Below, piece by piece: positions 1 to 64,000 of a stretch of 64,000 bases of DNA. How positions within the stretch are numbered: position 1 is the stretch's first letter; each line of letters begins with the position of its first letter. The stretch is from Tequatrovirus NIC06P2, in sequence record OZ035760.1; one strand, written 5' to 3'. The notes below the pieces were generated by a model. It ran no database searches. It saw only the letters and a list, made by a program, of their open reading frames with translations, and was not told where the DNA came from. The translations under genes were made by a program, and so were the position numbers.

Positions 1-2340
<2,340 letters not shown>

Positions 2341-2371
2341 ATATATTAAAGCATATTAAAGAGGATTAAAA

Positions 2372-4351
2372 ATGACTTTATTATCTCCGGGCATTGAGCT
2401 CAAAGAAACTACGGTTCAAAGCACCGTGGTTAATAACTCTACTGGTACAGCAGCTTTGGCCGGTAAATTCCAGTGGGGTCCTGCTTTTCAGATTAAACAG
2501 GTTACAAATGAAGTAGATTTAGTTAATACTTTTGGTCAACCAACCGCTGAAACTGCTGACTATTTTATGTCTGCGATGAATTTCTTGCAGTACGGAAATG
2601 ACTTACGAGTAGTTCGTGCTGTTGATAGAGATACCGCTAAAAACTCATCACCAATCGCTGGTAATATTGAATACACAATTTCTACCCCAGGTAGTAACTA
2701 TGCGGTTGGAGATAAAATCACAGTCAAATATGTTTCAGATGATATTGAAACTGAAGGTAAAATTACTGAAGTAGACGCAGATGGAAAAATTAAGAAAATT
2801 AATATTCCTACTGCAAAAATTATCGCTAAAGCGAAAGAAGTCGGTGAATATCCAACACTAGGTTCTAACTGGACTGCGGAAATTTCTTCATCTTCCTCTG
2901 GTTTAGCTGCAGTAATAACTCTTGGAAAAATTATTACTGATTCTGGTATTTTATTAGCTGAAATTGAAAATGCTGAAGCTGCTATGACAGCGGTTGACTT
3001 TCAAGCAAATCTTAAAAAATACGGAATTCCAGGAGTAGTAGCGCTTTATCCAGGAGAATTAGGCGATAAAATTGAAATTGAAATCGTATCTAAAGCTGAC
3101 TATGCAAAAGGAGCTTCTGCATTACTCCCAATTTATCCAGGTGGTGGTACTCGTGCATCTACTGCCAAAGCAGTGTTTGGATATGGACCGCAAACTGATT
3201 CACAATACGCTATTATAGTTCGTCGCAATGATGCTATTGTTCAAAGCGTTGTTCTTTCAACTAAGCGTGGTGAAAAAGATATTTACGATAGTAACATCTA
3301 TATCGATGACTTTTTCGCAAAAGGTGGTTCAGAATATATTTTTGCAACTGCACAAAACTGGCCAGAAGGCTTCTCTGGAATTTTAACTCTGTCTGGTGGA
3401 TTATCATCAAATGCTGAAGTATCAGCAGGAGATTTGATGGAAGCTTGGGACTTCTTTGCTGACCGTGAATCCGTTGATGTTCAACTGTTTATTGCAGGTT
3501 CTTGTGCCGGTGAATCTTTAGAAACAGCATCTACTGTCCAAAAACACGTCGTTTCAATTGGGGATGCTCGCCAAGATTGCTTAGTATTGTGCTCTCCTCC
3601 ACGTGAAACTGTAGTTGGAATTCCTGTAACTCGTGCAGTAGATAACTTAGTCAATTGGAGAACCGCAGCAGGTTCATACACTGATAATAACTTTAATATC
3701 AGTTCAACCTACGCAGCAATTGATGGTAACTACAAGTATCAGTATGACAAATATAATGATGTGAATCGTTGGGTTCCATTAGCAGCTGATATTGCTGGTT
3801 TATGCGCAAGAACTGATAACGTTTCTCATACTTGGATGTCTCCAGCTGGTTATAATCGTGGCCAGATTCTTAACGTTATTAAACTTGCTATTGAAACTCG
3901 CCAAGCTCAGCGCGACCGTTTATATCAAGAAGCTATCAACCCGGTAACTGGTACAGGTGGTGATGGTTACGTATTGTATGGTGATAAAACAGCTACTTCT
4001 GTTCCTTCTCCGTTTGATCGTATTAACGTTCGTCGTCTGTTTAATATGTTGAAAACGAATATCGGACGTAGTTCAAAATATCGTTTGTTCGAATTAAACA
4101 ATGCGTTTACTCGTTCATCATTCCGCACAGAAACTGCCCAGTACTTACAGGGAATTAAAGCTCTCGGTGGAATTTATGAATATCGTGTAGTTTGCGATAC
4201 AACAAATAACACTCCGTCAGTAATTGATAGAAATGAGTTTGTTGCAACATTCTACATCCAACCTGCACGCAGTATAAATTATATCCAACTTAACTTCGTT
4301 GCGACTGCTACTGGTGCAGATTTCGATGAGTTAACTGGTCTTGCAGGTTAA
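2372..4351 (+). CDS. 18: Contractile tail sheath protein gp18
   Basis: 659 aa, same length as T4 gp18 and recognised sequence. Confidence 0.95.
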   Translation: MTLLSPGIELKETTVQSTVVNNSTGTAALAGKFQWGPAFQIKQVTNEVDLVNTFGQPTAETADYFMSAMNFLQYGNDLRVVRAVDRDTAKNSSPIAGNIEYTISTPGSNYAVGDKITVKYVSDDIETEGKITEVDADGKIKKINIPTAKIIAKAKEVGEYPTLGSNWTAEISSSSSGLAAVITLGKIITDSGILLAEIENAEAAMTAVDFQANLKKYGIPGVVALYPGELGDKIEIEIVSKADYAKGASALLPIYPGGGTRASTAKAVFGYGPQTDSQYAIIVRRNDAIVQSVVLSTKRGEKDIYDSNIYIDDFFAKGGSEYIFATAQNWPEGFSGILTLSGGLSSNAEVSAGDLMEAWDFFADRESVDVQLFIAGSCAGESLETASTVQKHVVSIGDARQDCLVLCSPPRETVVGIPVTRAVDNLVNWRTAAGSYTDNNFNISSTYAAIDGNYKYQYDKYNDVNRWVPLAADIAGLCARTDNVSHTWMSPAGYNRGQILNVIKLAIETRQAQRDRLYQEAINPVTGTGGDGYVLYGDKTATSVPSPFDRINVRRLFNMLKTNIGRSSKYRLFELNNAFTRSSFRTETAQYLQGIKALGGIYEYRVVCDTTNNTPSVIDRNEFVATFYIQPARSINYIQLNFVATATGADFDELTGLAG

Positions 4352-4367
4352 TACGGTGCATTCTAAA

Positions 4368-4385
4368 GGCCTGCTTCGGCAGGCC
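4368..4385 (+). other. RNA hairpin GGCCUGC-UUCG-GCAGGCC after gene 18
   Basis: Perfect 7-bp stem with UUCG tetraloop, no U-run. Confidence 0.5.
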
Positions 4386-4386
4386 A

Positions 4387-4394
4387 TATAAATA
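4387..4394 (+). promoter_or_regulatory. T4 late promoter core TATAAATA
   Basis: Exact consensus directly after the gene 18 hairpin. Confidence 0.5.
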
Positions 4395-4445
4395 CACTAT
4401 ATCCTTAATTCTTTAATTCTATATGCCCTAGGTTAAACATAGGGA

Positions 4446-4453
4446 TATAAATA
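4446..4453 (+). promoter_or_regulatory. T4 late promoter TATAAATA upstream of gene 19
   Basis: Exact consensus 15 nt before the gene 19 ATG. Confidence 0.6.
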
Positions 4454-4467
4454 CTACAGAGGCTAAT

Positions 4468-4959
4468 ATGTTTGTAGATGATGTAACACGAGCGTTTGAA
4501 TCTGGTGATTTTGCTCGACCTAACTTATTCCAAGTAGAAATTTCTTATCTTGGACAAAATTTTACGTTCCAATGTAAAGCTACTGCTTTACCAGCTGGTA
4601 TTGTAGAAAAAATTCCAGTCGGATTTATGAACCGTAAAATTAACGTAGCAGGCGATCGTACATTCGATGACTGGACTGTTACAGTAATGAACGATGAAGC
4701 TCATGATGCTCGTCAGAAGTTCGTTGATTGGCAAAGCATTGCTGCGGGGCAAGGAAACGAAATTACTGGTGGAAAACCTGCAGAGTATAAAAAGAGCGCT
4801 ATCGTTCGTCAATACGCTCGTGACGCTAAAACAGTAACAAAAGAAATTGAAATTAAAGGTCTGTGGCCTACTAACGTGGGTGAACTTCAATTAGATTGGG
4901 ATTCAAACAATGAAATCCAAACCTTTGAAGTAACTCTTGCTCTCGATTATTGGGAATAA
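4468..4959 (+). CDS. 19: Tail tube protein gp19
   Basis: 163 aa, recognised as T4 gp19; late promoter upstream. Confidence 0.95.
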   Translation: MFVDDVTRAFESGDFARPNLFQVEISYLGQNFTFQCKATALPAGIVEKIPVGFMNRKINVAGDRTFDDWTVTVMNDEAHDARQKFVDWQSIAAGQGNEITGGKPAEYKKSAIVRQYARDAKTVTKEIEIKGLWPTNVGELQLDWDSNNEIQTFEVTLALDYWE

Positions 4960-4966
4960 AATGAAT

Positions 4967-4980
4967 GGGGAGAAATCCCC
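4967..4980 (+). other. RNA hairpin GGGGA-GAAA-UCCCC after gene 19
   Basis: 5-bp stem with GNRA tetraloop. Confidence 0.45.
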
Positions 4981-4991
4981 ATCCTGCTTAA

Positions 4992-6616
<1,625 letters not shown>

Positions 6617-6617
<1 letters not shown>

Positions 6618-6865
6618 TGGAAGGTTTAATTGAAGCTATTAAATCAAACGACCTCGTAGCCGCTCGTAAATTATTTGCTGAAGCCATGGCTGCAAGAACG
6701 ATTGATTTAATTAAAGAAGAAAAAATCGCTATCGCTCGTAATTTCTTAATCGAAGGTGAAGAACCTGATGACGAGGATGATGACGAAGACGAAGATAGTG
6801 ATGATAAAGACGACAAAAAAGACAAAGATTCTGATGAAGATGACGAAGACGAGGATGATGAATAA
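6617..6865 (+). CDS. 67: Prohead core protein gp67 with poly-acidic C-terminal tail
   Basis: 82 aa, N-terminus [13 protein letters not shown], Asp/Glu-rich tail; position between 20 and 68. Confidence 0.85.
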
Positions 6866-7290
6866 TGCTTCTGATCCCTGAAACTCATGAATTAGTTCTC
6901 GAGAATGTCGAAGCACTTATTCCTGAAGCACAGGGTCGCTTTGACGAATTGTCTTCTGCTTTAAATAAAGACGATATAAATACAATTGTCGAGAATATGC
7001 TTGATGATGAAACTGATTTAGCGGTTGCATTAGCTTCTATTAATGAAAATATGCCGTTAAATGAATTCATCGTTAAACATGTTTCCGCCCGTGGTGAAAT
7101 TACTCGCACTAAAGATCGCAAAACCCGCGAACGAAATGCATTTCAAACCACTGGGCTGTCTAAAGCAAAACGTAGACAAATTGCTCGTAAAGCTACCAAA
7201 ACGAAGATTGCCAATCCAGCAGGTCAATCTCGTGCTCAGCGTAAGCGTAAAAAAGCTCTTAAACGCCGTAAAGCATTAGGATTAAGCTAA
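6865..7290 (+). CDS. 68: Prohead core protein gp68
   Basis: 141 aa, basic C-terminus; synteny and length match T4 gp68. Confidence 0.85.
6975..6982 (+). promoter_or_regulatory. Possible late promoter TATAAATA inside gene 68
   Basis: Exact consensus, but about 300 nt upstream of gene 21. Confidence 0.3.
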
Positions 7291-7928
7291 TGAATGAACC
7301 CCAATTACTAATTGAAACTTGGGGTCAACCTGGCGAAATTATTGATGGCGTGCCAATGCTTGAATCTCATGATGGAAAAGACTTAGGTTTAAAACCGGGT
7401 TTATACATCGAAGGAATATTCATGCAAGCGGAAGTTGTCAATAGAAATAAACGTCTTTATCCAAAACGTATATTAGAAAAAGCGGTAAAAGACTATATTA
7501 ATGAGCAAGTTTTAACTAAACAAGCTCTCGGAGAATTAAATCATCCTCCACGCGCTAATGTTGACCCGATGCAAGCCGCTATCATTATAGAAGATATGTG
7601 GTGGAAAGGAAATGACGTATACGGACGAGCTCGTGTTATTGAAGGTGACCATGGTCCTGGAGATAAATTAGCAGCTAATATTCGTGCCGGATGGATTCCA
7701 GGAGTTTCTTCTCGTGGATTAGGTTCATTGACTGACACAAATAAAGGTTATCGTATCGTAAACGAAGGATTCAAATTAACTGTAGGTGTTGATGCAGTAT
7801 GGGGTCCAAGTGCTCCAGATGCATGGGTAACTCCTAAGGAAATTACCGAATCACAGACGGCGGAAGCCGATACAAGTGCCGATGACGCCTATATGGCTCT
7901 CGCAGAGGCCATGAAAAAAGCGTTATAA
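7290..7928 (+). CDS. 21: Prohead core protease gp21
   Basis: 212 aa, recognised as T4 gp21. Confidence 0.93.
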   Translation: MNEPQLLIETWGQPGEIIDGVPMLESHDGKDLGLKPGLYIEGIFMQAEVVNRNKRLYPKRILEKAVKDYINEQVLTKQALGELNHPPRANVDPMQAAIIIEDMWWKGNDVYGRARVIEGDHGPGDKLAANIRAGWIPGVSSRGLGSLTDTNKGYRIVNEGFKLTVGVDAVWGPSAPDAWVTPKEITESQTAEADTSADDAYMALAEAMKKAL

Positions 7929-7931
7929 ATA
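7924..7931 (+). promoter_or_regulatory. Late promoter TATAAATA upstream of gene 22
   Basis: Exact consensus overlapping the gene 21 stop codon. Confidence 0.55.
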
Positions 7932-7958
7932 TTATTATCTAAACAACAGGACTACAAA

Positions 7959-8768
7959 ATGCTTAAAGAACAACTGATTGCCGAAGCGCAGAAAATTGAT
8001 GCTTCCGTTGCTCTTGATAGTATTTTCGAATCAGTTAATATTTCTCCGGAAGCAAAAGAAACTTTCGGCACTGTATTCGAAGCTACCGTCAAGCAGCACG
8101 CCGTTAAATTAGCTGAATCTCATATCGCTAAAATTGCTGAAAAAGCAGAAGAAGAAGTAGAAAAAAACAAAGAAGAAGCAGAAGAAAAAGCTGAGAAGAA
8201 AATCGCTGAGCAAGCTTCTAAATTCCTTGACCATCTTGCAAAAGAATGGCTCACTGAAAATAAATTAGCAGTAGATAAAGGCATCAAAGCCGAACTGTTT
8301 GAATCCATGCTTGGTGGATTGAAAGAGCTCTTCGTTGAACACAACGTTGTTGTTCCAGAAGAATCAGTTGATGTTGTAGCTGAAATGGAAGAAGAACTGC
8401 AAGAACATAAAGAAGAATCAGCTCGTCTGTTCGAAGAACTCAATAAGCGTGACGCATATATCAATTATGTGCAGCGTGAAGTGGCATTGAGCGAAAGTAC
8501 TAAAGATCTGACTGAGTCTCAAAAAGAAAAAGTCTCTGCTCTGGTCGAAGGTATGGATTATTCAGATGCATTCTCAAGTAAATTGAGTGCAATCGTAGAA
8601 ATGGTGAAGAAATCTAATAAAGATGAAAGCACTATTACTGAGAGTATAAATACTCCTGATACTGAAGCAGCCGGACTGAATTTCGTCACTGAAGCTGTAG
8701 AAGATAAATCTGCACAAGGTGCAGAAGATATTGTAAGTGTATATGCGAAAGTCGCATCTCGTTTCTAA
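7959..8768 (+). CDS. 22: Prohead core scaffold protein gp22
   Basis: 269 aa, Glu/Lys-rich coiled-coil protein, recognised as T4 gp22. Confidence 0.93.
   Translation: MLKEQLIAEAQKIDASVALDSIFESVNISPEAKETFGTVFEATVKQHAVKLAESHIAKIAEKAEEEVEKNKEEAEEKAEKKIAEQASKFLDHLAKEWLTENKLAVDKGIKAELFESMLGGLKELFVEHNVVVPEESVDVVAEMEEELQEHKEESARLFEELNKRDAYINYVQREVALSESTKDLTESQKEKVSALVEGMDYSDAFSSKLSAIVEMVKKSNKDESTITESINTPDTEAAGLNFVTEAVEDKSAQGAEDIVSVYAKVASRF
8645..8652 (+). promoter_or_regulatory. Late promoter TATAAATA upstream of gene 23 (inside gene 22)
   Basis: Exact consensus 135 nt before the gene 23 start. Confidence 0.5.
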
Positions 8769-8786
8769 TTTTAAAGGTTAACACAA

Positions 8787-10352
8787 ATGACTATCAAAAC
8801 TAAAGCTGAACTTTTGAACAAATGGAAGCCATTACTGGAAGGTGAAGGTTTACCGGAAATTGCTAATAGCAAACAAGCGATTATCGCTAAAATCTTTGAA
8901 AACCAGGAAAAAGATTTCCAGACAGCTCCGGAATATAAAGACGAAAAAATTGCTCAGGCATTCGGTTCTTTCTTAACAGAAGCTGAAATTGGTGGTGACC
9001 ACGGTTACAATGCTACCAACATCGCTGCAGGTCAGACTTCTGGCGCAGTAACCCAGATTGGCCCGGCTGTTATGGGTATGGTACGTCGTGCTATTCCTAA
9101 CCTGATTGCTTTCGATATTTGCGGTGTTCAGCCGATGAACAGCCCGACTGGTCAGGTATTCGCACTGCGCGCAGTATATGGTAAAGACCCAATCGCTTCC
9201 GGCGCTAAAGAAGCATTCCACCCAATGTATGGTCCAGATGCAATGTTCTCTGGTCAGGGTGCTGCTAAGAAATTCCCAGCTCTGGCTGCTAGTACTGAAA
9301 CTGTTGTAGGTGATATCTATACTCACTTCTTCCAGGAAACCGGTACTGTATATCTGCAAGCTTCAGCTGTTGTGACAATTGATTCTAGTGCAAATGATGC
9401 AGCTAAATTAGATGCTGAAATTAAGAAACAAATGGAAGCAGGTGTACTGGTAGAAATCGCTGAAGGTATGGCTACTTCTATCGCTGAACTTCAGGAAGGT
9501 TTCAATGGTTCTACCGATAACCCATGGAATGAAATGGGCTTCCGTATCGATAAGCAAGTTATCGAAGCTAAATCTCGTCAGCTGAAAGCTGCTTACTCTA
9601 TTGAATTAGCACAAGACCTTCGCGCTGTTCACGGTATGGATGCTGATGCTGAACTGTCCGGTATTCTGGCTACCGAAATTATGCTGGAAATCAACCGCGA
9701 AGTTGTTGATTGGATTAACTACTCAGCTCAGGTTGGTAAATCTGGTATGACCCTGACTCCGGGTTCTAAAGCTGGTGTATTTGACTTCCAGGATCCGATT
9801 GATATTCGTGGTGCTCGCTGGGCGGGTGAATCCTTTAAAGCTCTGTTGTTCCAGATTGACAAAGAAGCAGTTGAAATTGCTCGTCAGACCGGTCGTGGTG
9901 AAGGTAACTTCATTATCGCTTCCCGTAACGTAGTTAACGTTCTGGCTTCAGTTGATACCGGCATTTCTTATGCTGCACAAGGTCTGGCTACCGGCTTTAA
10001 CACTGATACTACCAAGTCAGTATTTGCCGGTGTTCTGGGTGGTAAATACCGTGTATATATCGACCAGTATGCTAAACAGGATTATTTCACTGTAGGTTAT
10101 AAAGGTCCGAACGAAATGGATGCTGGTATTTACTATGCTCCATATGTAGCTCTGACTCCGCTGCGTGGTTCCGATCCGAAGAACTTCCAACCGGTAATGG
10201 GATTCAAAACTCGTTACGGTATCGGTATCAACCCATTTGCAGAATCCGCTGCTCAGGCTCCGGCTTCTCGCATCCAGAGCGGTATGCCTTCTATTCTGAA
10301 CAGCCTTGGTAAAAACGCTTACTTTAGACGTGTATATGTTAAAGGTATCTAA
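8787..10352 (+). CDS. 23: Major capsid protein gp23
   Basis: 521 aa, recognised as near-identical to T4 gp23 (MTIKTKAELLNKWKPLLEGEGLPEIANSK...). Confidence 0.97.
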   Translation: MTIKTKAELLNKWKPLLEGEGLPEIANSKQAIIAKIFENQEKDFQTAPEYKDEKIAQAFGSFLTEAEIGGDHGYNATNIAAGQTSGAVTQIGPAVMGMVRRAIPNLIAFDICGVQPMNSPTGQVFALRAVYGKDPIASGAKEAFHPMYGPDAMFSGQGAAKKFPALAASTETVVGDIYTHFFQETGTVYLQASAVVTIDSSANDAAKLDAEIKKQMEAGVLVEIAEGMATSIAELQEGFNGSTDNPWNEMGFRIDKQVIEAKSRQLKAAYSIELAQDLRAVHGMDADAELSGILATEIMLEINREVVDWINYSAQVGKSGMTLTPGSKAGVFDFQDPIDIRGARWAGESFKALLFQIDKEAVEIARQTGRGEGNFIIASRNVVNVLASVDTGISYAAQGLATGFNTDTTKSVFAGVLGGKYRVYIDQYAKQDYFTVGYKGPNEMDAGIYYAPYVALTPLRGSDPKNFQPVMGFKTRYGIGINPFAESAAQAPASRIQSGMPSILNSLGKNAYFRRVYVKGI

Positions 10353-10367
10353 TCTTTGACGATTTAA

Positions 10368-10396
10368 GGGACCTTCGGGTCCCTTTAGTTGTTTTT
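10368..10396 (+). terminator. Intrinsic terminator after gene 23
   Basis: GGGACC-UUCG-GGUCCC followed by T-rich run. Confidence 0.7.
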
Positions 10397-10400
10397 ATGG

Positions 10401-10408
10401 TATAAATA
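10401..10408 (+). promoter_or_regulatory. Late promoter TATAAATA upstream of gene 24
   Basis: Exact consensus directly after the gene 23 terminator. Confidence 0.6.
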
Positions 10409-10435
10409 AATCATATAAACCAAAAGGAAAGCGCA

Positions 10436-11719
10436 ATGGCTAAAATCAACGAACTTCTGCGCGAATCAACCACAACGAATAGCAACTCAATCGGTCGCCC
10501 AAATCTCGTTGCTTTGACTCGCGCTACCACTAAATTAATATATTCTGACATTGTAGCAACGCAAAGAACTAATCAACCTGTTGCTGCTTTTTATGGTATC
10601 AAATACCTTAACCCAGACAATGAATTTACATTTAAAACTGGTGCTACTTACGCTGGTGAAGCCGGATATGTAGACCGAGAACAAATCACAGAATTAACAG
10701 AAGAGTCTAAATTAACTCTCAATAAAGGCGATTTATTCAAATATAATAATATCGTTTATAAAGTATTAGAAGATACTCCATTTGCTGATATTGAAGAAAG
10801 CGACTTAGAGTTAGCTCTTCAGATTGCAATTGTTCTTTTAAAGGTTCGTCTATTTTCTGACGCAGCATCAACAAGCAAATTTGAAAGCTCTGATAGTGAA
10901 ATTGCGGATGCTAGATTCCAGATTAATAAATGGCAAACCGCAGTTAAATCTCGTAAACTTAAAACTGGTATCACAGTTGAATTAGCACAAGATTTAGAAG
11001 CAAATGGATTCGATGCTCCTAATTTCTTGGAAGATTTGCTTGCAACTGAAATGGCAGATGAAATCAATAAAGATATTCTGCAGTCTTTGATTACAGTGTC
11101 AAAACGCTATAAAGTTACAGGAATTACTGATAGTGGATTCATCGATTTGAGTTATGCATCTGCTCCTGAAGCAGGTCGTTCATTATACCGAATGGTATGT
11201 GAAATGGTTTCACATATCCAAAAAGAATCAACTTATACAGCAACGTTCTGTGTTGCTTCTGCTCGTGCCGCCGCTATTCTTGCTGCATCAGGTTGGTTAA
11301 AACATAAACCAGAAGATGATAAATATCTTTCACAAAATGCCTACGGGTTCTTAGCTAATGGTTTACCGCTTTATTGCGATACTAACAGCCCATTAGATTA
11401 TGTAATCGTTGGTGTAGTAGAAAATATCGGTGAAAAAGAAATTGTTGGATCAATTTTCTATGCTCCGTATACAGAAGGTCTCGACTTAGATGACCCTGAA
11501 CATGTAGGTGCATTTAAAGTTGTTGTTGATCCAGAAAGCTTACAGCCGTCTATCGGTTTATTAGTTAGATATGCTTTATCAGCAAATCCTTATACCGTAG
11601 CAAAAGATGAAAAAGAAGCAAGAATAATTGACGGTGGAGACATGGATAAAATGGCGGGTCGTTCAGATTTGTCTGTTTTATTAGGTGTTAAATTACCAAA
11701 AATTATTATCGATGAATAA
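10436..11719 (+). CDS. 24: Capsid vertex protein gp24
   Basis: 427 aa, gp23 paralogue, recognised as T4 gp24. Confidence 0.95.
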   Translation: MAKINELLRESTTTNSNSIGRPNLVALTRATTKLIYSDIVATQRTNQPVAAFYGIKYLNPDNEFTFKTGATYAGEAGYVDREQITELTEESKLTLNKGDLFKYNNIVYKVLEDTPFADIEESDLELALQIAIVLLKVRLFSDAASTSKFESSDSEIADARFQINKWQTAVKSRKLKTGITVELAQDLEANGFDAPNFLEDLLATEMADEINKDILQSLITVSKRYKVTGITDSGFIDLSYASAPEAGRSLYRMVCEMVSHIQKESTYTATFCVASARAAAILAASGWLKHKPEDDKYLSQNAYGFLANGLPLYCDTNSPLDYVIVGVVENIGEKEIVGSIFYAPYTEGLDLDDPEHVGAFKVVVDPESLQPSIGLLVRYALSANPYTVAKDEKEARIIDGGDMDKMAGRSDLSVLLGVKLPKIIIDE

Positions 11720-11725
11720 AACAAA

Positions 11726-11746
11726 GGGACCGAAAGGTCCCTTTTT
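11726..11746. terminator. Bidirectional intrinsic terminator between gene 24 and rnlB
   Basis: GGGACC-GAAA-GGUCCC followed by TTTTT; lies between convergent genes. Confidence 0.7.
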
Positions 11747-11748
11747 AT

Positions 11749-12753
11749 TTAGCTCACCAACTCAATCCAAGCTGGACGAAGTACATCTTGCACCATTTTA
11801 ACTAATTCCTTTTTAATCAAAGAAGGATTATCTGCTTGAGTTAGAGTAATACCTTCACGAGAAGTTTCTTCCAAAATATCTTGAACAGTTAGCCCCATCA
11901 CCTTTCCAAAATCCTTTGGACCAATTTCGCCAATTTTAGAAATAACGTTATTTACTCGGTTCAGTGTAACGTAACAAGCTAAAATCCCCACCAATTTGTT
12001 ATCAGCTTCTGACAGTTCAACTTTAGCTTTAATAGGCTTATCAGACTTTTTCTTTTCACTAAATTTGGAATTCTTGCATTTAATCGCTACACGATTGCGA
12101 TTAGGCAGCCAAGAAGGATAACAAGGTTTCAATACATATCCTTCAGCAGTAAATACTTCGCCTTTTGCTTCGGCATTCCAGACGCATTTATTTGCATCAA
12201 CTAATCCAGCATGGTCTACTGTAAAATTATAATCTTGGACGACAGAATCTAAATCATTTGGCAATTTAATAAGCTCTTCAAATTTACCGCGACCTAAAAG
12301 TGGAGCCATTTTAAATTTAAATGTATTACAGAATGATTCCATCATATAATCGTCGACATAAGTCACATCACCACTTTCTGTAGTGACAATAATGTCAAAT
12401 ACATAAAAATCTTTATCACCATAATCAACATTCTTCTGAATGCCAGGTCCAGCGAATTCGCCAAAGACTTGATAAGATACAACCGCTGAGGTTTCCATAA
12501 TATCTTGTACTGCTTTAATGGAATCAGCGTAATTCTTTAGAATAATTTCATACCCAAAGAAATCTTCAGCGGGAAGAATCGGTCCAGTACGTTTAGCGCA
12601 AGTTACTTTATCACGCTCAATAATCAATGAGAAATTTGTGCCGTGAATCTTTTCACGAGCTACCCATTCGCCGCCAGTCAATCCTAAGCTATAAAGTTTT
12701 TCAATAAATTTAGAGTTGTAATGATTTTCAAGACTGCTATACTTTTTAAACAT
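11749..12753 (-). CDS. rnlB: RNA ligase 2 (RnlB)
   Basis: 334 aa, recognised as T4 Rnl2, ligase motif KIHGTN. Confidence 0.93.
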
Positions 12754-12762
12754 AATTAATCC

Positions 12763-13041
12763 TCAAAATGTAATTTCTAACCAATCACCATCACGCTGAT
12801 CACTATTGACTTTAAAGCTGAATCCTTCTTTTCTCAGCCAATCACCAATTTCTTCAGTAATCAATTTATCACGAGCAATACAATAATAATTAAAATGTGT
12901 TTTACCTTGTTCAGCTGCTTTATTAGCAAGTTCCGAAAAATCTTTAATAAAACACTCTAGCTTAAACTGTTTACTTTTTAATGCTTTTTCGCGCAATTGA
13001 TTAGCAAAAGATTCATTTTCATAAAGATCATACTGTTCCAT
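12763..13041 (-). CDS. 24.2: Hypothetical protein (24.2-like)
   Basis: 92-aa ORF in the T4 24.2 position. Confidence 0.6.
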   Translation of the reverse strand: MEQYDLYENESFANQLREKALKSKQFKLECFIKDFSELANKAAEQGKTHFNYYCIARDKLITEEIGDWLRKEGFSFKVNSDQRDGDWLEITF

Positions 13042-13243
13042 TTTTCACCTTTTTATTGATATGTCTTTTTCTATAGACAACTTTTTCTCGAGTTTCAAAT
13101 TTATTCTTAGCAGTCATAGCTCGAGCCCATAATACAGCCACTTCTTTTGCCTGTAAGTTCAATTCACGAGCAATTTCAATGAATGACTTTCCAGACTCAT
13201 GAAGAGTAAACACCACAACCTCAGTTCTCATAATCAATCTCAT
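13028..13243 (-). CDS. 24.3: Hypothetical protein (24.3-like)
   Basis: 71-aa ORF in the T4 24.3 position. Confidence 0.6.
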   Translation of the reverse strand: MRLIMRTEVVVFTLHESGKSFIEIARELNLQAKEVAVLWARAMTAKNKFETREKVVYRKRHINKKVKNGTV

Positions 13244-13299
13244 GTTATCGAGTTGGTGCCATTATATACATCATTTTCTGATTGTGTTTTGTGTGCTTT

Positions 13300-13326
13300 C
13301 AAAATGAAGAAAGGGGCCGAAGCCCC
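13300..13326 (-). terminator. Hairpin and U-rich tract after hoc
   Basis: GGGGC-UUCG-GCCCC on minus strand followed by U-rich sequence. Confidence 0.5.
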
Positions 13327-13332
13327 TTATGA

Positions 13333-14463
13333 TTATGGATAGGTATAGATGATACCAGTTTCTAAAGCAGTTTTATGAATGATGTATCCATTACGCGATT
13401 CTTGGACATCAACTTCTGGATAATCTTTCATCATCTTCTGGAGAGTGTAACGATGCAAGTAGTACTTACTATCTGGATCGTCAGTTTTCCAATCTTTACC
13501 TTCTTCGGTCATTTTTTGGATTTCATCCATAACCCACCAACCGCACCAGATGTAAGCTGAAGTACGATGTGGAAGAGGATGGATATAAGGCAATTCACCT
13601 TCTGGTTCCGGAGCAACTTTATCAGTTACCTGAACTTGACCTGTTGTTTTAACTGTTTTGCTATCATAATCAGTTGCTGTAACGACAGCAGTAACTTCAA
13701 TAGTTTGACTTCCAACAGATGAGGTATCGACAGTATATACGTTAGTTGACCCTTCTACAGGAGAAGAATCTTTCTTCCATGAATATTCGATTTGTGCTTC
13801 TTCTGGAGCATCCGTAACATTAGCAGTAAATGTAGCCGAAGCATCTTGCTGAACGTTAATAGAAGGAGGAGTCAATGTAACCTGTGGATTCATTGTTTTC
13901 TTATTAACAGTCAATGATACTTCATTAGAAGTAACTTCCTTTTCATTGTAATTTTCTGCAGTTACTTGCGCTACACACTTAACTGTTTTAGCTCCAACTG
14001 TGGTAGGAGTATAGTTAAATGTAGTAGTAGTTTCTCCATCGACCAGAGAACCGTCAACATACCACTGATACGTAGCAGACGCTCCTGGTGGTTGAGAAGC
14101 TAAGGCAGCAGTAAATTCAATTGGAGTTCCAATCACTCCAGCATCAGGGCTACCAGGAGTTACAGCTAAGGTAGTTGTCTGTGTCTTATTTTGAACTGTG
14201 ATAGTTGTACTAATTTCAGCTGTTTCGGGACTATTATCGGCAACTTGATTTGTTGCAACTACTTTAATAGTCTTTTGACCGGCAGGTCCTTTTAGTACAT
14301 AACTAAAAGTTGCTGACGTTTCTTCCTGTGGAGCGTCGTCTACAGTCCAAGCATATGTAATAGGTCCATCTCCAGTTTGACCACTGGGTGTAGCAGTAAA
14401 CTGCTTGGTTTCATCAATAACCCCTGTCGGTGTTTTAGGAGTTATATCAACTGTAAAAGTCAT
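13333..14463 (-). CDS. hoc: Hoc, highly immunogenic outer capsid protein (Ig-like domains)
   Basis: 376 aa, Thr/Val-rich Ig-like repeats, recognised as T4 Hoc. Confidence 0.92.
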   Translation of the reverse strand: MTFTVDITPKTPTGVIDETKQFTATPSGQTGDGPITYAWTVDDAPQEETSATFSYVLKGPAGQKTIKVVATNQVADNSPETAEISTTITVQNKTQTTTLAVTPGSPDAGVIGTPIEFTAALASQPPGASATYQWYVDGSLVDGETTTTFNYTPTTVGAKTVKCVAQVTAENYNEKEVTSNEVSLTVNKKTMNPQVTLTPPSINVQQDASATFTANVTDAPEEAQIEYSWKKDSSPVEGSTNVYTVDTSSVGSQTIEVTAVVTATDYDSKTVKTTGQVQVTDKVAPEPEGELPYIHPLPHRTSAYIWCGWWVMDEIQKMTEEGKDWKTDDPDSKYYLHRYTLQKMMKDYPEVDVQESRNGYIIHKTALETGIIYTYP

Positions 14464-14472
14464 AAGTTATCC

Positions 14473-15153
14473 TTATTTTAATGTTACGAAAGAAGAATTA
14501 CGTGTTTCACGAATTAGAACTGATCCGTCGCGATTAATGTAATAAATTAAGCTAAATAAAGTTTGGTGTGCTGACGCATGCTCAAAACTTGTTGGGTGAG
14601 ATTTCCAATCCGGAGTTTCAGCAATCCATTGATAAATCCACCAAGGAACAGTGCAGAATCCTGGATTTTTTCCAATCAGCTGAAGATTCGGACTAAAGTT
14701 TTCCGGAAGAGTAAATACAGACGGCTTTTCAGATTCAATAATCTCAGCTACAGCTTGTTCAAACTTTTCTTCAACAAAGGGAGTGTCTTCAATCAAAACT
14801 GAGGTATTTTCAGGAATTTTATCCGTTTCTACTACTTCAATTTTAATATCAGATTTAACCGGAGAATCAATCAGAAGTGCTGCTTCTGGATTGACTTCTT
14901 CATCGTCATATTTTAATCCCTCTGCGGCATCAGCAGCATCAATTAAGTCTTTAATAGATAACCCATCAGTCTCTGGCATAGGTTCACTAGCGAGCTTCTG
15001 GAGGGCTTCTTCAATATCAGCAACGATATTATCAAAAGATTTATTCTTTTTGACCTTTATACCAAACTGTTCAGCGTATTCAGCTAATTTAGCTTTAGCT
15101 TCTTTGTTATCATCAAGAGCCTTCAGCTCTGCAATATAATCTTTATCTATCAT
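14473..15153 (-). CDS. inh: Inh, inhibitor of prohead protease
   Basis: 226 aa, same length and position as T4 inh (hoc.1). Confidence 0.8.
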   Translation of the reverse strand: MIDKDYIAELKALDDNKEAKAKLAEYAEQFGIKVKKNKSFDNIVADIEEALQKLASEPMPETDGLSIKDLIDAADAAEGLKYDDEEVNPEAALLIDSPVKSDIKIEVVETDKIPENTSVLIEDTPFVEEKFEQAVAEIIESEKPSVFTLPENFSPNLQLIGKNPGFCTVPWWIYQWIAETPDWKSHPTSFEHASAHQTLFSLIYYINRDGSVLIRETRNSSFVTLK

Positions 15154-15166
15154 AATATTTCCTCAG

Positions 15167-15174
15167 TATAAATA
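15167..15174 (+). promoter_or_regulatory. Late promoter TATAAATA upstream of uvsW
   Basis: Exact consensus 30 nt before the uvsW ATG. Confidence 0.55.
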
Positions 15175-15203
15175 TAGATATATTTATTACATGGTATTTA
15201 GAC

Positions 15204-16715
15204 ATGACTGACATTAAAGTACATTTTTATGATTTTAGTCACGTGAGAATTGATTGTGAAGAAAGTACATTTCATGAACTCCGTGATTTCTTTAGCTTTG
15301 AAGCTGATGGGTATCGTTTTAATCCGAAGTACAGATATGGCCACTGGGATGGACGAATCCGTCTTTTAGATTATAATCGTCTTCTTCCATTCGGCTTAGT
15401 CGGGCAAATTAAAAAGTTCTGTGATAACTTTGGCTATAAAGCCTGGATTGACCCACAAATTAACGAAAAAGAAGAATTATCAAGAAAAGATTTTGATGAA
15501 TGGCTTTCTAAATTAGAAATCTATTCAGGAAATAAAAGAATTGAACCGCACTGGTATCAAAAAGATGCAGTGTTCGAAGGATTAGTTAATCGTCGTAGAA
15601 TTCTTAATCTTCCAACATCTGCAGGTAAATCTTTAATTCAAGCTTTGCTTGCACGTTATTATTTGGAAAATTATGAAGGTAAAATTCTTATCATTGTTCC
15701 AACAACTGCTCTGACAACTCAGATGGCTGATGACTTCGTCGACTATCGTTTATTCAGCCATGCAATGATAAAGAAAATTGGCGGCGGAGCATCAAAAGAT
15801 GATAAATATAAAAATGATGCACCAGTCGTTGTTGGTACATGGCAAACTGTAGTTAAACAACCAAAAGAATGGTTCTCACAGTTTGGAATGATGATGAATG
15901 ATGAATGCCATCTTGCTACAGGAAAAAGTATTTCATCTATCATATCAGGTTTAAATAACTGCATGTTCAAATTCGGTTTGTCTGGTTCATTACGTGATGG
16001 CAAAGCCAATATCATGCAGTATGTTGGAATGTTTGGTGAAATATTTAAGCCAGTAACGACTTCTAAATTAATGGAAGATGGACAAGTAACTGAGCTAAAA
16101 ATTAATAGTATTTTTCTTCGCTATCCCGATGAGTTCACTACTAAATTAAAGGGAAAAACTTACCAAGAAGAAATAAAAATTATTACTGGGCTCAGTAAAA
16201 GAAATAAATGGATCGCTAAATTAGCTATTAAGCTTGCGCAAAAAGATGAAAACGCTTTTGTCATGTTTAAACATGTATCGCATGGTAAAGCTATTTTCGA
16301 TTTAATTAAAAATGAATACGATAAAGTTTATTACGTATCAGGGGAAGTTGATACCGAAACCCGCAATATAATGAAAACCTTAGCTGAAAATGGTAAAGGA
16401 ATAATTATAGTAGCGAGTTATGGTGTATTTTCTACTGGTATTTCAGTTAAAAATCTGCATCATGTTGTTTTAGCGCACGGCGTTAAATCTAAAATTATCG
16501 TATTGCAAACAATCGGTCGTGTATTACGTAAGCATGGTTCTAAAACAATCGCAACGGTCTGGGACCTCATAGATGACGCGGGCGTAGTTTCTAAATCAAA
16601 AACATCTTCTAAAAAATACTCGCATTTAAACTATCTTTTAAAACATGGACTTGATCGTATTCAGCGTTATGCTGATGAGAAGTTTAATTATGTGATGAAA
16701 GAGGTTAAACTTTGA
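15204..16715 (+). CDS. uvsW: UvsW SF2 DNA helicase
   Basis: 503 aa, helicase motifs PTSAGKS and DECH, recognised as T4 UvsW; late promoter upstream. Confidence 0.92.
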   Translation: MTDIKVHFYDFSHVRIDCEESTFHELRDFFSFEADGYRFNPKYRYGHWDGRIRLLDYNRLLPFGLVGQIKKFCDNFGYKAWIDPQINEKEELSRKDFDEWLSKLEIYSGNKRIEPHWYQKDAVFEGLVNRRRILNLPTSAGKSLIQALLARYYLENYEGKILIIVPTTALTTQMADDFVDYRLFSHAMIKKIGGGASKDDKYKNDAPVVVGTWQTVVKQPKEWFSQFGMMMNDECHLATGKSISSIISGLNNCMFKFGLSGSLRDGKANIMQYVGMFGEIFKPVTTSKLMEDGQVTELKINSIFLRYPDEFTTKLKGKTYQEEIKIITGLSKRNKWIAKLAIKLAQKDENAFVMFKHVSHGKAIFDLIKNEYDKVYYVSGEVDTETRNIMKTLAENGKGIIIVASYGVFSTGISVKNLHHVVLAHGVKSKIIVLQTIGRVLRKHGSKTIATVWDLIDDAGVVSKSKTSSKKYSHLNYLLKHGLDRIQRYADEKFNYVMKEVKL

Positions 16716-17404
16716 ATTATAAATTAATATACGATAATTTAATTAATAGAGCCCAGAATCGGGCTCGCCTTAATGGATACACTGAAACTCATCATATAAT
16801 TCCTAGATGTATGGGCGGTACAGATGATAAGTGTAATTTGGTAGAACTAACAGCTGAAGAGCATTTTATAGCTCATAAACTTTTAGCTAAAATTCATCCA
16901 AACCATTACGGTATAATTAAAGCCGTTATATGTATGGGGATGAATTCAAAGACTCATGAAAGACACGTTAATAAATCTTACGCCTGGGAACGTCGTAAAA
17001 TGGCAGAACTTCAATCAGGTGAAGGTAATCCATTTTACGGAAAACACCATACGGAAGAACATAAACAATATATGTCAAAACTCATGAAAAATCGTCCAAT
17101 TACGTGGGGAAGTAAAATTAGTAAAACTAAAAGAATGAACCCAACAAAATGGACTGAAGAAGCTAAAAGATTGCATTCTATCAATCAATCAGGTAAAAAT
17201 AATGGCATGTATGGAAGGAAACATTCCGCTAAATCTATTCAGAAAATTAAAGATAACATGCCAGATAATTCAGGAGCTAATAACCCAGCTGCTAAACCTA
17301 TAGAAGTAAATGGTGTTAAGTATAAATGCATGAAAGATGCTTCTAAAGCTACTGGATTATCAATGTACAAACTAAGAATACTTAGAAAAACAGTTAATTT
17401 ATAA
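16712..17404 (+). CDS. Free-standing HNH homing endonuclease with NUMOD3-like repeats; probable TTG start
   Basis: 230 aa; HNH motif THHIIPRCMGG...NLVELTAEEHFIAHK; repeats NPFYGKHHTEEHK and NNGMYGRKHSAKS; no ATG before codon 35. Confidence 0.8.
   Translation: MNYKLIYDNLINRAQNRARLNGYTETHHIIPRCMGGTDDKCNLVELTAEEHFIAHKLLAKIHPNHYGIIKAVICMGMNSKTHERHVNKSYAWERRKMAELQSGEGNPFYGKHHTEEHKQYMSKLMKNRPITWGSKISKTKRMNPTKWTEEAKRLHSINQSGKNNGMYGRKHSAKSIQKIKDNMPDNSGANNPAAKPIEVNGVKYKCMKDASKATGLSMYKLRILRKTVNL
16712..17404 (+). mobile_element. Free-standing homing endonuclease gene inserted between uvsW and uvsW.1
   Basis: HNH endonuclease ORF at a junction where, as I recall, T4 has no such gene. Confidence 0.6.
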
Positions 17405-17416
17405 GGGCTTCGGCCC
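17405..17416 (+). other. GC hairpin GGGC-UUCG-GCCC immediately after the HNH gene stop
   Basis: 4-bp GC stem with UUCG loop, then TTT and the uvsW.1 RBS. Confidence 0.4.
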
Positions 17417-17429
17417 TTTGGAGAAAAAG

Positions 17430-17624
17430 ATGTTACTAGGATTTAAACAATTTCTTTATGAAGCTTCTATTGATGAATTTATGGGTAAAATTGCCTCTTG
17501 TCAAACATTAGAAGGTTTAGAAGAACTTGAAGCTTATTATAAGAAAAGAGTCAAAGAAACTGAATTAAAAGATACTGATGACATCTCTGTAAGAGATGCT
17601 TTGGCAGGAAAAGAGCTGAATTAG
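17430..17624 (+). CDS. uvsW.1: UvsW.1-like small helical protein
   Basis: ORF track starts at TTG 17418; ATG 17430 with RBS GGAG at 17420-17423 preferred; position matches T4 uvsW.1. Confidence 0.6.
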   Translation: MLLGFKQFLYEASIDEFMGKIASCQTLEGLEELEAYYKKRVKETELKDTDDISVRDALAGKELN

Positions 17625-17715
17625 AAGATTCAGACGATGAAGTAGAAGAAAGCTTTTAAATTAAAAAAAGGCCCAACCAAAAAGGAAGGGCCAAAACTAT
17701 AGACTAAAGGTCACA

Positions 17716-17883
17716 CTATAGCAAAAGTTGTGTTTCATTTAATTGTTCTTCCGAACTTTCTGAAACTGGTAGTTCTTTAATGTAATTATAGCAAGGCCCA
17801 GGATGTACAGGACCTTTGTCTGTTTCAACAACCAATGCAGAATCGATTGGAGTTTTACAGACAACACAAATCTTATCTGACAT
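17716..17883 (-). CDS. uvsY.-2: Small Cys-containing protein (uvsY.-2-like), 55 aa
   Basis: Minus-strand ORF MSDKICVVCKTPIDS..., below the track length cutoff; synteny. Confidence 0.4.
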   Translation of the reverse strand: MSDKICVVCKTPIDSALVVETDKGPVHPGPCYNYIKELPVSESSEEQLNETQLLL

Positions 17884-17911
17884 GATTGTCTCCTCTGAAT
17901 TATATATCTAT

Positions 17912-18136
17912 TTATACAACTCTCATATGCATATCAATGCCCATATCTTTAGAATAAAAATATTCATCAAGATATCCGGCAAATTTTCCTTTAATATAAA
18001 GGACATCTTCACCACATGGGTGGTCGGCCAGGATACGAATATCCTGACGCTTAAGATTATACTTTTTCATTAAGAATTGAATTTCCGTTTCAAATTCTTC
18101 TTCATAATTAAAAGCATCATCAATGCTATATCTCAT
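17912..18136 (-). CDS. uvsY.-1: Hypothetical protein (uvsY.-1-like)
   Basis: 74-aa ORF directly upstream of uvsY. Confidence 0.6.
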   Translation of the reverse strand: MRYSIDDAFNYEEEFETEIQFLMKKYNLKRQDIRILADHPCGEDVLYIKGKFAGYLDEYFYSKDMGIDMHMRVV

Positions 18137-18549
18137 TATTTTCCAGCCTCAAATGCTCGCATGTCTTGAATATGCTTAATAGCAAATCCACGTGATTTAA
18201 TAGCATCAAGAGCTCCGCTACAGAAATCCAATAAAATCCCCCAATACTGTAACGAGGTATCAACCTTTAAAACATCCTTATCAGCTGATAAAACTGTCTT
18301 CATTTCTGATTTCTCATAGCGGTCCATACTAAATTCATCACCATCTCCTCGTCCCGAGTAGTAGTCTAATCTAGCTTTAAGAGCAACTTTTTTCTGTGCG
18401 TCAATTCTAAGCATTTCCTTTTTAATACTTGAATGCTTATTAAGCCATTTACTATATAACATCACATTATTAGCTGCTTCATACTGTAATTTAGTCGAAT
18501 CTATAAACACATCTTTCTTCAATTCTTCTTGAAGATCTTCTAATCTCAT
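18136..18549 (-). CDS. uvsY: UvsY recombination mediator protein
   Basis: 137 aa, same length as T4 UvsY; synteny. Confidence 0.9.
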   Translation of the reverse strand: MRLEDLQEELKKDVFIDSTKLQYEAANNVMLYSKWLNKHSSIKKEMLRIDAQKKVALKARLDYYSGRGDGDEFSMDRYEKSEMKTVLSADKDVLKVDTSLQYWGILLDFCSGALDAIKSRGFAIKHIQDMRAFEAGK

Positions 18550-18615
18550 ATTGTTCTCTATTCAATTGTTATTGGATGGACTTAGATTCATTATACCACG
18601 TTTTAACGTGAAGCA

Positions 18616-19014
18616 TTATACTCTATTACTGGAAGCCAGCTGCAGTTTTATCTGCTCAATATCATCAGGGTTATCGATGACCGAAAAGCGTATTTCTACT
18701 ATTAGAGTATAATCGTCATAAACGGGTATCACATTAACTGATAATTTATCAATACGTGGCTCATAGTTTCTTACTGCGCTTTCAATATTGCGCTCAACTG
18801 TGTCAGCAGTAAGAGGAGTCATATTTTCAAAAAGCTGGTCTGATAAATCACATCCAAATTCAGGGTCAAACGGTCTTGAACCTTTTCTTGTTGTAATAAT
18901 TCCCAAAAGACTGTTTTTAATTGACCTTAATCCAAGTGATCTGGAAACATCTTTGTTCCAATCCATTTTCATTTCCGGGTCAATATCAGAATAAAGCTTA
19001 TTAATATTTGCCAT
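18616..19014 (-). CDS. 25: Baseplate wedge protein gp25
   Basis: 132 aa, recognised as T4 gp25. Confidence 0.92.
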   Translation of the reverse strand: MANINKLYSDIDPEMKMDWNKDVSRSLGLRSIKNSLLGIITTRKGSRPFDPEFGCDLSDQLFENMTPLTADTVERNIESAVRNYEPRIDKLSVNVIPVYDDYTLIVEIRFSVIDNPDDIEQIKLQLASSNRV

Positions 19015-19640
19015 TATAGTAACTCAAAGAACTCTTTGAGGCCTCTTATTACGTGAGCATGGGTTTTTCCACACTCTGGACACTTAATTGGAACAGCCAA
19101 ATAAACGGTAGGTTTTAAAAGCATATCTTTTATAGCTACAATATCTGACTCTGTGATGATAGAATATAAATCTTCCAGTTCTTTTTCATTTAAGTCTTCA
19201 ACTGGAATGCTTTCCCCGTTAGCATGAATCGTTTCTATACATGATACTATCATGTGGGCTATATTTTTATCATCAAAAATTTTAGGGTAATGGAATTTAA
19301 TTTTAATGTCACCCAGTGTATACCAGAGGTCTTCTGGTGCATCTATTTGTGTATGTAATAGATTTATATGGGTTGGTATTTCAGTTCCACAGGTGCACTT
19401 CCAGGAGTTTTCGTGATTAACTTCGCCGAGAGAATGTGCCCATAAATGAATCAGCAGTAGTTCTGATTCTTGGCGGTTTAAATCTTTTGCATTTGTGCAG
19501 TCTTTGATTAGCTTTTTAACAATTACTTCTACAGAACCATTATTTTTGGCAGTAATAAGTTCTAGATATTCTTTAAGCGTGAATGCGCGACAATTGATTA
19601 TTTTAGAACCAACTCTCACATCAAATTTGTATTCATACAT
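19014..19640 (-). CDS. 26: Baseplate hub protein gp26
   Basis: 208 aa, synteny and length match T4 gp26. Confidence 0.9.
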
Positions 19641-19661
19641 ATTTAGCTCCTTTATTTATCA

Positions 19662-19669
19662 TATTTATA
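19662..19669 (-). promoter_or_regulatory. Late promoter TATAAATA for gene 26 (minus strand)
   Basis: Minus-strand half of the palindrome TATTTATAAATA at 19662-19673; RBS AAGGAG follows. Confidence 0.55.
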
Positions 19670-19673
19670 AATA
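19666..19673 (+). promoter_or_regulatory. Late promoter TATAAATA for gene 51 (plus strand)
   Basis: Plus-strand half of the same palindrome; RBS AAGGAG follows. Confidence 0.55.
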
Positions 19674-19690
19674 GAATAAAAGGAGCATCT

Positions 19691-20440
19691 ATGGCAAACA
19701 TTATTCGTTGTAAATTACCAGATGGTGTTCATCGTTTTAAACCATTTACGGTAGAAGATTATCGAGATTTTTTGTTAGTTCGAAACGATATAGAACATCG
19801 GTCACCACAAGAACAAAAAGAAATAATTACTGATTTAATTGATGATTATTTTGGAGACTATCCGAAGACTTGGCAATCATTTATATTTTTGCAGGTATTT
19901 GTAGGGTCAATAGGTAAAACAAAAGTACCAGTCACATTCGTATGTCCAAAATGTAAAAAAGAAAAGACAGTTCCATTTGAAATATATCAAAAAGAATTAA
20001 AGGAACCTGTTTTTGATGTAGCTAATGTTAAAATTAAATTAAAGTTTCCTTCTGAGTTTTATGAAAATAAAGCAAAGATGATTACTGAAAATATTCATTC
20101 CGTTCAAGTAGATGAAATGTGGTATGACTGGAAGGAAATTAGCGAATCAAGTCAAATAGAACTTGTTGATGCCATCGAGATAGAAACATTAGAAAAAATT
20201 CTCGATGCAATGAATCCTATTAATTTAACATTACATATGTCATGTTGTAATAAGTATGTAAAAAAATACACTGATATAGTAGATGTGTTTAAGCTATTAG
20301 TTAACCCAGATGAAATATTTACTTTTTATCAAATTAATCACACACTCGTAAAAAGTAATTATAGCTTAAATTCAATAATGAAAATGATTCCTGCTGAGCG
20401 CGGATTCGTATTAAAACTGATTGAGAAGGATAAACAATAA
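19691..20440 (+). CDS. 51: Baseplate hub assembly protein gp51
   Basis: 249 aa, divergent from gene 26 as in T4. Confidence 0.9.
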
Positions 20441-21615
20441 TGAGTATGTTGCAACGCCCAGGATATCCAAATCTCAGCGTTAAATTATTTGATAGCTACG
20501 ACGCTTGGAGTAATAATAGATTTGTTGAATTAGCTGCTACTATTACTACATTAACTATGCGGGATTCTCTTTATGGCCGAAATGAAGGAATGCTGCAGTT
20601 TTATGATTCTAAAAACATCCATACAAAAATGGATGGAAATGAAATAATTCAGATTTCTGTAGCTAATGCAAATGATATTAATAATGTTAAAACACGAATT
20701 TATGGATGTAAGCATTTTTCCGTGTCAGTAGATTCAAAAGGTGATAACATCATTGCTATTGAATTGGGAACTATTCATTCTATAGAAAATCTTAAATTCG
20801 GTAGACCATTTTTCCCTGATGCAGGTGAATCTATAAAAGAAATGCTTGGTGTCATTTATCAGGATCGCACATTATTAACTCCAGCAATAAATGCTATAAA
20901 TGCTTATGTTCCTGATATTCCATGGACTAGCACATTTGAAAACTATTTGTCATATGTAAGAGAAGTTGCTCTAGCTGTAGGAAGCGACAAATTTGTATTT
21001 GTATGGCAAGACATCATGGGAGTTAACATGATGGACTATGATATGATGATAAATCAAGAACCATACCCAATGATTGTCGGTGAGCCATCTTTAATAGGTC
21101 AATTCATCCAAGAATTAAAATATCCATTAGCATATGATTTCGTTTGGTTGACTAAATCGAATCCTCACAAACGTGACCCAATGAAAAATGCTACTATCTA
21201 TGCTCATTCATTTTTAGATTCTTCACTGCCAATGATTACTACAGGAAAGGGTGAAAACTCTATTGTAGTGTCAAGGTCAGGTGCTTATTCTGAAATGACT
21301 TATAGGAATGGCTATGAAGAAGCTATTCGTCTTCAAACTATGGCACAATATGACGGCTATGCTAAATGTTCTACTGTCGGCAATTTTAACTTGACTCCTG
21401 GTGTTAAAATTATTTTTAATGATAGTAAAAACCAATTTAAAACAGAATTTTACGTTGATGAAGTTATCCACGAATTATCTAATAATAATTCAGTAACTCA
21501 TCTATATATGTTCACTAATGCAACGAAACTGGAAACAATAGACCCAGTTAAGGTTAAAAATGAATTTAAATCTGATACTACCACTGAAGAAAGTAGTTCT
21601 TCCAATAAGCAATAA
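20440..21615 (+). CDS. 27: Baseplate hub protein gp27
   Basis: 391 aa, recognised as T4 gp27. Confidence 0.92.
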
Positions 21616-22093
21616 AGAAGTTTCTATTCCTAAAATGGGTCTTAAACACTATAACATTTTAAAAGATGTTAAAGGTCCTGATGAAAATTTAAAACTTCTT
21701 ATTGATTCTATTTGTCCGAATTTATCACCGGCAGAAGTTGATTTCGTTTCTATTCATCTATTGGAATTTAATGGAAAGATTAAATCTCGTAAAGAAATAG
21801 ATGGTTATACTTATGACATTAATGATGTTTATGTATGCCAAAGATTGGAATTTCAATACCAAGGAAATACATTTTATTTTAGACCTCCTGGAAAATTTGA
21901 ACAATTTTTAACGGTGAGCGATATGTTATCTAAATGCTTGCTTAAGGTCAATGATGAAGTTAAAGAAATTAATTTTCTTGAGATGCCAGCATTCGTTTTA
22001 AAATGGGCAAATGATATTTTTACAACTTTAGCAATTCCTGGCCCTAATGGTCCAATAACTGGAATTGGCAATATTATTGGATTATTTGAATGA
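21560..22093 (+). CDS. 28: Baseplate hub distal subunit gp28
   Basis: 177 aa, overlaps the gene 27 end as in T4. Confidence 0.88.
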
Positions 22094-23862
22094 AAAAGCC
22101 ACAAGAAATGCAAACGATGCGTAGAAAAGTTATTTCAGATAATAAACCAACACAGGAAGCGGCTAAATCCGCTTCCAACACTTTATCTGGACTTAACGAT
22201 ATATCTACGAAATTGGATGATGCTCAAGCTGCCTCTGAATTAATAGCTCAAACTGTCGAAGAAAAATCGAATGAAATAGTTGGAGCAATTGACAACGTAG
22301 AAAGCGCAGTGAGTGATACTACCGCAGGTTCTGAGTTAATTGCCGAGACTGTTGAAATTGGCAACAATATTAATAAAGAAATAGGCGAATCACTCGGAAG
22401 CAAATTAGATAAATTAACGAGTTTATTAGAACAAAAAATTCAGACAGCTGGAATTCAGCAAACTGGAACGAGTTTAGCAGTAGTCGAAAATGCTATTCCT
22501 GTTAAAGTCGTCGAGGATGATACAGCTGAATCTGTGGGTCCTTTATTACCGGCTCCTGAAGCAGTTAATAATGATCCTGATGCTGATTTTTTCCCTACTC
22601 CTCAGCCAATTGAACCAAAACAAGAGTCTCCAGAAGAGAAGCAAAAAAGAGACGCATTTAACTTAAAAATATCTAATGCATTAGATAAATTAACAAAGAC
22701 AGTTGATTTCGGATTTAAGAAATCTATTTCAATTACTGATAAAATATCTAGCATGCTATTTAAGTATACCGTCAGTGCTGCTATTGAAGCTGCTAAAATG
22801 GTTGCATTGATAATGGCTGTTGTTATTGGAATAGACCTGCTGATGGTTCATTTTAAATACTGGTCAGATAAATTTTCAAAAGCCTGGGATTTATTTAATA
22901 CTGACTTTACTAAATTCTCTAGCGAAACCGGAACATGGGGTCCTTTATTACAGAGCATCTTTGATTCTATTGATAAAATTAAACAACTTTGGGAAGCGGG
23001 AGATTGGGGTGGATTGACAGCAGCTATTGTTGAAGGACTCGGAAGTGTTCTTTTTAATTTAGGAGAGCTTATTCAATTAGGTATGGCTAAATTATCTGCT
23101 GCAATTCTTCGAGTCATTCCTGGTATGAAGGATACCGCTGATGAAGTAGAAGGAAGAGCATTGGAAAATTTCCAAAATTCTACTGGAGCATCTCTCAATA
23201 AAGAAGACCAAGAAAAAGTTGCAAATTATCAAGATAAACGAATGAATGGAGACCTTGGTCCGATAGCAAAAGGATTAGATAAAATTGCTAATTGGAAAAC
23301 TCGTGCATCTAACTGGATTCGTGGTGTAGATAATAAAGAAGCGCTGACTACCGACGAAGAGCGTGCGTCAGAAGAAGAAAAATTAAAGCAACTTTCACCG
23401 GAAGAAAGAAAAAATGCTTTAATGAAGGCTAATGAAGCTCGTGCCGCGATGATTCGCTTTGAAAAATATGCTGATTCAGCTGATATGAGTAAAGACTCAA
23501 CGGTTAAATCAGTTGAATCTGCTTATGAAGACCTTAAAAAACGGATGGATGATCCGGATTTAAATAATTCACCGGCAGTTAAAAAAGAACTTGCTGCTAG
23601 ATTTTCTAAAATTGATGCTACTTATCAAGAGCTCAAGAAAAATCAGCCTAATGCCAAACCTGAAACTTCTGCTAAATCGCCAGAAGCAAAACAAGTCCAG
23701 GTAATAGAAAAGAACAAAGCACAGCAAGCTCCTGTTCAACAAGCATCTCCTTCGATCAATAATACTAATAATGTTATTAAGAAAAATACTGTCGTTCATA
23801 ATATGACACCCGTAACGAGCACGACTGCTCCTGGTGTATTTGATGCGACCGGAGTTAATTAA
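22090..23862 (+). CDS. 29: Tail tape-measure / baseplate hub protein gp29
   Basis: 590 aa, same length as T4 gp29. Confidence 0.92.
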   Translation: MKKPQEMQTMRRKVISDNKPTQEAAKSASNTLSGLNDISTKLDDAQAASELIAQTVEEKSNEIVGAIDNVESAVSDTTAGSELIAETVEIGNNINKEIGESLGSKLDKLTSLLEQKIQTAGIQQTGTSLAVVENAIPVKVVEDDTAESVGPLLPAPEAVNNDPDADFFPTPQPIEPKQESPEEKQKRDAFNLKISNALDKLTKTVDFGFKKSISITDKISSMLFKYTVSAAIEAAKMVALIMAVVIGIDLLMVHFKYWSDKFSKAWDLFNTDFTKFSSETGTWGPLLQSIFDSIDKIKQLWEAGDWGGLTAAIVEGLGSVLFNLGELIQLGMAKLSAAILRVIPGMKDTADEVEGRALENFQNSTGASLNKEDQEKVANYQDKRMNGDLGPIAKGLDKIANWKTRASNWIRGVDNKEALTTDEERASEEEKLKQLSPEERKNALMKANEARAAMIRFEKYADSADMSKDSTVKSVESAYEDLKKRMDDPDLNNSPAVKKELAARFSKIDATYQELKKNQPNAKPETSAKSPEAKQVQVIEKNKAQQAPVQQASPSINNTNNVIKKNTVVHNMTPVTSTTAPGVFDATGVN

Positions 23863-23870
23863 GGAATAAT

Positions 23871-24965
23871 ATGGCAATTGTTAAAGAAATAACTGCTGAT
23901 TTAATTAAAAAGTCCGGTGAGAAAATTTCAGCCGGACAGAGTACTAAATCAGAAGTAGCAACTAAAACATACACTGCCCAGTTTCCAACTGGGCGTGCTA
24001 GTGGTAATGACACTACAGGGGACTTCCAGGTAACAGATCTATATAAGAATGGATTATTATTTACTGCATACAATATGTCATCTAGGGATTCTGGAAGTCT
24101 TAGATCGATGAGATCTAACTACTCTTCTTCATCTTCGAGTATTTTAAGTACAGCTAGAAACACTATTAGTAGTACAGTATCAAAACTATCAAATGGATTA
24201 ATATCAAATAATAATTCAGGAACAATAAGTAAAGCTCCTATCGCAAACATTCTTTTACCGAGATCTAAATCTGATGTTGATACATCATCACATAGATTTA
24301 ATGATGTTCAAGAAAGCCTTATCAGTAGAGGCGGAGGTACTGCTACTGGTGTGCTAAGTAATATTGCTTCAACCGCAGTATTTGGGGCACTGGAAAGTAT
24401 AACACAAGGTATAATGGCTGATAATAATGAACAGATTTATACGACAGCCAGAAGTATGTATGGTGGTGCTGAAAATAGAACTAAAGTGTTTACATGGGAT
24501 TTGACTCCACGTTCAACAGAAGATTTAATGGCTATTATTAATATCTATCAATATTTTAACTATTTTTCTTATGGTGAAACGGGTAAATCTCAATATGCTG
24601 CTGAAATAAAGGGGTATTTAGATGATTGGTATCGTTCTACGTTAATTGAACCTTTATCTCCGGAAGACGCAGCTAAAAATAAAACACTATTTGAGAAAAT
24701 GACATCGAGTTTAACTAACGTTCTAGTGGTTTCAAACCCGACAATTTGGATGGTGAAAAACTTTGGTGCAACATCTAAGTTTGATGGAAAAACGGAAATA
24801 TTTGGTCCATGCCAAATACAGAGCATCAGATTTGATAAAACACCTAATGGTAACTTTAATGGATTAGCTATTGCTCCAAACCTCCCTAGTACATTTACTC
24901 TTGAGATTACTATGAGAGAAATTATCACGTTAAACCGTGCTTCTTTATATGCGGGGACTTTTTAA
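23871..24965 (+). CDS. 48: Baseplate tail-tube cap protein gp48
   Basis: 364 aa, synteny and length match. Confidence 0.92.
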   Translation: MAIVKEITADLIKKSGEKISAGQSTKSEVATKTYTAQFPTGRASGNDTTGDFQVTDLYKNGLLFTAYNMSSRDSGSLRSMRSNYSSSSSSILSTARNTISSTVSKLSNGLISNNNSGTISKAPIANILLPRSKSDVDTSSHRFNDVQESLISRGGGTATGVLSNIASTAVFGALESITQGIMADNNEQIYTTARSMYGGAENRTKVFTWDLTPRSTEDLMAIINIYQYFNYFSYGETGKSQYAAEIKGYLDDWYRSTLIEPLSPEDAAKNKTLFEKMTSSLTNVLVVSNPTIWMVKNFGATSKFDGKTEIFGPCQIQSIRFDKTPNGNFNGLAIAPNLPSTFTLEITMREIITLNRASLYAGTF

Positions 24966-25930
24966 TGTATTCTTTAGAGGAATTTAATAATCAAGCAATA
25001 AACGCAGATTTCCAACGTAATAATATGTTTAGCTGCGTTTTTGCGACAACTCCATCAACTAAAAGCTCTTCGTTGATAAGTTCAATTAGCAACTTTTCTT
25101 ATAATAACTTGGGCCTAAATTCAGATTGGTTAGGATTAACTCAAGGCGATATTAATCAGGGAATTACCACGCTAATTACAGCTGGCACACAAAAACTGAT
25201 AAGAAAATCAGGGGTTAGTAAATATCTTATTGGTGCCATGAGTCAACGTACAGTTCAAAGTTTATTAGGCTCATTTACAGTTGGTACATATTTAATTGAC
25301 TTCTTTAACATGGCATATAACTCATCTGGATTGATGATATACTCTGTAAAAATGCCAGAGAATAGATTATCCTATGAAACTGACTGGAACTATAATTCTC
25401 CTAATATTCGTATAACTGGGAGAGAATTAGACCCTTTGGTTATTTCATTTAGAATGGATTCAGAAGCTTGTAACTATCGTGCAATGCAAGACTGGGTTAA
25501 CTCTGTTCAAGACCCAGTAACTGGACTGCGTGCTTTGCCGCAAGATGTCGAGGCAGATATTCAGGTTAATCTTCATTCTCGTAATGGATTGCCTCATACT
25601 GCGGTGATGTTCACTGGATGCATTCCAATATCAGTGAGCGCTCCTGAGTTATCATATGATGGAGATAACCAAATAACTACATTTGACGTTACTTTTGCGT
25701 ATAGAGTGATGCAGGCTGGAGCAGTTGATAGGCAAGCTGCGCTTGAATGGCTTGAATCTGCTGCTATAAATGGTATTCAAAGCGTTCTCGGAAATAGTGG
25801 AGGTGTTACTGGACTATCTAATTCGCTTTCACGACTCAGTAGATTAGGGGGAACTGCAGGAAGCATTTCAAACATTAATACTATGACGGGAATTGTCAAC
25901 TCGCAAAGTAAAATATTAGGAGCAATATAA
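24965..25930 (+). CDS. 54: Baseplate tail-tube initiator gp54
   Basis: 321 aa, synteny and length match. Confidence 0.92.
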   Translation: MYSLEEFNNQAINADFQRNNMFSCVFATTPSTKSSSLISSISNFSYNNLGLNSDWLGLTQGDINQGITTLITAGTQKLIRKSGVSKYLIGAMSQRTVQSLLGSFTVGTYLIDFFNMAYNSSGLMIYSVKMPENRLSYETDWNYNSPNIRITGRELDPLVISFRMDSEACNYRAMQDWVNSVQDPVTGLRALPQDVEADIQVNLHSRNGLPHTAVMFTGCIPISVSAPELSYDGDNQITTFDVTFAYRVMQAGAVDRQAALEWLESAAINGIQSVLGNSGGVTGLSNSLSRLSRLGGTAGSISNINTMTGIVNSQSKILGAI

Positions 25931-25934
25931 CAAT

Positions 25935-25960
25935 GGGGACCTTTCGGTCCCCATGTTTTT
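25935..25960. terminator. Terminator between gene 54 and the convergent alt-region ORF
   Basis: GGGGACC-UUUC-GGUCCCC followed by T-run. Confidence 0.65.
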
Positions 25961-26249
25961 ATTTACGGAATGAAATAAAAGCAGCAACTGAAGCAACTAA
26001 ACTGTCTTCAATATAAACCTCAATTTTTACCGGAGCTTCTGACTCAAATTTACCTGTTACTACACCTTGGAAAATACTTTCAGTCTGTTCTGGCTTTGAA
26101 AAATTTTCAGAAGGAAAAATTCCGAACTTTTTATCTGTTCCAAAAATTTTGATAAATTCATCATAAACTGCTTCATTAAAAGCATTATCAGCAGGAATAA
26201 CGCCTTCAACTGCAAGTTCTTGACCCAAAAAGCGCAAAGAAGATTTCAT
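25959..26249 (-). CDS. Hypothetical early protein downstream of alt (alt.-1-like)
   Basis: 96-aa ORF with early promoter and RBS GAGGAA upstream. Confidence 0.55.
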   Translation of the reverse strand: MKSSLRFLGQELAVEGVIPADNAFNEAVYDEFIKIFGTDKKFGIFPSENFSKPEQTESIFQGVVTGKFESEAPVKIEVYIEDSLVASVAAFISFRK

Positions 26250-26256
26250 TTTGTGT

Positions 26257-26310
26257 TCCTCATGTTATGTTAGTAAGGCTACTATAACACAACACGAGGG
26301 ACTTGTAAAC
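26257..26310 (-). promoter_or_regulatory. Early promoter (GTTTAC, 17-bp spacer, TATAGT) plus leader; copy A of a 54-bp repeat
   Basis: Minus strand gtttacaagtccctcgtgttgtgttatagtag...catgagga upstream of ORF 25959-26249. Confidence 0.55.
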
Positions 26311-28373
26311 TACATTTTGAACTTTTTAGACATTCCGTTGATGTTAACCAAAGAAGCCAAGATTTGAGAAACTTCGTTTTCCTCTTCTTTTGATTCTTCT
26401 ACAAGGAATTGATTAAATCCAGTCATTGGACGAACTTCACCAGTTTCCATTAAATGGTCGCCATCATAGATTACCGATTCGGTGAGCTCTTCCGTGGTCA
26501 TAACTTCAGCTTGAATGAGTTTTGTATTATTAGATGTTGTTCCGTCATTATTAGAAGCATCAGTTATTTTATTAACTTTGACCATCAATCCACGCGGTAG
26601 AATAACTTCAGCTTCTGTTGCTATTCCGAGACTTCCTGGATATACAACATTAACTTTATGAGCTCCATCAATTGCCCATCCTATTTGAACTTTAACGTAT
26701 TCAGGATTTTCTTTATACGCTCTTATTTCGTTTGGATTAATAGTTATTCCTTCTTCATTTTTATCAACTGTTAATTCATTGCGAGCTTCTGGTTCTAAAA
26801 GACCAATACCAGCATGTGTAATTCCAAAACGTCCAAAAATGATAGGAGTTAAAGAAGTAGATACAAAATTTCTGAAGTAGAACACTTTATTTTTAACTAA
26901 CGCTTCATATATAGGAGCAGTCATACTTTGAGCACGATAAACTGTAATGCCTTCTGGTATACGGTCACCATTTTCAAAAGCTGAATCTAAGTTATTTATA
27001 GCAGATTCAATTTCTTTTTCACTCATTACATCATATCGTTCTGGATTGTAACGACCTAAAAGAAGATTATTGATGTCAGTATATCCTGAACCGCAATATT
27101 CTCTAATGCCACGCTTTTGTGATGGAGTATATTTAGAACCATCGCGGGCAATAGTAATATCAATCATTGGACCAGCACCAATTCCAGAAAAACTGTAAAT
27201 CATTCGTTTGAGGAATTTAGTTTTTGCTGCGTTCCAGGAATTTTTAGTTATTTCTTCCCAGACTTCATCTGGTTGTCCTTTACGATTTTTATTATGATTA
27301 GCAAGCCATTTATCTTTATAATCTTCAAAGAATTGATTTACAGCTGCTGCGTATTTCTCTAAACATTTTATTGAAGTAGTTGGTTCATTTTTAATTGCAT
27401 TAAAAATTACTTCTTTAATTTTTTCTGAAACTTCACCGACCCGACTCAGCGGAAAGAATTTATAATCATAGTGAAGTTCATCTGCCGTTCCTTCAGCAAT
27501 AATTTTTGCTGCCTTTGTTTTAGAAGCTAATGAATTAATTCCAATTTTCATTTCTTCTGCTTCGGGAATTAAAGGTGCAGTAGCTGGTTTATTAAAATTA
27601 GCTGCTGTAGATTCATACTTCTGGAATAATTCACTTTCAAATCTAGAAGATTCCAATGACTGACTTTGTGCAATTGCTCTACGGGAAATTTTAACTTTAA
27701 CGATTACGGCTTGGTCAGAACGTTTATCATTTTCTTGTGCAATTGATGCTGCAATTGCTTCATTTTTAGTTACCTGATTTCCGGTATCTTTGTTGATATA
27801 AACATCACCAACCTTCGATTCAACCTTAGTAAAGAGTTCAGTACTAATTTCTGGAACTCCTGGAATGTCTTCTAGTGATACGTTTTTACGATGTATAAGA
27901 ATATATGCATACTTTTTATCGTAATCCCAGAGTTCCTTAAGAAGGACGTATCTGCCACCTGAACGACTACGGATAAGTCTATCAGCAATAACTTGAATTT
28001 GTCGAGCTTGACCAGCGGTTTTAGACTTAAGAATACGTAGCATACAAGCATCAATTTTATATTGACGCATTGTTTGCATTGCAACAGTAAAAACTGAATT
28101 GATATAATTAATTGGACTTGGACCAAGACCTTTTAATTTAGCAATTGAACCTTTAGCAGTTAATGTAAAAGGAACAATGTGCATCATTTTATCGCCCATT
28201 TTTAAATCGCGATTAGTATCACCTCCAGATGTATAGGTACATAAACGAAAGCCTGGTTGTTCAATTGCATCATCAACGTGAACTGAAAAAATTTGCGGTA
28301 TTTTCTTCTTTGGATTTAAGTTTGTAATCGGAAGAGTAGTATCTTCGTCAAATAATTCTGTAATGAGTTCCAT
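26310..28373 (-). CDS. alt: Alt, packaged mono-ADP-ribosyltransferase
   Basis: ORF 26310-28376; T4 Alt begins MELITELFDEDTTLPITNL, so start placed at the second ATG; late promoter upstream. Confidence 0.92.
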   Translation of the reverse strand: MELITELFDEDTTLPITNLNPKKKIPQIFSVHVDDAIEQPGFRLCTYTSGGDTNRDLKMGDKMMHIVPFTLTAKGSIAKLKGLGPSPINYINSVFTVAMQTMRQYKIDACMLRILKSKTAGQARQIQVIADRLIRSRSGGRYVLLKELWDYDKKYAYILIHRKNVSLEDIPGVPEISTELFTKVESKVGDVYINKDTGNQVTKNEAIAASIAQENDKRSDQAVIVKVKISRRAIAQSQSLESSRFESELFQKYESTAANFNKPATAPLIPEAEEMKIGINSLASKTKAAKIIAEGTADELHYDYKFFPLSRVGEVSEKIKEVIFNAIKNEPTTSIKCLEKYAAAVNQFFEDYKDKWLANHNKNRKGQPDEVWEEITKNSWNAAKTKFLKRMIYSFSGIGAGPMIDITIARDGSKYTPSQKRGIREYCGSGYTDINNLLLGRYNPERYDVMSEKEIESAINNLDSAFENGDRIPEGITVYRAQSMTAPIYEALVKNKVFYFRNFVSTSLTPIIFGRFGITHAGIGLLEPEARNELTVDKNEEGITINPNEIRAYKENPEYVKVQIGWAIDGAHKVNVVYPGSLGIATEAEVILPRGLMVKVNKITDASNNDGTTSNNTKLIQAEVMTTEELTESVIYDGDHLMETGEVRPMTGFNQFLVEESKEEENEVSQILASLVNINGMSKKFKM

Positions 28374-28396
28374 CATATCCTCTCTAGTGTTTATTC

Positions 28397-28404
28397 TATT
28401 TATA
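28397..28404 (-). promoter_or_regulatory. Late promoter TATAAATA upstream of alt
   Basis: Exact consensus on minus strand about 23 nt before the alt ATG. Confidence 0.55.
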
Positions 28405-28410
28405 AAATTA

Positions 28411-28426
28411 AAGGCCCGAAGGCCTT
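28411..28426 (-). other. Hairpin AAGGCC-UUCG-GGCCUU upstream of the alt late promoter
   Basis: 6-bp stem, tetraloop; directly precedes TATAAATA on minus strand. Confidence 0.45.
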
Positions 28427-28614
28427 TAATAATCTATTGGTAAGAGAGTACGATATATTTCAAACTTTGGACCTTTTTCATAGGCATCAAATGTTTCTGT
28501 GAATTTATTATAAGCATATGCATCTATAAATTCAATCATGATTTGTGATACAGAAGTAGAAACATCTCCACCTTCTTTTTGAGCCACGACAATTGTTTCT
28601 AAGTAAGCTTTCAT
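28426..28614 (-). CDS. Hypothetical small protein between gene 30 and alt
   Basis: 62-aa ORF overlapping the gene 30 stop by 4 nt. Confidence 0.5.
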   Translation of the reverse strand: MKAYLETIVVAQKEGGDVSTSVSQIMIEFIDAYAYNKFTETFDAYEKGPKFEIYRTLLPIDY

Positions 28615-30074
28615 AGACCAGTTACCTCATGAAAATCACCAAATACATCTTCGAACGTATTAGCTTTAGTTTTATCTTCGCGCAAACGAATCGCAATCGG
28701 AAGAAATAATTTAACGTAATCAGTGCGGCCATCAGATTTTAACCAACCGTTGCATTCGCACTCTAGAATTTTTCCAATATAATAATTTTGGTTTTCCATA
28801 ATGCGAGTACGGTCAAGTTCATGCGATTTTACACCGGCTTTATCTTTTAAGCCTGAACCAGCATTTACCTTAATTTTTCCACACTCTGACTCAAGAATAA
28901 ATCCACCTGCTTTAGTAGGGTCTTTACGGTGAGGATAAATTCCTACAATTTTTAAATCAACATCAATTACTTCTTTAAATTTATAAAGATTTTTTGAACG
29001 AGCATTTTCCCATAATCCATCGATATTTTTGAGAATAATACCTTCAAGACCTTGGTCAATATACTTTTTATAAATTACCTTAGCTTCATCTAGGTTATTT
29101 ACTACTTGGTTTTCAATTAAAATTACTTTATCATATCCTGATGTCATTTGTTCTAATTTAGAAAAACGTACATCATATTTTAAACGAAATGCTGGAAGAC
29201 CGTATATTTCTACCAACGGAACATAATCCCAGACCTGAAACTTCATGCATTGAGCTTCTTTTTCTGAAATAGTTCCCTTTAAAGATTTATTAGCGATTCC
29301 ATTAGAAGTAGTACGTGATTCAGCTACTTCAGCAAACTCTTTAGCTTTACTAATTTCAGGATAAGCATCAAAAAGAAAATCTAGGCCTTCTGGCTCCTTT
29401 TTAACTTGCTCATGGTATACCAATTCGCCATCAATTAACACACCTTCTGGATGAATCTGGCGGGCTTCAGCGGTCATTTTGATTAACTCTTCTTTAAGAA
29501 GATCTAATCCTAGGTATTCATTACCAGCTCGTGATAAAAGACGGACATCATCTAATTCATCACCTCTAACTTCAGCAAAGCACCGAGCTCCATCAGCTTT
29601 TAACTGGGCAAAGGCTGGAAATTTGATATTCTTATTAATGCCTTTTTCATCATAAGAACTTGCAAGCATTTGAGGTTGTTCAGGAATTAAACCTGGCCAA
29701 ACTTTGTTCGCAATAGATACTGAAGCACCACATTCAAGGTCTCGCATCATCACTCGACGCAAAACTTCAACATCATCTTTTTTACCATCGGTGATATATC
29801 CAGATAATTCCTCAATTGCCGCATTTCCGGTCAATTTCCGAGTAGCTAACGTGAATTCAATGAAGTCAAGCATATCGGTAAGAGTCAACATTCCAAAACT
29901 CTGGGTAGCAATACCAGGTTTAGGCCATTTCTTGATATAATACTGCAACCCACGAGAATAAGTCAGACGATATACTCGTTTAAGCAATTCATTATCTTTA
30001 TTCTTTTCAAGAATTGCTTGCTTCTGCTTAGTTGAACCAATAGATGCTATTTCGTTCAGAATTTTAAGAATCAT
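28611..30074 (-). CDS. 30: ATP-dependent DNA ligase gp30
   Basis: 487 aa, recognised as T4 DNA ligase (adenylation motif KADGAR). Confidence 0.96.
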   Translation of the reverse strand: MILKILNEIASIGSTKQKQAILEKNKDNELLKRVYRLTYSRGLQYYIKKWPKPGIATQSFGMLTLTDMLDFIEFTLATRKLTGNAAIEELSGYITDGKKDDVEVLRRVMMRDLECGASVSIANKVWPGLIPEQPQMLASSYDEKGINKNIKFPAFAQLKADGARCFAEVRGDELDDVRLLSRAGNEYLGLDLLKEELIKMTAEARQIHPEGVLIDGELVYHEQVKKEPEGLDFLFDAYPEISKAKEFAEVAESRTTSNGIANKSLKGTISEKEAQCMKFQVWDYVPLVEIYGLPAFRLKYDVRFSKLEQMTSGYDKVILIENQVVNNLDEAKVIYKKYIDQGLEGIILKNIDGLWENARSKNLYKFKEVIDVDLKIVGIYPHRKDPTKAGGFILESECGKIKVNAGSGLKDKAGVKSHELDRTRIMENQNYYIGKILECECNGWLKSDGRTDYVKLFLPIAIRLREDKTKANTFEDVFGDFHEVTGL

Positions 30075-30340
30075 TGTTCATCCTTTAGAGTTTGGTTTAC
30101 AGCTCTATTATAAATCAATTCATCATTAAGCTCAGTCAAAGACCTGTGGTACGTGGTTCTAACTTTATTTCCTTGCATCCAGTGCTTGACGTAAATGAAA
30201 CCTTGCTCTACACATTTTTTAAAAATTCGTTCGTCTTTTTGAGCTCGGAATTCTGGATTGCATCTAAAAAATTGATTTACGTGACCGTAATCACGTGTAG
30301 TATTACCTTCATTTTCATAAATAGTGTGAACAACAAACAT
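30071..30340 (-). CDS. 30.1: Hypothetical protein (30.1-like)
   Basis: 89-aa ORF coupled to the gene 30 start. Confidence 0.6.
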   Translation of the reverse strand: MFVVHTIYENEGNTTRDYGHVNQFFRCNPEFRAQKDERIFKKCVEQGFIYVKHWMQGNKVRTTYHRSLTELNDELIYNRAVNQTLKDEQ

Positions 30341-31179
30341 TAGAATGCTCCTTGGAAAATATTATCACCACTAGTAGGTCTATTATACAAATACTCTATG
30401 CCACCAGGTTTAATATAGTTCCATGTCTGAAACGGATGTGTCTGATATGGATGATATAGATGATTATAAGGATTAAATCCAGGAGTTCTCCAGGTAGTGT
30501 TCCAAGGAAAAGAATCGTTTTTGATCATCTTCTCGATTGCATCTTTTATAGCTTTTTCACTATCAAAGCTTTCTTTATTTTCCTTTGGTGAAAAAAGCTT
30601 ATTCTCTACATCGTTCCATGTATAAACTCGCTGAGCAGTTTTTGGAATATTGTCACGCTCTCCTCGAGCCATCCAATAAACAGGAACATTTAATATTTCA
30701 CTCGCGTGATCGCAGTGGTGAGCGAGATCGTCAATATAACAAATTACGTTATATTTCTCTTTTGCCTTTTTGAACAACTCTTCTTTTGAAGAATCATGAC
30801 CACACATCATTACTTCTGAGAAGGCACCAGGAAAAAGAGCATTCAAATTAAATTGACGATTCAACAGAGCGTCAATAGAATCACCCAATGCTGTAACAGC
30901 TACAAAATTATAATCTTCTTTTAATTTGTTAATTACACACAGAGCATCTTTATATGGAGACAAGTAACGAATAAAATCTGATCGATTGTATTTTTCAATT
31001 AACTTAACGCCAAGTTCTTCATCACAATTAAAAAGTTTACCAGGAGAAATAAATTTTTCATCTTGAATCATTTTTAAAATATGTTCTAACGGAAGATTAT
31101 ATTTCTGAGCAAAATAAGGAAGGCCTGATTGCCAGCTTAAACATACTCCATCAATATCAGTTAAAATAGTAGGCTTCAT
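30340..31179 (-). CDS. 30.2: HAD-superfamily hydrolase-like protein (30.2-like)
   Basis: 279 aa, N-terminal motif DIDGV typical of HAD phosphatases. Confidence 0.7.
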   Translation of the reverse strand: MKPTILTDIDGVCLSWQSGLPYFAQKYNLPLEHILKMIQDEKFISPGKLFNCDEELGVKLIEKYNRSDFIRYLSPYKDALCVINKLKEDYNFVAVTALGDSIDALLNRQFNLNALFPGAFSEVMMCGHDSSKEELFKKAKEKYNVICYIDDLAHHCDHASEILNVPVYWMARGERDNIPKTAQRVYTWNDVENKLFSPKENKESFDSEKAIKDAIEKMIKNDSFPWNTTWRTPGFNPYNHLYHPYQTHPFQTWNYIKPGGIEYLYNRPTSGDNIFQGAF

Positions 31180-31640
31180 AGAGAGTCTCTTAATAGGTTT
31201 AACACATCAATAAATTCAGCTTCGGTTAGTATTGTATCATCTTTTGTTAGACCACTAGCCATGCTGTGCTTCAAAACTTTTCCTTTCGAGGCTTGTAATG
31301 CATCACGAAAGCCCTTGTTTTGGATCGCTGCTTCAAAATATGCATTTGTGTATAATTCTTTCCACGCCGGGGAGTATCTTGAAAACGGAACTCCAAGCCA
31401 GAAGAGGGTCCCACGGTCCTGAGCTTTAGCATAAGACCTTCCAGCTTGTTGGGCGGCAAGCCCGGATAACCCAAATATACGACGTTGTTGTTCAACATTT
31501 TTCACCTTGCATCCTTGGAGGAATCCTTCGAGACCTCCAAATTGGATGCCATCCATAACGAAAGGCCATTGGGCGAAATTACTTAATGCACATGATGGCC
31601 ACCTAAAATTGCTTCTAATCTCTAACTCAGACATTTTCAA
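31176..31640 (-). CDS. 30.3: NADAR (YbiA-like) domain protein (30.3-like)
   Basis: 154 aa; motif LSNFAQWPFVMDGIQF...EGFLQGCK aligns with the E. coli YbiA NADAR core. Confidence 0.7.
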   Translation of the reverse strand: MKMSELEIRSNFRWPSCALSNFAQWPFVMDGIQFGGLEGFLQGCKVKNVEQQRRIFGLSGLAAQQAGRSYAKAQDRGTLFWLGVPFSRYSPAWKELYTNAYFEAAIQNKGFRDALQASKGKVLKHSMASGLTKDDTILTEAEFIDVLNLLRDSL

Positions 31641-31833
31641 TGCTTATAATTTCAACATCAGCCCAATGACCATAGCAAGGAAGACGAAATTCAATTGGCC
31701 AGTTAGGGTCCTTTTCTAATATAATAGACTTAACTTGTGGTTCTTCATGTTCATCGGTATATGGACCTTTATATGTTACTTTATATGTGACCTTAATGTA
31801 CTGAATTCCAAAAATCTTATTAATTATATTCAT
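31627..31833 (-). CDS. Hypothetical small protein
   Basis: 68-aa ORF within the translationally coupled minus-strand operon. Confidence 0.5.
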   Translation of the reverse strand: MNIINKIFGIQYIKVTYKVTYKGPYTDEHEEPQVKSIILEKDPNWPIEFRLPCYGHWADVEIISIENV

Positions 31834-32027
31834 ACTAATTCCTTTAATCCATAGATAGGAGATAATTCATCACCCATACGAATGTCTTCATTTCCATCTA
31901 CCCAGGAAACAATATAAGCCTCTTTTATTTGAACACCACACCATTTAAATGGAGGTAGAACCTTAGAAATTAATCCAGGTATACCAACTCCCTTTAATTC
32001 AACAGTTTGACCTAAAAAGAATTTCAT
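31830..32027 (-). CDS. Hypothetical small protein
   Basis: 65-aa ORF, coupled to neighbours. Confidence 0.5.
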   Translation of the reverse strand: MKFFLGQTVELKGVGIPGLISKVLPPFKWCGVQIKEAYIVSWVDGNEDIRMGDELSPIYGLKELV

Positions 32028-32314
32028 TAGAACCTCATTTGAAAACCGTGCGATTTAACATTACCGCCGCCAATATCAGAAATGTTAATTTCACGCGCAA
32101 TTGAAGGGTCAATGTCAATTTCGCGATTGAGTTTAGTGATAGCTAAAGTATCACGCCCATTTACTGTACGGAATTCTAAAGGACAAACCACATCAACGTA
32201 GTTTTTAATCGATTCGCTAGTAGGTTGCAAATGTGCAGGAAGGTCTTTAGGTGCCTTTGAGAAAACAACTTCACAGAAATTTTTGCGGGTATCAAAATAA
32301 GTAGTCATAAACAT
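32027..32314 (-). CDS. Hypothetical protein; start moved to the internal ATG with RBS GAGGA
   Basis: ORF track 32027-32365; the upstream part contains an intergenic GC hairpin, and the internal ATG has a good SD. Confidence 0.5.
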   Translation of the reverse strand: MFMTTYFDTRKNFCEVVFSKAPKDLPAHLQPTSESIKNYVDVVCPLEFRTVNGRDTLAITKLNREIDIDPSIAREINISDIGGGNVKSHGFQMRF

Positions 32315-32331
32315 AGTATTTTCCTCAGTAA

Positions 32332-32345
32332 GGGGCCGAAGCCCC
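32332..32345 (-). other. Intergenic mRNA hairpin GGGGC-UUCG-GCCCC
   Basis: Between two minus-strand ORFs; no U-run on the sense strand. Confidence 0.45.
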
Positions 32346-32354
32346 TGTTTTATT

Positions 32355-32720
32355 TTAAATATCAAATTCGTTAAGAACTACATCAAAGATTGCTTCAAGA
32401 TGCTCAGGTTTAGCTCTGTTACTCAAAATATGACGAATCCAAGTTTTAACCAGAAGCTTACGATTAGCGCCATTCCAGCAAGGATGGGTCCCTAAATCGC
32501 GTTGACGAAAATCATCATCCAGAGCGATTTTAAAGTTGGAACCTTCCATTGTGATTGAAACCGTGATGCCATTTTCAAATCGCATATAAACGTAATTAGG
32601 AGTCATATACTGTTCAATTTCGCATACTGATCCATTTTGATGTTTCCAAAGGCAAATAGTATCAATAGAACCTGCAATACCATTAGAAACATATTTACGT
32701 TCAAAGTTGATGTAGTTCAT
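32355..32720 (-). CDS. Hypothetical protein
   Basis: 121-aa ORF with early promoter upstream. Confidence 0.55.
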   Translation of the reverse strand: MNYINFERKYVSNGIAGSIDTICLWKHQNGSVCEIEQYMTPNYVYMRFENGITVSITMEGSNFKIALDDDFRQRDLGTHPCWNGANRKLLVKTWIRHILSNRAKPEHLEAIFDVVLNEFDI

Positions 32721-32746
32721 TTTTATTCTCCGAGATGTTTAATTGC

Positions 32747-32786
32747 GGTACAGGTATATAATATCATATCCTGTACCAAAGTAAAC
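32747..32786 (-). promoter_or_regulatory. Early promoter (GTTTAC, 17 bp, TATTAT) with -10 flanked by inverted repeat
   Basis: Minus strand GTTTAC-tttggtacaggatatga-TATTAT; arms ggtacagg/cctgtacc. Confidence 0.5.
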
Positions 32787-32788
32787 AA

Positions 32789-33121
32789 TTATTTTACTAC
32801 TTTCCAGTGCTTCATGTCAAGTTTACCAACTTTTTTCATCTTCTCAATCAAACGTTCGGCACGTTGGCGAGCTGTAACATAATACCATTCGCCTAATTCA
32901 TTTTGTTCAATTTTTCCAACGATTACTGTATTCAATTCATAAATCCAACCAGTAAAGAAATTATGAACTTGGATTGTAAAGGTGAAATCTGTTCCCATAC
33001 CTTCTGTTGTTTCTACTTCAATAATATCACCTTCAACTGCCATTAAGAACCACATAGTTTCATCATATTTACCATTGAAGCATTTAGTTTTAACTGCAGC
33101 GTTCAGATTAATCGTTTTCAT
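32789..33121 (-). CDS. Hypothetical protein
   Basis: 110-aa ORF with early promoter upstream. Confidence 0.55.
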   Translation of the reverse strand: MKTINLNAAVKTKCFNGKYDETMWFLMAVEGDIIEVETTEGMGTDFTFTIQVHNFFTGWIYELNTVIVGKIEQNELGEWYYVTARQRAERLIEKMKKVGKLDMKHWKVVK

Positions 33122-33142
33122 TTTATTCTCCTTTGTTTGTGT

Positions 33143-33178
33143 AAGATAATACTATCACAAAGGAACCATACTGTAAAC
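33143..33178 (-). promoter_or_regulatory. Early promoter-like element (GTTTAC ... TGTGATAGTAT)
   Basis: Minus strand upstream of ORF 32789-33121. Confidence 0.4.
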
Positions 33179-33194
33179 AACTTTGTGCAATCTT

Positions 33195-33226
33195 TGGAAA
33201 ATAAAAAAGGACTCCCGAAGGAGTCC
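33195..33226 (-). terminator. Intrinsic terminator after the basic-protein ORF
   Basis: Minus strand GGACUCC-UUCG-GGAGUCC followed by UUUUUU. Confidence 0.65.
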
Positions 33227-33231
33227 TCAAC

Positions 33232-33450
33232 TTATGCTTTCTGCTTACCAAAACGAGAAGCATCATCTCGAAGAACCGCACGTGCTCGGCGCATGATCTT
33301 CTCAACAGTTTGATTGATACGAGAGTTCGACCCACGCTTGTAACCAGCGCGTTTAGAATCACCAACTTTCTTTTCAACTGCTTTCTTTGCTTTAGCTTGT
33401 TTTGCCATTATAAATTCTCTTTTAAATGAAAATGCAGGACTTATTGGCAT
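33232..33450 (-). CDS. Small highly basic protein (possible start at internal ATG 33408)
   Basis: 72-aa ORF, Lys/Arg-rich, followed on the minus strand by a UUCG hairpin and U-run. Confidence 0.45.
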   Translation of the reverse strand: MPISPAFSFKREFIMAKQAKAKKAVEKKVGDSKRAGYKRGSNSRINQTVEKIMRRARAVLRDDASRFGKQKA

Positions 33451-33628
33451 TGCCTGCGCAAGCCCTCAAGGGGAACATAGGTTTTGAATATTTACCGACA
33501 GGATAACCATAAACCTCGTCATCATACCACCAAGACTTACACAGATAACACTTTTCTGACGCATGATAGTAACATTCAAGAGGTACACCATAAAACTGCC
33601 GGGGTCTTAAAACTATAATGATTCGCAA
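33422..33628 (-). CDS. Possible small Cys-rich protein
   Basis: 68-aa ORF overlapping a neighbour; weak support. Confidence 0.3.
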   Translation of the reverse strand: MRIIIVLRPRQFYGVPLECYYHASEKCYLCKSWWYDDEVYGYPVGKYSKPMFPLRACAGNANKSCIFI

Positions 33629-33696
33629 ATCATTAATCAGACAGTTCGATGGCTCCTCGATTTTAGCTCACACTAAGGCAGTGAATCTCCAATAAA

Positions 33697-33945
33697 TTAC
33701 TTCAGTGTTACCACAAAGTGACGAACTGCTTTTCGTGCAGCAGAAGCCAAAGGCTTAGCATATTTAAGTTCATCTTTTTCCTGAAGCTCAGCAGCTAATG
33801 CAGTTTGAGCAGGATTCAGATGTTTGAAATAACGCAGGATTTCAAGAGCTTCGGCTTCAACATCAATAGATGCGCCATAGTTTTCGTGACCATTATTCCA
33901 TGCGTTTCGTTGCAGTTCAAGAGCGTGTTGTAATTGTTTAATCAT
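33697..33945 (-). CDS. rIII: rIII lysis-inhibition accessory protein
   Basis: 82 aa, recognised as T4 rIII. Confidence 0.9.
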   Translation of the reverse strand: MIKQLQHALELQRNAWNNGHENYGASIDVEAEALEILRYFKHLNPAQTALAAELQEKDELKYAKPLASAARKAVRHFVVTLK

Positions 33946-34092
33946 TTAAAAATTCTCGTTAGAGATTAAAACTCGGTAGTCACGTTCTTCTGAATTTCAT
34001 CTTCTTTCGACAGATCTCTCAGTTGTAGACTACCACGTAGAATTGTTCGGTTAACTTATTATTCCGACACCCAATTCATATTATTATTTATA

Positions 34093-34428
34093 TCACTTAT
34101 AAAGACACGGAATAGCTTTATAGTGACAGGTAACAAATTTTTGTTTAATTTCTTTTGGCTGCTTAAGACCCAGAGCTACAAAAGGATGTGGAACATTTCG
34201 AATTTGACCAACTGGAAGAGAAGTCAAATCACCAACTTCGCAGAAACCTTCAGGAACATCAGGACCGACAGAGTGAACTACACACAGTTCAGGAACTTCA
34301 CCTTGGACACGTTTACCAATAATAAGTCCTGATTCTGTGACTTCTTCATCACCAGCTTGTGCAGGTTCAGAAACTAAAATAACATATTCACCGACAGCAC
34401 GAATTGGTAGCTGTTGTACTTCAGACAT
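34093..34428 (-). CDS. 31: gp31 co-chaperonin (GroES analogue)
   Basis: 111 aa, recognised as T4 gp31. Confidence 0.95.
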
Positions 34429-34458
34429 TGTTTTTCCTTTTTGTTAACAGATGAATTA

Positions 34459-34485
34459 ATAATAACAAATAATTCTTAAAGCATT
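34459..34485 (-). promoter_or_regulatory. Middle (MotA-dependent) promoter upstream of gene 31
   Basis: Minus strand MotA box aaTGCTTtA, 12-bp spacer, -10 TATTAT. Confidence 0.45.
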
Positions 34486-34793
34486 TATTTACCAATAAAT
34501 TGGAGTAAATGCTCAACTTTCATACCATTAACAGAAATCAATTTGTCAATAGAAAAACCTCGCCATGCACCAAGTTCAACATCAAATACTGGAATCATGT
34601 CAGTAGATTCTTTCCGAGTAGATTCAGTTAATTTACCAGTTTGCATGGTTGGCATAAAGTCTGCGTCACGAGTACCTTTCATAGTACGAATAGTACCATC
34701 AGACTTTTCAAAAACTACGTTTGAAACACCCATGGACAATTTAGTTTTCAAAATTTCACGAATTGCTACTTTCTGCTCAGTTGTCAGTTTCAT
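34485..34793 (-). CDS. 31.1: Hypothetical protein (31.1-like)
   Basis: 102-aa ORF, synteny. Confidence 0.6.
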   Translation of the reverse strand: MKLTTEQKVAIREILKTKLSMGVSNVVFEKSDGTIRTMKGTRDADFMPTMQTGKLTESTRKESTDMIPVFDVELGAWRGFSIDKLISVNGMKVEHLLQFIGK

Positions 34794-35033
34794 TTATTTA
34801 CCTATCACAGTTTTAATATGAGTTGTTCCACGTTCTTTAAGGGTGGAAAGTAATTTTTGGCATTTTTCTAAATCAGATTTCCAACTATATGGTCTATCAA
34901 TACTAGTCCAATCAGTTTTATAATACTGTTTCCATTTAGAGAAAAAATATTTCTTATACTCTACAGCAAATGAGATGTTCTCATTAGAATAAGAACTAAT
35001 TGCTGTGAGCTTTACCAAACGAAATTTCATCAT
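34794..35033 (-). CDS. 31.2: Hypothetical protein (31.2-like)
   Basis: 79-aa ORF, synteny. Confidence 0.55.
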   Translation of the reverse strand: MMKFRLVKLTAISSYSNENISFAVEYKKYFFSKWKQYYKTDWTSIDRPYSWKSDLEKCQKLLSTLKERGTTHIKTVIGK

Positions 35034-35611
35034 TCACCACAGAATTCGTTGATATTTTCCCAGTTTAACTTATTCAAGTTTTTCTTAGGAACATTAAACA
35101 CTTCAATACCTGCATTTCGCAAAATATCATCCCAACCAGGTTTATTTTTGTCGTATGTTTCGCAATAAACTAGTTTTTTAATTCCAGATTGAGCTATCGC
35201 TTTTGCGCAATCCGGACATGGAGAAAGTGTTACATACATAGTAGCACCTTCAATAGAAGAACCATTTCGTGCAGCAAACAAAATTGCATTTAGTTCAGCA
35301 TGAATTTCATTTTTAGATGACCATTCCGAGTGAGCACTACGATGTTCTTTTGCCAAGACAAAACGATCAGTTGAACCAAATGATACGCATTCAGGCTTAT
35401 GGCCTTGAATGATAGTATGTTTAGGCTTATTCAACAACCATCCTTGCTCAGCAGCATAATCACAACAGTTCACACCCCCTGCGGGTGAACCATTATACCC
35501 AGTAGAAATAATACGTCCATTCTTTTCAATTACTGCTCCTACCTTCCAGGAGCAACATTTTGATTCTTGTGATACTAAATATGCAATTTGAAGTACTGTA
35601 CTCGCTTTCAT
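35030..35611 (-). CDS. cd: dCMP deaminase
   Basis: 193 aa, zinc-binding motifs HAE and PCPDC, recognised as T4 Cd. Confidence 0.95.
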   Translation of the reverse strand: MKASTVLQIAYLVSQESKCCSWKVGAVIEKNGRIISTGYNGSPAGGVNCCDYAAEQGWLLNKPKHTIIQGHKPECVSFGSTDRFVLAKEHRSAHSEWSSKNEIHAELNAILFAARNGSSIEGATMYVTLSPCPDCAKAIAQSGIKKLVYCETYDKNKPGWDDILRNAGIEVFNVPKKNLNKLNWENINEFCGE

Positions 35612-35946
35612 TTCATAATCACCAGATAAGCAGATTTAGCAGTTTCAACACGATAAATTTCGTGACGAAGTTTAGTTATACTTTTAATAATAGAACTAAT
35701 TATATTCTGCCCATCTTTAAAGCGGTTTTTCTTGTCAATAAAAATTGCGCCAATCATCTTTTTGTGAAGCTCAACTGGATACTTCGTCACAATAATAGCA
35801 TCATATACAGAAGGATGAATACTATTCACCAGAGTATCATTCATTAAAGTTATTCTAATGAACTGCGCTGTTTCAGAATCAAGCGCTCTATGATCGCCAG
35901 TATCATTTTCAAGACAATTATCAATTATATCAGTTAAATTCATCAT
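35608..35946 (-). CDS. Hypothetical protein (cd.1-like)
   Basis: 112-aa coupled ORF. Confidence 0.55.
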   Translation of the reverse strand: MMNLTDIIDNCLENDTGDHRALDSETAQFIRITLMNDTLVNSIHPSVYDAIIVTKYPVELHKKMIGAIFIDKKNRFKDGQNIISSIIKSITKLRHEIYRVETAKSAYLVIMK

Positions 35947-36179
35947 AGTACGCCATACACCCTTTGTGCTTCAACTAATCCATCAAAATCCAATTTGAGA
36001 TGTGTTATTTGGTCACCATCACCTGGATTCACAATTACTAATACTGAACGAGGAGTTTCGGTAATAACGCGAACCGATGTTTCTGGAAATCGTTCAGAAA
36101 CCTTATTTACCAATTCCTGAGCAAATAGTTTAACTTTTTCTTGGAATTCTTTAACAGTAATTGGTTTTTCACTTAGCAT
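35943..36179 (-). CDS. Hypothetical protein (cd.2-like)
   Basis: 78-aa ORF with early promoter upstream. Confidence 0.55.
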   Translation of the reverse strand: MLSEKPITVKEFQEKVKLFAQELVNKVSERFPETSVRVITETPRSVLVIVNPGDGDQITHLKLDFDGLVEAQRVYGVL

Positions 36180-36200
36180 TTTGTTTTCCTCATTTGTTTT

Positions 36201-36239
36201 GGTAGAGCTATAATATCACAACTCTACCATAAAGTAAAC
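36201..36239 (-). promoter_or_regulatory. Early promoter (GTTTAC, 18 bp, TATTAT) with inverted repeat around -10
   Basis: Minus strand GTTTAC-tttatggtagagttgtga-TATTAT; arms ggtagag/ctctacc. Confidence 0.5.
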
Positions 36240-36241
36240 TA

Positions 36242-36517
36242 TTAAATTGCTTTGAATTCTGATGTCTGCGATTCAAAACGAATATCACCTTTGATGACTA
36301 ACTCAGCGTCAAGACCGAATACGACAATGATATGCGCGGAACCTGGATACAGCGTAATGGCAATAGAATCCACCTGGTCTGGAAGCAAAGTGTTCAATAC
36401 ATGAGTCACTTGAGCATGAATTCGAAGCTCGGCTGCGTTATCAAGCTTTTCAAACATATTATTAGCGATAATTTGGCTAAAAACTACTTCTACGATTTTA
36501 GAATAAGTCGGAAACAT
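36242..36517 (-). CDS. Hypothetical protein (cd.3-like)
   Basis: 91-aa ORF. Confidence 0.55.
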   Translation of the reverse strand: MFPTYSKIVEVVFSQIIANNMFEKLDNAAELRIHAQVTHVLNTLLPDQVDSIAITLYPGSAHIIVVFGLDAELVIKGDIRFESQTSEFKAI

Positions 36518-36519
36518 AT

Positions 36520-36712
36520 TTACCTCACATAATTTTCTTCAAGCCAATCAATAACATCCAACGCATTATCAAAAGTTGAACCATCTACTTTTTCTTCTGT
36601 TTCATAATCAAGAACATCTAAGCCTAATCTTCCGTTAACAATAGGCCATAAACAAAATAGATATTTCTTTTCTTTTTCAATTTTATCACAAAGACGATAA
36701 ATCTTTTCTAGG

Positions 36713-36720
<8 letters not shown>
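36520..36720 (-). CDS. Hypothetical protein (cd.4-like)
   Basis: 66-aa ORF. Confidence 0.5.
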
Positions 36721-38135
<1,415 letters not shown>

Positions 38136-38369
38136 TTATTTTTTCTCAACCAATGATTGAATATAATCATGCAGGTCTTTAGATGCTTTACCCCACTTAT
38201 TTTGATATTCATTTTTGAGATTAGCGCGTGATTGAGCTAATAAAACATCATTAGTTGGAGGTAAAGATTCTAATCGCTGAATCTGGCGTCCATAAATCAT
38301 TGCAGCCATCTCGGATTCATAAATCAATCCTTTAAGATGTTCAAATTGATGCCATGAAATCATTTGCAT
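38136..38369 (-). CDS. Hypothetical protein
   Basis: 77-aa ORF. Confidence 0.5.
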   Translation of the reverse strand: MQMISWHQFEHLKGLIYESEMAAMIYGRQIQRLESLPPTNDVLLAQSRANLKNEYQNKWGKASKDLHDYIQSLVEKK

Positions 38370-38659
38370 TTATCCTCTTTTAACTCTTGACGATAATAAC
38401 ATATCATAGTTTTCTGGTCATGTACATATCGTTTTACATCATTAAGCCAAATACGAAATTCCTGGGAATCTTCAAATGGCATACCGACCCAAGCTTTACC
38501 ATCGATAACTTTAACTTGCCAAGATAGTTTAGCTTCATCATATGACTTTATTTGTACAGGCCAATTAGGATGAACTGTTTCTTTCTTTACTTCTAGAGGC
38601 TTTGTCGAACAACCAACTAGAAGACCAATAGATAATATTACTGCTGATAGTTTAATCAT
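38360..38659 (-). CDS. Outer-membrane lipoprotein, probable o-spanin
   Basis: 99 aa, signal peptide with lipobox LLVGC; adjacent to and overlapping the i-spanin-like gene. Confidence 0.6.
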   Translation of the reverse strand: MIKLSAVILSIGLLVGCSTKPLEVKKETVHPNWPVQIKSYDEAKLSWQVKVIDGKAWVGMPFEDSQEFRIWLNDVKRYVHDQKTMICYYRQELKEDKCK

Positions 38660-39009
38660 TTAGAAAGGTCCTGGATGTCTTCTGCGAACTTGTTGAAGGA
38701 GTTGTTGATTTGTTTTTCAACCAATCCTGGCTTATGAGCCACCACATCCGCCTTCTTTGCGTCTTTGCGCAGTTTTTCATTTTCACGCTCAATAGCAGCA
38801 ATTGCCTCACGATTTTTATTATTCATCGCATCAATATAATTATACTGAATTCGCAAATTATTTAATGCTAAGGCGTTTTCATTGGCCGTTTTTGTAATTT
38901 CAGTAACTGATGTTTCTAATCTTTCTACCTTATTTTTTAAAATAATAGATGTTCCGCCAAATGCTATTACAAGTAATAGCAATCCAGCTGTAAAATTACT
39001 TACATGCAT
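38656..39009 (-). CDS. N-terminal TM plus coiled-coil protein, probable i-spanin
   Basis: 117 aa, one N-terminal TM helix then coiled-coil periplasmic domain; Rz-like architecture. Confidence 0.6.
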   Translation of the reverse strand: MHVSNFTAGLLLLVIAFGGTSIILKNKVERLETSVTEITKTANENALALNNLRIQYNYIDAMNNKNREAIAAIERENEKLRKDAKKADVVAHKPGLVEKQINNSFNKFAEDIQDLSK

Positions 39010-39506
39010 AAAGTTTTAATAACCTCTATAATATCGTCTTGAGAAAGACCGTTAATTAAAATATGATGTTCAGCTGGAGATTTAGAAATTTTAAAGCATG
39101 CCTCAACATCTTCTGCCATATCCGATGCACTACGATTTGGATTACTAATACCAAGGCGGTGTTTTCCCGTCAAAGGATTAACGATGATATAGCATTTGCA
39201 GCTATTGATATGAACATTGGGTTGAGTCTGATTAATGAACACTTCACAATCATACTTAGCGAGTTGATTTTCTAAAAAGACTTTCATCTCTTCAACCGCA
39301 TCAGGAAGCATATCACGGGCTTGCTCAAGACGACGATTTCGATATTCTTTAATGGTCGTTTTCCGCTTGACTTGCTTAGCTAAATCTTTCTTAAGATCAG
39401 TGATATATCCAACTCGACGATTTCCTTTGAATACAGAAATCCCATCTGTAGTATCACCGTATGCTTCAACGACCATTTCAGTAGTAATAAGCTGCAAATC
39501 CATCAT
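39000..39506 (-). CDS. alc: Alc, host transcription terminator (unfolds host DNA transcription)
   Basis: 168 aa, position between pseT region and rnlA, length matches T4 Alc; early promoter upstream. Confidence 0.8.
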   Translation of the reverse strand: MMDLQLITTEMVVEAYGDTTDGISVFKGNRRVGYITDLKKDLAKQVKRKTTIKEYRNRRLEQARDMLPDAVEEMKVFLENQLAKYDCEVFINQTQPNVHINSCKCYIIVNPLTGKHRLGISNPNRSASDMAEDVEACFKISKSPAEHHILINGLSQDDIIEVIKTLCM

Positions 39507-39510
39507 AAAG

Positions 39511-39564
39511 TCCTCATGTTATGTCAGTAAGACTACTATAACACAACACGAGGGACTTGTAAAC
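39511..39564 (-). promoter_or_regulatory. Early promoter plus leader upstream of alc; copy B of the 54-bp repeat
   Basis: Identical to copy A except 2 mismatches. Confidence 0.55.
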
Positions 39565-39567
39565 AGC

Positions 39568-41155
<1,588 letters not shown>

Positions 41156-41182
41156 AATAAAATGGGCCTTGCGGCCCACTCC

Positions 41183-41685
41183 TTAAAAATATTTTTTAAA
41201 ACTCATCATAACTTTATCATCAACATCATTATCAATCTGTGCAACAAGGTAAGATGACAGTTCTACTTCTTGTGGCGCGGATTGAACATTATCAGAATTA
41301 AGATATTCACGAATCCAAGGATATGGATGTTTAACCGGAGCATCGGTAATTGGGCATGGAAGACCACACTGTTTCATACGAGATACAGTTAAGTAATCAA
41401 TAAAGCTCCACATGCTATTTGTATTTAATCCAGGAACATCGCCATCTTTAAATAAATGAACTGCCCAATCTTTTTCTTGGCGGTTAACTTCCATGAAAAT
41501 ATCAACTGCTTCTTGTTCACACTCTTGAGCAATTTTAACCCATTCATCGCCATCAGTGCCAAGTTGAAGTTGACGAATAATATATTGAGTGCCTTTAAGG
41601 TGAAGCTGCTCATCACGTGCAATGAACTTCATAATCTTGGCATTACCTTCCATGATTTCCATATTCTTGTGGAAGTTAAAGGTAC
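41183..41685 (-). CDS. nrdB: Ribonucleotide reductase small subunit NrdB, exon 2
   Basis: Continues ...C-TFNFHKNMEIMEGNAKIMKF, matching the R2 protein after the SFA junction; 3' splice site after G. Confidence 0.88.
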
Positions 41686-42776
41686 CGTTATGTTCGATTG
41701 AGCTCGCTAATTCTCAACCCGTTCTCTTATGAACTGCTACATATTACTATGCAGACCAGACTATATCACAATCCCAGAGGGATTCTCCCCATTTCGAGTC
41801 GCTTGACCCTACGTCCGAAGACTAGTCGTTGAACCTTGCTTTGCAATTGTCGCCGTGCCATCGTTTATATGTTGATGGTGATAAATCTTTCTTATCACAA
41901 TATGGACAATTCAATTGAATTCTATTTGGATTTAATTTACATCTGTCATTATGTTTTAGATAAAATCCAGGACCTTTACCAATGTGACCGCAGAAATCAC
42001 ATGTGATTTCTTTTTGTGCAGGATGGGTCCCGTTCTTAACCATTTCTAATGTTTTTGCTGATGTTCTTTTCTTATGGTCTTCTGACAAGAAATGATGTGA
42101 ACCGTCATTTACCCGTTTTGATTGAGTTTCTGACTGCATTTTACCACCGCAAAATACATGAGTACCTTCTTTTATAGCTGCAATATTGCGTTCTTTAACT
42201 TTTGCAATATGCTCAGCTTGTTGAAAATTATGTATACCTAATGCAACTCTATTTAAATTAGATTTACGCTGTATTTCACCGTCTAAAAGATGAAATGTAC
42301 CATTTTCTATCTTAGATTTAATAGAGGCAATATTTTTAGCTCGTACTTCAGGGATATTAAAAATCTGGATTTCTCTAGATTTTGCGGCTTTAGAAGCTAA
42401 TTCAGAAATTTCTTCAGGAGAATATTTCATTCTAAGCTTTATAGCATGACAAGCCTGGTAATCTTTTTGAGCTAAATGTATATCATAATGTTCCTGTATA
42501 GAAAGGCACATCAAATTATCTAAATCATTATTTTCACGGTTACCGTCTTTATGATGGATTTCGTATGTTCTTCCATCAGAATCTTTAGGTATAGGTCCGT
42601 TAGCATCTATCCAAATTTTTCTATAGTTCAATTGTGCATCCTCTTAAAAGTATAATCATATTTATATTATACTAATTAAAGGTGCAAGCAAAACCTTGGC
42701 TGCTAGTTTTCCTATAAAGGACTTTCCAGCAATTAAAGGAGTTTTCGATAAACGTTACCGTTTAAAGGCGCATTTT
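41686..42776 (-). mobile_element. Group I self-splicing intron in nrdB (about 1091 nt) carrying I-TevIII
   Basis: Exon 1 frame stops immediately after ...YVSFA; conserved group I elements R (TTCAACGACTAGTC) and S (GATATAGTC) on minus strand near 41759-41833; boundaries inferred to within 1-2 nt. Confidence 0.85.
41822..42631 (-). CDS. I-TevIII: I-TevIII HNH homing endonuclease, full length
   Basis: 269 aa, HNH motif EIHHKDGNRENNDLDNLMCLS...EHYDIH plus C-terminal Cys/His zinc-finger region. Confidence 0.92.
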   Translation of the reverse strand: MNYRKIWIDANGPIPKDSDGRTYEIHHKDGNRENNDLDNLMCLSIQEHYDIHLAQKDYQACHAIKLRMKYSPEEISELASKAAKSREIQIFNIPEVRAKNIASIKSKIENGTFHLLDGEIQRKSNLNRVALGIHNFQQAEHIAKVKERNIAAIKEGTHVFCGGKMQSETQSKRVNDGSHHFLSEDHKKRTSAKTLEMVKNGTHPAQKEITCDFCGHIGKGPGFYLKHNDRCKLNPNRIQLNCPYCDKKDLSPSTYKRWHGDNCKARFND

Positions 42777-43452
42777 ACGCAAAAGATACATAAAAACGAA
42801 TAGCTTCTAAGGCATTAATAACGTGTAAACAGAGGTAAAGAGACTTCATTAAAGCACGTTTAGCTTCGGCTTCTTGTTTAATAGCTCGGTTTAAACGAAA
42901 GTCGGCATCAGGAGATTCTTTAGCTAGTTCTACAAATTCTTTAGCATTTTCCCATTCACGGGTTTTAACCAAGACATCATCATAATAGCGACCGATAGAT
43001 TCAGCACGTTTCATGATAGCTTCATCTAATACAATCTCATCAAATACCTTCGATGGATCAGTATAAAGATTTCGCATGATATGAGTATATGAACGACTGT
43101 GAATAGTTTCACTAAAAGTCCACGTAGCAACCCATGTATCAAGACTTGGGTCTGAAATTAATGACATAAGTACAGCAGACGGTGCACGACCCTGAATGCT
43201 ATCTAGAAGTGATTGATACTTCAGGTTATTAGTAAAAATATCCTGCTGATATTGAGGAAGCTTATTAAATTGTGCAGCATCCATCATCAAGTTTACTTCT
43301 TCAGGACGCCAGAAAAATGATAAGGACTTCTCTGTAAGTTCTTCAAATACTCGATGCCGTTGAATATCATAACGCGCAATACCAAGACCTGAACCAAAAA
43401 ACATAGGTTCTTTTAAAACATCAACTGGATTTGTATTAAAAACTGTGCTCAT
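42777..43452 (-). CDS. nrdB: Ribonucleotide reductase small subunit NrdB, exon 1
   Basis: 225 codons recognised as T4 NrdB N-terminus (MSTVFNTNPVDVL...). Confidence 0.9.
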
Positions 43453-43503
43453 AAATTTTCCACTTAGTTAATAGTTGGTGACTCGTCCGTGAGTCAAATT
43501 ATA

Positions 43504-45768
43504 TCATAATTTACAGGATGAACAATCTTCAGCTTTTGGAGTTTCTATTTCATAATCATCAGTACCAGAACCATCGCGGGTATTATGATAATAGAAATTT
43601 TTTCCGCCAAAATACCAGAAATACAAAAGGTCATCAATCATTATTGACATTGGAACCTTTCCTTTTGGAAAAATCTGCGGGTCATAGTATGTATTCGCTG
43701 AAGCTGATTGACATACCCATTTCAGCATAATAGCTACCTGCGTAAGATAAGGTTTATTACCTTTCTTAGCTAATTTCCACGTATAATCATAGAGGTCTAT
43801 GTTATGTTCAATATTGGGCACGACTTGATTAAAGGAACCCTCTTTTGATTCTTTAACAGAGACTGGTCCACGTGGAGGCTCGATACCGTTTGTACTGTTA
43901 GAAACTTGGGAAGATGACTCACATGGCATAAGTGCTGATAATGTGCTATTACGGATGCCAAAGAGCTTAAGGTCTTCCCGCAACGCCGACCAGTCACAAA
44001 CGTATTTTGGAGCTGCGATTTGGTCAATCTTTTTATTGTACCAGTCGATAGGTAATTCGCCTCGAGACCAACGAGTGTCTGAATAATATTCGCAAGGTCC
44101 TTTTTCTTTGGCGAGCTTAATGGATGCTTTAATGAGTCCATACTGTAATCTCTCAAATAGTTCATGTGTTAAATCGTTAGCATCTTCATAAGAAGCAAAG
44201 TTACTTGCTAGCCAAGCTGCATAGTTGGTAACACCTACACCGAGGTTACGACGCTTTTTAGCTTTTTCTGCTTCAGGAACTGGATATCCTTGGTAATCCA
44301 ACAGATTATCAAGAGCACGAACTTGAACTTCTGCCAATTCATTAATTTTATCTTGGTCTTGCCAGTCAAAATTATCTAATACGAATGCAGAAAGAGTACA
44401 CAATCCAATTTCAGCATCAGGGCTATTCACATCATTTGTTGGAATAGCAATTTCACAACACAAGTTACTCTGACGAATAGGTGCCTTTTCACGAATAAAC
44501 GGAGTATAGTTATTCGTATTATCAATGAACTGTACATAAATCCTTGCTGTTCCTGATCGTTCAGTCATGAGCAATTCAAATAGTTCACGAGCTTTAATAC
44601 GCTTTTTACGAATATTAGGGTCTTTTTCTGCTGCTTCGTATAATTCACGGAAACGGTCTTGGTCTTTAAAATAAGAATAATAAAGCTCTCCACCCATTTC
44701 ATGTGGACTGAACAAAGTAATGTAATCGTTCTTTCCGAATCGTTCCATCATCAAATCATTCAGCTGAACACCATAATCCATATGACGAATGCGGTTTTCT
44801 TCTACGCCTTTGTTATTTTTCAAAACGAGAAGATTTTCAACTTCCAAATGCCAAATAGGATAATAAGCAGTAGCAGCGCCGCCACGAATTCCACCCTGTG
44901 AGCATGATTTAACAGCAGTCTGAAAATGTTTCCAAAAAGGAATAACACCAGTATGGCGTACTTCACCCATGCCAATCTTAGAACCTTCGGCACGAATCAT
45001 ACCAACGTTAATACCAATTCCAGCGCGTTTAGAGATATATTCAACAATTGAAGCGGAAGCCTTATTGATAGACTTCAATGAATCTCCTGCCTCAATAACA
45101 ACACATGAACTAAACTGCCGAGTCGGAGTACGGCAACCAGCCATAATAGGAGTTGGCAATGAAATCTGTCGAGTAGATACTGCTTCATAAAAACGAATAA
45201 CATGTTTTAATCTATCAACAGGTTCATCTTGATGCAATGCCATTCCAATAGTCATAAATGCAAACTGTGGAGTTTCATAAATTTGACCAGTGGTTTTATC
45301 TTTAACTAGATATTTTTCTTTTAATTGCATCGCCCCGGAATAAGTAAATTCCATATCCCGCTCGTGCTTAATTTTTGATTCTAAAAATGTAATTTCTTCT
45401 GCTGAATATTTTGACAATAATTCAGGGTCGTATTTACCTTCATTTACACAGTAAGAAATATGGTCAATAAATGAACGTGGTTCATACTGCCCATAAACAT
45501 GCTTACGAAGAGCAAACATTAAACAACGTGCAGCTACATATTGATAATCAGGCTCTTCAACCGAAATAGAATTCGCAGCGGCCTTAATGACAATAGTCTG
45601 AATATCATCAGTTGTCATTCCATCACGGAGATAAGATTTAATATTTTCATATAATTCATAAGGATCTACTGATGTTCCTTCAGCTGCCCAAGATAAAACT
45701 TTAATAATTTTTTGTGGGTCAAAGCTCTGAGAAACACCACTACTTTTGATAACATTAATTAATTGCAT
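43504..45768 (-). CDS. nrdA: Ribonucleotide reductase large subunit NrdA
   Basis: 754 aa, same length as T4 NrdA, C-terminal redox cysteines CSSCKL. Confidence 0.96.
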   Translation of the reverse strand: MQLINVIKSSGVSQSFDPQKIIKVLSWAAEGTSVDPYELYENIKSYLRDGMTTDDIQTIVIKAAANSISVEEPDYQYVAARCLMFALRKHVYGQYEPRSFIDHISYCVNEGKYDPELLSKYSAEEITFLESKIKHERDMEFTYSGAMQLKEKYLVKDKTTGQIYETPQFAFMTIGMALHQDEPVDRLKHVIRFYEAVSTRQISLPTPIMAGCRTPTRQFSSCVVIEAGDSLKSINKASASIVEYISKRAGIGINVGMIRAEGSKIGMGEVRHTGVIPFWKHFQTAVKSCSQGGIRGGAATAYYPIWHLEVENLLVLKNNKGVEENRIRHMDYGVQLNDLMMERFGKNDYITLFSPHEMGGELYYSYFKDQDRFRELYEAAEKDPNIRKKRIKARELFELLMTERSGTARIYVQFIDNTNNYTPFIREKAPIRQSNLCCEIAIPTNDVNSPDAEIGLCTLSAFVLDNFDWQDQDKINELAEVQVRALDNLLDYQGYPVPEAEKAKKRRNLGVGVTNYAAWLASNFASYEDANDLTHELFERLQYGLIKASIKLAKEKGPCEYYSDTRWSRGELPIDWYNKKIDQIAAPKYVCDWSALREDLKLFGIRNSTLSALMPCESSSQVSNSTNGIEPPRGPVSVKESKEGSFNQVVPNIEHNIDLYDYTWKLAKKGNKPYLTQVAIMLKWVCQSASANTYYDPQIFPKGKVPMSIMIDDLLYFWYFGGKNFYYHNTRDGSGTDDYEIETPKAEDCSSCKL

Positions 45769-46085
45769 AAGTCCTCAACTTGAAAATCGTCTTTAAACAA
45801 TCGGTTAACTATATGAGCTATTATATCACCATGACACGGCTTTGGTTTACATGTGCATCCTAGCCTCATTCCACGTAAAGGCTCTAAATGTGCTTTAGTT
45901 ATTTCTCCGGATTTAATTCGACGTATAAAATCTTTTTTGAATAATTCAATGGCAGCCTCCCGGCTGCCAGCATCTTTACCGACGTAATTTCCCCAAAATG
46001 TACCGCGGTGAATATTAACATCAAAGTCGGATTTGTATTTATTCACTACCCGGCATAGACGGCCCACGCTGGAATAATTCGTCAT
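45759..46085 (-). CDS. Hypothetical protein (nrdA.1-like), CxC...C...H motif
   Basis: 108-aa ORF, synteny. Confidence 0.55.
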
Positions 46086-46302
46086 ATTGTTTTTCCGTTA
46101 ATACAGTAATATCGTAGTAACAGTCAGAAGAAGTTTTAACTGTGGAAATTTTATTGTCAAAATATTCACGAGTCATTTTATGAGTATAGTATTTTTTACC
46201 ATAAATGGTAATAGGCTGTTCTGGTCCTGGAACTTCTAACTCGCTTGGGTTAGGAAGTGTAAAAAGAACTACACCAGAAGTATCTTTAAATCGTAAAATC
46301 AT
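46039..46302 (-). CDS. Hypothetical protein (nrdA.2-like)
   Basis: 87-aa ORF, synteny. Confidence 0.5.
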
Positions 46303-47159
46303 ATTGCCATTTTCCCTTTAATTGCTGGATGCGATTCATAATTTTCAAGGATAAAATCTTTCGGTTTCATGTATTCAGTTAACCAGTAAAGCTGTGTTTC
46401 GGTGTCACAATTTCCAAACTCTATAGGCCAGTCAATTTTAAGTTCGCACAGTTCTTTAGGCTCACGACGTAAAATTTCTTTACATTGCTCAGTATGATTC
46501 ATATAGATGTGAGTATTACCACCAGAAAATATCAAATCTCCTGGGATAAGATTACACATCTTAGCCACAATATGCGTCAAGGCAGCGTACGAGGCAATGT
46601 TGAATGGCAAGCCCAAGAAAACATCTACACTTCTTTGGTACCATTGTAAATCAAGATAACCATTACGCACATTAAACTGATAGAACATATGACAGGGCGG
46701 TAATGCCATTTGATTGATTTCAGCTGGATTCCATGCTGAAACGATTTGACGTCGATCAGTTGGTAATTTTTTAATACGATCAATAGTTTCAACTAATTGA
46801 TCCACACCACCGAAATCACGCCATTGTTTACCGTATATAGGACCAAGTTCACCACTATGATATCCTAGGTCTTTAGCCTGGTTTTCATAGTTATCGTCCC
46901 AAATAGTTTTACCTTGAATAAGACTACCATGAGTGCGAAGACGTAAATCATTAACATTGGTAGAACCGGAAATAAACCATAGAAGCTCAGCAATGCATGC
47001 ATTCCAGGCGAGCTTTTTAGTTGTTACTGCAGGAAAACCTTTGGTTAAATCCCAACGCAATTTAGTACCGAACAAAGCAATTGTTCCTGTGCCCGTTCGA
47101 TCATCGGTTTCATAGCCATTTTCAAAAATGTCTTTAATTAAATCTTGGTATTGTTTCAT
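46299..47159 (-). CDS. td: Thymidylate synthase, uninterrupted (no intron)
   Basis: 286 aa continuous ORF recognised as T4 thymidylate synthase. Confidence 0.95.
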
Positions 47160-47203
47160 TTAGTACCTTATATAAATTATAATACATTTTATGAAGCTAA
47201 TAA

Positions 47204-47551
47204 TTAATACGGTTTAGCATCAAATTTTCTCTCAATTTCAGGCGTGAAATATAATTCTTTACCGCGTTTGGAAAAACGACCAATAATATGATAATTATTC
47301 TCATCAAACGTGATATTACCAATATCCATAGCTTTCAACCAAATATCGATATTTCTATCCAGCTTTATGTCAAAATTCCAATACGGAGAACTATTACCGA
47401 AAATACTGCAAGCGGATTCAGTGAAACAACTGCTATAAATCTTGTCTTTAGGAACTACTAATTGATAGACGCCTTTAATAAACTGAGGACCCTGCCATTT
47501 TGGTTGTTTCGCGTCTTTTTCTAATAGAATAGGGTAATAATTAAAATTCAT
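47204..47551 (-). CDS. Hypothetical protein inserted between frd and td
   Basis: 115-aa ORF, no recognisable motif; occupies the junction where T4 frd and td overlap. Confidence 0.55.
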   Translation of the reverse strand: MNFNYYPILLEKDAKQPKWQGPQFIKGVYQLVVPKDKIYSSCFTESACSIFGNSSPYWNFDIKLDRNIDIWLKAMDIGNITFDENNYHIIGRFSKRGKELYFTPEIERKFDAKPY

Positions 47552-47570
47552 ATTTCCGCCACGCGTTATT

Positions 47571-48397
<827 letters not shown>

Positions 48398-48407
48398 ATT
48401 ATTTTCC

Positions 48408-48650
48408 TTAAACAGACTTTTTCACAATTTTCCAATCAGCTTTAAACTGTTCAACGTCAGAATGGTAAATCCAGAATCCTGCGCTTTCTCCATCCTCATA
48501 AAGAGGGCATCCATCACATTCACCTTCCCATCCCATACCACGTAAAAGATGTTCAGCTTTTTCAACAAGTTCAGAATCTTTACCGATGATATTAAAATAC
48601 CATTTACCTCTAACTTCTGAATCTTTGATGCTTTGGCGTTGTAATCTCAT
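48408..48650 (-). CDS. Hypothetical protein (frd.2-like)
   Basis: 80-aa ORF with early promoter upstream. Confidence 0.55.
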   Translation of the reverse strand: MRLQRQSIKDSEVRGKWYFNIIGKDSELVEKAEHLLRGMGWEGECDGCPLYEDGESAGFWIYHSDVEQFKADWKIVKKSV

Positions 48651-48669
48651 TTTATTCTCCTTAGTTGAT

Positions 48670-48705
48670 AGGGTAATAGTATCACACTACTACCCTGATG
48701 TAAAC
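48670..48705 (-). promoter_or_regulatory. Early promoter (GTTTAC, 17 bp, TACTAT) with inverted repeat around -10
   Basis: Minus strand GTTTAC-atcagggtagtagtgtga-TACTAT; arms agggta/taccct. Confidence 0.5.
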
Positions 48706-49070
48706 TACTTTTTGAAAGTTTTTCGCAAAAGTTCAATGATTTCGTCTACATTGTTTTCATCTACAATGCAGTGAATTTTTGTTACGCCATAAACCTGGTC
48801 TTTGACTTCATCTTCTTCAGAAGTCGGTTCTTTATACTCACGAAAACAATGAAATTCGTCTTCACAAACGTTAAAGTAAAAATGCTTTCCATTTGCACAT
48901 TCAATGTGTTTTATTGCTCTAAATCCATCAGCAAAGAAAGCTTCTTTAACTTCAAACCACCCGCCATTTTCTTCAATAATTTTAACTATTGATGAATTAG
49001 AACGTGGGCGATAATTAATAAATGTATCAATAAGTCTTGGAACAAGTTCATACTTTTTGCCAATATACAT
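48705..49070 (-). CDS. Hypothetical protein (frd.3-like)
   Basis: 121-aa ORF. Confidence 0.55.
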   Translation of the reverse strand: MYIGKKYELVPRLIDTFINYRPRSNSSIVKIIEENGGWFEVKEAFFADGFRAIKHIECANGKHFYFNVCEDEFHCFREYKEPTSEEDEVKDQVYGVTKIHCIVDENNVDEIIELLRKTFKK

Positions 49071-49113
49071 TACGTTTTCCTCATTTTAACGGGCTATAAT
49101 AGCCTCTTGATAA

Positions 49114-49341
49114 TTATTGTTCAATCAGTCCCATGTAAAATTCTGCGTCTTCAGAATCCATGCCATCACAATATTCATTAGCCATAAAGCGGGTGAGGTC
49201 TTCAAGAGGACCTTCAATAACGATTTGAATACTCCAATACTTAGAATCTTGCACGCTTGTGATACTAAGTTCAGGATAACGATTACGAATAATCTCTTCA
49301 ATATATTCAAAATCAACGATGTCAATATCAACTTTAGCCAT
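49114..49341 (-). CDS. Hypothetical acidic small protein
   Basis: 75-aa ORF with GTTTAC-type early promoter upstream. Confidence 0.5.
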
Positions 49342-49379
49342 ATTATTTTTCCCCTTTAATTATCAGCAGTATTGCCGAT

Positions 49380-49413
49380 AGTTGTATAGTACCATGGAAG
49401 GACAAGGATGTAA
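49380..49413 (-). promoter_or_regulatory. Early promoter-like element (GTTTAC ... TACTAT)
   Basis: Minus strand upstream of ORF 49114-49341. Confidence 0.4.
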
Positions 49414-49440
49414 ACCGTTTTGTGAAAAAATTTTTGAAAT

Positions 49441-49465
49441 AAAAAAGGGGACCTCTAGGGTCCCC
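49441..49465 (-). terminator. Intrinsic terminator after gene 32
   Basis: Minus strand GGGGACC-loop-GGUCCCC followed by UUUUUU. Confidence 0.65.
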
Positions 49466-49487
49466 AATTAATTAGTAATATAATCTA

Positions 49488-50396
49488 TTAAAGGTCATTC
49501 AAAAGGTCATCTAGGTCCGTGTCATCAGCACTAGATGAACTGCCAGAGCTTGAGCTCATAAAATCATCTTCAGTTTTTGTATTGAAGTCATCAACATTGA
49601 ATGCATCCAAATCATCAGCAACTTTATCAGCTTTCTTAGCAGCAGTTGCAGCGGCACCGCCCATCACAGCAGTTCCCATGACTTGACCGAATTTAGTGCT
49701 CAGTTCTTCAAACGATTTGAATTTATCTTTAGAAGTCATTTCAGAAAGGTCAACCATTTGTTCGAACAGTTCTTTCTGGAAAGATTCATCGTCAATGTTT
49801 GGAATCGCAGATTGATTCAGGAATTTAGATTCGTCGTAGTTACTAAATCCAGAAACCTGTTTAACTTTCAGTACAAAGTTAGCACCTTCCCACGGACAAG
49901 TTACATCAACTGGAGTTTCACCCATTTCAACATCAACCGCAATCATCGCGTTGATTTTATCCCAGATTTTCTTACCGAAGCGGTATTTAAATACTTTACC
50001 TTCGTTTTCTGGAGCAGCTGGGTCTTTTACAACAAGAATGTTAGCCCAGTAAGAAGTTTTACGTTTAACAAGACTGTACTCTTTATTGTCAGTGTTGTAC
50101 AGATCATTTTTACTGATGTATTGACATACTGGGCAAGAATCGTAATCACCGTGGGTAGATGAACATGTTTCAATATACCATTTACCATTTTTCTTGAAAC
50201 CGTGATTTACAAGAATTGCGAATGGTGCTTGTTCATCATTTTTAGACGGAAGAAAACGAATTACTGCTTGACCGTTACCCGCATTGTCGAGTTTCAGTTT
50301 CCACTCGCCTTTATCTTCAGAAGAAAAACCACCTTTATTTCCAGCCAGTTTAGCCATTTGTGCAGCGAGTTCAGCAGTAGATTTACGTTTAAACAT
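49488..50396 (-). CDS. 32: gp32 single-stranded DNA-binding protein
   Basis: 302 aa, recognised as T4 gp32 including acidic C-terminus; operator upstream. Confidence 0.97.
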
Positions 50397-50470
50397 TTTT
50401 ATTTCCTTTTTAATTTAATTAACAGTTGGTGCTATGACGATGTATGACCTCATAGCTGGTCAGTGAGATA
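50397..50470 (-). promoter_or_regulatory. Gene 32 autoregulatory translational operator (pseudoknot plus A/U-rich leader)
   Basis: Minus strand tgacc-gctatga-ggtca-tacatcg-tcatagc (H-type pseudoknot, 50431-50462) followed by aattaaattaaaaaggaaataaaaATG. Confidence 0.7.
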
Positions 50471-50479
50471 ATTATAATC

Positions 50480-50487
50480 TATTTATA
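50480..50487 (-). promoter_or_regulatory. Late promoter TATAAATA upstream of gene 32
   Basis: Exact consensus on minus strand upstream of the gene 32 leader. Confidence 0.5.
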
Positions 50488-50495
50488 ACAAGCAA

Positions 50496-51149
50496 TTAAT
50501 ACTTACAAGATTTCACAGTTTCAATGAAAACATTTTTAGCTTTCTGTGAATCAATATTTAAAATTTTTCTATAAGCCTTTAACTTTATAGAATAATTATT
50601 CCAGACTAAATTATCAGTCTGATCATCATGTTTATCAATTATATTTAAAAACGAATCAAGCAAGATAAACGTCTCAAACGAAATTATGTTCGATTGTAGA
50701 AGTTTAAAAATATAACTTGATTGAACTTTTGGATTATACTCAAAGATTTCTTTAAAAGCAGAAACTTCAACTTTTTTACTAAAATAATAAATGTTGCGAA
50801 TATCTTCTTCAAACTTAAATTTAATTTGCTTTAAGCGTCCGATATATTCACGATAAAACACAAGTGCATCAGCGTCAGAGATGTCACCAATCCAAGCATC
50901 TTGGTTAGCAACCAAATTACTTATAAAGATTAAAGCAAGTTCCTTTAATTTATATTTTTCTGATAACTTCTGGAAAAAATACTTATCCCTTCGCTTTTGA
51001 TAAGCGGCATCAGACACCCGCATGCACCAATTATACTTAATTACATCATACTTTCCATTCATATGCTGTTTTATCATTAAGTATAATTTATAAACTGATT
51101 TACCATCAATGTATCTTTCACCACCAGCAGGCATGCGGAGTTTAATCAT
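50496..51149 (-). CDS. 59: gp59 helicase loader
   Basis: 217 aa, recognised as T4 gp59. Confidence 0.93.
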   Translation of the reverse strand: MIKLRMPAGGERYIDGKSVYKLYLMIKQHMNGKYDVIKYNWCMRVSDAAYQKRRDKYFFQKLSEKYKLKELALIFISNLVANQDAWIGDISDADALVFYREYIGRLKQIKFKFEEDIRNIYYFSKKVEVSAFKEIFEYNPKVQSSYIFKLLQSNIISFETFILLDSFLNIIDKHDDQTDNLVWNNYSIKLKAYRKILNIDSQKAKNVFIETVKSCKY

Positions 51150-51484
51150 AGTAGAAAATCTAATGTATTAGTTTTTTCACAACGAACAACAGAAGGACGT
51201 AAAAGATTTTCGTCGATAGCTTCTGACTGAATTTTTTCAATTATACCCGAAGGAATAAATTTAGCAAATTGAGTTTCAGGAATAGAGTTTTCTTCCAAGA
51301 ATGCTGTCGTAGCTTCAAGATAACTCATTCCAAACTCTTCTACCATTTTTTCAATAATAAATCCATTTTCTTGACGATCAAGAAGCTTTGCTATTTCATC
51401 CTTTTCTTTCTTAATTGAAAGTTCTTTTTCTGAAAGACCGGTCTCATCGACCGGACGAATATCATTTAGAGAAAACTGTGTCAT
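51146..51484 (-). CDS. 33: gp33 late transcription co-activator
   Basis: T4 gp33 begins MTQFSLNDIRPVDETGL, so start at the internal ATG (112 aa). Confidence 0.9.
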   Translation of the reverse strand: MTQFSLNDIRPVDETGLSEKELSIKKEKDEIAKLLDRQENGFIIEKMVEEFGMSYLEATTAFLEENSIPETQFAKFIPSGIIEKIQSEAIDENLLRPSVVRCEKTNTLDFLL

Positions 51485-51731
51485 AAAGTTCAACTACCTC
51501 TTCAGTTTCAGCTTCAAACACATCACGGTTATCTTTATGATACAAAGCTAATAGACGATTAAACATCTTACCATCAACGCCAAGTTCATCTTTGGCACGA
51601 ATTCGAATATCTTTAATCAGTTCATTATAACCGGAAATTTTCAGTTTATGATCAGATGCTTCTTTAATAAATTTAGCCAAGTCTTCGCCATGGATAGCTT
51701 CATCAAATTCAACCATTTCTTTTTTAGCCAT
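51462..51731 (-). CDS. dsbA: DsbA double-stranded DNA-binding protein
   Basis: 89 aa, synteny and length match T4 dsbA. Confidence 0.88.
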   Translation of the reverse strand: MAKKEMVEFDEAIHGEDLAKFIKEASDHKLKISGYNELIKDIRIRAKDELGVDGKMFNRLLALYHKDNRDVFEAETEEVVELYDTVFSK

Positions 51732-51739
51732 TATTCACC

Positions 51740-52657
51740 TCAAAATTCATTAATGCTATTAGTTAATTTAGAAAGACCCGCTTTTACAAAATATGAATAA
51801 ATTTTGCCACGCGGTGGTAATTTATATGAATTATAGTAATTCACAATGTTTGAAGCAATATTATCAGGAATATAATCAAAATCAATTAGAACTAGATTTT
51901 CTTTATAACGATTATATTCAGATTCTGTGAGAAGCACCTTAGCTTGCTCACGGTCATTAGCAATAGCTTCAACGATTGAAGTTTTCATTGAAGGAGTTCG
52001 TTCACCTTCAACTCTGGTAAACCAAAAGTCAGATCGTACTTTAACTGAAGCAACGTTATCCTTTTTGTCGCCTTTAAGGATTTTAGTCATACAGTCAATT
52101 TCAGCAGAACCGCTTTTAATTTTAACCCATTTCTTGTGCATCGGTGACCATTGCTTAACATTTGGGTATTTGTGAAGTTGAGTAAAGTCACCATCCGATG
52201 AAATGATTAAAATCTTGTGTCCTTCTAAAGAGAACTTTTTAACAAGAACAGCAATGTGGTCATCTGCTTCATACTTATCAATATCCATAACAATGTATGG
52301 CATATAAGCTTTCAATTCATCTATAACTTTATGGCTGGATTCAAAATAACCTTCCCAGTCCCAAGTCGATTCTTCTCGTGCTTTTCCACGGTTTTTCTTA
52401 TAATAATACGCGAAATCACGACGCCAATATCCAGATTTCGCGTTATCAATACACAGTACAATTTTAGTGTATCCAAGAGTTTTTGCTTTTTTGACATTAA
52501 ACTTAATTGAGTTCAATATCAAATGACGAACCATTGATAAATTAATTTTTTCTTTATCTGGAAAGTTTACCAAAGCAGTTGAAAGCGCAATTTGACTAAA
52601 GTCAATTAAGCAGATTCCTTCTTTGTAATCTTCATCCAGCATCATTTCTAAATCCAT
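51740..52657 (-). CDS. rnh: RNase H (5'-3' exonuclease / flap endonuclease)
   Basis: T4 RNase H begins MDLEMMLDEDYKEG; start at internal ATG with RBS GAGG (305 aa). Confidence 0.93.
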   Translation of the reverse strand: MDLEMMLDEDYKEGICLIDFSQIALSTALVNFPDKEKINLSMVRHLILNSIKFNVKKAKTLGYTKIVLCIDNAKSGYWRRDFAYYYKKNRGKAREESTWDWEGYFESSHKVIDELKAYMPYIVMDIDKYEADDHIAVLVKKFSLEGHKILIISSDGDFTQLHKYPNVKQWSPMHKKWVKIKSGSAEIDCMTKILKGDKKDNVASVKVRSDFWFTRVEGERTPSMKTSIVEAIANDREQAKVLLTESEYNRYKENLVLIDFDYIPDNIASNIVNYYNSYKLPPRGKIYSYFVKAGLSKLTNSINEF

Positions 52658-52687
52658 ATGAACCTCGTTCAATTAGTGAGATTTCTA

Positions 52688-52716
52688 TTATATACCATCC
52701 AAATCTTAAAGTAAAC
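52688..52716 (-). promoter_or_regulatory. Early promoter for rnh (GTTTAC, 18 bp, TATAAT)
   Basis: Minus strand GTTTAC-tttaagatttggatggta-TATAAT, then RBS GAGG and rnh ATG at 52657. Confidence 0.5.
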
Positions 52717-52719
52717 AAG

Positions 52720-52727
52720 TATAAATA
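52720..52727 (+). promoter_or_regulatory. Late promoter TATAAATA upstream of gene 34
   Basis: Exact consensus about 35 nt before the start. Confidence 0.6.
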
Positions 52728-52761
52728 CTTATTATTGAAAACACAATAGGAGCCCGGGAGA

Positions 52762-55700
52762 ATGGCCGAGATTAAAAGAAAGTTCAGAGCAGAAGATGGT
52801 CTGGACGCAGGTGGCGATAAAATAATCAACGTAGCTTTAGCTGATCGTGCCGTAGGAACTGACGGTGTTAACGTTGATTACCTAATTCAAGAAAACACAG
52901 TTCAACAATACGATCCAACTCGTGGATATTTAAAAGATTTCGTAATCATTTATGATAACCGCTTTTGGGCTGCTATAAATGATATTCCAAAACCAGCAGG
53001 AGCTTTTAATAGCGGACGCTGGAGAGCATTACGTACCGATGCTAACTGGATTACGGTTTCATCTGGTTCATATCAATTAAAATCCGGTGAAGCAATTTCG
53101 GTTAATACTGCAGCTGGAAATGACATCACGTTTACTTTACCATCTTCTCCAATTGATGGTGATACTATCGTTCTCCAAGATATTGGAGGAAAACCCGGAG
53201 TTAACCAAGTTTTAATTGTAGCTCCAGTACAAAGTATTGTAAACTTTAGAGGTGAACAAGTACGTTCAGTACTAATGACTCATCCAAAGTCACAGCTAGT
53301 TTTAATTTTTAGTAATCGTCTGTGGCAAATGTATGTTGCTGATTATAGTAGAGAAGCTGTAATTGTAACACCAGCGAATACTTATCAAGCACAATCAAAC
53401 GATTTTATCGTACGTAGATTTACTTCTGCTGCACCGATTAATATTAAACTTCCAAGATTTGCTAATCATGGCGATATTATTAATTTCGTCGATTTAGATA
53501 AACTAAATCCGCTTTATCATACAATTGTTACTACATACGATGAAACGACTTCAATACAAGAAGTTGGAACTCATTCCATTGAAGGCCGTACAACGATTGA
53601 CGGTTTCTTGATGTTTGATGATAATGAGAAATTGTGGAGATTGTTTGACGGGGATAGTAAAGCGCGTTTACGCATTATAACGACTAATTCTAATATTCGT
53701 CCAAATGAAGAAGTTATGGTATTTGGTGCGAATAACGGAACAACTCAAACAATTGAGCTTAAGCTTCCAACTAATATTTCTGTTGGTGATACTGTTAAAA
53801 TTTCCATGAATTACATGAGAAAAGGACAAACAGTTAAAATCAAAGCTGCTGATGAAGATAAAATTGCTTCTTCAGTTCAATTGCTGCAATTCCCAAAACG
53901 CTCAGAATATCCGCCTGAAGCTGAGTGGGTTACAGTCCAAGAATTAGTTTTTAATGGTGAAACTAATTATGTTCCAGTTTTAGAGCTTGCTTATATAGAA
54001 GATTCTGATGGAAAATACTGGGTTGTACAGCAAAACGTTCCAACTGTAGAAAGAGTAGATTCTTTAAATGATTCTACTAGAGCAAGATTAGGCGTAATTG
54101 CTTTAGCTACACAAGCTCAAGCAAATGTCGATTTAGAAAATTCTCCACAAAAAGAATTAGCAATTACTCCAGAAACGTTAGCTAATCGCACTGCTACTGA
54201 AACTCGCAGAGGTATTGCAAGAATAGCAACTACTGCTCAAGTGAATCAGAACACCACATTCTCTTTTGCAGATGACCTTATCATTACTCCTAAAAAGCTG
54301 AATGAAAGAACTGCTACAGAAACTCGTAGAGGTGTCGCTGAAATTGCTACGCAGCAGGAAACTAATACAGGTACTGATGATACTACAATCATTACTCCTA
54401 AAAAGCTTCAAGCTCGTCAAGGTTCTGAATCATTATCTGGTATTGTAACTTTTGTATCTACTGCAGGTGCTACTCCAGCTTCTAGCCGTGAATTAAATGG
54501 TACGAATGTTTATAATAAAAACACTAATAATTTAGTTGTTTCACCTAAAGCTTTGGATCAGTATAAAGCTACGCCTACTCAACAGGGTGCAGTAATTTTA
54601 GCAGTTGAAAGTGAAGTAATTGCTGGACAAAGTCAGCAAGGATGGGCAAATGCTGTTGTAACGCCAGAAACGTTACATAAAAAGACATCAACTGATGGAA
54701 GAATTGGTTTAATTGAAATTGCTACGCAAAGTGAAGTTAATACAGGAACTGATTATACTCGTGCAGTCACTCCTAAAACTTTAAATGGTCGTAAAGCAAC
54801 TGAAAGTTTAAGTGGTATAGCTGAAATTGCTACACAAGTTGAATTCGACGCAGGCGTCGACGATACTCGTATCTCTACACCATTAAAAATTAAAACCAGA
54901 TTTAATAGTACTGATCGTACTTCTGTTGTTGCTCTATCTGGATTAGTTGAATCAGGAACTCTCTGGGACCATTATACACTTAATATTCTTGAAGCAAATG
55001 AGACACAGCGTGGTACACTTCGTGTAGCTACACAGGTTGAAGCTGCTGCAGGAAAATTAGATAATGTTTTAATAACTCCTAAAAAGCTTTTAGGTACTAA
55101 ATCTACTGAAGCACAAGAAGGTGTTATTAAAGTTGCAACTCAGTCTGAAACTGTGACTGGAACGTCAGCAAATACTGCTGTATCTCCAAAAAATTTAAAA
55201 TGGATTGTGCAGAGTGAACCTACCTGGGCAGCTACTACTGCGATAAGAGGTTTTGTTAAAACTTCATCTGGTTCAATTACGTTCGTTGGTAATGATACGG
55301 TAGGTTCAACACAGCCATTAGAATCATATGAGAAAAATAGCTATGCAATATCACCATATGAATTAAACCGTGTATTAGCAAATTATCTGCCGTTAAAAGC
55401 AAAAGCTGTAGATAGTAATTTATTGGATGGTCTAGATTCATCTCAGTTCATTCGTAGGGATATTGCACAGACGGTTAATGGTTCACTAACCTTAACCCAA
55501 CAAACGAATCTGAGTGCCCCTCTTGTATCATCTAGTACTGCTACGTTTGGTGGTTCAGTTTCGGTAAATACATTAACTATTTCTAAAACTGGAACAGCAG
55601 CTCGTCTGATTTTTGAGAAAGGACCTCAAACTGAAACTAACCCAGCGCAGACGATGACTATCAAAGTTTGGGGAAACCAGTTTAGTGGCAGACCAGATTC

Positions 55701-56631
55701 AACGCGTTCTACTGTATTTGAAGTTGGTGATGAAACATCTCATCACTTTTATTCTCAGCGCAATACAGCTGGAAAGATATTGTTTAATATCAATGGTACT
55801 GTAATGCCGATAGATGTAAATGCTTCTGGTTCATTGAATGCGAATGGCGTTGCAACATTTGGTAATTCAGTTACTGCTAATGGAGAATTTACCAGTAAAT
55901 CAGCAAATGCTTTTAGAGCAATAAATGGAAATTACGGATTCTTTATTCGTAATGCTGGTAATGACACCTATTTTATGCTCACTGCAGCCGGTGATCAGTT
56001 TGGTGGATTTAATGGATTACGTCCATTATCAATTAATAATCAATCCGGTCAAGTTACAATTGGTGAAGGGCTTATCATTAGTAAAGGTGGAGCAACAATT
56101 AACAGCGGTGGTTTAACTGTTAACTCGAGAATTCGTTCTCAGGGTACTAAAACATCTGATTTATATACCCGTGCGCCAACATCTGATACTGTAGGATTCT
56201 GGTCAATCGATATTAACGATTCAGCCACTTATAACCAGTTCCCAGGTTATTTTAAAATGGTTGAAAAAACTAATGAAGTGACTGGGCTTCCATACTTAGA
56301 ACGTGGCGAAGAAGTTAAATCTCCTGGTACATTGACTCAGTTTGGTAACACACTTGATTCGCTTTACCAAGATTGGATTACTTATCCAACGACGCCAGAA
56401 GCGCGTACCACTCGCTGGACACGTACCTGGCAGAAAACCAAAAACTCTTGGTCAAGTTTTGTTCAGGTATTTGACGGAGGTAACCCTCCTCAACCATCTG
56501 ATATCGGTGCTTTACCATCTGATAATGCTACAATGGGAAATCTTACTATTCGTGATTTCTTACGAATTGGTAATGTTCGCATTGTTCCTGACCCAGTGAA
56601 TAAATCTGTTAAATTTGAATGGGTTGAATAA
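52762..56631 (+). CDS. 34: Long tail fibre proximal subunit gp34
   Basis: 1289 aa, same length as T4 gp34; late promoter upstream. Confidence 0.96.
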   Translation: MAEIKRKFRAEDGLDAGGDKIINVALADRAVGTDGVNVDYLIQENTVQQYDPTRGYLKDFVIIYDNRFWAAINDIPKPAGAFNSGRWRALRTDANWITVSSGSYQLKSGEAISVNTAAGNDITFTLPSSPIDGDTIVLQDIGGKPGVNQVLIVAPVQSIVNFRGEQVRSVLMTHPKSQLVLIFSNRLWQMYVADYSREAVIVTPANTYQAQSNDFIVRRFTSAAPINIKLPRFANHGDIINFVDLDKLNPLYHTIVTTYDETTSIQEVGTHSIEGRTTIDGFLMFDDNEKLWRLFDGDSKARLRIITTNSNIRPNEEVMVFGANNGTTQTIELKLPTNISVGDTVKISMNYMRKGQTVKIKAADEDKIASSVQLLQFPKRSEYPPEAEWVTVQELVFNGETNYVPVLELAYIEDSDGKYWVVQQNVPTVERVDSLNDSTRARLGVIALATQAQANVDLENSPQKELAITPETLANRTATETRRGIARIATTAQVNQNTTFSFADDLIITPKKLNERTATETRRGVAEIATQQETNTGTDDTTIITPKKLQARQGSESLSGIVTFVSTAGATPASSRELNGTNVYNKNTNNLVVSPKALDQYKATPTQQGAVILAVESEVIAGQSQQGWANAVVTPETLHKKTSTDGRIGLIEIATQSEVNTGTDYTRAVTPKTLNGRKATESLSGIAEIATQVEFDAGVDDTRISTPLKIKTRFNSTDRTSVVALSGLVESGTLWDHYTLNILEANETQRGTLRVATQVEAAAGKLDNVLITPKKLLGTKSTEAQEGVIKVATQSETVTGTSANTAVSPKNLKWIVQSEPTWAATTAIRGFVKTSSGSITFVGNDTVGSTQPLESYEKNSYAISPYELNRVLANYLPLKAKAVDSNLLDGLDSSQFIRRDIAQTVNGSLTLTQQTNLSAPLVSSSTATFGGSVSVNTLTISKTGTAARLIFEKGPQTETNPAQTMTIKVWGNQFSGRPDSTRSTVFEVGDETSHHFYSQRNTAGKILFNINGTVMPIDVNASGSLNANGVATFGNSVTANGEFTSKSANAFRAINGNYGFFIRNAGNDTYFMLTAAGDQFGGFNGLRPLSINNQSGQVTIGEGLIISKGGATINSGGLTVNSRIRSQGTKTSDLYTRAPTSDTVGFWSIDINDSATYNQFPGYFKMVEKTNEVTGLPYLERGEEVKSPGTLTQFGNTLDSLYQDWITYPTTPEARTTRWTRTWQKTKNSWSSFVQVFDGGNPPQPSDIGALPSDNATMGNLTIRDFLRIGNVRIVPDPVNKSVKFEWVE

Positions 56632-56639
56632 GAGGTATT

Positions 56640-57755
56640 ATGGAAAAATTTATGGCAGAGTTTGGACAAGGATATGTCCAAACGCCATTTTTATCGGAAA
56701 GCAATTCAGTAAGATACAAAATAAGTATAGCGGGTTCTTGCCCGCTTTCTACAGCAGGACCATACGTTAAATTTCAGGATAATCCTATCGGAAATCAAAC
56801 ATTTAGCGCAGGCCTTCATTTAAGAGTTTTTGACCCTTCCACCGGAGCATTAGTTGATAGTAAGTCATATGCTTTTTCGACTTCAAATGATACTACATCA
56901 GCTGCTTTTGTTAGTTTCATGAATTCTTTGACGAATAATCGAATTGTTGCTATATTAACTAACGGAAAGGTTAATTTTCCTCCTGAAGTAGTATCTTGGT
57001 TAAGAACCGCCGGAACGTCTGCCTTTCCATCTGATTCCATATTGTCAAGATTCGACGTATCATATGCTGCTTTTTACACTTCTTCTAAAAGAGCTATTGC
57101 ATTAGAGCATGTTAAACTGAGTAATAGAAAAAGCACAGATGACTATCAAACTATTTTAGATGTTGTATTTGACAGTTTAGAAGATGTTGGAGCTACCGGG
57201 TTTCCAAGAAGAACGTATGAAAGCGTTGAGCAATTTATGTCAGCGGTTGGTGGAACTAATAACGAAATTGCGCGTCTACCAACTTCAGCTGCTATAAGTA
57301 AATTATCTGATTATAATTTAGTTCCTGGTGATGTTCTTTATCTTAAAACACAACTATACGCTGACGCTGATTTACTTGCTCTTGGAACTACAAATATATC
57401 TATCCGTTTTTATAATTCATCTAATGGATATATTTCCTCGACACATGCTGAATTTACTGGACAAGCTGGTGTTTGGGAATTAAAGGAAGATTATGTAGTT
57501 GTTCCAGAAAACGCAGTAGGATTTACGATATATGCACAAAGAACTGCACAAGCTGGCCAAGGTGGCATGAGAAATTTAAGCTTTTCTGAGGTGTCAAGAA
57601 ATGGTAGTATTTCGAAACCCGCTGAATTTGGCGTCAATGGTATTCGAGTTAATTATGTCTGTGAATCCGCTTCACCTCCGGATATAATGGTACTTCCTAC
57701 ACAAGCATCGTCTAAAACTGGTAAAGTGTTTGGGCAAGAATTTAGAGAAGTATAA
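56640..57755 (+). CDS. 35: Long tail fibre hinge connector gp35
   Basis: 371 aa, recognised as T4 gp35. Confidence 0.95.
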   Translation: MEKFMAEFGQGYVQTPFLSESNSVRYKISIAGSCPLSTAGPYVKFQDNPIGNQTFSAGLHLRVFDPSTGALVDSKSYAFSTSNDTTSAAFVSFMNSLTNNRIVAILTNGKVNFPPEVVSWLRTAGTSAFPSDSILSRFDVSYAAFYTSSKRAIALEHVKLSNRKSTDDYQTILDVVFDSLEDVGATGFPRRTYESVEQFMSAVGGTNNEIARLPTSAAISKLSDYNLVPGDVLYLKTQLYADADLLALGTTNISIRFYNSSNGYISSTHAEFTGQAGVWELKEDYVVVPENAVGFTIYAQRTAQAGQGGMRNLSFSEVSRNGSISKPAEFGVNGIRVNYVCESASPPDIMVLPTQASSKTGKVFGQEFREV

Positions 57756-57760
57756 ATTGA

Positions 57761-57786
57761 GGGAGCCTTCGGGTTCCCTTTTTCTT
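57761..57786 (+). terminator. Intrinsic terminator after gene 35
   Basis: GGGAGCC-UUCG-GGUUCCC followed by TTTTTCTTT. Confidence 0.65.
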
Positions 57787-57794
57787 TATAAATA
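57787..57794 (+). promoter_or_regulatory. Late promoter TATAAATA upstream of gene 36
   Basis: Exact consensus directly after the gene 35 terminator. Confidence 0.6.
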
Positions 57795-57817
57795 ATATTA
57801 AAATAAAGGGGCATACA

Positions 57818-58507
57818 ATGGCTGATTTAAAAGTAGGTTCAACAACTGGAGGCTCTGTCATTTGGCATCAAGGAAATTTTCCATTGAATCCAGCCGGTGA
57901 CGATGTACTCTATAAATCATTTAAAATATATTCAGAATATAACAAACCACAAGCTGCTGATAACGATTTCGTTTCTAAAGCTAATGGTGGCACAGATTCT
58001 CAAGGTTTCCAAAAAGAAGTAGAATTTAAAAAAGGTGTTAAGATTTCTGCAACGTTTTCTGGCGGTTCAAACCTGAATGGGTTATATTCTGGCAATGGAG
58101 ATGGAGCTTCCAGAGAAAAAGCTAACATGGATTTACGTTCATGGTACGGCATTGGTATTTGGAACTCATGCACAGGTGATGGGATCCAGGGACGCACAAT
58201 CTGGTTTAATGTCAGGCGTGGTACAGTTGAAACACTTGGCGATATTGTTTCGGGCAAACAAGTTATTTCTAATGCTTCAGGACCGACCGGCCCAGCACAC
58301 TTAACTCGCAAAGATTATGTTGATGGAGCAATAAATAATGTTACAGCAAATGCGAACTCTAGAGTGTTGCGTTCTGGTGACACTATGACAGGTAATTTAA
58401 CGGCGCCAAACTTTTTCTCGCAGAATCCCGCATCTCAACCTTCACATGTTCCACGATTTGACCAAATCGTAATTAAGGATTCTGTTCAAGATTTCGGCTA
58501 TTATTAA
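57818..58507 (+). CDS. 36: Long tail fibre distal connector gp36
   Basis: 229 aa, N- and C-termini recognised as T4 gp36. Confidence 0.93.
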
Positions 58508-58515
58508 GAGGACTT

Positions 58516-61500
58516 ATGGCTACTTTAAAACAAATACAATTTAAAAGAAGCAAAACCGCAGGTGCACGTCCTGCTGCTTCAGTATTAGCCGAAGGTGAAT
58601 TGGCTATAAACTTAAAAGATAGAACAATTTTTACTAAAGATGATTCAGGAAATATCATTGATTTAGGTATTGCTAAAGGCGGCCAGGTTGATGGTGATGT
58701 GACTATCAATGGTAAATTAACATTAAATGGCGCGTATGTTCAGACGCTGGCTGGTATTAATACTACGGGTGGTATTAATTCTGGGGCCGCTATAAGTGCA
58801 ACAACTTATTATGCTCGGTCTGGTTCTTTTTATGCTCGTGCTCCAGATGCCAATGCGAATACACATGTTTGGTTTGAAAATAACAATGGTATAGAACGTG
58901 GTGTGATTTGGGCTGTTCCGAACACTTCAGACCTAGGCTCGGTACGTATTCGAGCAAAAACCACAGGCGGTGTTTTCGCCGGCGAGTACAGTTTCCGCTC
59001 TGATGGCCGATTTGATGTTCCTGTAGCAGTTAAAATCGGCGGAGCAGCGATGCTAACCAAAGATGGCAACATTACCTCTGGTTCTATGTTTGGCGGTAAC
59101 CTTAACAACTATTTGACTTCTATTAAAAATGACATTGTTGCTGGTGATAATAAGAAAGTAAGTAAAACCGGTGACACGATGTCCGGCAACTTGACTATTA
59201 ACGCTAACTTAAAAGTCGAAAACTCTAATGGAACGTTTGTTGATTTAGGTTCAGAGAACTCTGATAAGTATAGCAGATTAACTCTTGCTCGTAAAATTGG
59301 CGATGGCGCTGGTGTAGCAATGCTTAAAGTTACTCCTGAAGGAAACGTGCAATTTGGTTATCAACCTACAGTTGCTACTCCATCTCCTACCAAGTATATT
59401 CTAATTAAACCTAACGGTCTTGAAGTAGAAGGTGATTTAGTTTTTAAGCAAACTTATCGTGGTGTTGAAGAAGCATTTGATATTACTGATCAGACTATTG
59501 ACCTTAATAGCCTTATTATTAGAGGATCAGATTTAGGTACTCGTAAGCTGTATAAATGCAGATCATCTGGAGGTGGTTCTAATATATTGAACAAACCTAC
59601 ATCTGACGGCAACTTTACTCTTGAAGTTCTGTCTTTACGCAAGGTTTCTGATACCGATTGGTCATGTAAGCAGACCTTTACTACAAAGAACAATAATGTT
59701 GTAGGCGTATATGTTCGCTACGGGCAAGGCGGCTCATGGTCTGCATGGCAAGAAGTTGTATCTGGCGTTCAGCCAATTAATTTAGGTGGTACTGGAGCAA
59801 CTTCTGCAGCTGCTGCCCGTAATAACCTTGGTGTTGGTGCAGGCCAAACTGTAACATTCGGTAATTTAGTTACCACCGATTTAACTGCAAACGGAAACGT
59901 TAGATTAGTTGGAAGACTGAACTTTGGTTCTAATTCTCAGTCGGCTGGTGTATTACGCGCCAACGAAGGTGGGGCTGTTGTTTTAAGTTCTGCAAGTGGT
60001 GCAAACATCCACATCAGAGCGGGCGGCGATACTTCTACTGGTGAAACTCGCTTTGAGCCAAATGGCAACGTTGTAGTTGGTGGAGCTATTACAACATCTC
60101 AGCGTATTACAGTTAATGCTGCCACCGATGCTATTGTTGTTAACGCTCCAACTCAAGCATCATCCAACTATATTCAGGGTCGTAAAGCTGGTGTCGCTAA
60201 ATGGTATGTCGGCATTGGCGATGATGGTGATGCAGTACGTCTACATAACAATGTATATTACCATGGTATTGGATTGAGCGCTGATACTGTCGATATTACC
60301 AAGCCTCTTAAAGTCGGAAATGCCAAACTAGGAACTGATGGTAATATCACCGGTGGTTCTGGCAATTTTTCTAACTTGAACACAACATTAAACCGTAAAG
60401 TTAATGTTGGTACATGGTCAGGTGTTGATAAAGTAGTAGGTTGGTACTGGTACAAATTTGCTACTGTAACAATGCCACAATCTGCATCTACCGCGCGTTT
60501 CAAAATTATCGGCGGGAATGGTTATAATGCTAATGCTCCTGAACAAGCATCTGTAAGTGAAATTGTTCTTAGAACTGGTAATAATAATCCTAAATCTATT
60601 AATGCGGTGCTGTGGTCTAGCACTAGTACCGGCCCGTCAAACATTGCTACAGTGAATACATCTGGCGATAATTATGATGTATATGTATACATGGGCAATT
60701 TTGCCCAATCTTTATTGGTTGAATATGATGCTACAGATACTCGTTATATTTCGGTAATCGGTCTTAATGGTGCATCTCAATCACCGGTAGAAGAGCTTCC
60801 TGTGAATAATGTTAAAGGTCGTGTTTTTAAACTTCTTAATAACAGCTCGGGTGTTTTTGATGCAGATAGTTCTAATATTTCTACAAACGCAACTTTTGTG
60901 GCAAATACTCCTTTAGGATTCCGTCACAAATCTAACGGCGACGAAAGTGGCTCTGCCGCTACTCTGCTTTATAATGATGGTACTACGTTCCACATATTAT
61001 TAACAGATAAAAATACCAATACTGATAGAACTAAAGCCTCTGGTTCTTATAATAGCTTGAGACCTTTTTCTATCGATATCGCTTCAGGTAAAGTAACTAT
61101 TTCACACTCTATGAGCGTTTTTGGGGTATCAGAGTTTTATACTGGCCTTAACATCAAAAATAATGGAATTAACTTTGATAAGTCTGGTGCTAACCCGAGA
61201 AACATGAGAATATTCCATGCCGGAGATGCCACACGTGGTAACCGTATTGAAATTGCTGATGATTCAAGTTATTTGGTTTATTTCCAACGTTTACCGGGCG
61301 GCGCTAACCAGTGTACATTTAACTCTGCTGCTCTTTCTGGTATAACACAGACTAACTCTTTTGGTATTAATACAACAAATGCATGGGGTGGTAACTCAAT
61401 TACAATAGGTGATAACGATACTGGTTTTAGACAAGTAGGCGATGGGCTTTTAGAAGCGTGGGCGAACAATGTTAAAGTTGTTAGATTCACCTCAGGTGAA

Positions 61501-61845
61501 GTTTATTCCGAGAAAAACGTCAACGCTCCTAATGTTTACATTCGTTCTGATGTTCGCTTGAAATCTAATTTCAAACCTATTAAAAATGCGCTCGAAAGGG
61601 TTGAGCAACTTGATGGTTTAATCTATGACAAAGCTGAATATATAGGCGGTGAACCTGCTCAAACAGAAGCGGGTATTATAGCTCAAACGTTGCAAGACGT
61701 TTTACCAGAAGCAGTCCGTGAATCAGAAGACAGCAAGGGTAATAAAATACTCACTGTTTCTTCTCAAGCCCAGATTGCTCTTCTGGTTGAAGCTGTGAAA
61801 ACACTTTCTTCTCGTGTAAAAGAACTTGAATCTAAACTTATGTAA
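58516..61845 (+). CDS. 37: Long tail fibre distal subunit gp37 with C-terminal intramolecular chaperone (peptidase S74-like) domain
   Basis: 1109 aa; N-terminal part T4-like; C-terminal about 98 aa after RSDVRLK match the self-cleaving chaperone consensus ([24 protein letters not shown]). Confidence 0.93.
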
Positions 61846-61847
61846 AA

Positions 61848-61863
61848 GAGGGCTTCGGCCCTC
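61848..61863 (+). other. Hairpin GAGGGC-UUCG-GCCCUC between genes 37 and 38
   Basis: 6-bp stem with UUCG loop, no clean U-run. Confidence 0.45.
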
Positions 61864-61875
61864 TAAGGATTTTTA

Positions 61876-62658
61876 ATGGCAATTGTAGGTGTTCCTGGCT
61901 GGATTGGTGAATCTGCCGTGAATGAAACTGGACAACGTTGGATGGATGCTGCAATGAGAGCAGTTCGTGTTTCAGTTCCCGGTTGGATGAGCTCAATGGC
62001 TGGACAATCTAAAGAAATTATTCACACGCTTGGAGCAGACCATAACTTCAATGGTCAATGGTTCCGAGATAGGTGTTTTGAGGCAGGTAGTACACCTATA
62101 GTGTTTAATATTACAGGTGATTTAGTATCATATTCTAAAGATGTTCCTTTATTCTTCATGTATGGAGATACACCGAATGAATATGTTCAGTTGAATATAC
62201 ACGGCGTAACGATGTATGGACGTGGCGGTAATGGCGGTAGCAATAGTCCTGGCTCAGCTGGAGGTCATTGTATTCAAAATGATATTGGTGGGAGACTAAG
62301 AATTAATAATGGTGGAGCTATTGCTGGCGGCGGCGGTGGCGGTGGCGGCGGATATTATTCTCCTTTTTCACAAATGAGATTGACCTTTGGCGGCGGTGGC
62401 GGTCGTCCTTTTGGTGCGCCAGGCGGATCTATTGATATGCAATCAGGCGCGACTGGTGGTACTATTTCTGCACCTGGCTCAGGATCCGTGAATGGTATCT
62501 ATAATGGCGGAAACGGTGGTGAAGTAGGTTCCGCGGGAGGTAGATGCAATATTCGCGGTCAAGGATCTGAATATAATGGCGGCGCTGCTGGTTATGCTGT
62601 CATAGGGTCCGCTCCAACGTGGCAAAATGTTGGAGCAATATATGGTCCAAGAGTATAA
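61876..62658 (+). CDS. 38: gp38 receptor-binding adhesin, T2 type (glycine-rich motifs)
   Basis: 260 aa; conserved N-terminus [11 protein letters not shown], poly-Gly motifs [11 protein letters not shown] and GGGGGRPFG separated by variable segments. Confidence 0.85.
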
Positions 62659-62688
62659 TGTGAATAAATACCCTTAAAAGGAGGGTCT

Positions 62689-63345
62689 ATGGCAGCACCT
62701 AGAATATCATTTTCGCCCTCTGATATTCTATTTGGTGTTCTAGATCGCTTGTTCAAAGATAATGCTACCGGGAAAGTTCTTGCTTCCCGGGTAGCTGTCG
62801 TAATTCTTTTGTTTATAATGGCGATTGTTTGGTATAGGGGAGATAGTTTCTTTGAGTACTATAAGCAATCAAAGTATGAAACATACAGCGAAATTATTGA
62901 AAAGGAAAGAAATGCACGCTTTGAATCTGTCGCCCTGGAACAACTCCAGATAGTTCATATATCATCTGAGGCAGACTTTAGTGCGGTGTATTCTTTCCGC
63001 CCTAAAAACTTAAACTATTTTGTTGATATTATAGCATACGAAGGAAAATTACCTTCAACAATAAGCGAAAAATCACTTGGAGGATATCCTGTTGATAAAA
63101 CTATGGATGAATATGCAGTTCATTTAAATGGACGTCATTATTATTCCGACTCAAAATTTGCTTTTTTACCAACTAAAAAGCCTACTCCCGAAATAAACTA
63201 CATGTACAGTTGTCCATATTTTAATTTGGATAATATCTATGCTGGAACGATAACCATGTACTGGTATAGAAATGATCATATAAGTAATGACCGCCTTGAA
63301 TCAATATGTGCTCAGGCGGCCAGAATATTAGGAAGGGCTAAATAA
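62689..63345 (+). CDS. t: Holin T
   Basis: 218 aa, single TM segment, recognised as T4 holin. Confidence 0.95.
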   Translation: MAAPRISFSPSDILFGVLDRLFKDNATGKVLASRVAVVILLFIMAIVWYRGDSFFEYYKQSKYETYSEIIEKERNARFESVALEQLQIVHISSEADFSAVYSFRPKNLNYFVDIIAYEGKLPSTISEKSLGGYPVDKTMDEYAVHLNGRHYYSDSKFAFLPTKKPTPEINYMYSCPYFNLDNIYAGTITMYWYRNDHISNDRLESICAQAARILGRAK

Positions 63346-63618
63346 TTATTTGTTCGTATACATCTCTAGATATCGATATACACCCTCAAAACCCTCGTTG
63401 AATTCGTCGATGAGGGTTTTCTTATCTTCTTGAGTTAATTCAGAAACAATTTTACGGAATGAATTCTGATTTAATTTTCTACCTTCATGCGTTACTCCAA
63501 TCTCATTCAGAAATGCAATAAAATTAGCACGATTCTCAACAATATCTTCTCTGGAAAATTTAATCAAAATAGAAGCAACAGTAATAATTTCACGAACTGT
63601 ATCAATATTTTTATTCAT
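63346..63618 (-). CDS. asiA: AsiA anti-sigma-70 factor
   Basis: 90 aa, recognised as T4 AsiA. Confidence 0.95.
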   Translation of the reverse strand: MNKNIDTVREIITVASILIKFSREDIVENRANFIAFLNEIGVTHEGRKLNQNSFRKIVSELTQEDKKTLIDEFNEGFEGVYRYLEMYTNK

Positions 63619-63630
63619 TAACTATACCAC

Positions 63631-63783
63631 TCAATTAGTTGACTTTGTTATAATATCATCAGACGCTTGATTTGTAAACTGGTCTGTGTTATTTTCTTCA
63701 AAAATTTTTTCTACGAATTCCTTGAACGATTCACGTTCCTGAGCTACATTATGCTCGATTACCTTTTCAAGATTATGACTCAT
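63631..63783 (-). CDS. Possible small acidic protein (50 aa)
   Basis: Minus-strand ORF MSHNLEKVIEHNVAQERESFKEF..., below track cutoff; start overlaps the stop of the next ORF (ATGA). Confidence 0.35.
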   Translation of the reverse strand: MSHNLEKVIEHNVAQERESFKEFVEKIFEENNTDQFTNQASDDIITKSTN

Positions 63784-64000
63784 TCGAAATAATCTTCAAT
63801 TTCATAATCATGGACATAAATCATTATAGTTTTTAATACATCATCAATACTTTTTCCTGGAGCTGGAATTACGTAAAAATATCCTGCTTTTGAGAGGTCT
63901 TTATAAGTTCCAATCAAGAAATCATTATTCTCAAGATGTAGTTCTTCAACTAATTCATTAACAATTGAGTGGTATAAATTTGGTAGAAACTTATATAGCT
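63780..64000 (-). CDS. Partial ORF, 3' end only; possibly arn (anti-restriction) by synteny
   Basis: Open minus-strand frame from window edge ending ...DYEIEDYFE; N-terminus outside window. Confidence 0.4.
   Translation of the reverse strand, partial: LYKFLPNLYHSIVNELVEELHLENNDFLIGTYKDLSKAGYFYVIPAPGKSIDDVLKTIMIYVHDYEIEDYFE

Follow-up and report, generated by a model that had tools for sequence, protein, structure and literature searches.

A three-module mosaic gp38 adhesin in Tequatrovirus NIC06P2, with a probable crossover at a polyglycine codon run and a predicted Tsx specificity

Overview

The gp38 gene of Tequatrovirus NIC06P2 (sequence record OZ035760.1, of which a stretch of 64,000 nucleotides, here called the window, was analysed) appears, from segment-by-segment comparison, to be a natural mosaic of three modules: an attachment domain of T2 type, a beta-helix with the first hypervariable segment (HVS1) of T6/M1 type, and a block of HVS2, HVS3 and HVS4 of the Tsx (T6/CM8) type. 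In T2/T6-like phages gp38 is the main host-range switch, and it is a favoured engineering target for therapeutic phages. The explanation as a whole, that is, a gp38 adhesin encoded by a three-module mosaic with a crossover at a poly-Gly run and with Tsx as the receptor, is one that we consider likely. What is new is the combination of alleles only, neither the exact protein nor the combination of modules being on record; all features of gp38 fit the described T2/T6-type family, and its receptor cassette is of the commonest (Tsx) type.

The gene and its surroundings

The open reading frame of gp38 is intact, begins with ATG, encodes 260 aa plus a stop and sits between gp37 and the holin gene t. 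Its coordinates, its length and the N-terminus quoted for it in the initial annotation were all reproduced by translation. Open reading frames and Pfam matches give the gene order g35-g36-g37-g38-t-asiA around it, with the following features:

56640-57755, gp35-like open reading frame
57818-58507, gp36
58516-61845, plus strand, gp37, the distal long-tail-fibre subunit, 1109 aa, carrying gp38 at the fibre tip (Pfam gp37_trimer and Peptidase_S74)
61546-61845, plus strand, predicted intramolecular chaperone of gp37, its last 99 aa (Peptidase_S74 at aa 1011-1068)
61847-61864, plus strand, UUCG-tetraloop hairpin between g37 and g38 (-13.4 kcal/mol, z = -2.0), listed as terminator-like
61876-62658, plus strand, gp38
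62689-63345, plus strand, holin t (Pfam Phage_holin_T, 1.9e-117)
63346-63618, minus strand, asiA

Gene 38 lies directly downstream of g37 (end of g37 at 61845, start of g38 at 61876), and the hairpin between them is followed by a Shine-Dalgarno sequence, AAGGA (61865-61869), 6 nt 5' of the gp38 start, and by T5. The partner protein gp37 also appears to be a mosaic, and no single phage record was found to cover at least 80% of it. Near its C-terminus it carries the motif ...NVYIR/SDVRLK, with YIR/SD at aa 1008-1012 and the slash marking the putative cut; a cleavage site of the YIR/SD type is on record for S16 and has been deduced for the fPS phages (PMC7917993), and the chaperone of gp37 would by the same token be cut off after ...NVYIR/SD, freeing the docking face for gp38.

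Family membership and predicted fold

Membership of the family was taken as a match to both of its Pfam profiles above the curated cut-offs (25 bits each), and gp38 passes both: GP38 (PF05268; E = 7.3e-72, 242.2 bits) spans aa 47-260 and profile positions 1-218 of 218, and Gp38_N (PF21721; E = 3.5e-18, 65.8 bits) spans aa 1-42. Among solved structures, the sequence matches the receptor-binding domain of PP01 gp38 (9V85; 7.5e-78), which was determined as an sfGFP-gp38 construct (PMC12892980), and S16 gp38 as solved within the gp37-gp38 tip complex (6F45, chain D; 1.3e-48); no other gp38 adhesin has a solved structure. An AlphaFold2 model based on 50 homologues (pLDDT 89.5, pTM 0.81) retrieved the same two structures by Foldseek against the PDB as the only significant ones (9v85 with E = 6e-26, 6f45_D with E = 3.5e-21), every other structure having E > 1; it superposes on 9v85 with a TM-score of 0.87 and an rmsd of 2.3 Å, and on 6f45_D with a TM-score of 0.73-0.76 (Foldseek). 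The model thus confidently predicts that gp38 takes the polyglycine-II sandwich fold of S16 and PP01 gp38. The three tryptophans of the attachment domain are conserved as well; unlike the window's gp38 as predicted below, however, the PP01 and S16 proteins are both OmpC binders, with HVS loops unrelated in sequence, and S16 gp38 is 42% identical to it overall.

These results support the identification of the gene as a gp38 adhesin of the T2/T6 family, a predicted direct binder of an outer-membrane receptor. The position of the gene equals that of T4 gene 38, and some database homologues are labelled 'distal long tail fiber assembly catalyst', which would fit a T4-type gp38, an assembly chaperone that stays outside the virion and leaves receptor binding to gp37 itself. 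Yet the best BLASTP alignment of gp38 with T4 gp38 (AF158101, 183 aa) has an E-value of 1.7 and comprises 12 residues, whereas gp38 matches the two adhesin HMMs and the two adhesin structures. The T4 record AF158101 calls the T2-subfamily 'gp38' unrelated, and the C-terminus of gp37 is an intramolecular chaperone of S74 type, like those of S16 and T2, in place of the needle tip of T4. The T4-type identity is already refuted by the sequence, and we give it next to no probability. Alignment with the T4 chaperone was the check that the initial annotation had itself named for its reading of gp38 as a receptor-binding adhesin of T2/T6/K3 type, and that reading stands, with both HMMs, the PP01 and S16 structures, the predicted fold and the gene order g37-g38-t-asiA all agreeing with it.

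Anatomy of the adhesin and proposed mode of action

With motifs defined as in Trojet et al. 2011 (PMC3157838) and in Lutz et al. 2025 (PMC12032242), gp38 is divided into segments in which five glycine-rich motifs (GRM1 to GRM5) alternate with four hypervariable segments, as in the definition of the family:

61876-62013, plus strand, N-terminal gp37-attachment domain, aa 1-46, T2-type allele (Pfam Gp38_N)
62014-62217, plus strand, beta-helix/linker, aa 47-114, T6/M1-type allele (predicted strands)
62218-62238, plus strand, GRM1, GRGGNGG, aa 115-121
62239-62325, plus strand, HVS1 plus a conserved 19-residue stretch, aa 122-150
62326-62352, plus strand, GRM2, nine Gly codons, aa 151-159
62353-62388, plus strand, HVS2, 12 residues, aa 160-171, Tsx-type
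62389-62427, plus strand, GRM3, 13 residues, aa 172-184
62428-62505, plus strand, HVS3, aa 185-210, Tsx-type
62506-62541, plus strand, GRM4, 12 residues, aa 211-222
62542-62577, plus strand, HVS4, 12 residues, aa 223-234, Tsx-type
62578-62592, plus strand, GRM5, GGAAG, aa 235-239
62593-62655, plus strand, conserved C-terminal strands, aa 240-260 (modelled as strands at 242-256)

The attachment domain is identical to that of FL12 (46/46) and nearly so to that of T2 (45/46), and shares only about 30 of 46 residues with the T6 group; the T2 type that it represents is the rarer of the N-terminal types. The conserved gp37-attachment region proposed earlier for the N-terminus is borne out by the Gp38_N match and by W9, W22 and W37, which align with the tryptophans of S16 and of which W9 and W22 do not vary among 50 homologues; conserved gp38 tryptophans of this kind insert into the gp37 tip (PMC7917993). 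The beta-helix segment (aa 47-114) has 67/68 residues in common with CM8, KarlGJung and M1, as opposed to 28/69 with T2, and the C-terminal strands (aa 240-260), which in the domain description of PMC12032242 fold back onto the beta-helix, are identical to those of the T6 group (21/21). Glycine makes up 62 of the 260 residues (24%) and 47 of the 125 in aa 115-239. All four glycine-rich strings quoted in the initial annotation are present, but its count was incomplete, the fifth motif, GGAAG at 62578-62592, having been missed.

In the mechanism that we propose, partly from homologues, gp37 would trimerise and its C-terminal chaperone (the last 99 aa) would be released by the cleavage described above, after which gp38 would dock on the bared gp37 tip by its N-terminal domain (aa 1-46, including the tryptophans at 9, 22 and 37). 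Homology and the confident model indicate that the five glycine-rich motifs form the polyglycine-II sandwich core, and the four hypervariable segments would, as in homologues, be the distal loops that touch the receptor. In this way a gp38 monomer would cap the long tail fibre at its trimeric gp37 tip, where it would bind the primary outer-membrane receptor directly.

Probable recombination at the glycine run

The mosaic becomes apparent when the nucleotide identities of the window to FL12, T2 and CM8 are followed along the gene:

61735-62012 (last 37 codons of g37, spacer, gp38 aa 1-46): FL12 97-100%, T2 94-99%, CM8 39-62%
62013-62313 (gp38 aa 47-146): FL12 99.3%, T2 53%, CM8 96.1%
62337-62658 (gp38 aa 155-260): FL12 67.8%, T2 51%, CM8 98.9%
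gene t: FL12 98.5%, T2 97.9%, CM8 99.2%

On the left side, the closest relative is Escherichia phage FL12 (PP400786), whose gp38, counted by Lutz et al. (2025) among the OmpA adhesins of 'type 2', is identical over aa 1-160 and which shares the same end of gp37 and the intergenic hairpin; from nt 62352 on, FL12 departs from the window, with 3/12 residues of HVS2 in common, a 5-aa deletion and a 4-aa insertion. On the right side, the closest group is formed by the Tsx-binding gp38 proteins of Tequatrovirus (T6, CM8, KarlGJung/Bas37, WilhelmHis/Bas35, FL23/FL44, RB5 and RB14), which resemble the window in their 260 aa, in a nine-Gly GRM2, in gene position and in the 3' half of the gene (97-99% nt identity), CM8 and KarlGJung showing two differences each over aa 47-260, but which differ from it at 15-17 of the 46 positions of the attachment domain. 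T2, the FadL/OmpF binder after which the family is named, shares with the window the attachment domain and the architecture of five GRMs and four HVSs, whereas from aa 49 on its gp38 is a different allele (0/12 in HVS2). The last approximately 170 aa of T2 gp37 are 77% identical to those of the window and the last 30 almost identical, while the CM8 gp37 C-terminus is unlike the T2/FL12-type end found here. The C-terminus of gp37 co-varies with the N-terminal type of gp38: the window resembles FL12 and T2, not M1, the gp38 of which has a T6-type N-terminus, and this suggests that the docking partners gp37 and gp38 are inherited together.

A triplet analysis of the window, FL12 and CM8, with 143 informative sites inside the ORF, places a single switch between 62313 and 62337: to the left 59/60 sites are of FL12 type, to the right 82/83 are of CM8 type (maximum chi2 134.9, Fisher p = 4e-38, none of 10,000 permutations equal, p < 1e-4). 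The resulting interval is:

62314-62336, plus strand, recombination breakpoint interval (23 nt), FL12-like to the left and CM8/T6-like to the right

This interval extends 11 nt into the Gly run, and the analysis supports the view that the last junction of the mosaic arose by a crossover there, at the 5' edge of the GGC/GGT repeats. Diversifying selection is known to act on hypervariable segments, and most informative sites fall within the two most divergent blocks, so that a step-like similarity could in principle have arisen from one ancestor by uneven selection, fast at the N-terminus and in HVS2-4, with no recombination at all. Between 62013 and 62313, however, where all three proteins are near-identical, 10 sites join the window with FL12 while not a single one joins it with CM8; the majority have to be synonymous, T73A being the sole amino acid difference from CM8 in this region, and such sites argue against an explanation by selection only. 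Immediately beyond the Gly run the similarity shifts to CM8 (nt identity of 98.9%, compared with 67.8% for FL12), N-terminal types and HVS2-4 cassettes are freely reassorted across 110 family cluster representatives, and other chimeras exist, such as P0031, in which front and beta-helix are of T2 type and HVS2 and HVS4 are Tsx-like. Similar exchanges are also obtained in laboratory crosses (bioRxiv 10.64898/2026.04.02.716166; PMC3157838). Selection by itself is therefore a very improbable account, and recombination is preferred; segment exchange at this motif is in line with the modular model put forward by Trojet et al. (PMC3157838).

The engineered CM8xEV240 gp38 recombinant (bioRxiv 10.64898/2026.04.02.716166) has its junction in the same region as the natural crossover. 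It was, however, made and selected in the laboratory and brings an OmpA cassette into a Tsx phage, whereas the window appears to hold a natural event that placed a Tsx-type cassette behind a front half of T2/FL12 type. Either the window's gp38 or that of FL12 could be the recombinant, the direction of exchange not being polarisable because the downstream gene t is about 98% or more identical in all comparators. At 62280, 62325 and 62343 the window differs from both FL12 and CM8, and the true parents of the mosaic are apparently absent from the database.

The same picture emerges from database surveys. The exact gp38 product was not found in an index of 153 billion genes. Among representatives of 90% clusters the best is 92% identical, and phage records reach at most 92.2% nt or 93.5% aa identity over the full length. 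The best full-length match reaches only 92-93% because nearly all differences are concentrated in aa 3-46: each close relative of the Tsx group differs at about 18 positions, all but two of them within that stretch. Among 50,697 phage records, the 5' half of the gene is shared only with FL12, while the 3' half has 71 records at 95% identity or above. None of the 110 representatives has the window's segment profile; among them HVS2, HVS3 and HVS4 are tightly linked as a cassette (adjusted mutual information, AMI, 0.97 and 0.84), although this survey is mute on a hotspot at GRM2, HVS1 having only three types at the threshold used.

The glycine run itself was described in the initial annotation as GGC/GGT repeats at 62326-62352 that are substrates for slippage and segment exchange. 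The repeats are indeed there: the codons read GGC GGC GGC GGT GGC GGT GGC GGC GGA, nine Gly in all, and Tandem Repeats Finder detects 8.7 copies of a GGC unit of period 3 at 62326-62351; an exact 15-nt sequence, GGCGGCGGTGGCGGT, is common to GRM3 and GRM2. Segment exchange is upheld by the crossover at the edge of the run, but slippage is not, nine Gly being kept in all of CM8, KarlGJung, P922, T6, FL12 and M1, in which length variation of GRM2 was sought. In 120 family representatives the length of the longest Gly run varies between 4 and 9, a range that is no evidence for slippage because the shortening includes substitutions, e.g., GG to AA in T2.

Prediction of the receptor

The receptor was approached by aligning gp38 segment by segment with the gp38 genes of phages with known receptors, which gave the following identities to the window:

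CM8 (Tsx): HVS1 29/29, HVS2 12/12, HVS3 26/26, HVS4 11/12
KarlGJung (Tsx): HVS1 29/29, HVS2 12/12, HVS3 25/26, HVS4 12/12
T6 (Tsx): HVS1 29/29, HVS2 11/12, HVS3 23/26, HVS4 11/12
FL12 (OmpA): HVS1 29/29, HVS2 3/12, HVS3 15/30, HVS4 8/12
M1 (OmpA): HVS1 28/29, HVS2 2/15, HVS3 7/27, HVS4 3/12
T2 (FadL): HVS1 16/30, HVS2 0/12, HVS3 5/28, HVS4 1/12
PP01 (OmpC): HVS1 22/31, HVS2 0/12, HVS3 4/27, HVS4 3/12

For M1, the use of OmpA is reportedly a result of Montag et al. from 1987. HVS1 does not discriminate between receptors here, because it is matched at 29/29 positions both by the Tsx binders and by FL12. Taken together, HVS1-4 are the CM8 and KarlGJung alleles, at most one residue off in total in each case, and are near those of T6 and WilhelmHis; outside aa 3-46, gp38 differs from CM8 just by T73A and N234D and from KarlGJung just by T73A and G194A. 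FL23 and FL44 share the 3' half of the gene at 98% nt identity.

The receptors of these relatives have been established in several studies. CM8 depends on Tsx/HepI by RB-TnSeq (bioRxiv 10.64898/2026.04.02.716166), WilhelmHis is tsx-dependent, with complementation, and T2 uses FadL (PMC8594841), KarlGJung and Paracelsus use Tsx (PMC13353012), and FL23 and FL44 use Tsx while FL12 uses OmpA (PMC12032242). The alleles of the HVSs and the phylogeny of gp38 have been shown to track the porin used (PMC12032242) and, in a study of 54 gp38 adhesins with engineered swaps, to predict it; in the same study a CM8 recombinant swapped only from HVS2 on underwent a complete receptor switch (bioRxiv 10.64898/2026.04.02.716166). 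One set of four HVSs occurs in nearly all Tsx binders (Trojet et al., PMC3157838), and by sharing this set gp38 would belong to the Tsx-binding (T6-like) subgroup. The near-identity of HVS1-4 to those of Tsx binders, together with the sufficiency of the region from HVS2 onward, leads us to predict that the primary receptor of the phage is, with good probability, Tsx, the nucleoside channel of E. coli. The view of the initial annotation that the sequence does not reveal the receptor is thus outdated, given HVSs within one residue of verified Tsx binders and the published rules linking HVSs to porins. The OmpF class is set aside only indirectly, via the near-identity to Tsx binders, RB51 and FL31/33/34 lying outside the set of comparators.

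A caveat on this prediction is that one substitution in an HVS can be enough to change or widen the specificity. In RB68, Q206L alone moves the phage from OmpF to OmpW (bioRxiv 10.64898/2026.04.02.716166), and PST, which has a broader specificity, differs from T6 at residues 167, 168 and 208, its gp38 N-terminus possibly modulating OmpA recognition (Trojet et al., PMC3157838). Such small changes lend some weight to the alternative that the adhesin binds a receptor other than Tsx, or Tsx with a second one, either OmpA as in FL12 or a PST-like set of Tsx, OmpA and LPS. The identity of aa 1-160, HVS1 included, to the OmpA-dependent FL12 would agree with it, as would the combination of G194 and N234, which was not seen in the characterised phages compared with gp38, and the presence of Yersinia phages among the closest relatives, namely PYps47T (99.3% in the 3' half) and fPS-65, the receptor of which has been mapped to the LPS inner core (PMC7917993). 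Nevertheless, the porin-setting segments HVS2-4 share 49/50 residues with each of CM8 and KarlGJung and only 26/54 with FL12, the identity to FL12 in HVS1 is shared by the Tsx binders, and Q167, M168 and G208 of gp38 are T6-like, the PST-specific R167, I168 and I208 being absent. We consider a different or dual receptor unlikely, albeit with a probability that deserves to be kept in mind, and Tsx remains the predicted primary receptor.

Implications

It would be a further step to propose that the GRM2 codon run is a preferred natural crossover point that moves HVS2-4 between incompatible gp37/gp38 scaffolds and, in addition, that the chimera binds unlike both parents. We regard this double proposal as a long shot; if true, the altered binding might consist, e.g., in a changed range of Tsx variants or in a second receptor, acquired via G194/N234 or the T2-type N-terminus.

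It is now feasible to assign a receptor to an uncharacterised T-even phage on the basis of sequence, the prediction here being Tsx. The gene moreover would offer a clean natural case of the modular exchange that is known from the laboratory, its crossover being narrowed down to 23 nt at one of the glycine-rich motifs. The attachment domain of gp38 appears to travel with the C-terminus of gp37 and apart from the receptor cassette, which would represent a constraint for the design of gp38 swaps.

Mosaicism of gp37 and the g37-g38 Junction

The long-tail-fibre region carries the following features outside the gp38 gene:

56640-57755: ORF of 371 aa, gp35-like hinge connector
58516-61845 (+): gp37, distal long-tail-fibre subunit, 1109 aa
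61847-61864: UUCG-tetraloop hairpin, AGAGGGC-UUCG-GCCCUCU, with a perfect 7-bp stem

By sequence comparison, gp37 is a mosaic in its own right. Tequatrovirus BCH953P2 and BCH953P4 share 94-95% identity with the first 2279 nt of its gene, but a search of phage records found none covering at least 80% of the gene, and its last third has no close DNA relative as far as roughly 61734. Against the protein of FL12, a comparator phage that uses OmpA, identity reaches 94% over aa 1-467 and only 65% over aa 593-1109, with no alignment in the middle part between them.

The intergenic hairpin starts 1 nt 3' of the g37 stop, has a folding energy of -13.4 kcal/mol (z=-2.0) and is listed as terminator-like, the g38 Shine-Dalgarno and a T5 run lying directly 3' of it. 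It is identical in FL12, and the FadL phage T2 shows 98.9% conservation over 61735-61875, hairpin included, whereas in phages of the type of CM8, which uses Tsx, it is missing or different. Placed between g37 and g38, the hairpin may act in RNA stability or in attenuation.

The gp35-like ORF matches, at aa 58-127, the Pfam ILEI domain (Interleukin-like EMT inducer, PF15711; E=6.4e-9), scoring 36.6 bits, above the gathering score of 27 bits; the name is a surprising one on a tail-fibre hinge protein.

Relatives and Internal Repeats of gp38

Among gp38-family clusters (90%), the closest representative to gp38 of the window is P0001 (92% identity, 155 members), which NCBI names 'receptor-recognizing protein [Bacillus cereus]', most likely because of a contaminated or mislabelled assembly. 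The 303-aa representative P0046, labelled as an E. coli 'tail fiber domain-containing protein', joins Peptidase_S74 with both gp38 domains, an arrangement that points to either a fusion of the gp37 end with gp38 or a read-through annotation. In CM8 gp38 (L001), the third conserved tryptophan of the attachment domain is replaced by leucine (W37L), and since CM8 is a viable, well-characterised phage, Trp 37 is not strictly required.

Two exact direct repeats are each shared by a pair of glycine-rich motifs (GRM) of the gp38 gene, flanking hypervariable segments (HVS):

62329-62343 and 62389-62403: 15-nt repeat GGCGGCGGTGGCGGT, in GRM2 and GRM3, either side of HVS2
62500-62510 and 62572-62582: 11-nt repeat TATAATGGCGG, at the beginning of both GRM4 and GRM5, either side of HVS4

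Further copies of GGCGGCGGTGGCGGT occur at 80% in GRM1 and GRM5. Unequal exchange could proceed via these intragenic repeats, but deletions of HVS and GRM in gp38 have been reported as non-viable (Trojet et al., PMC3157838).
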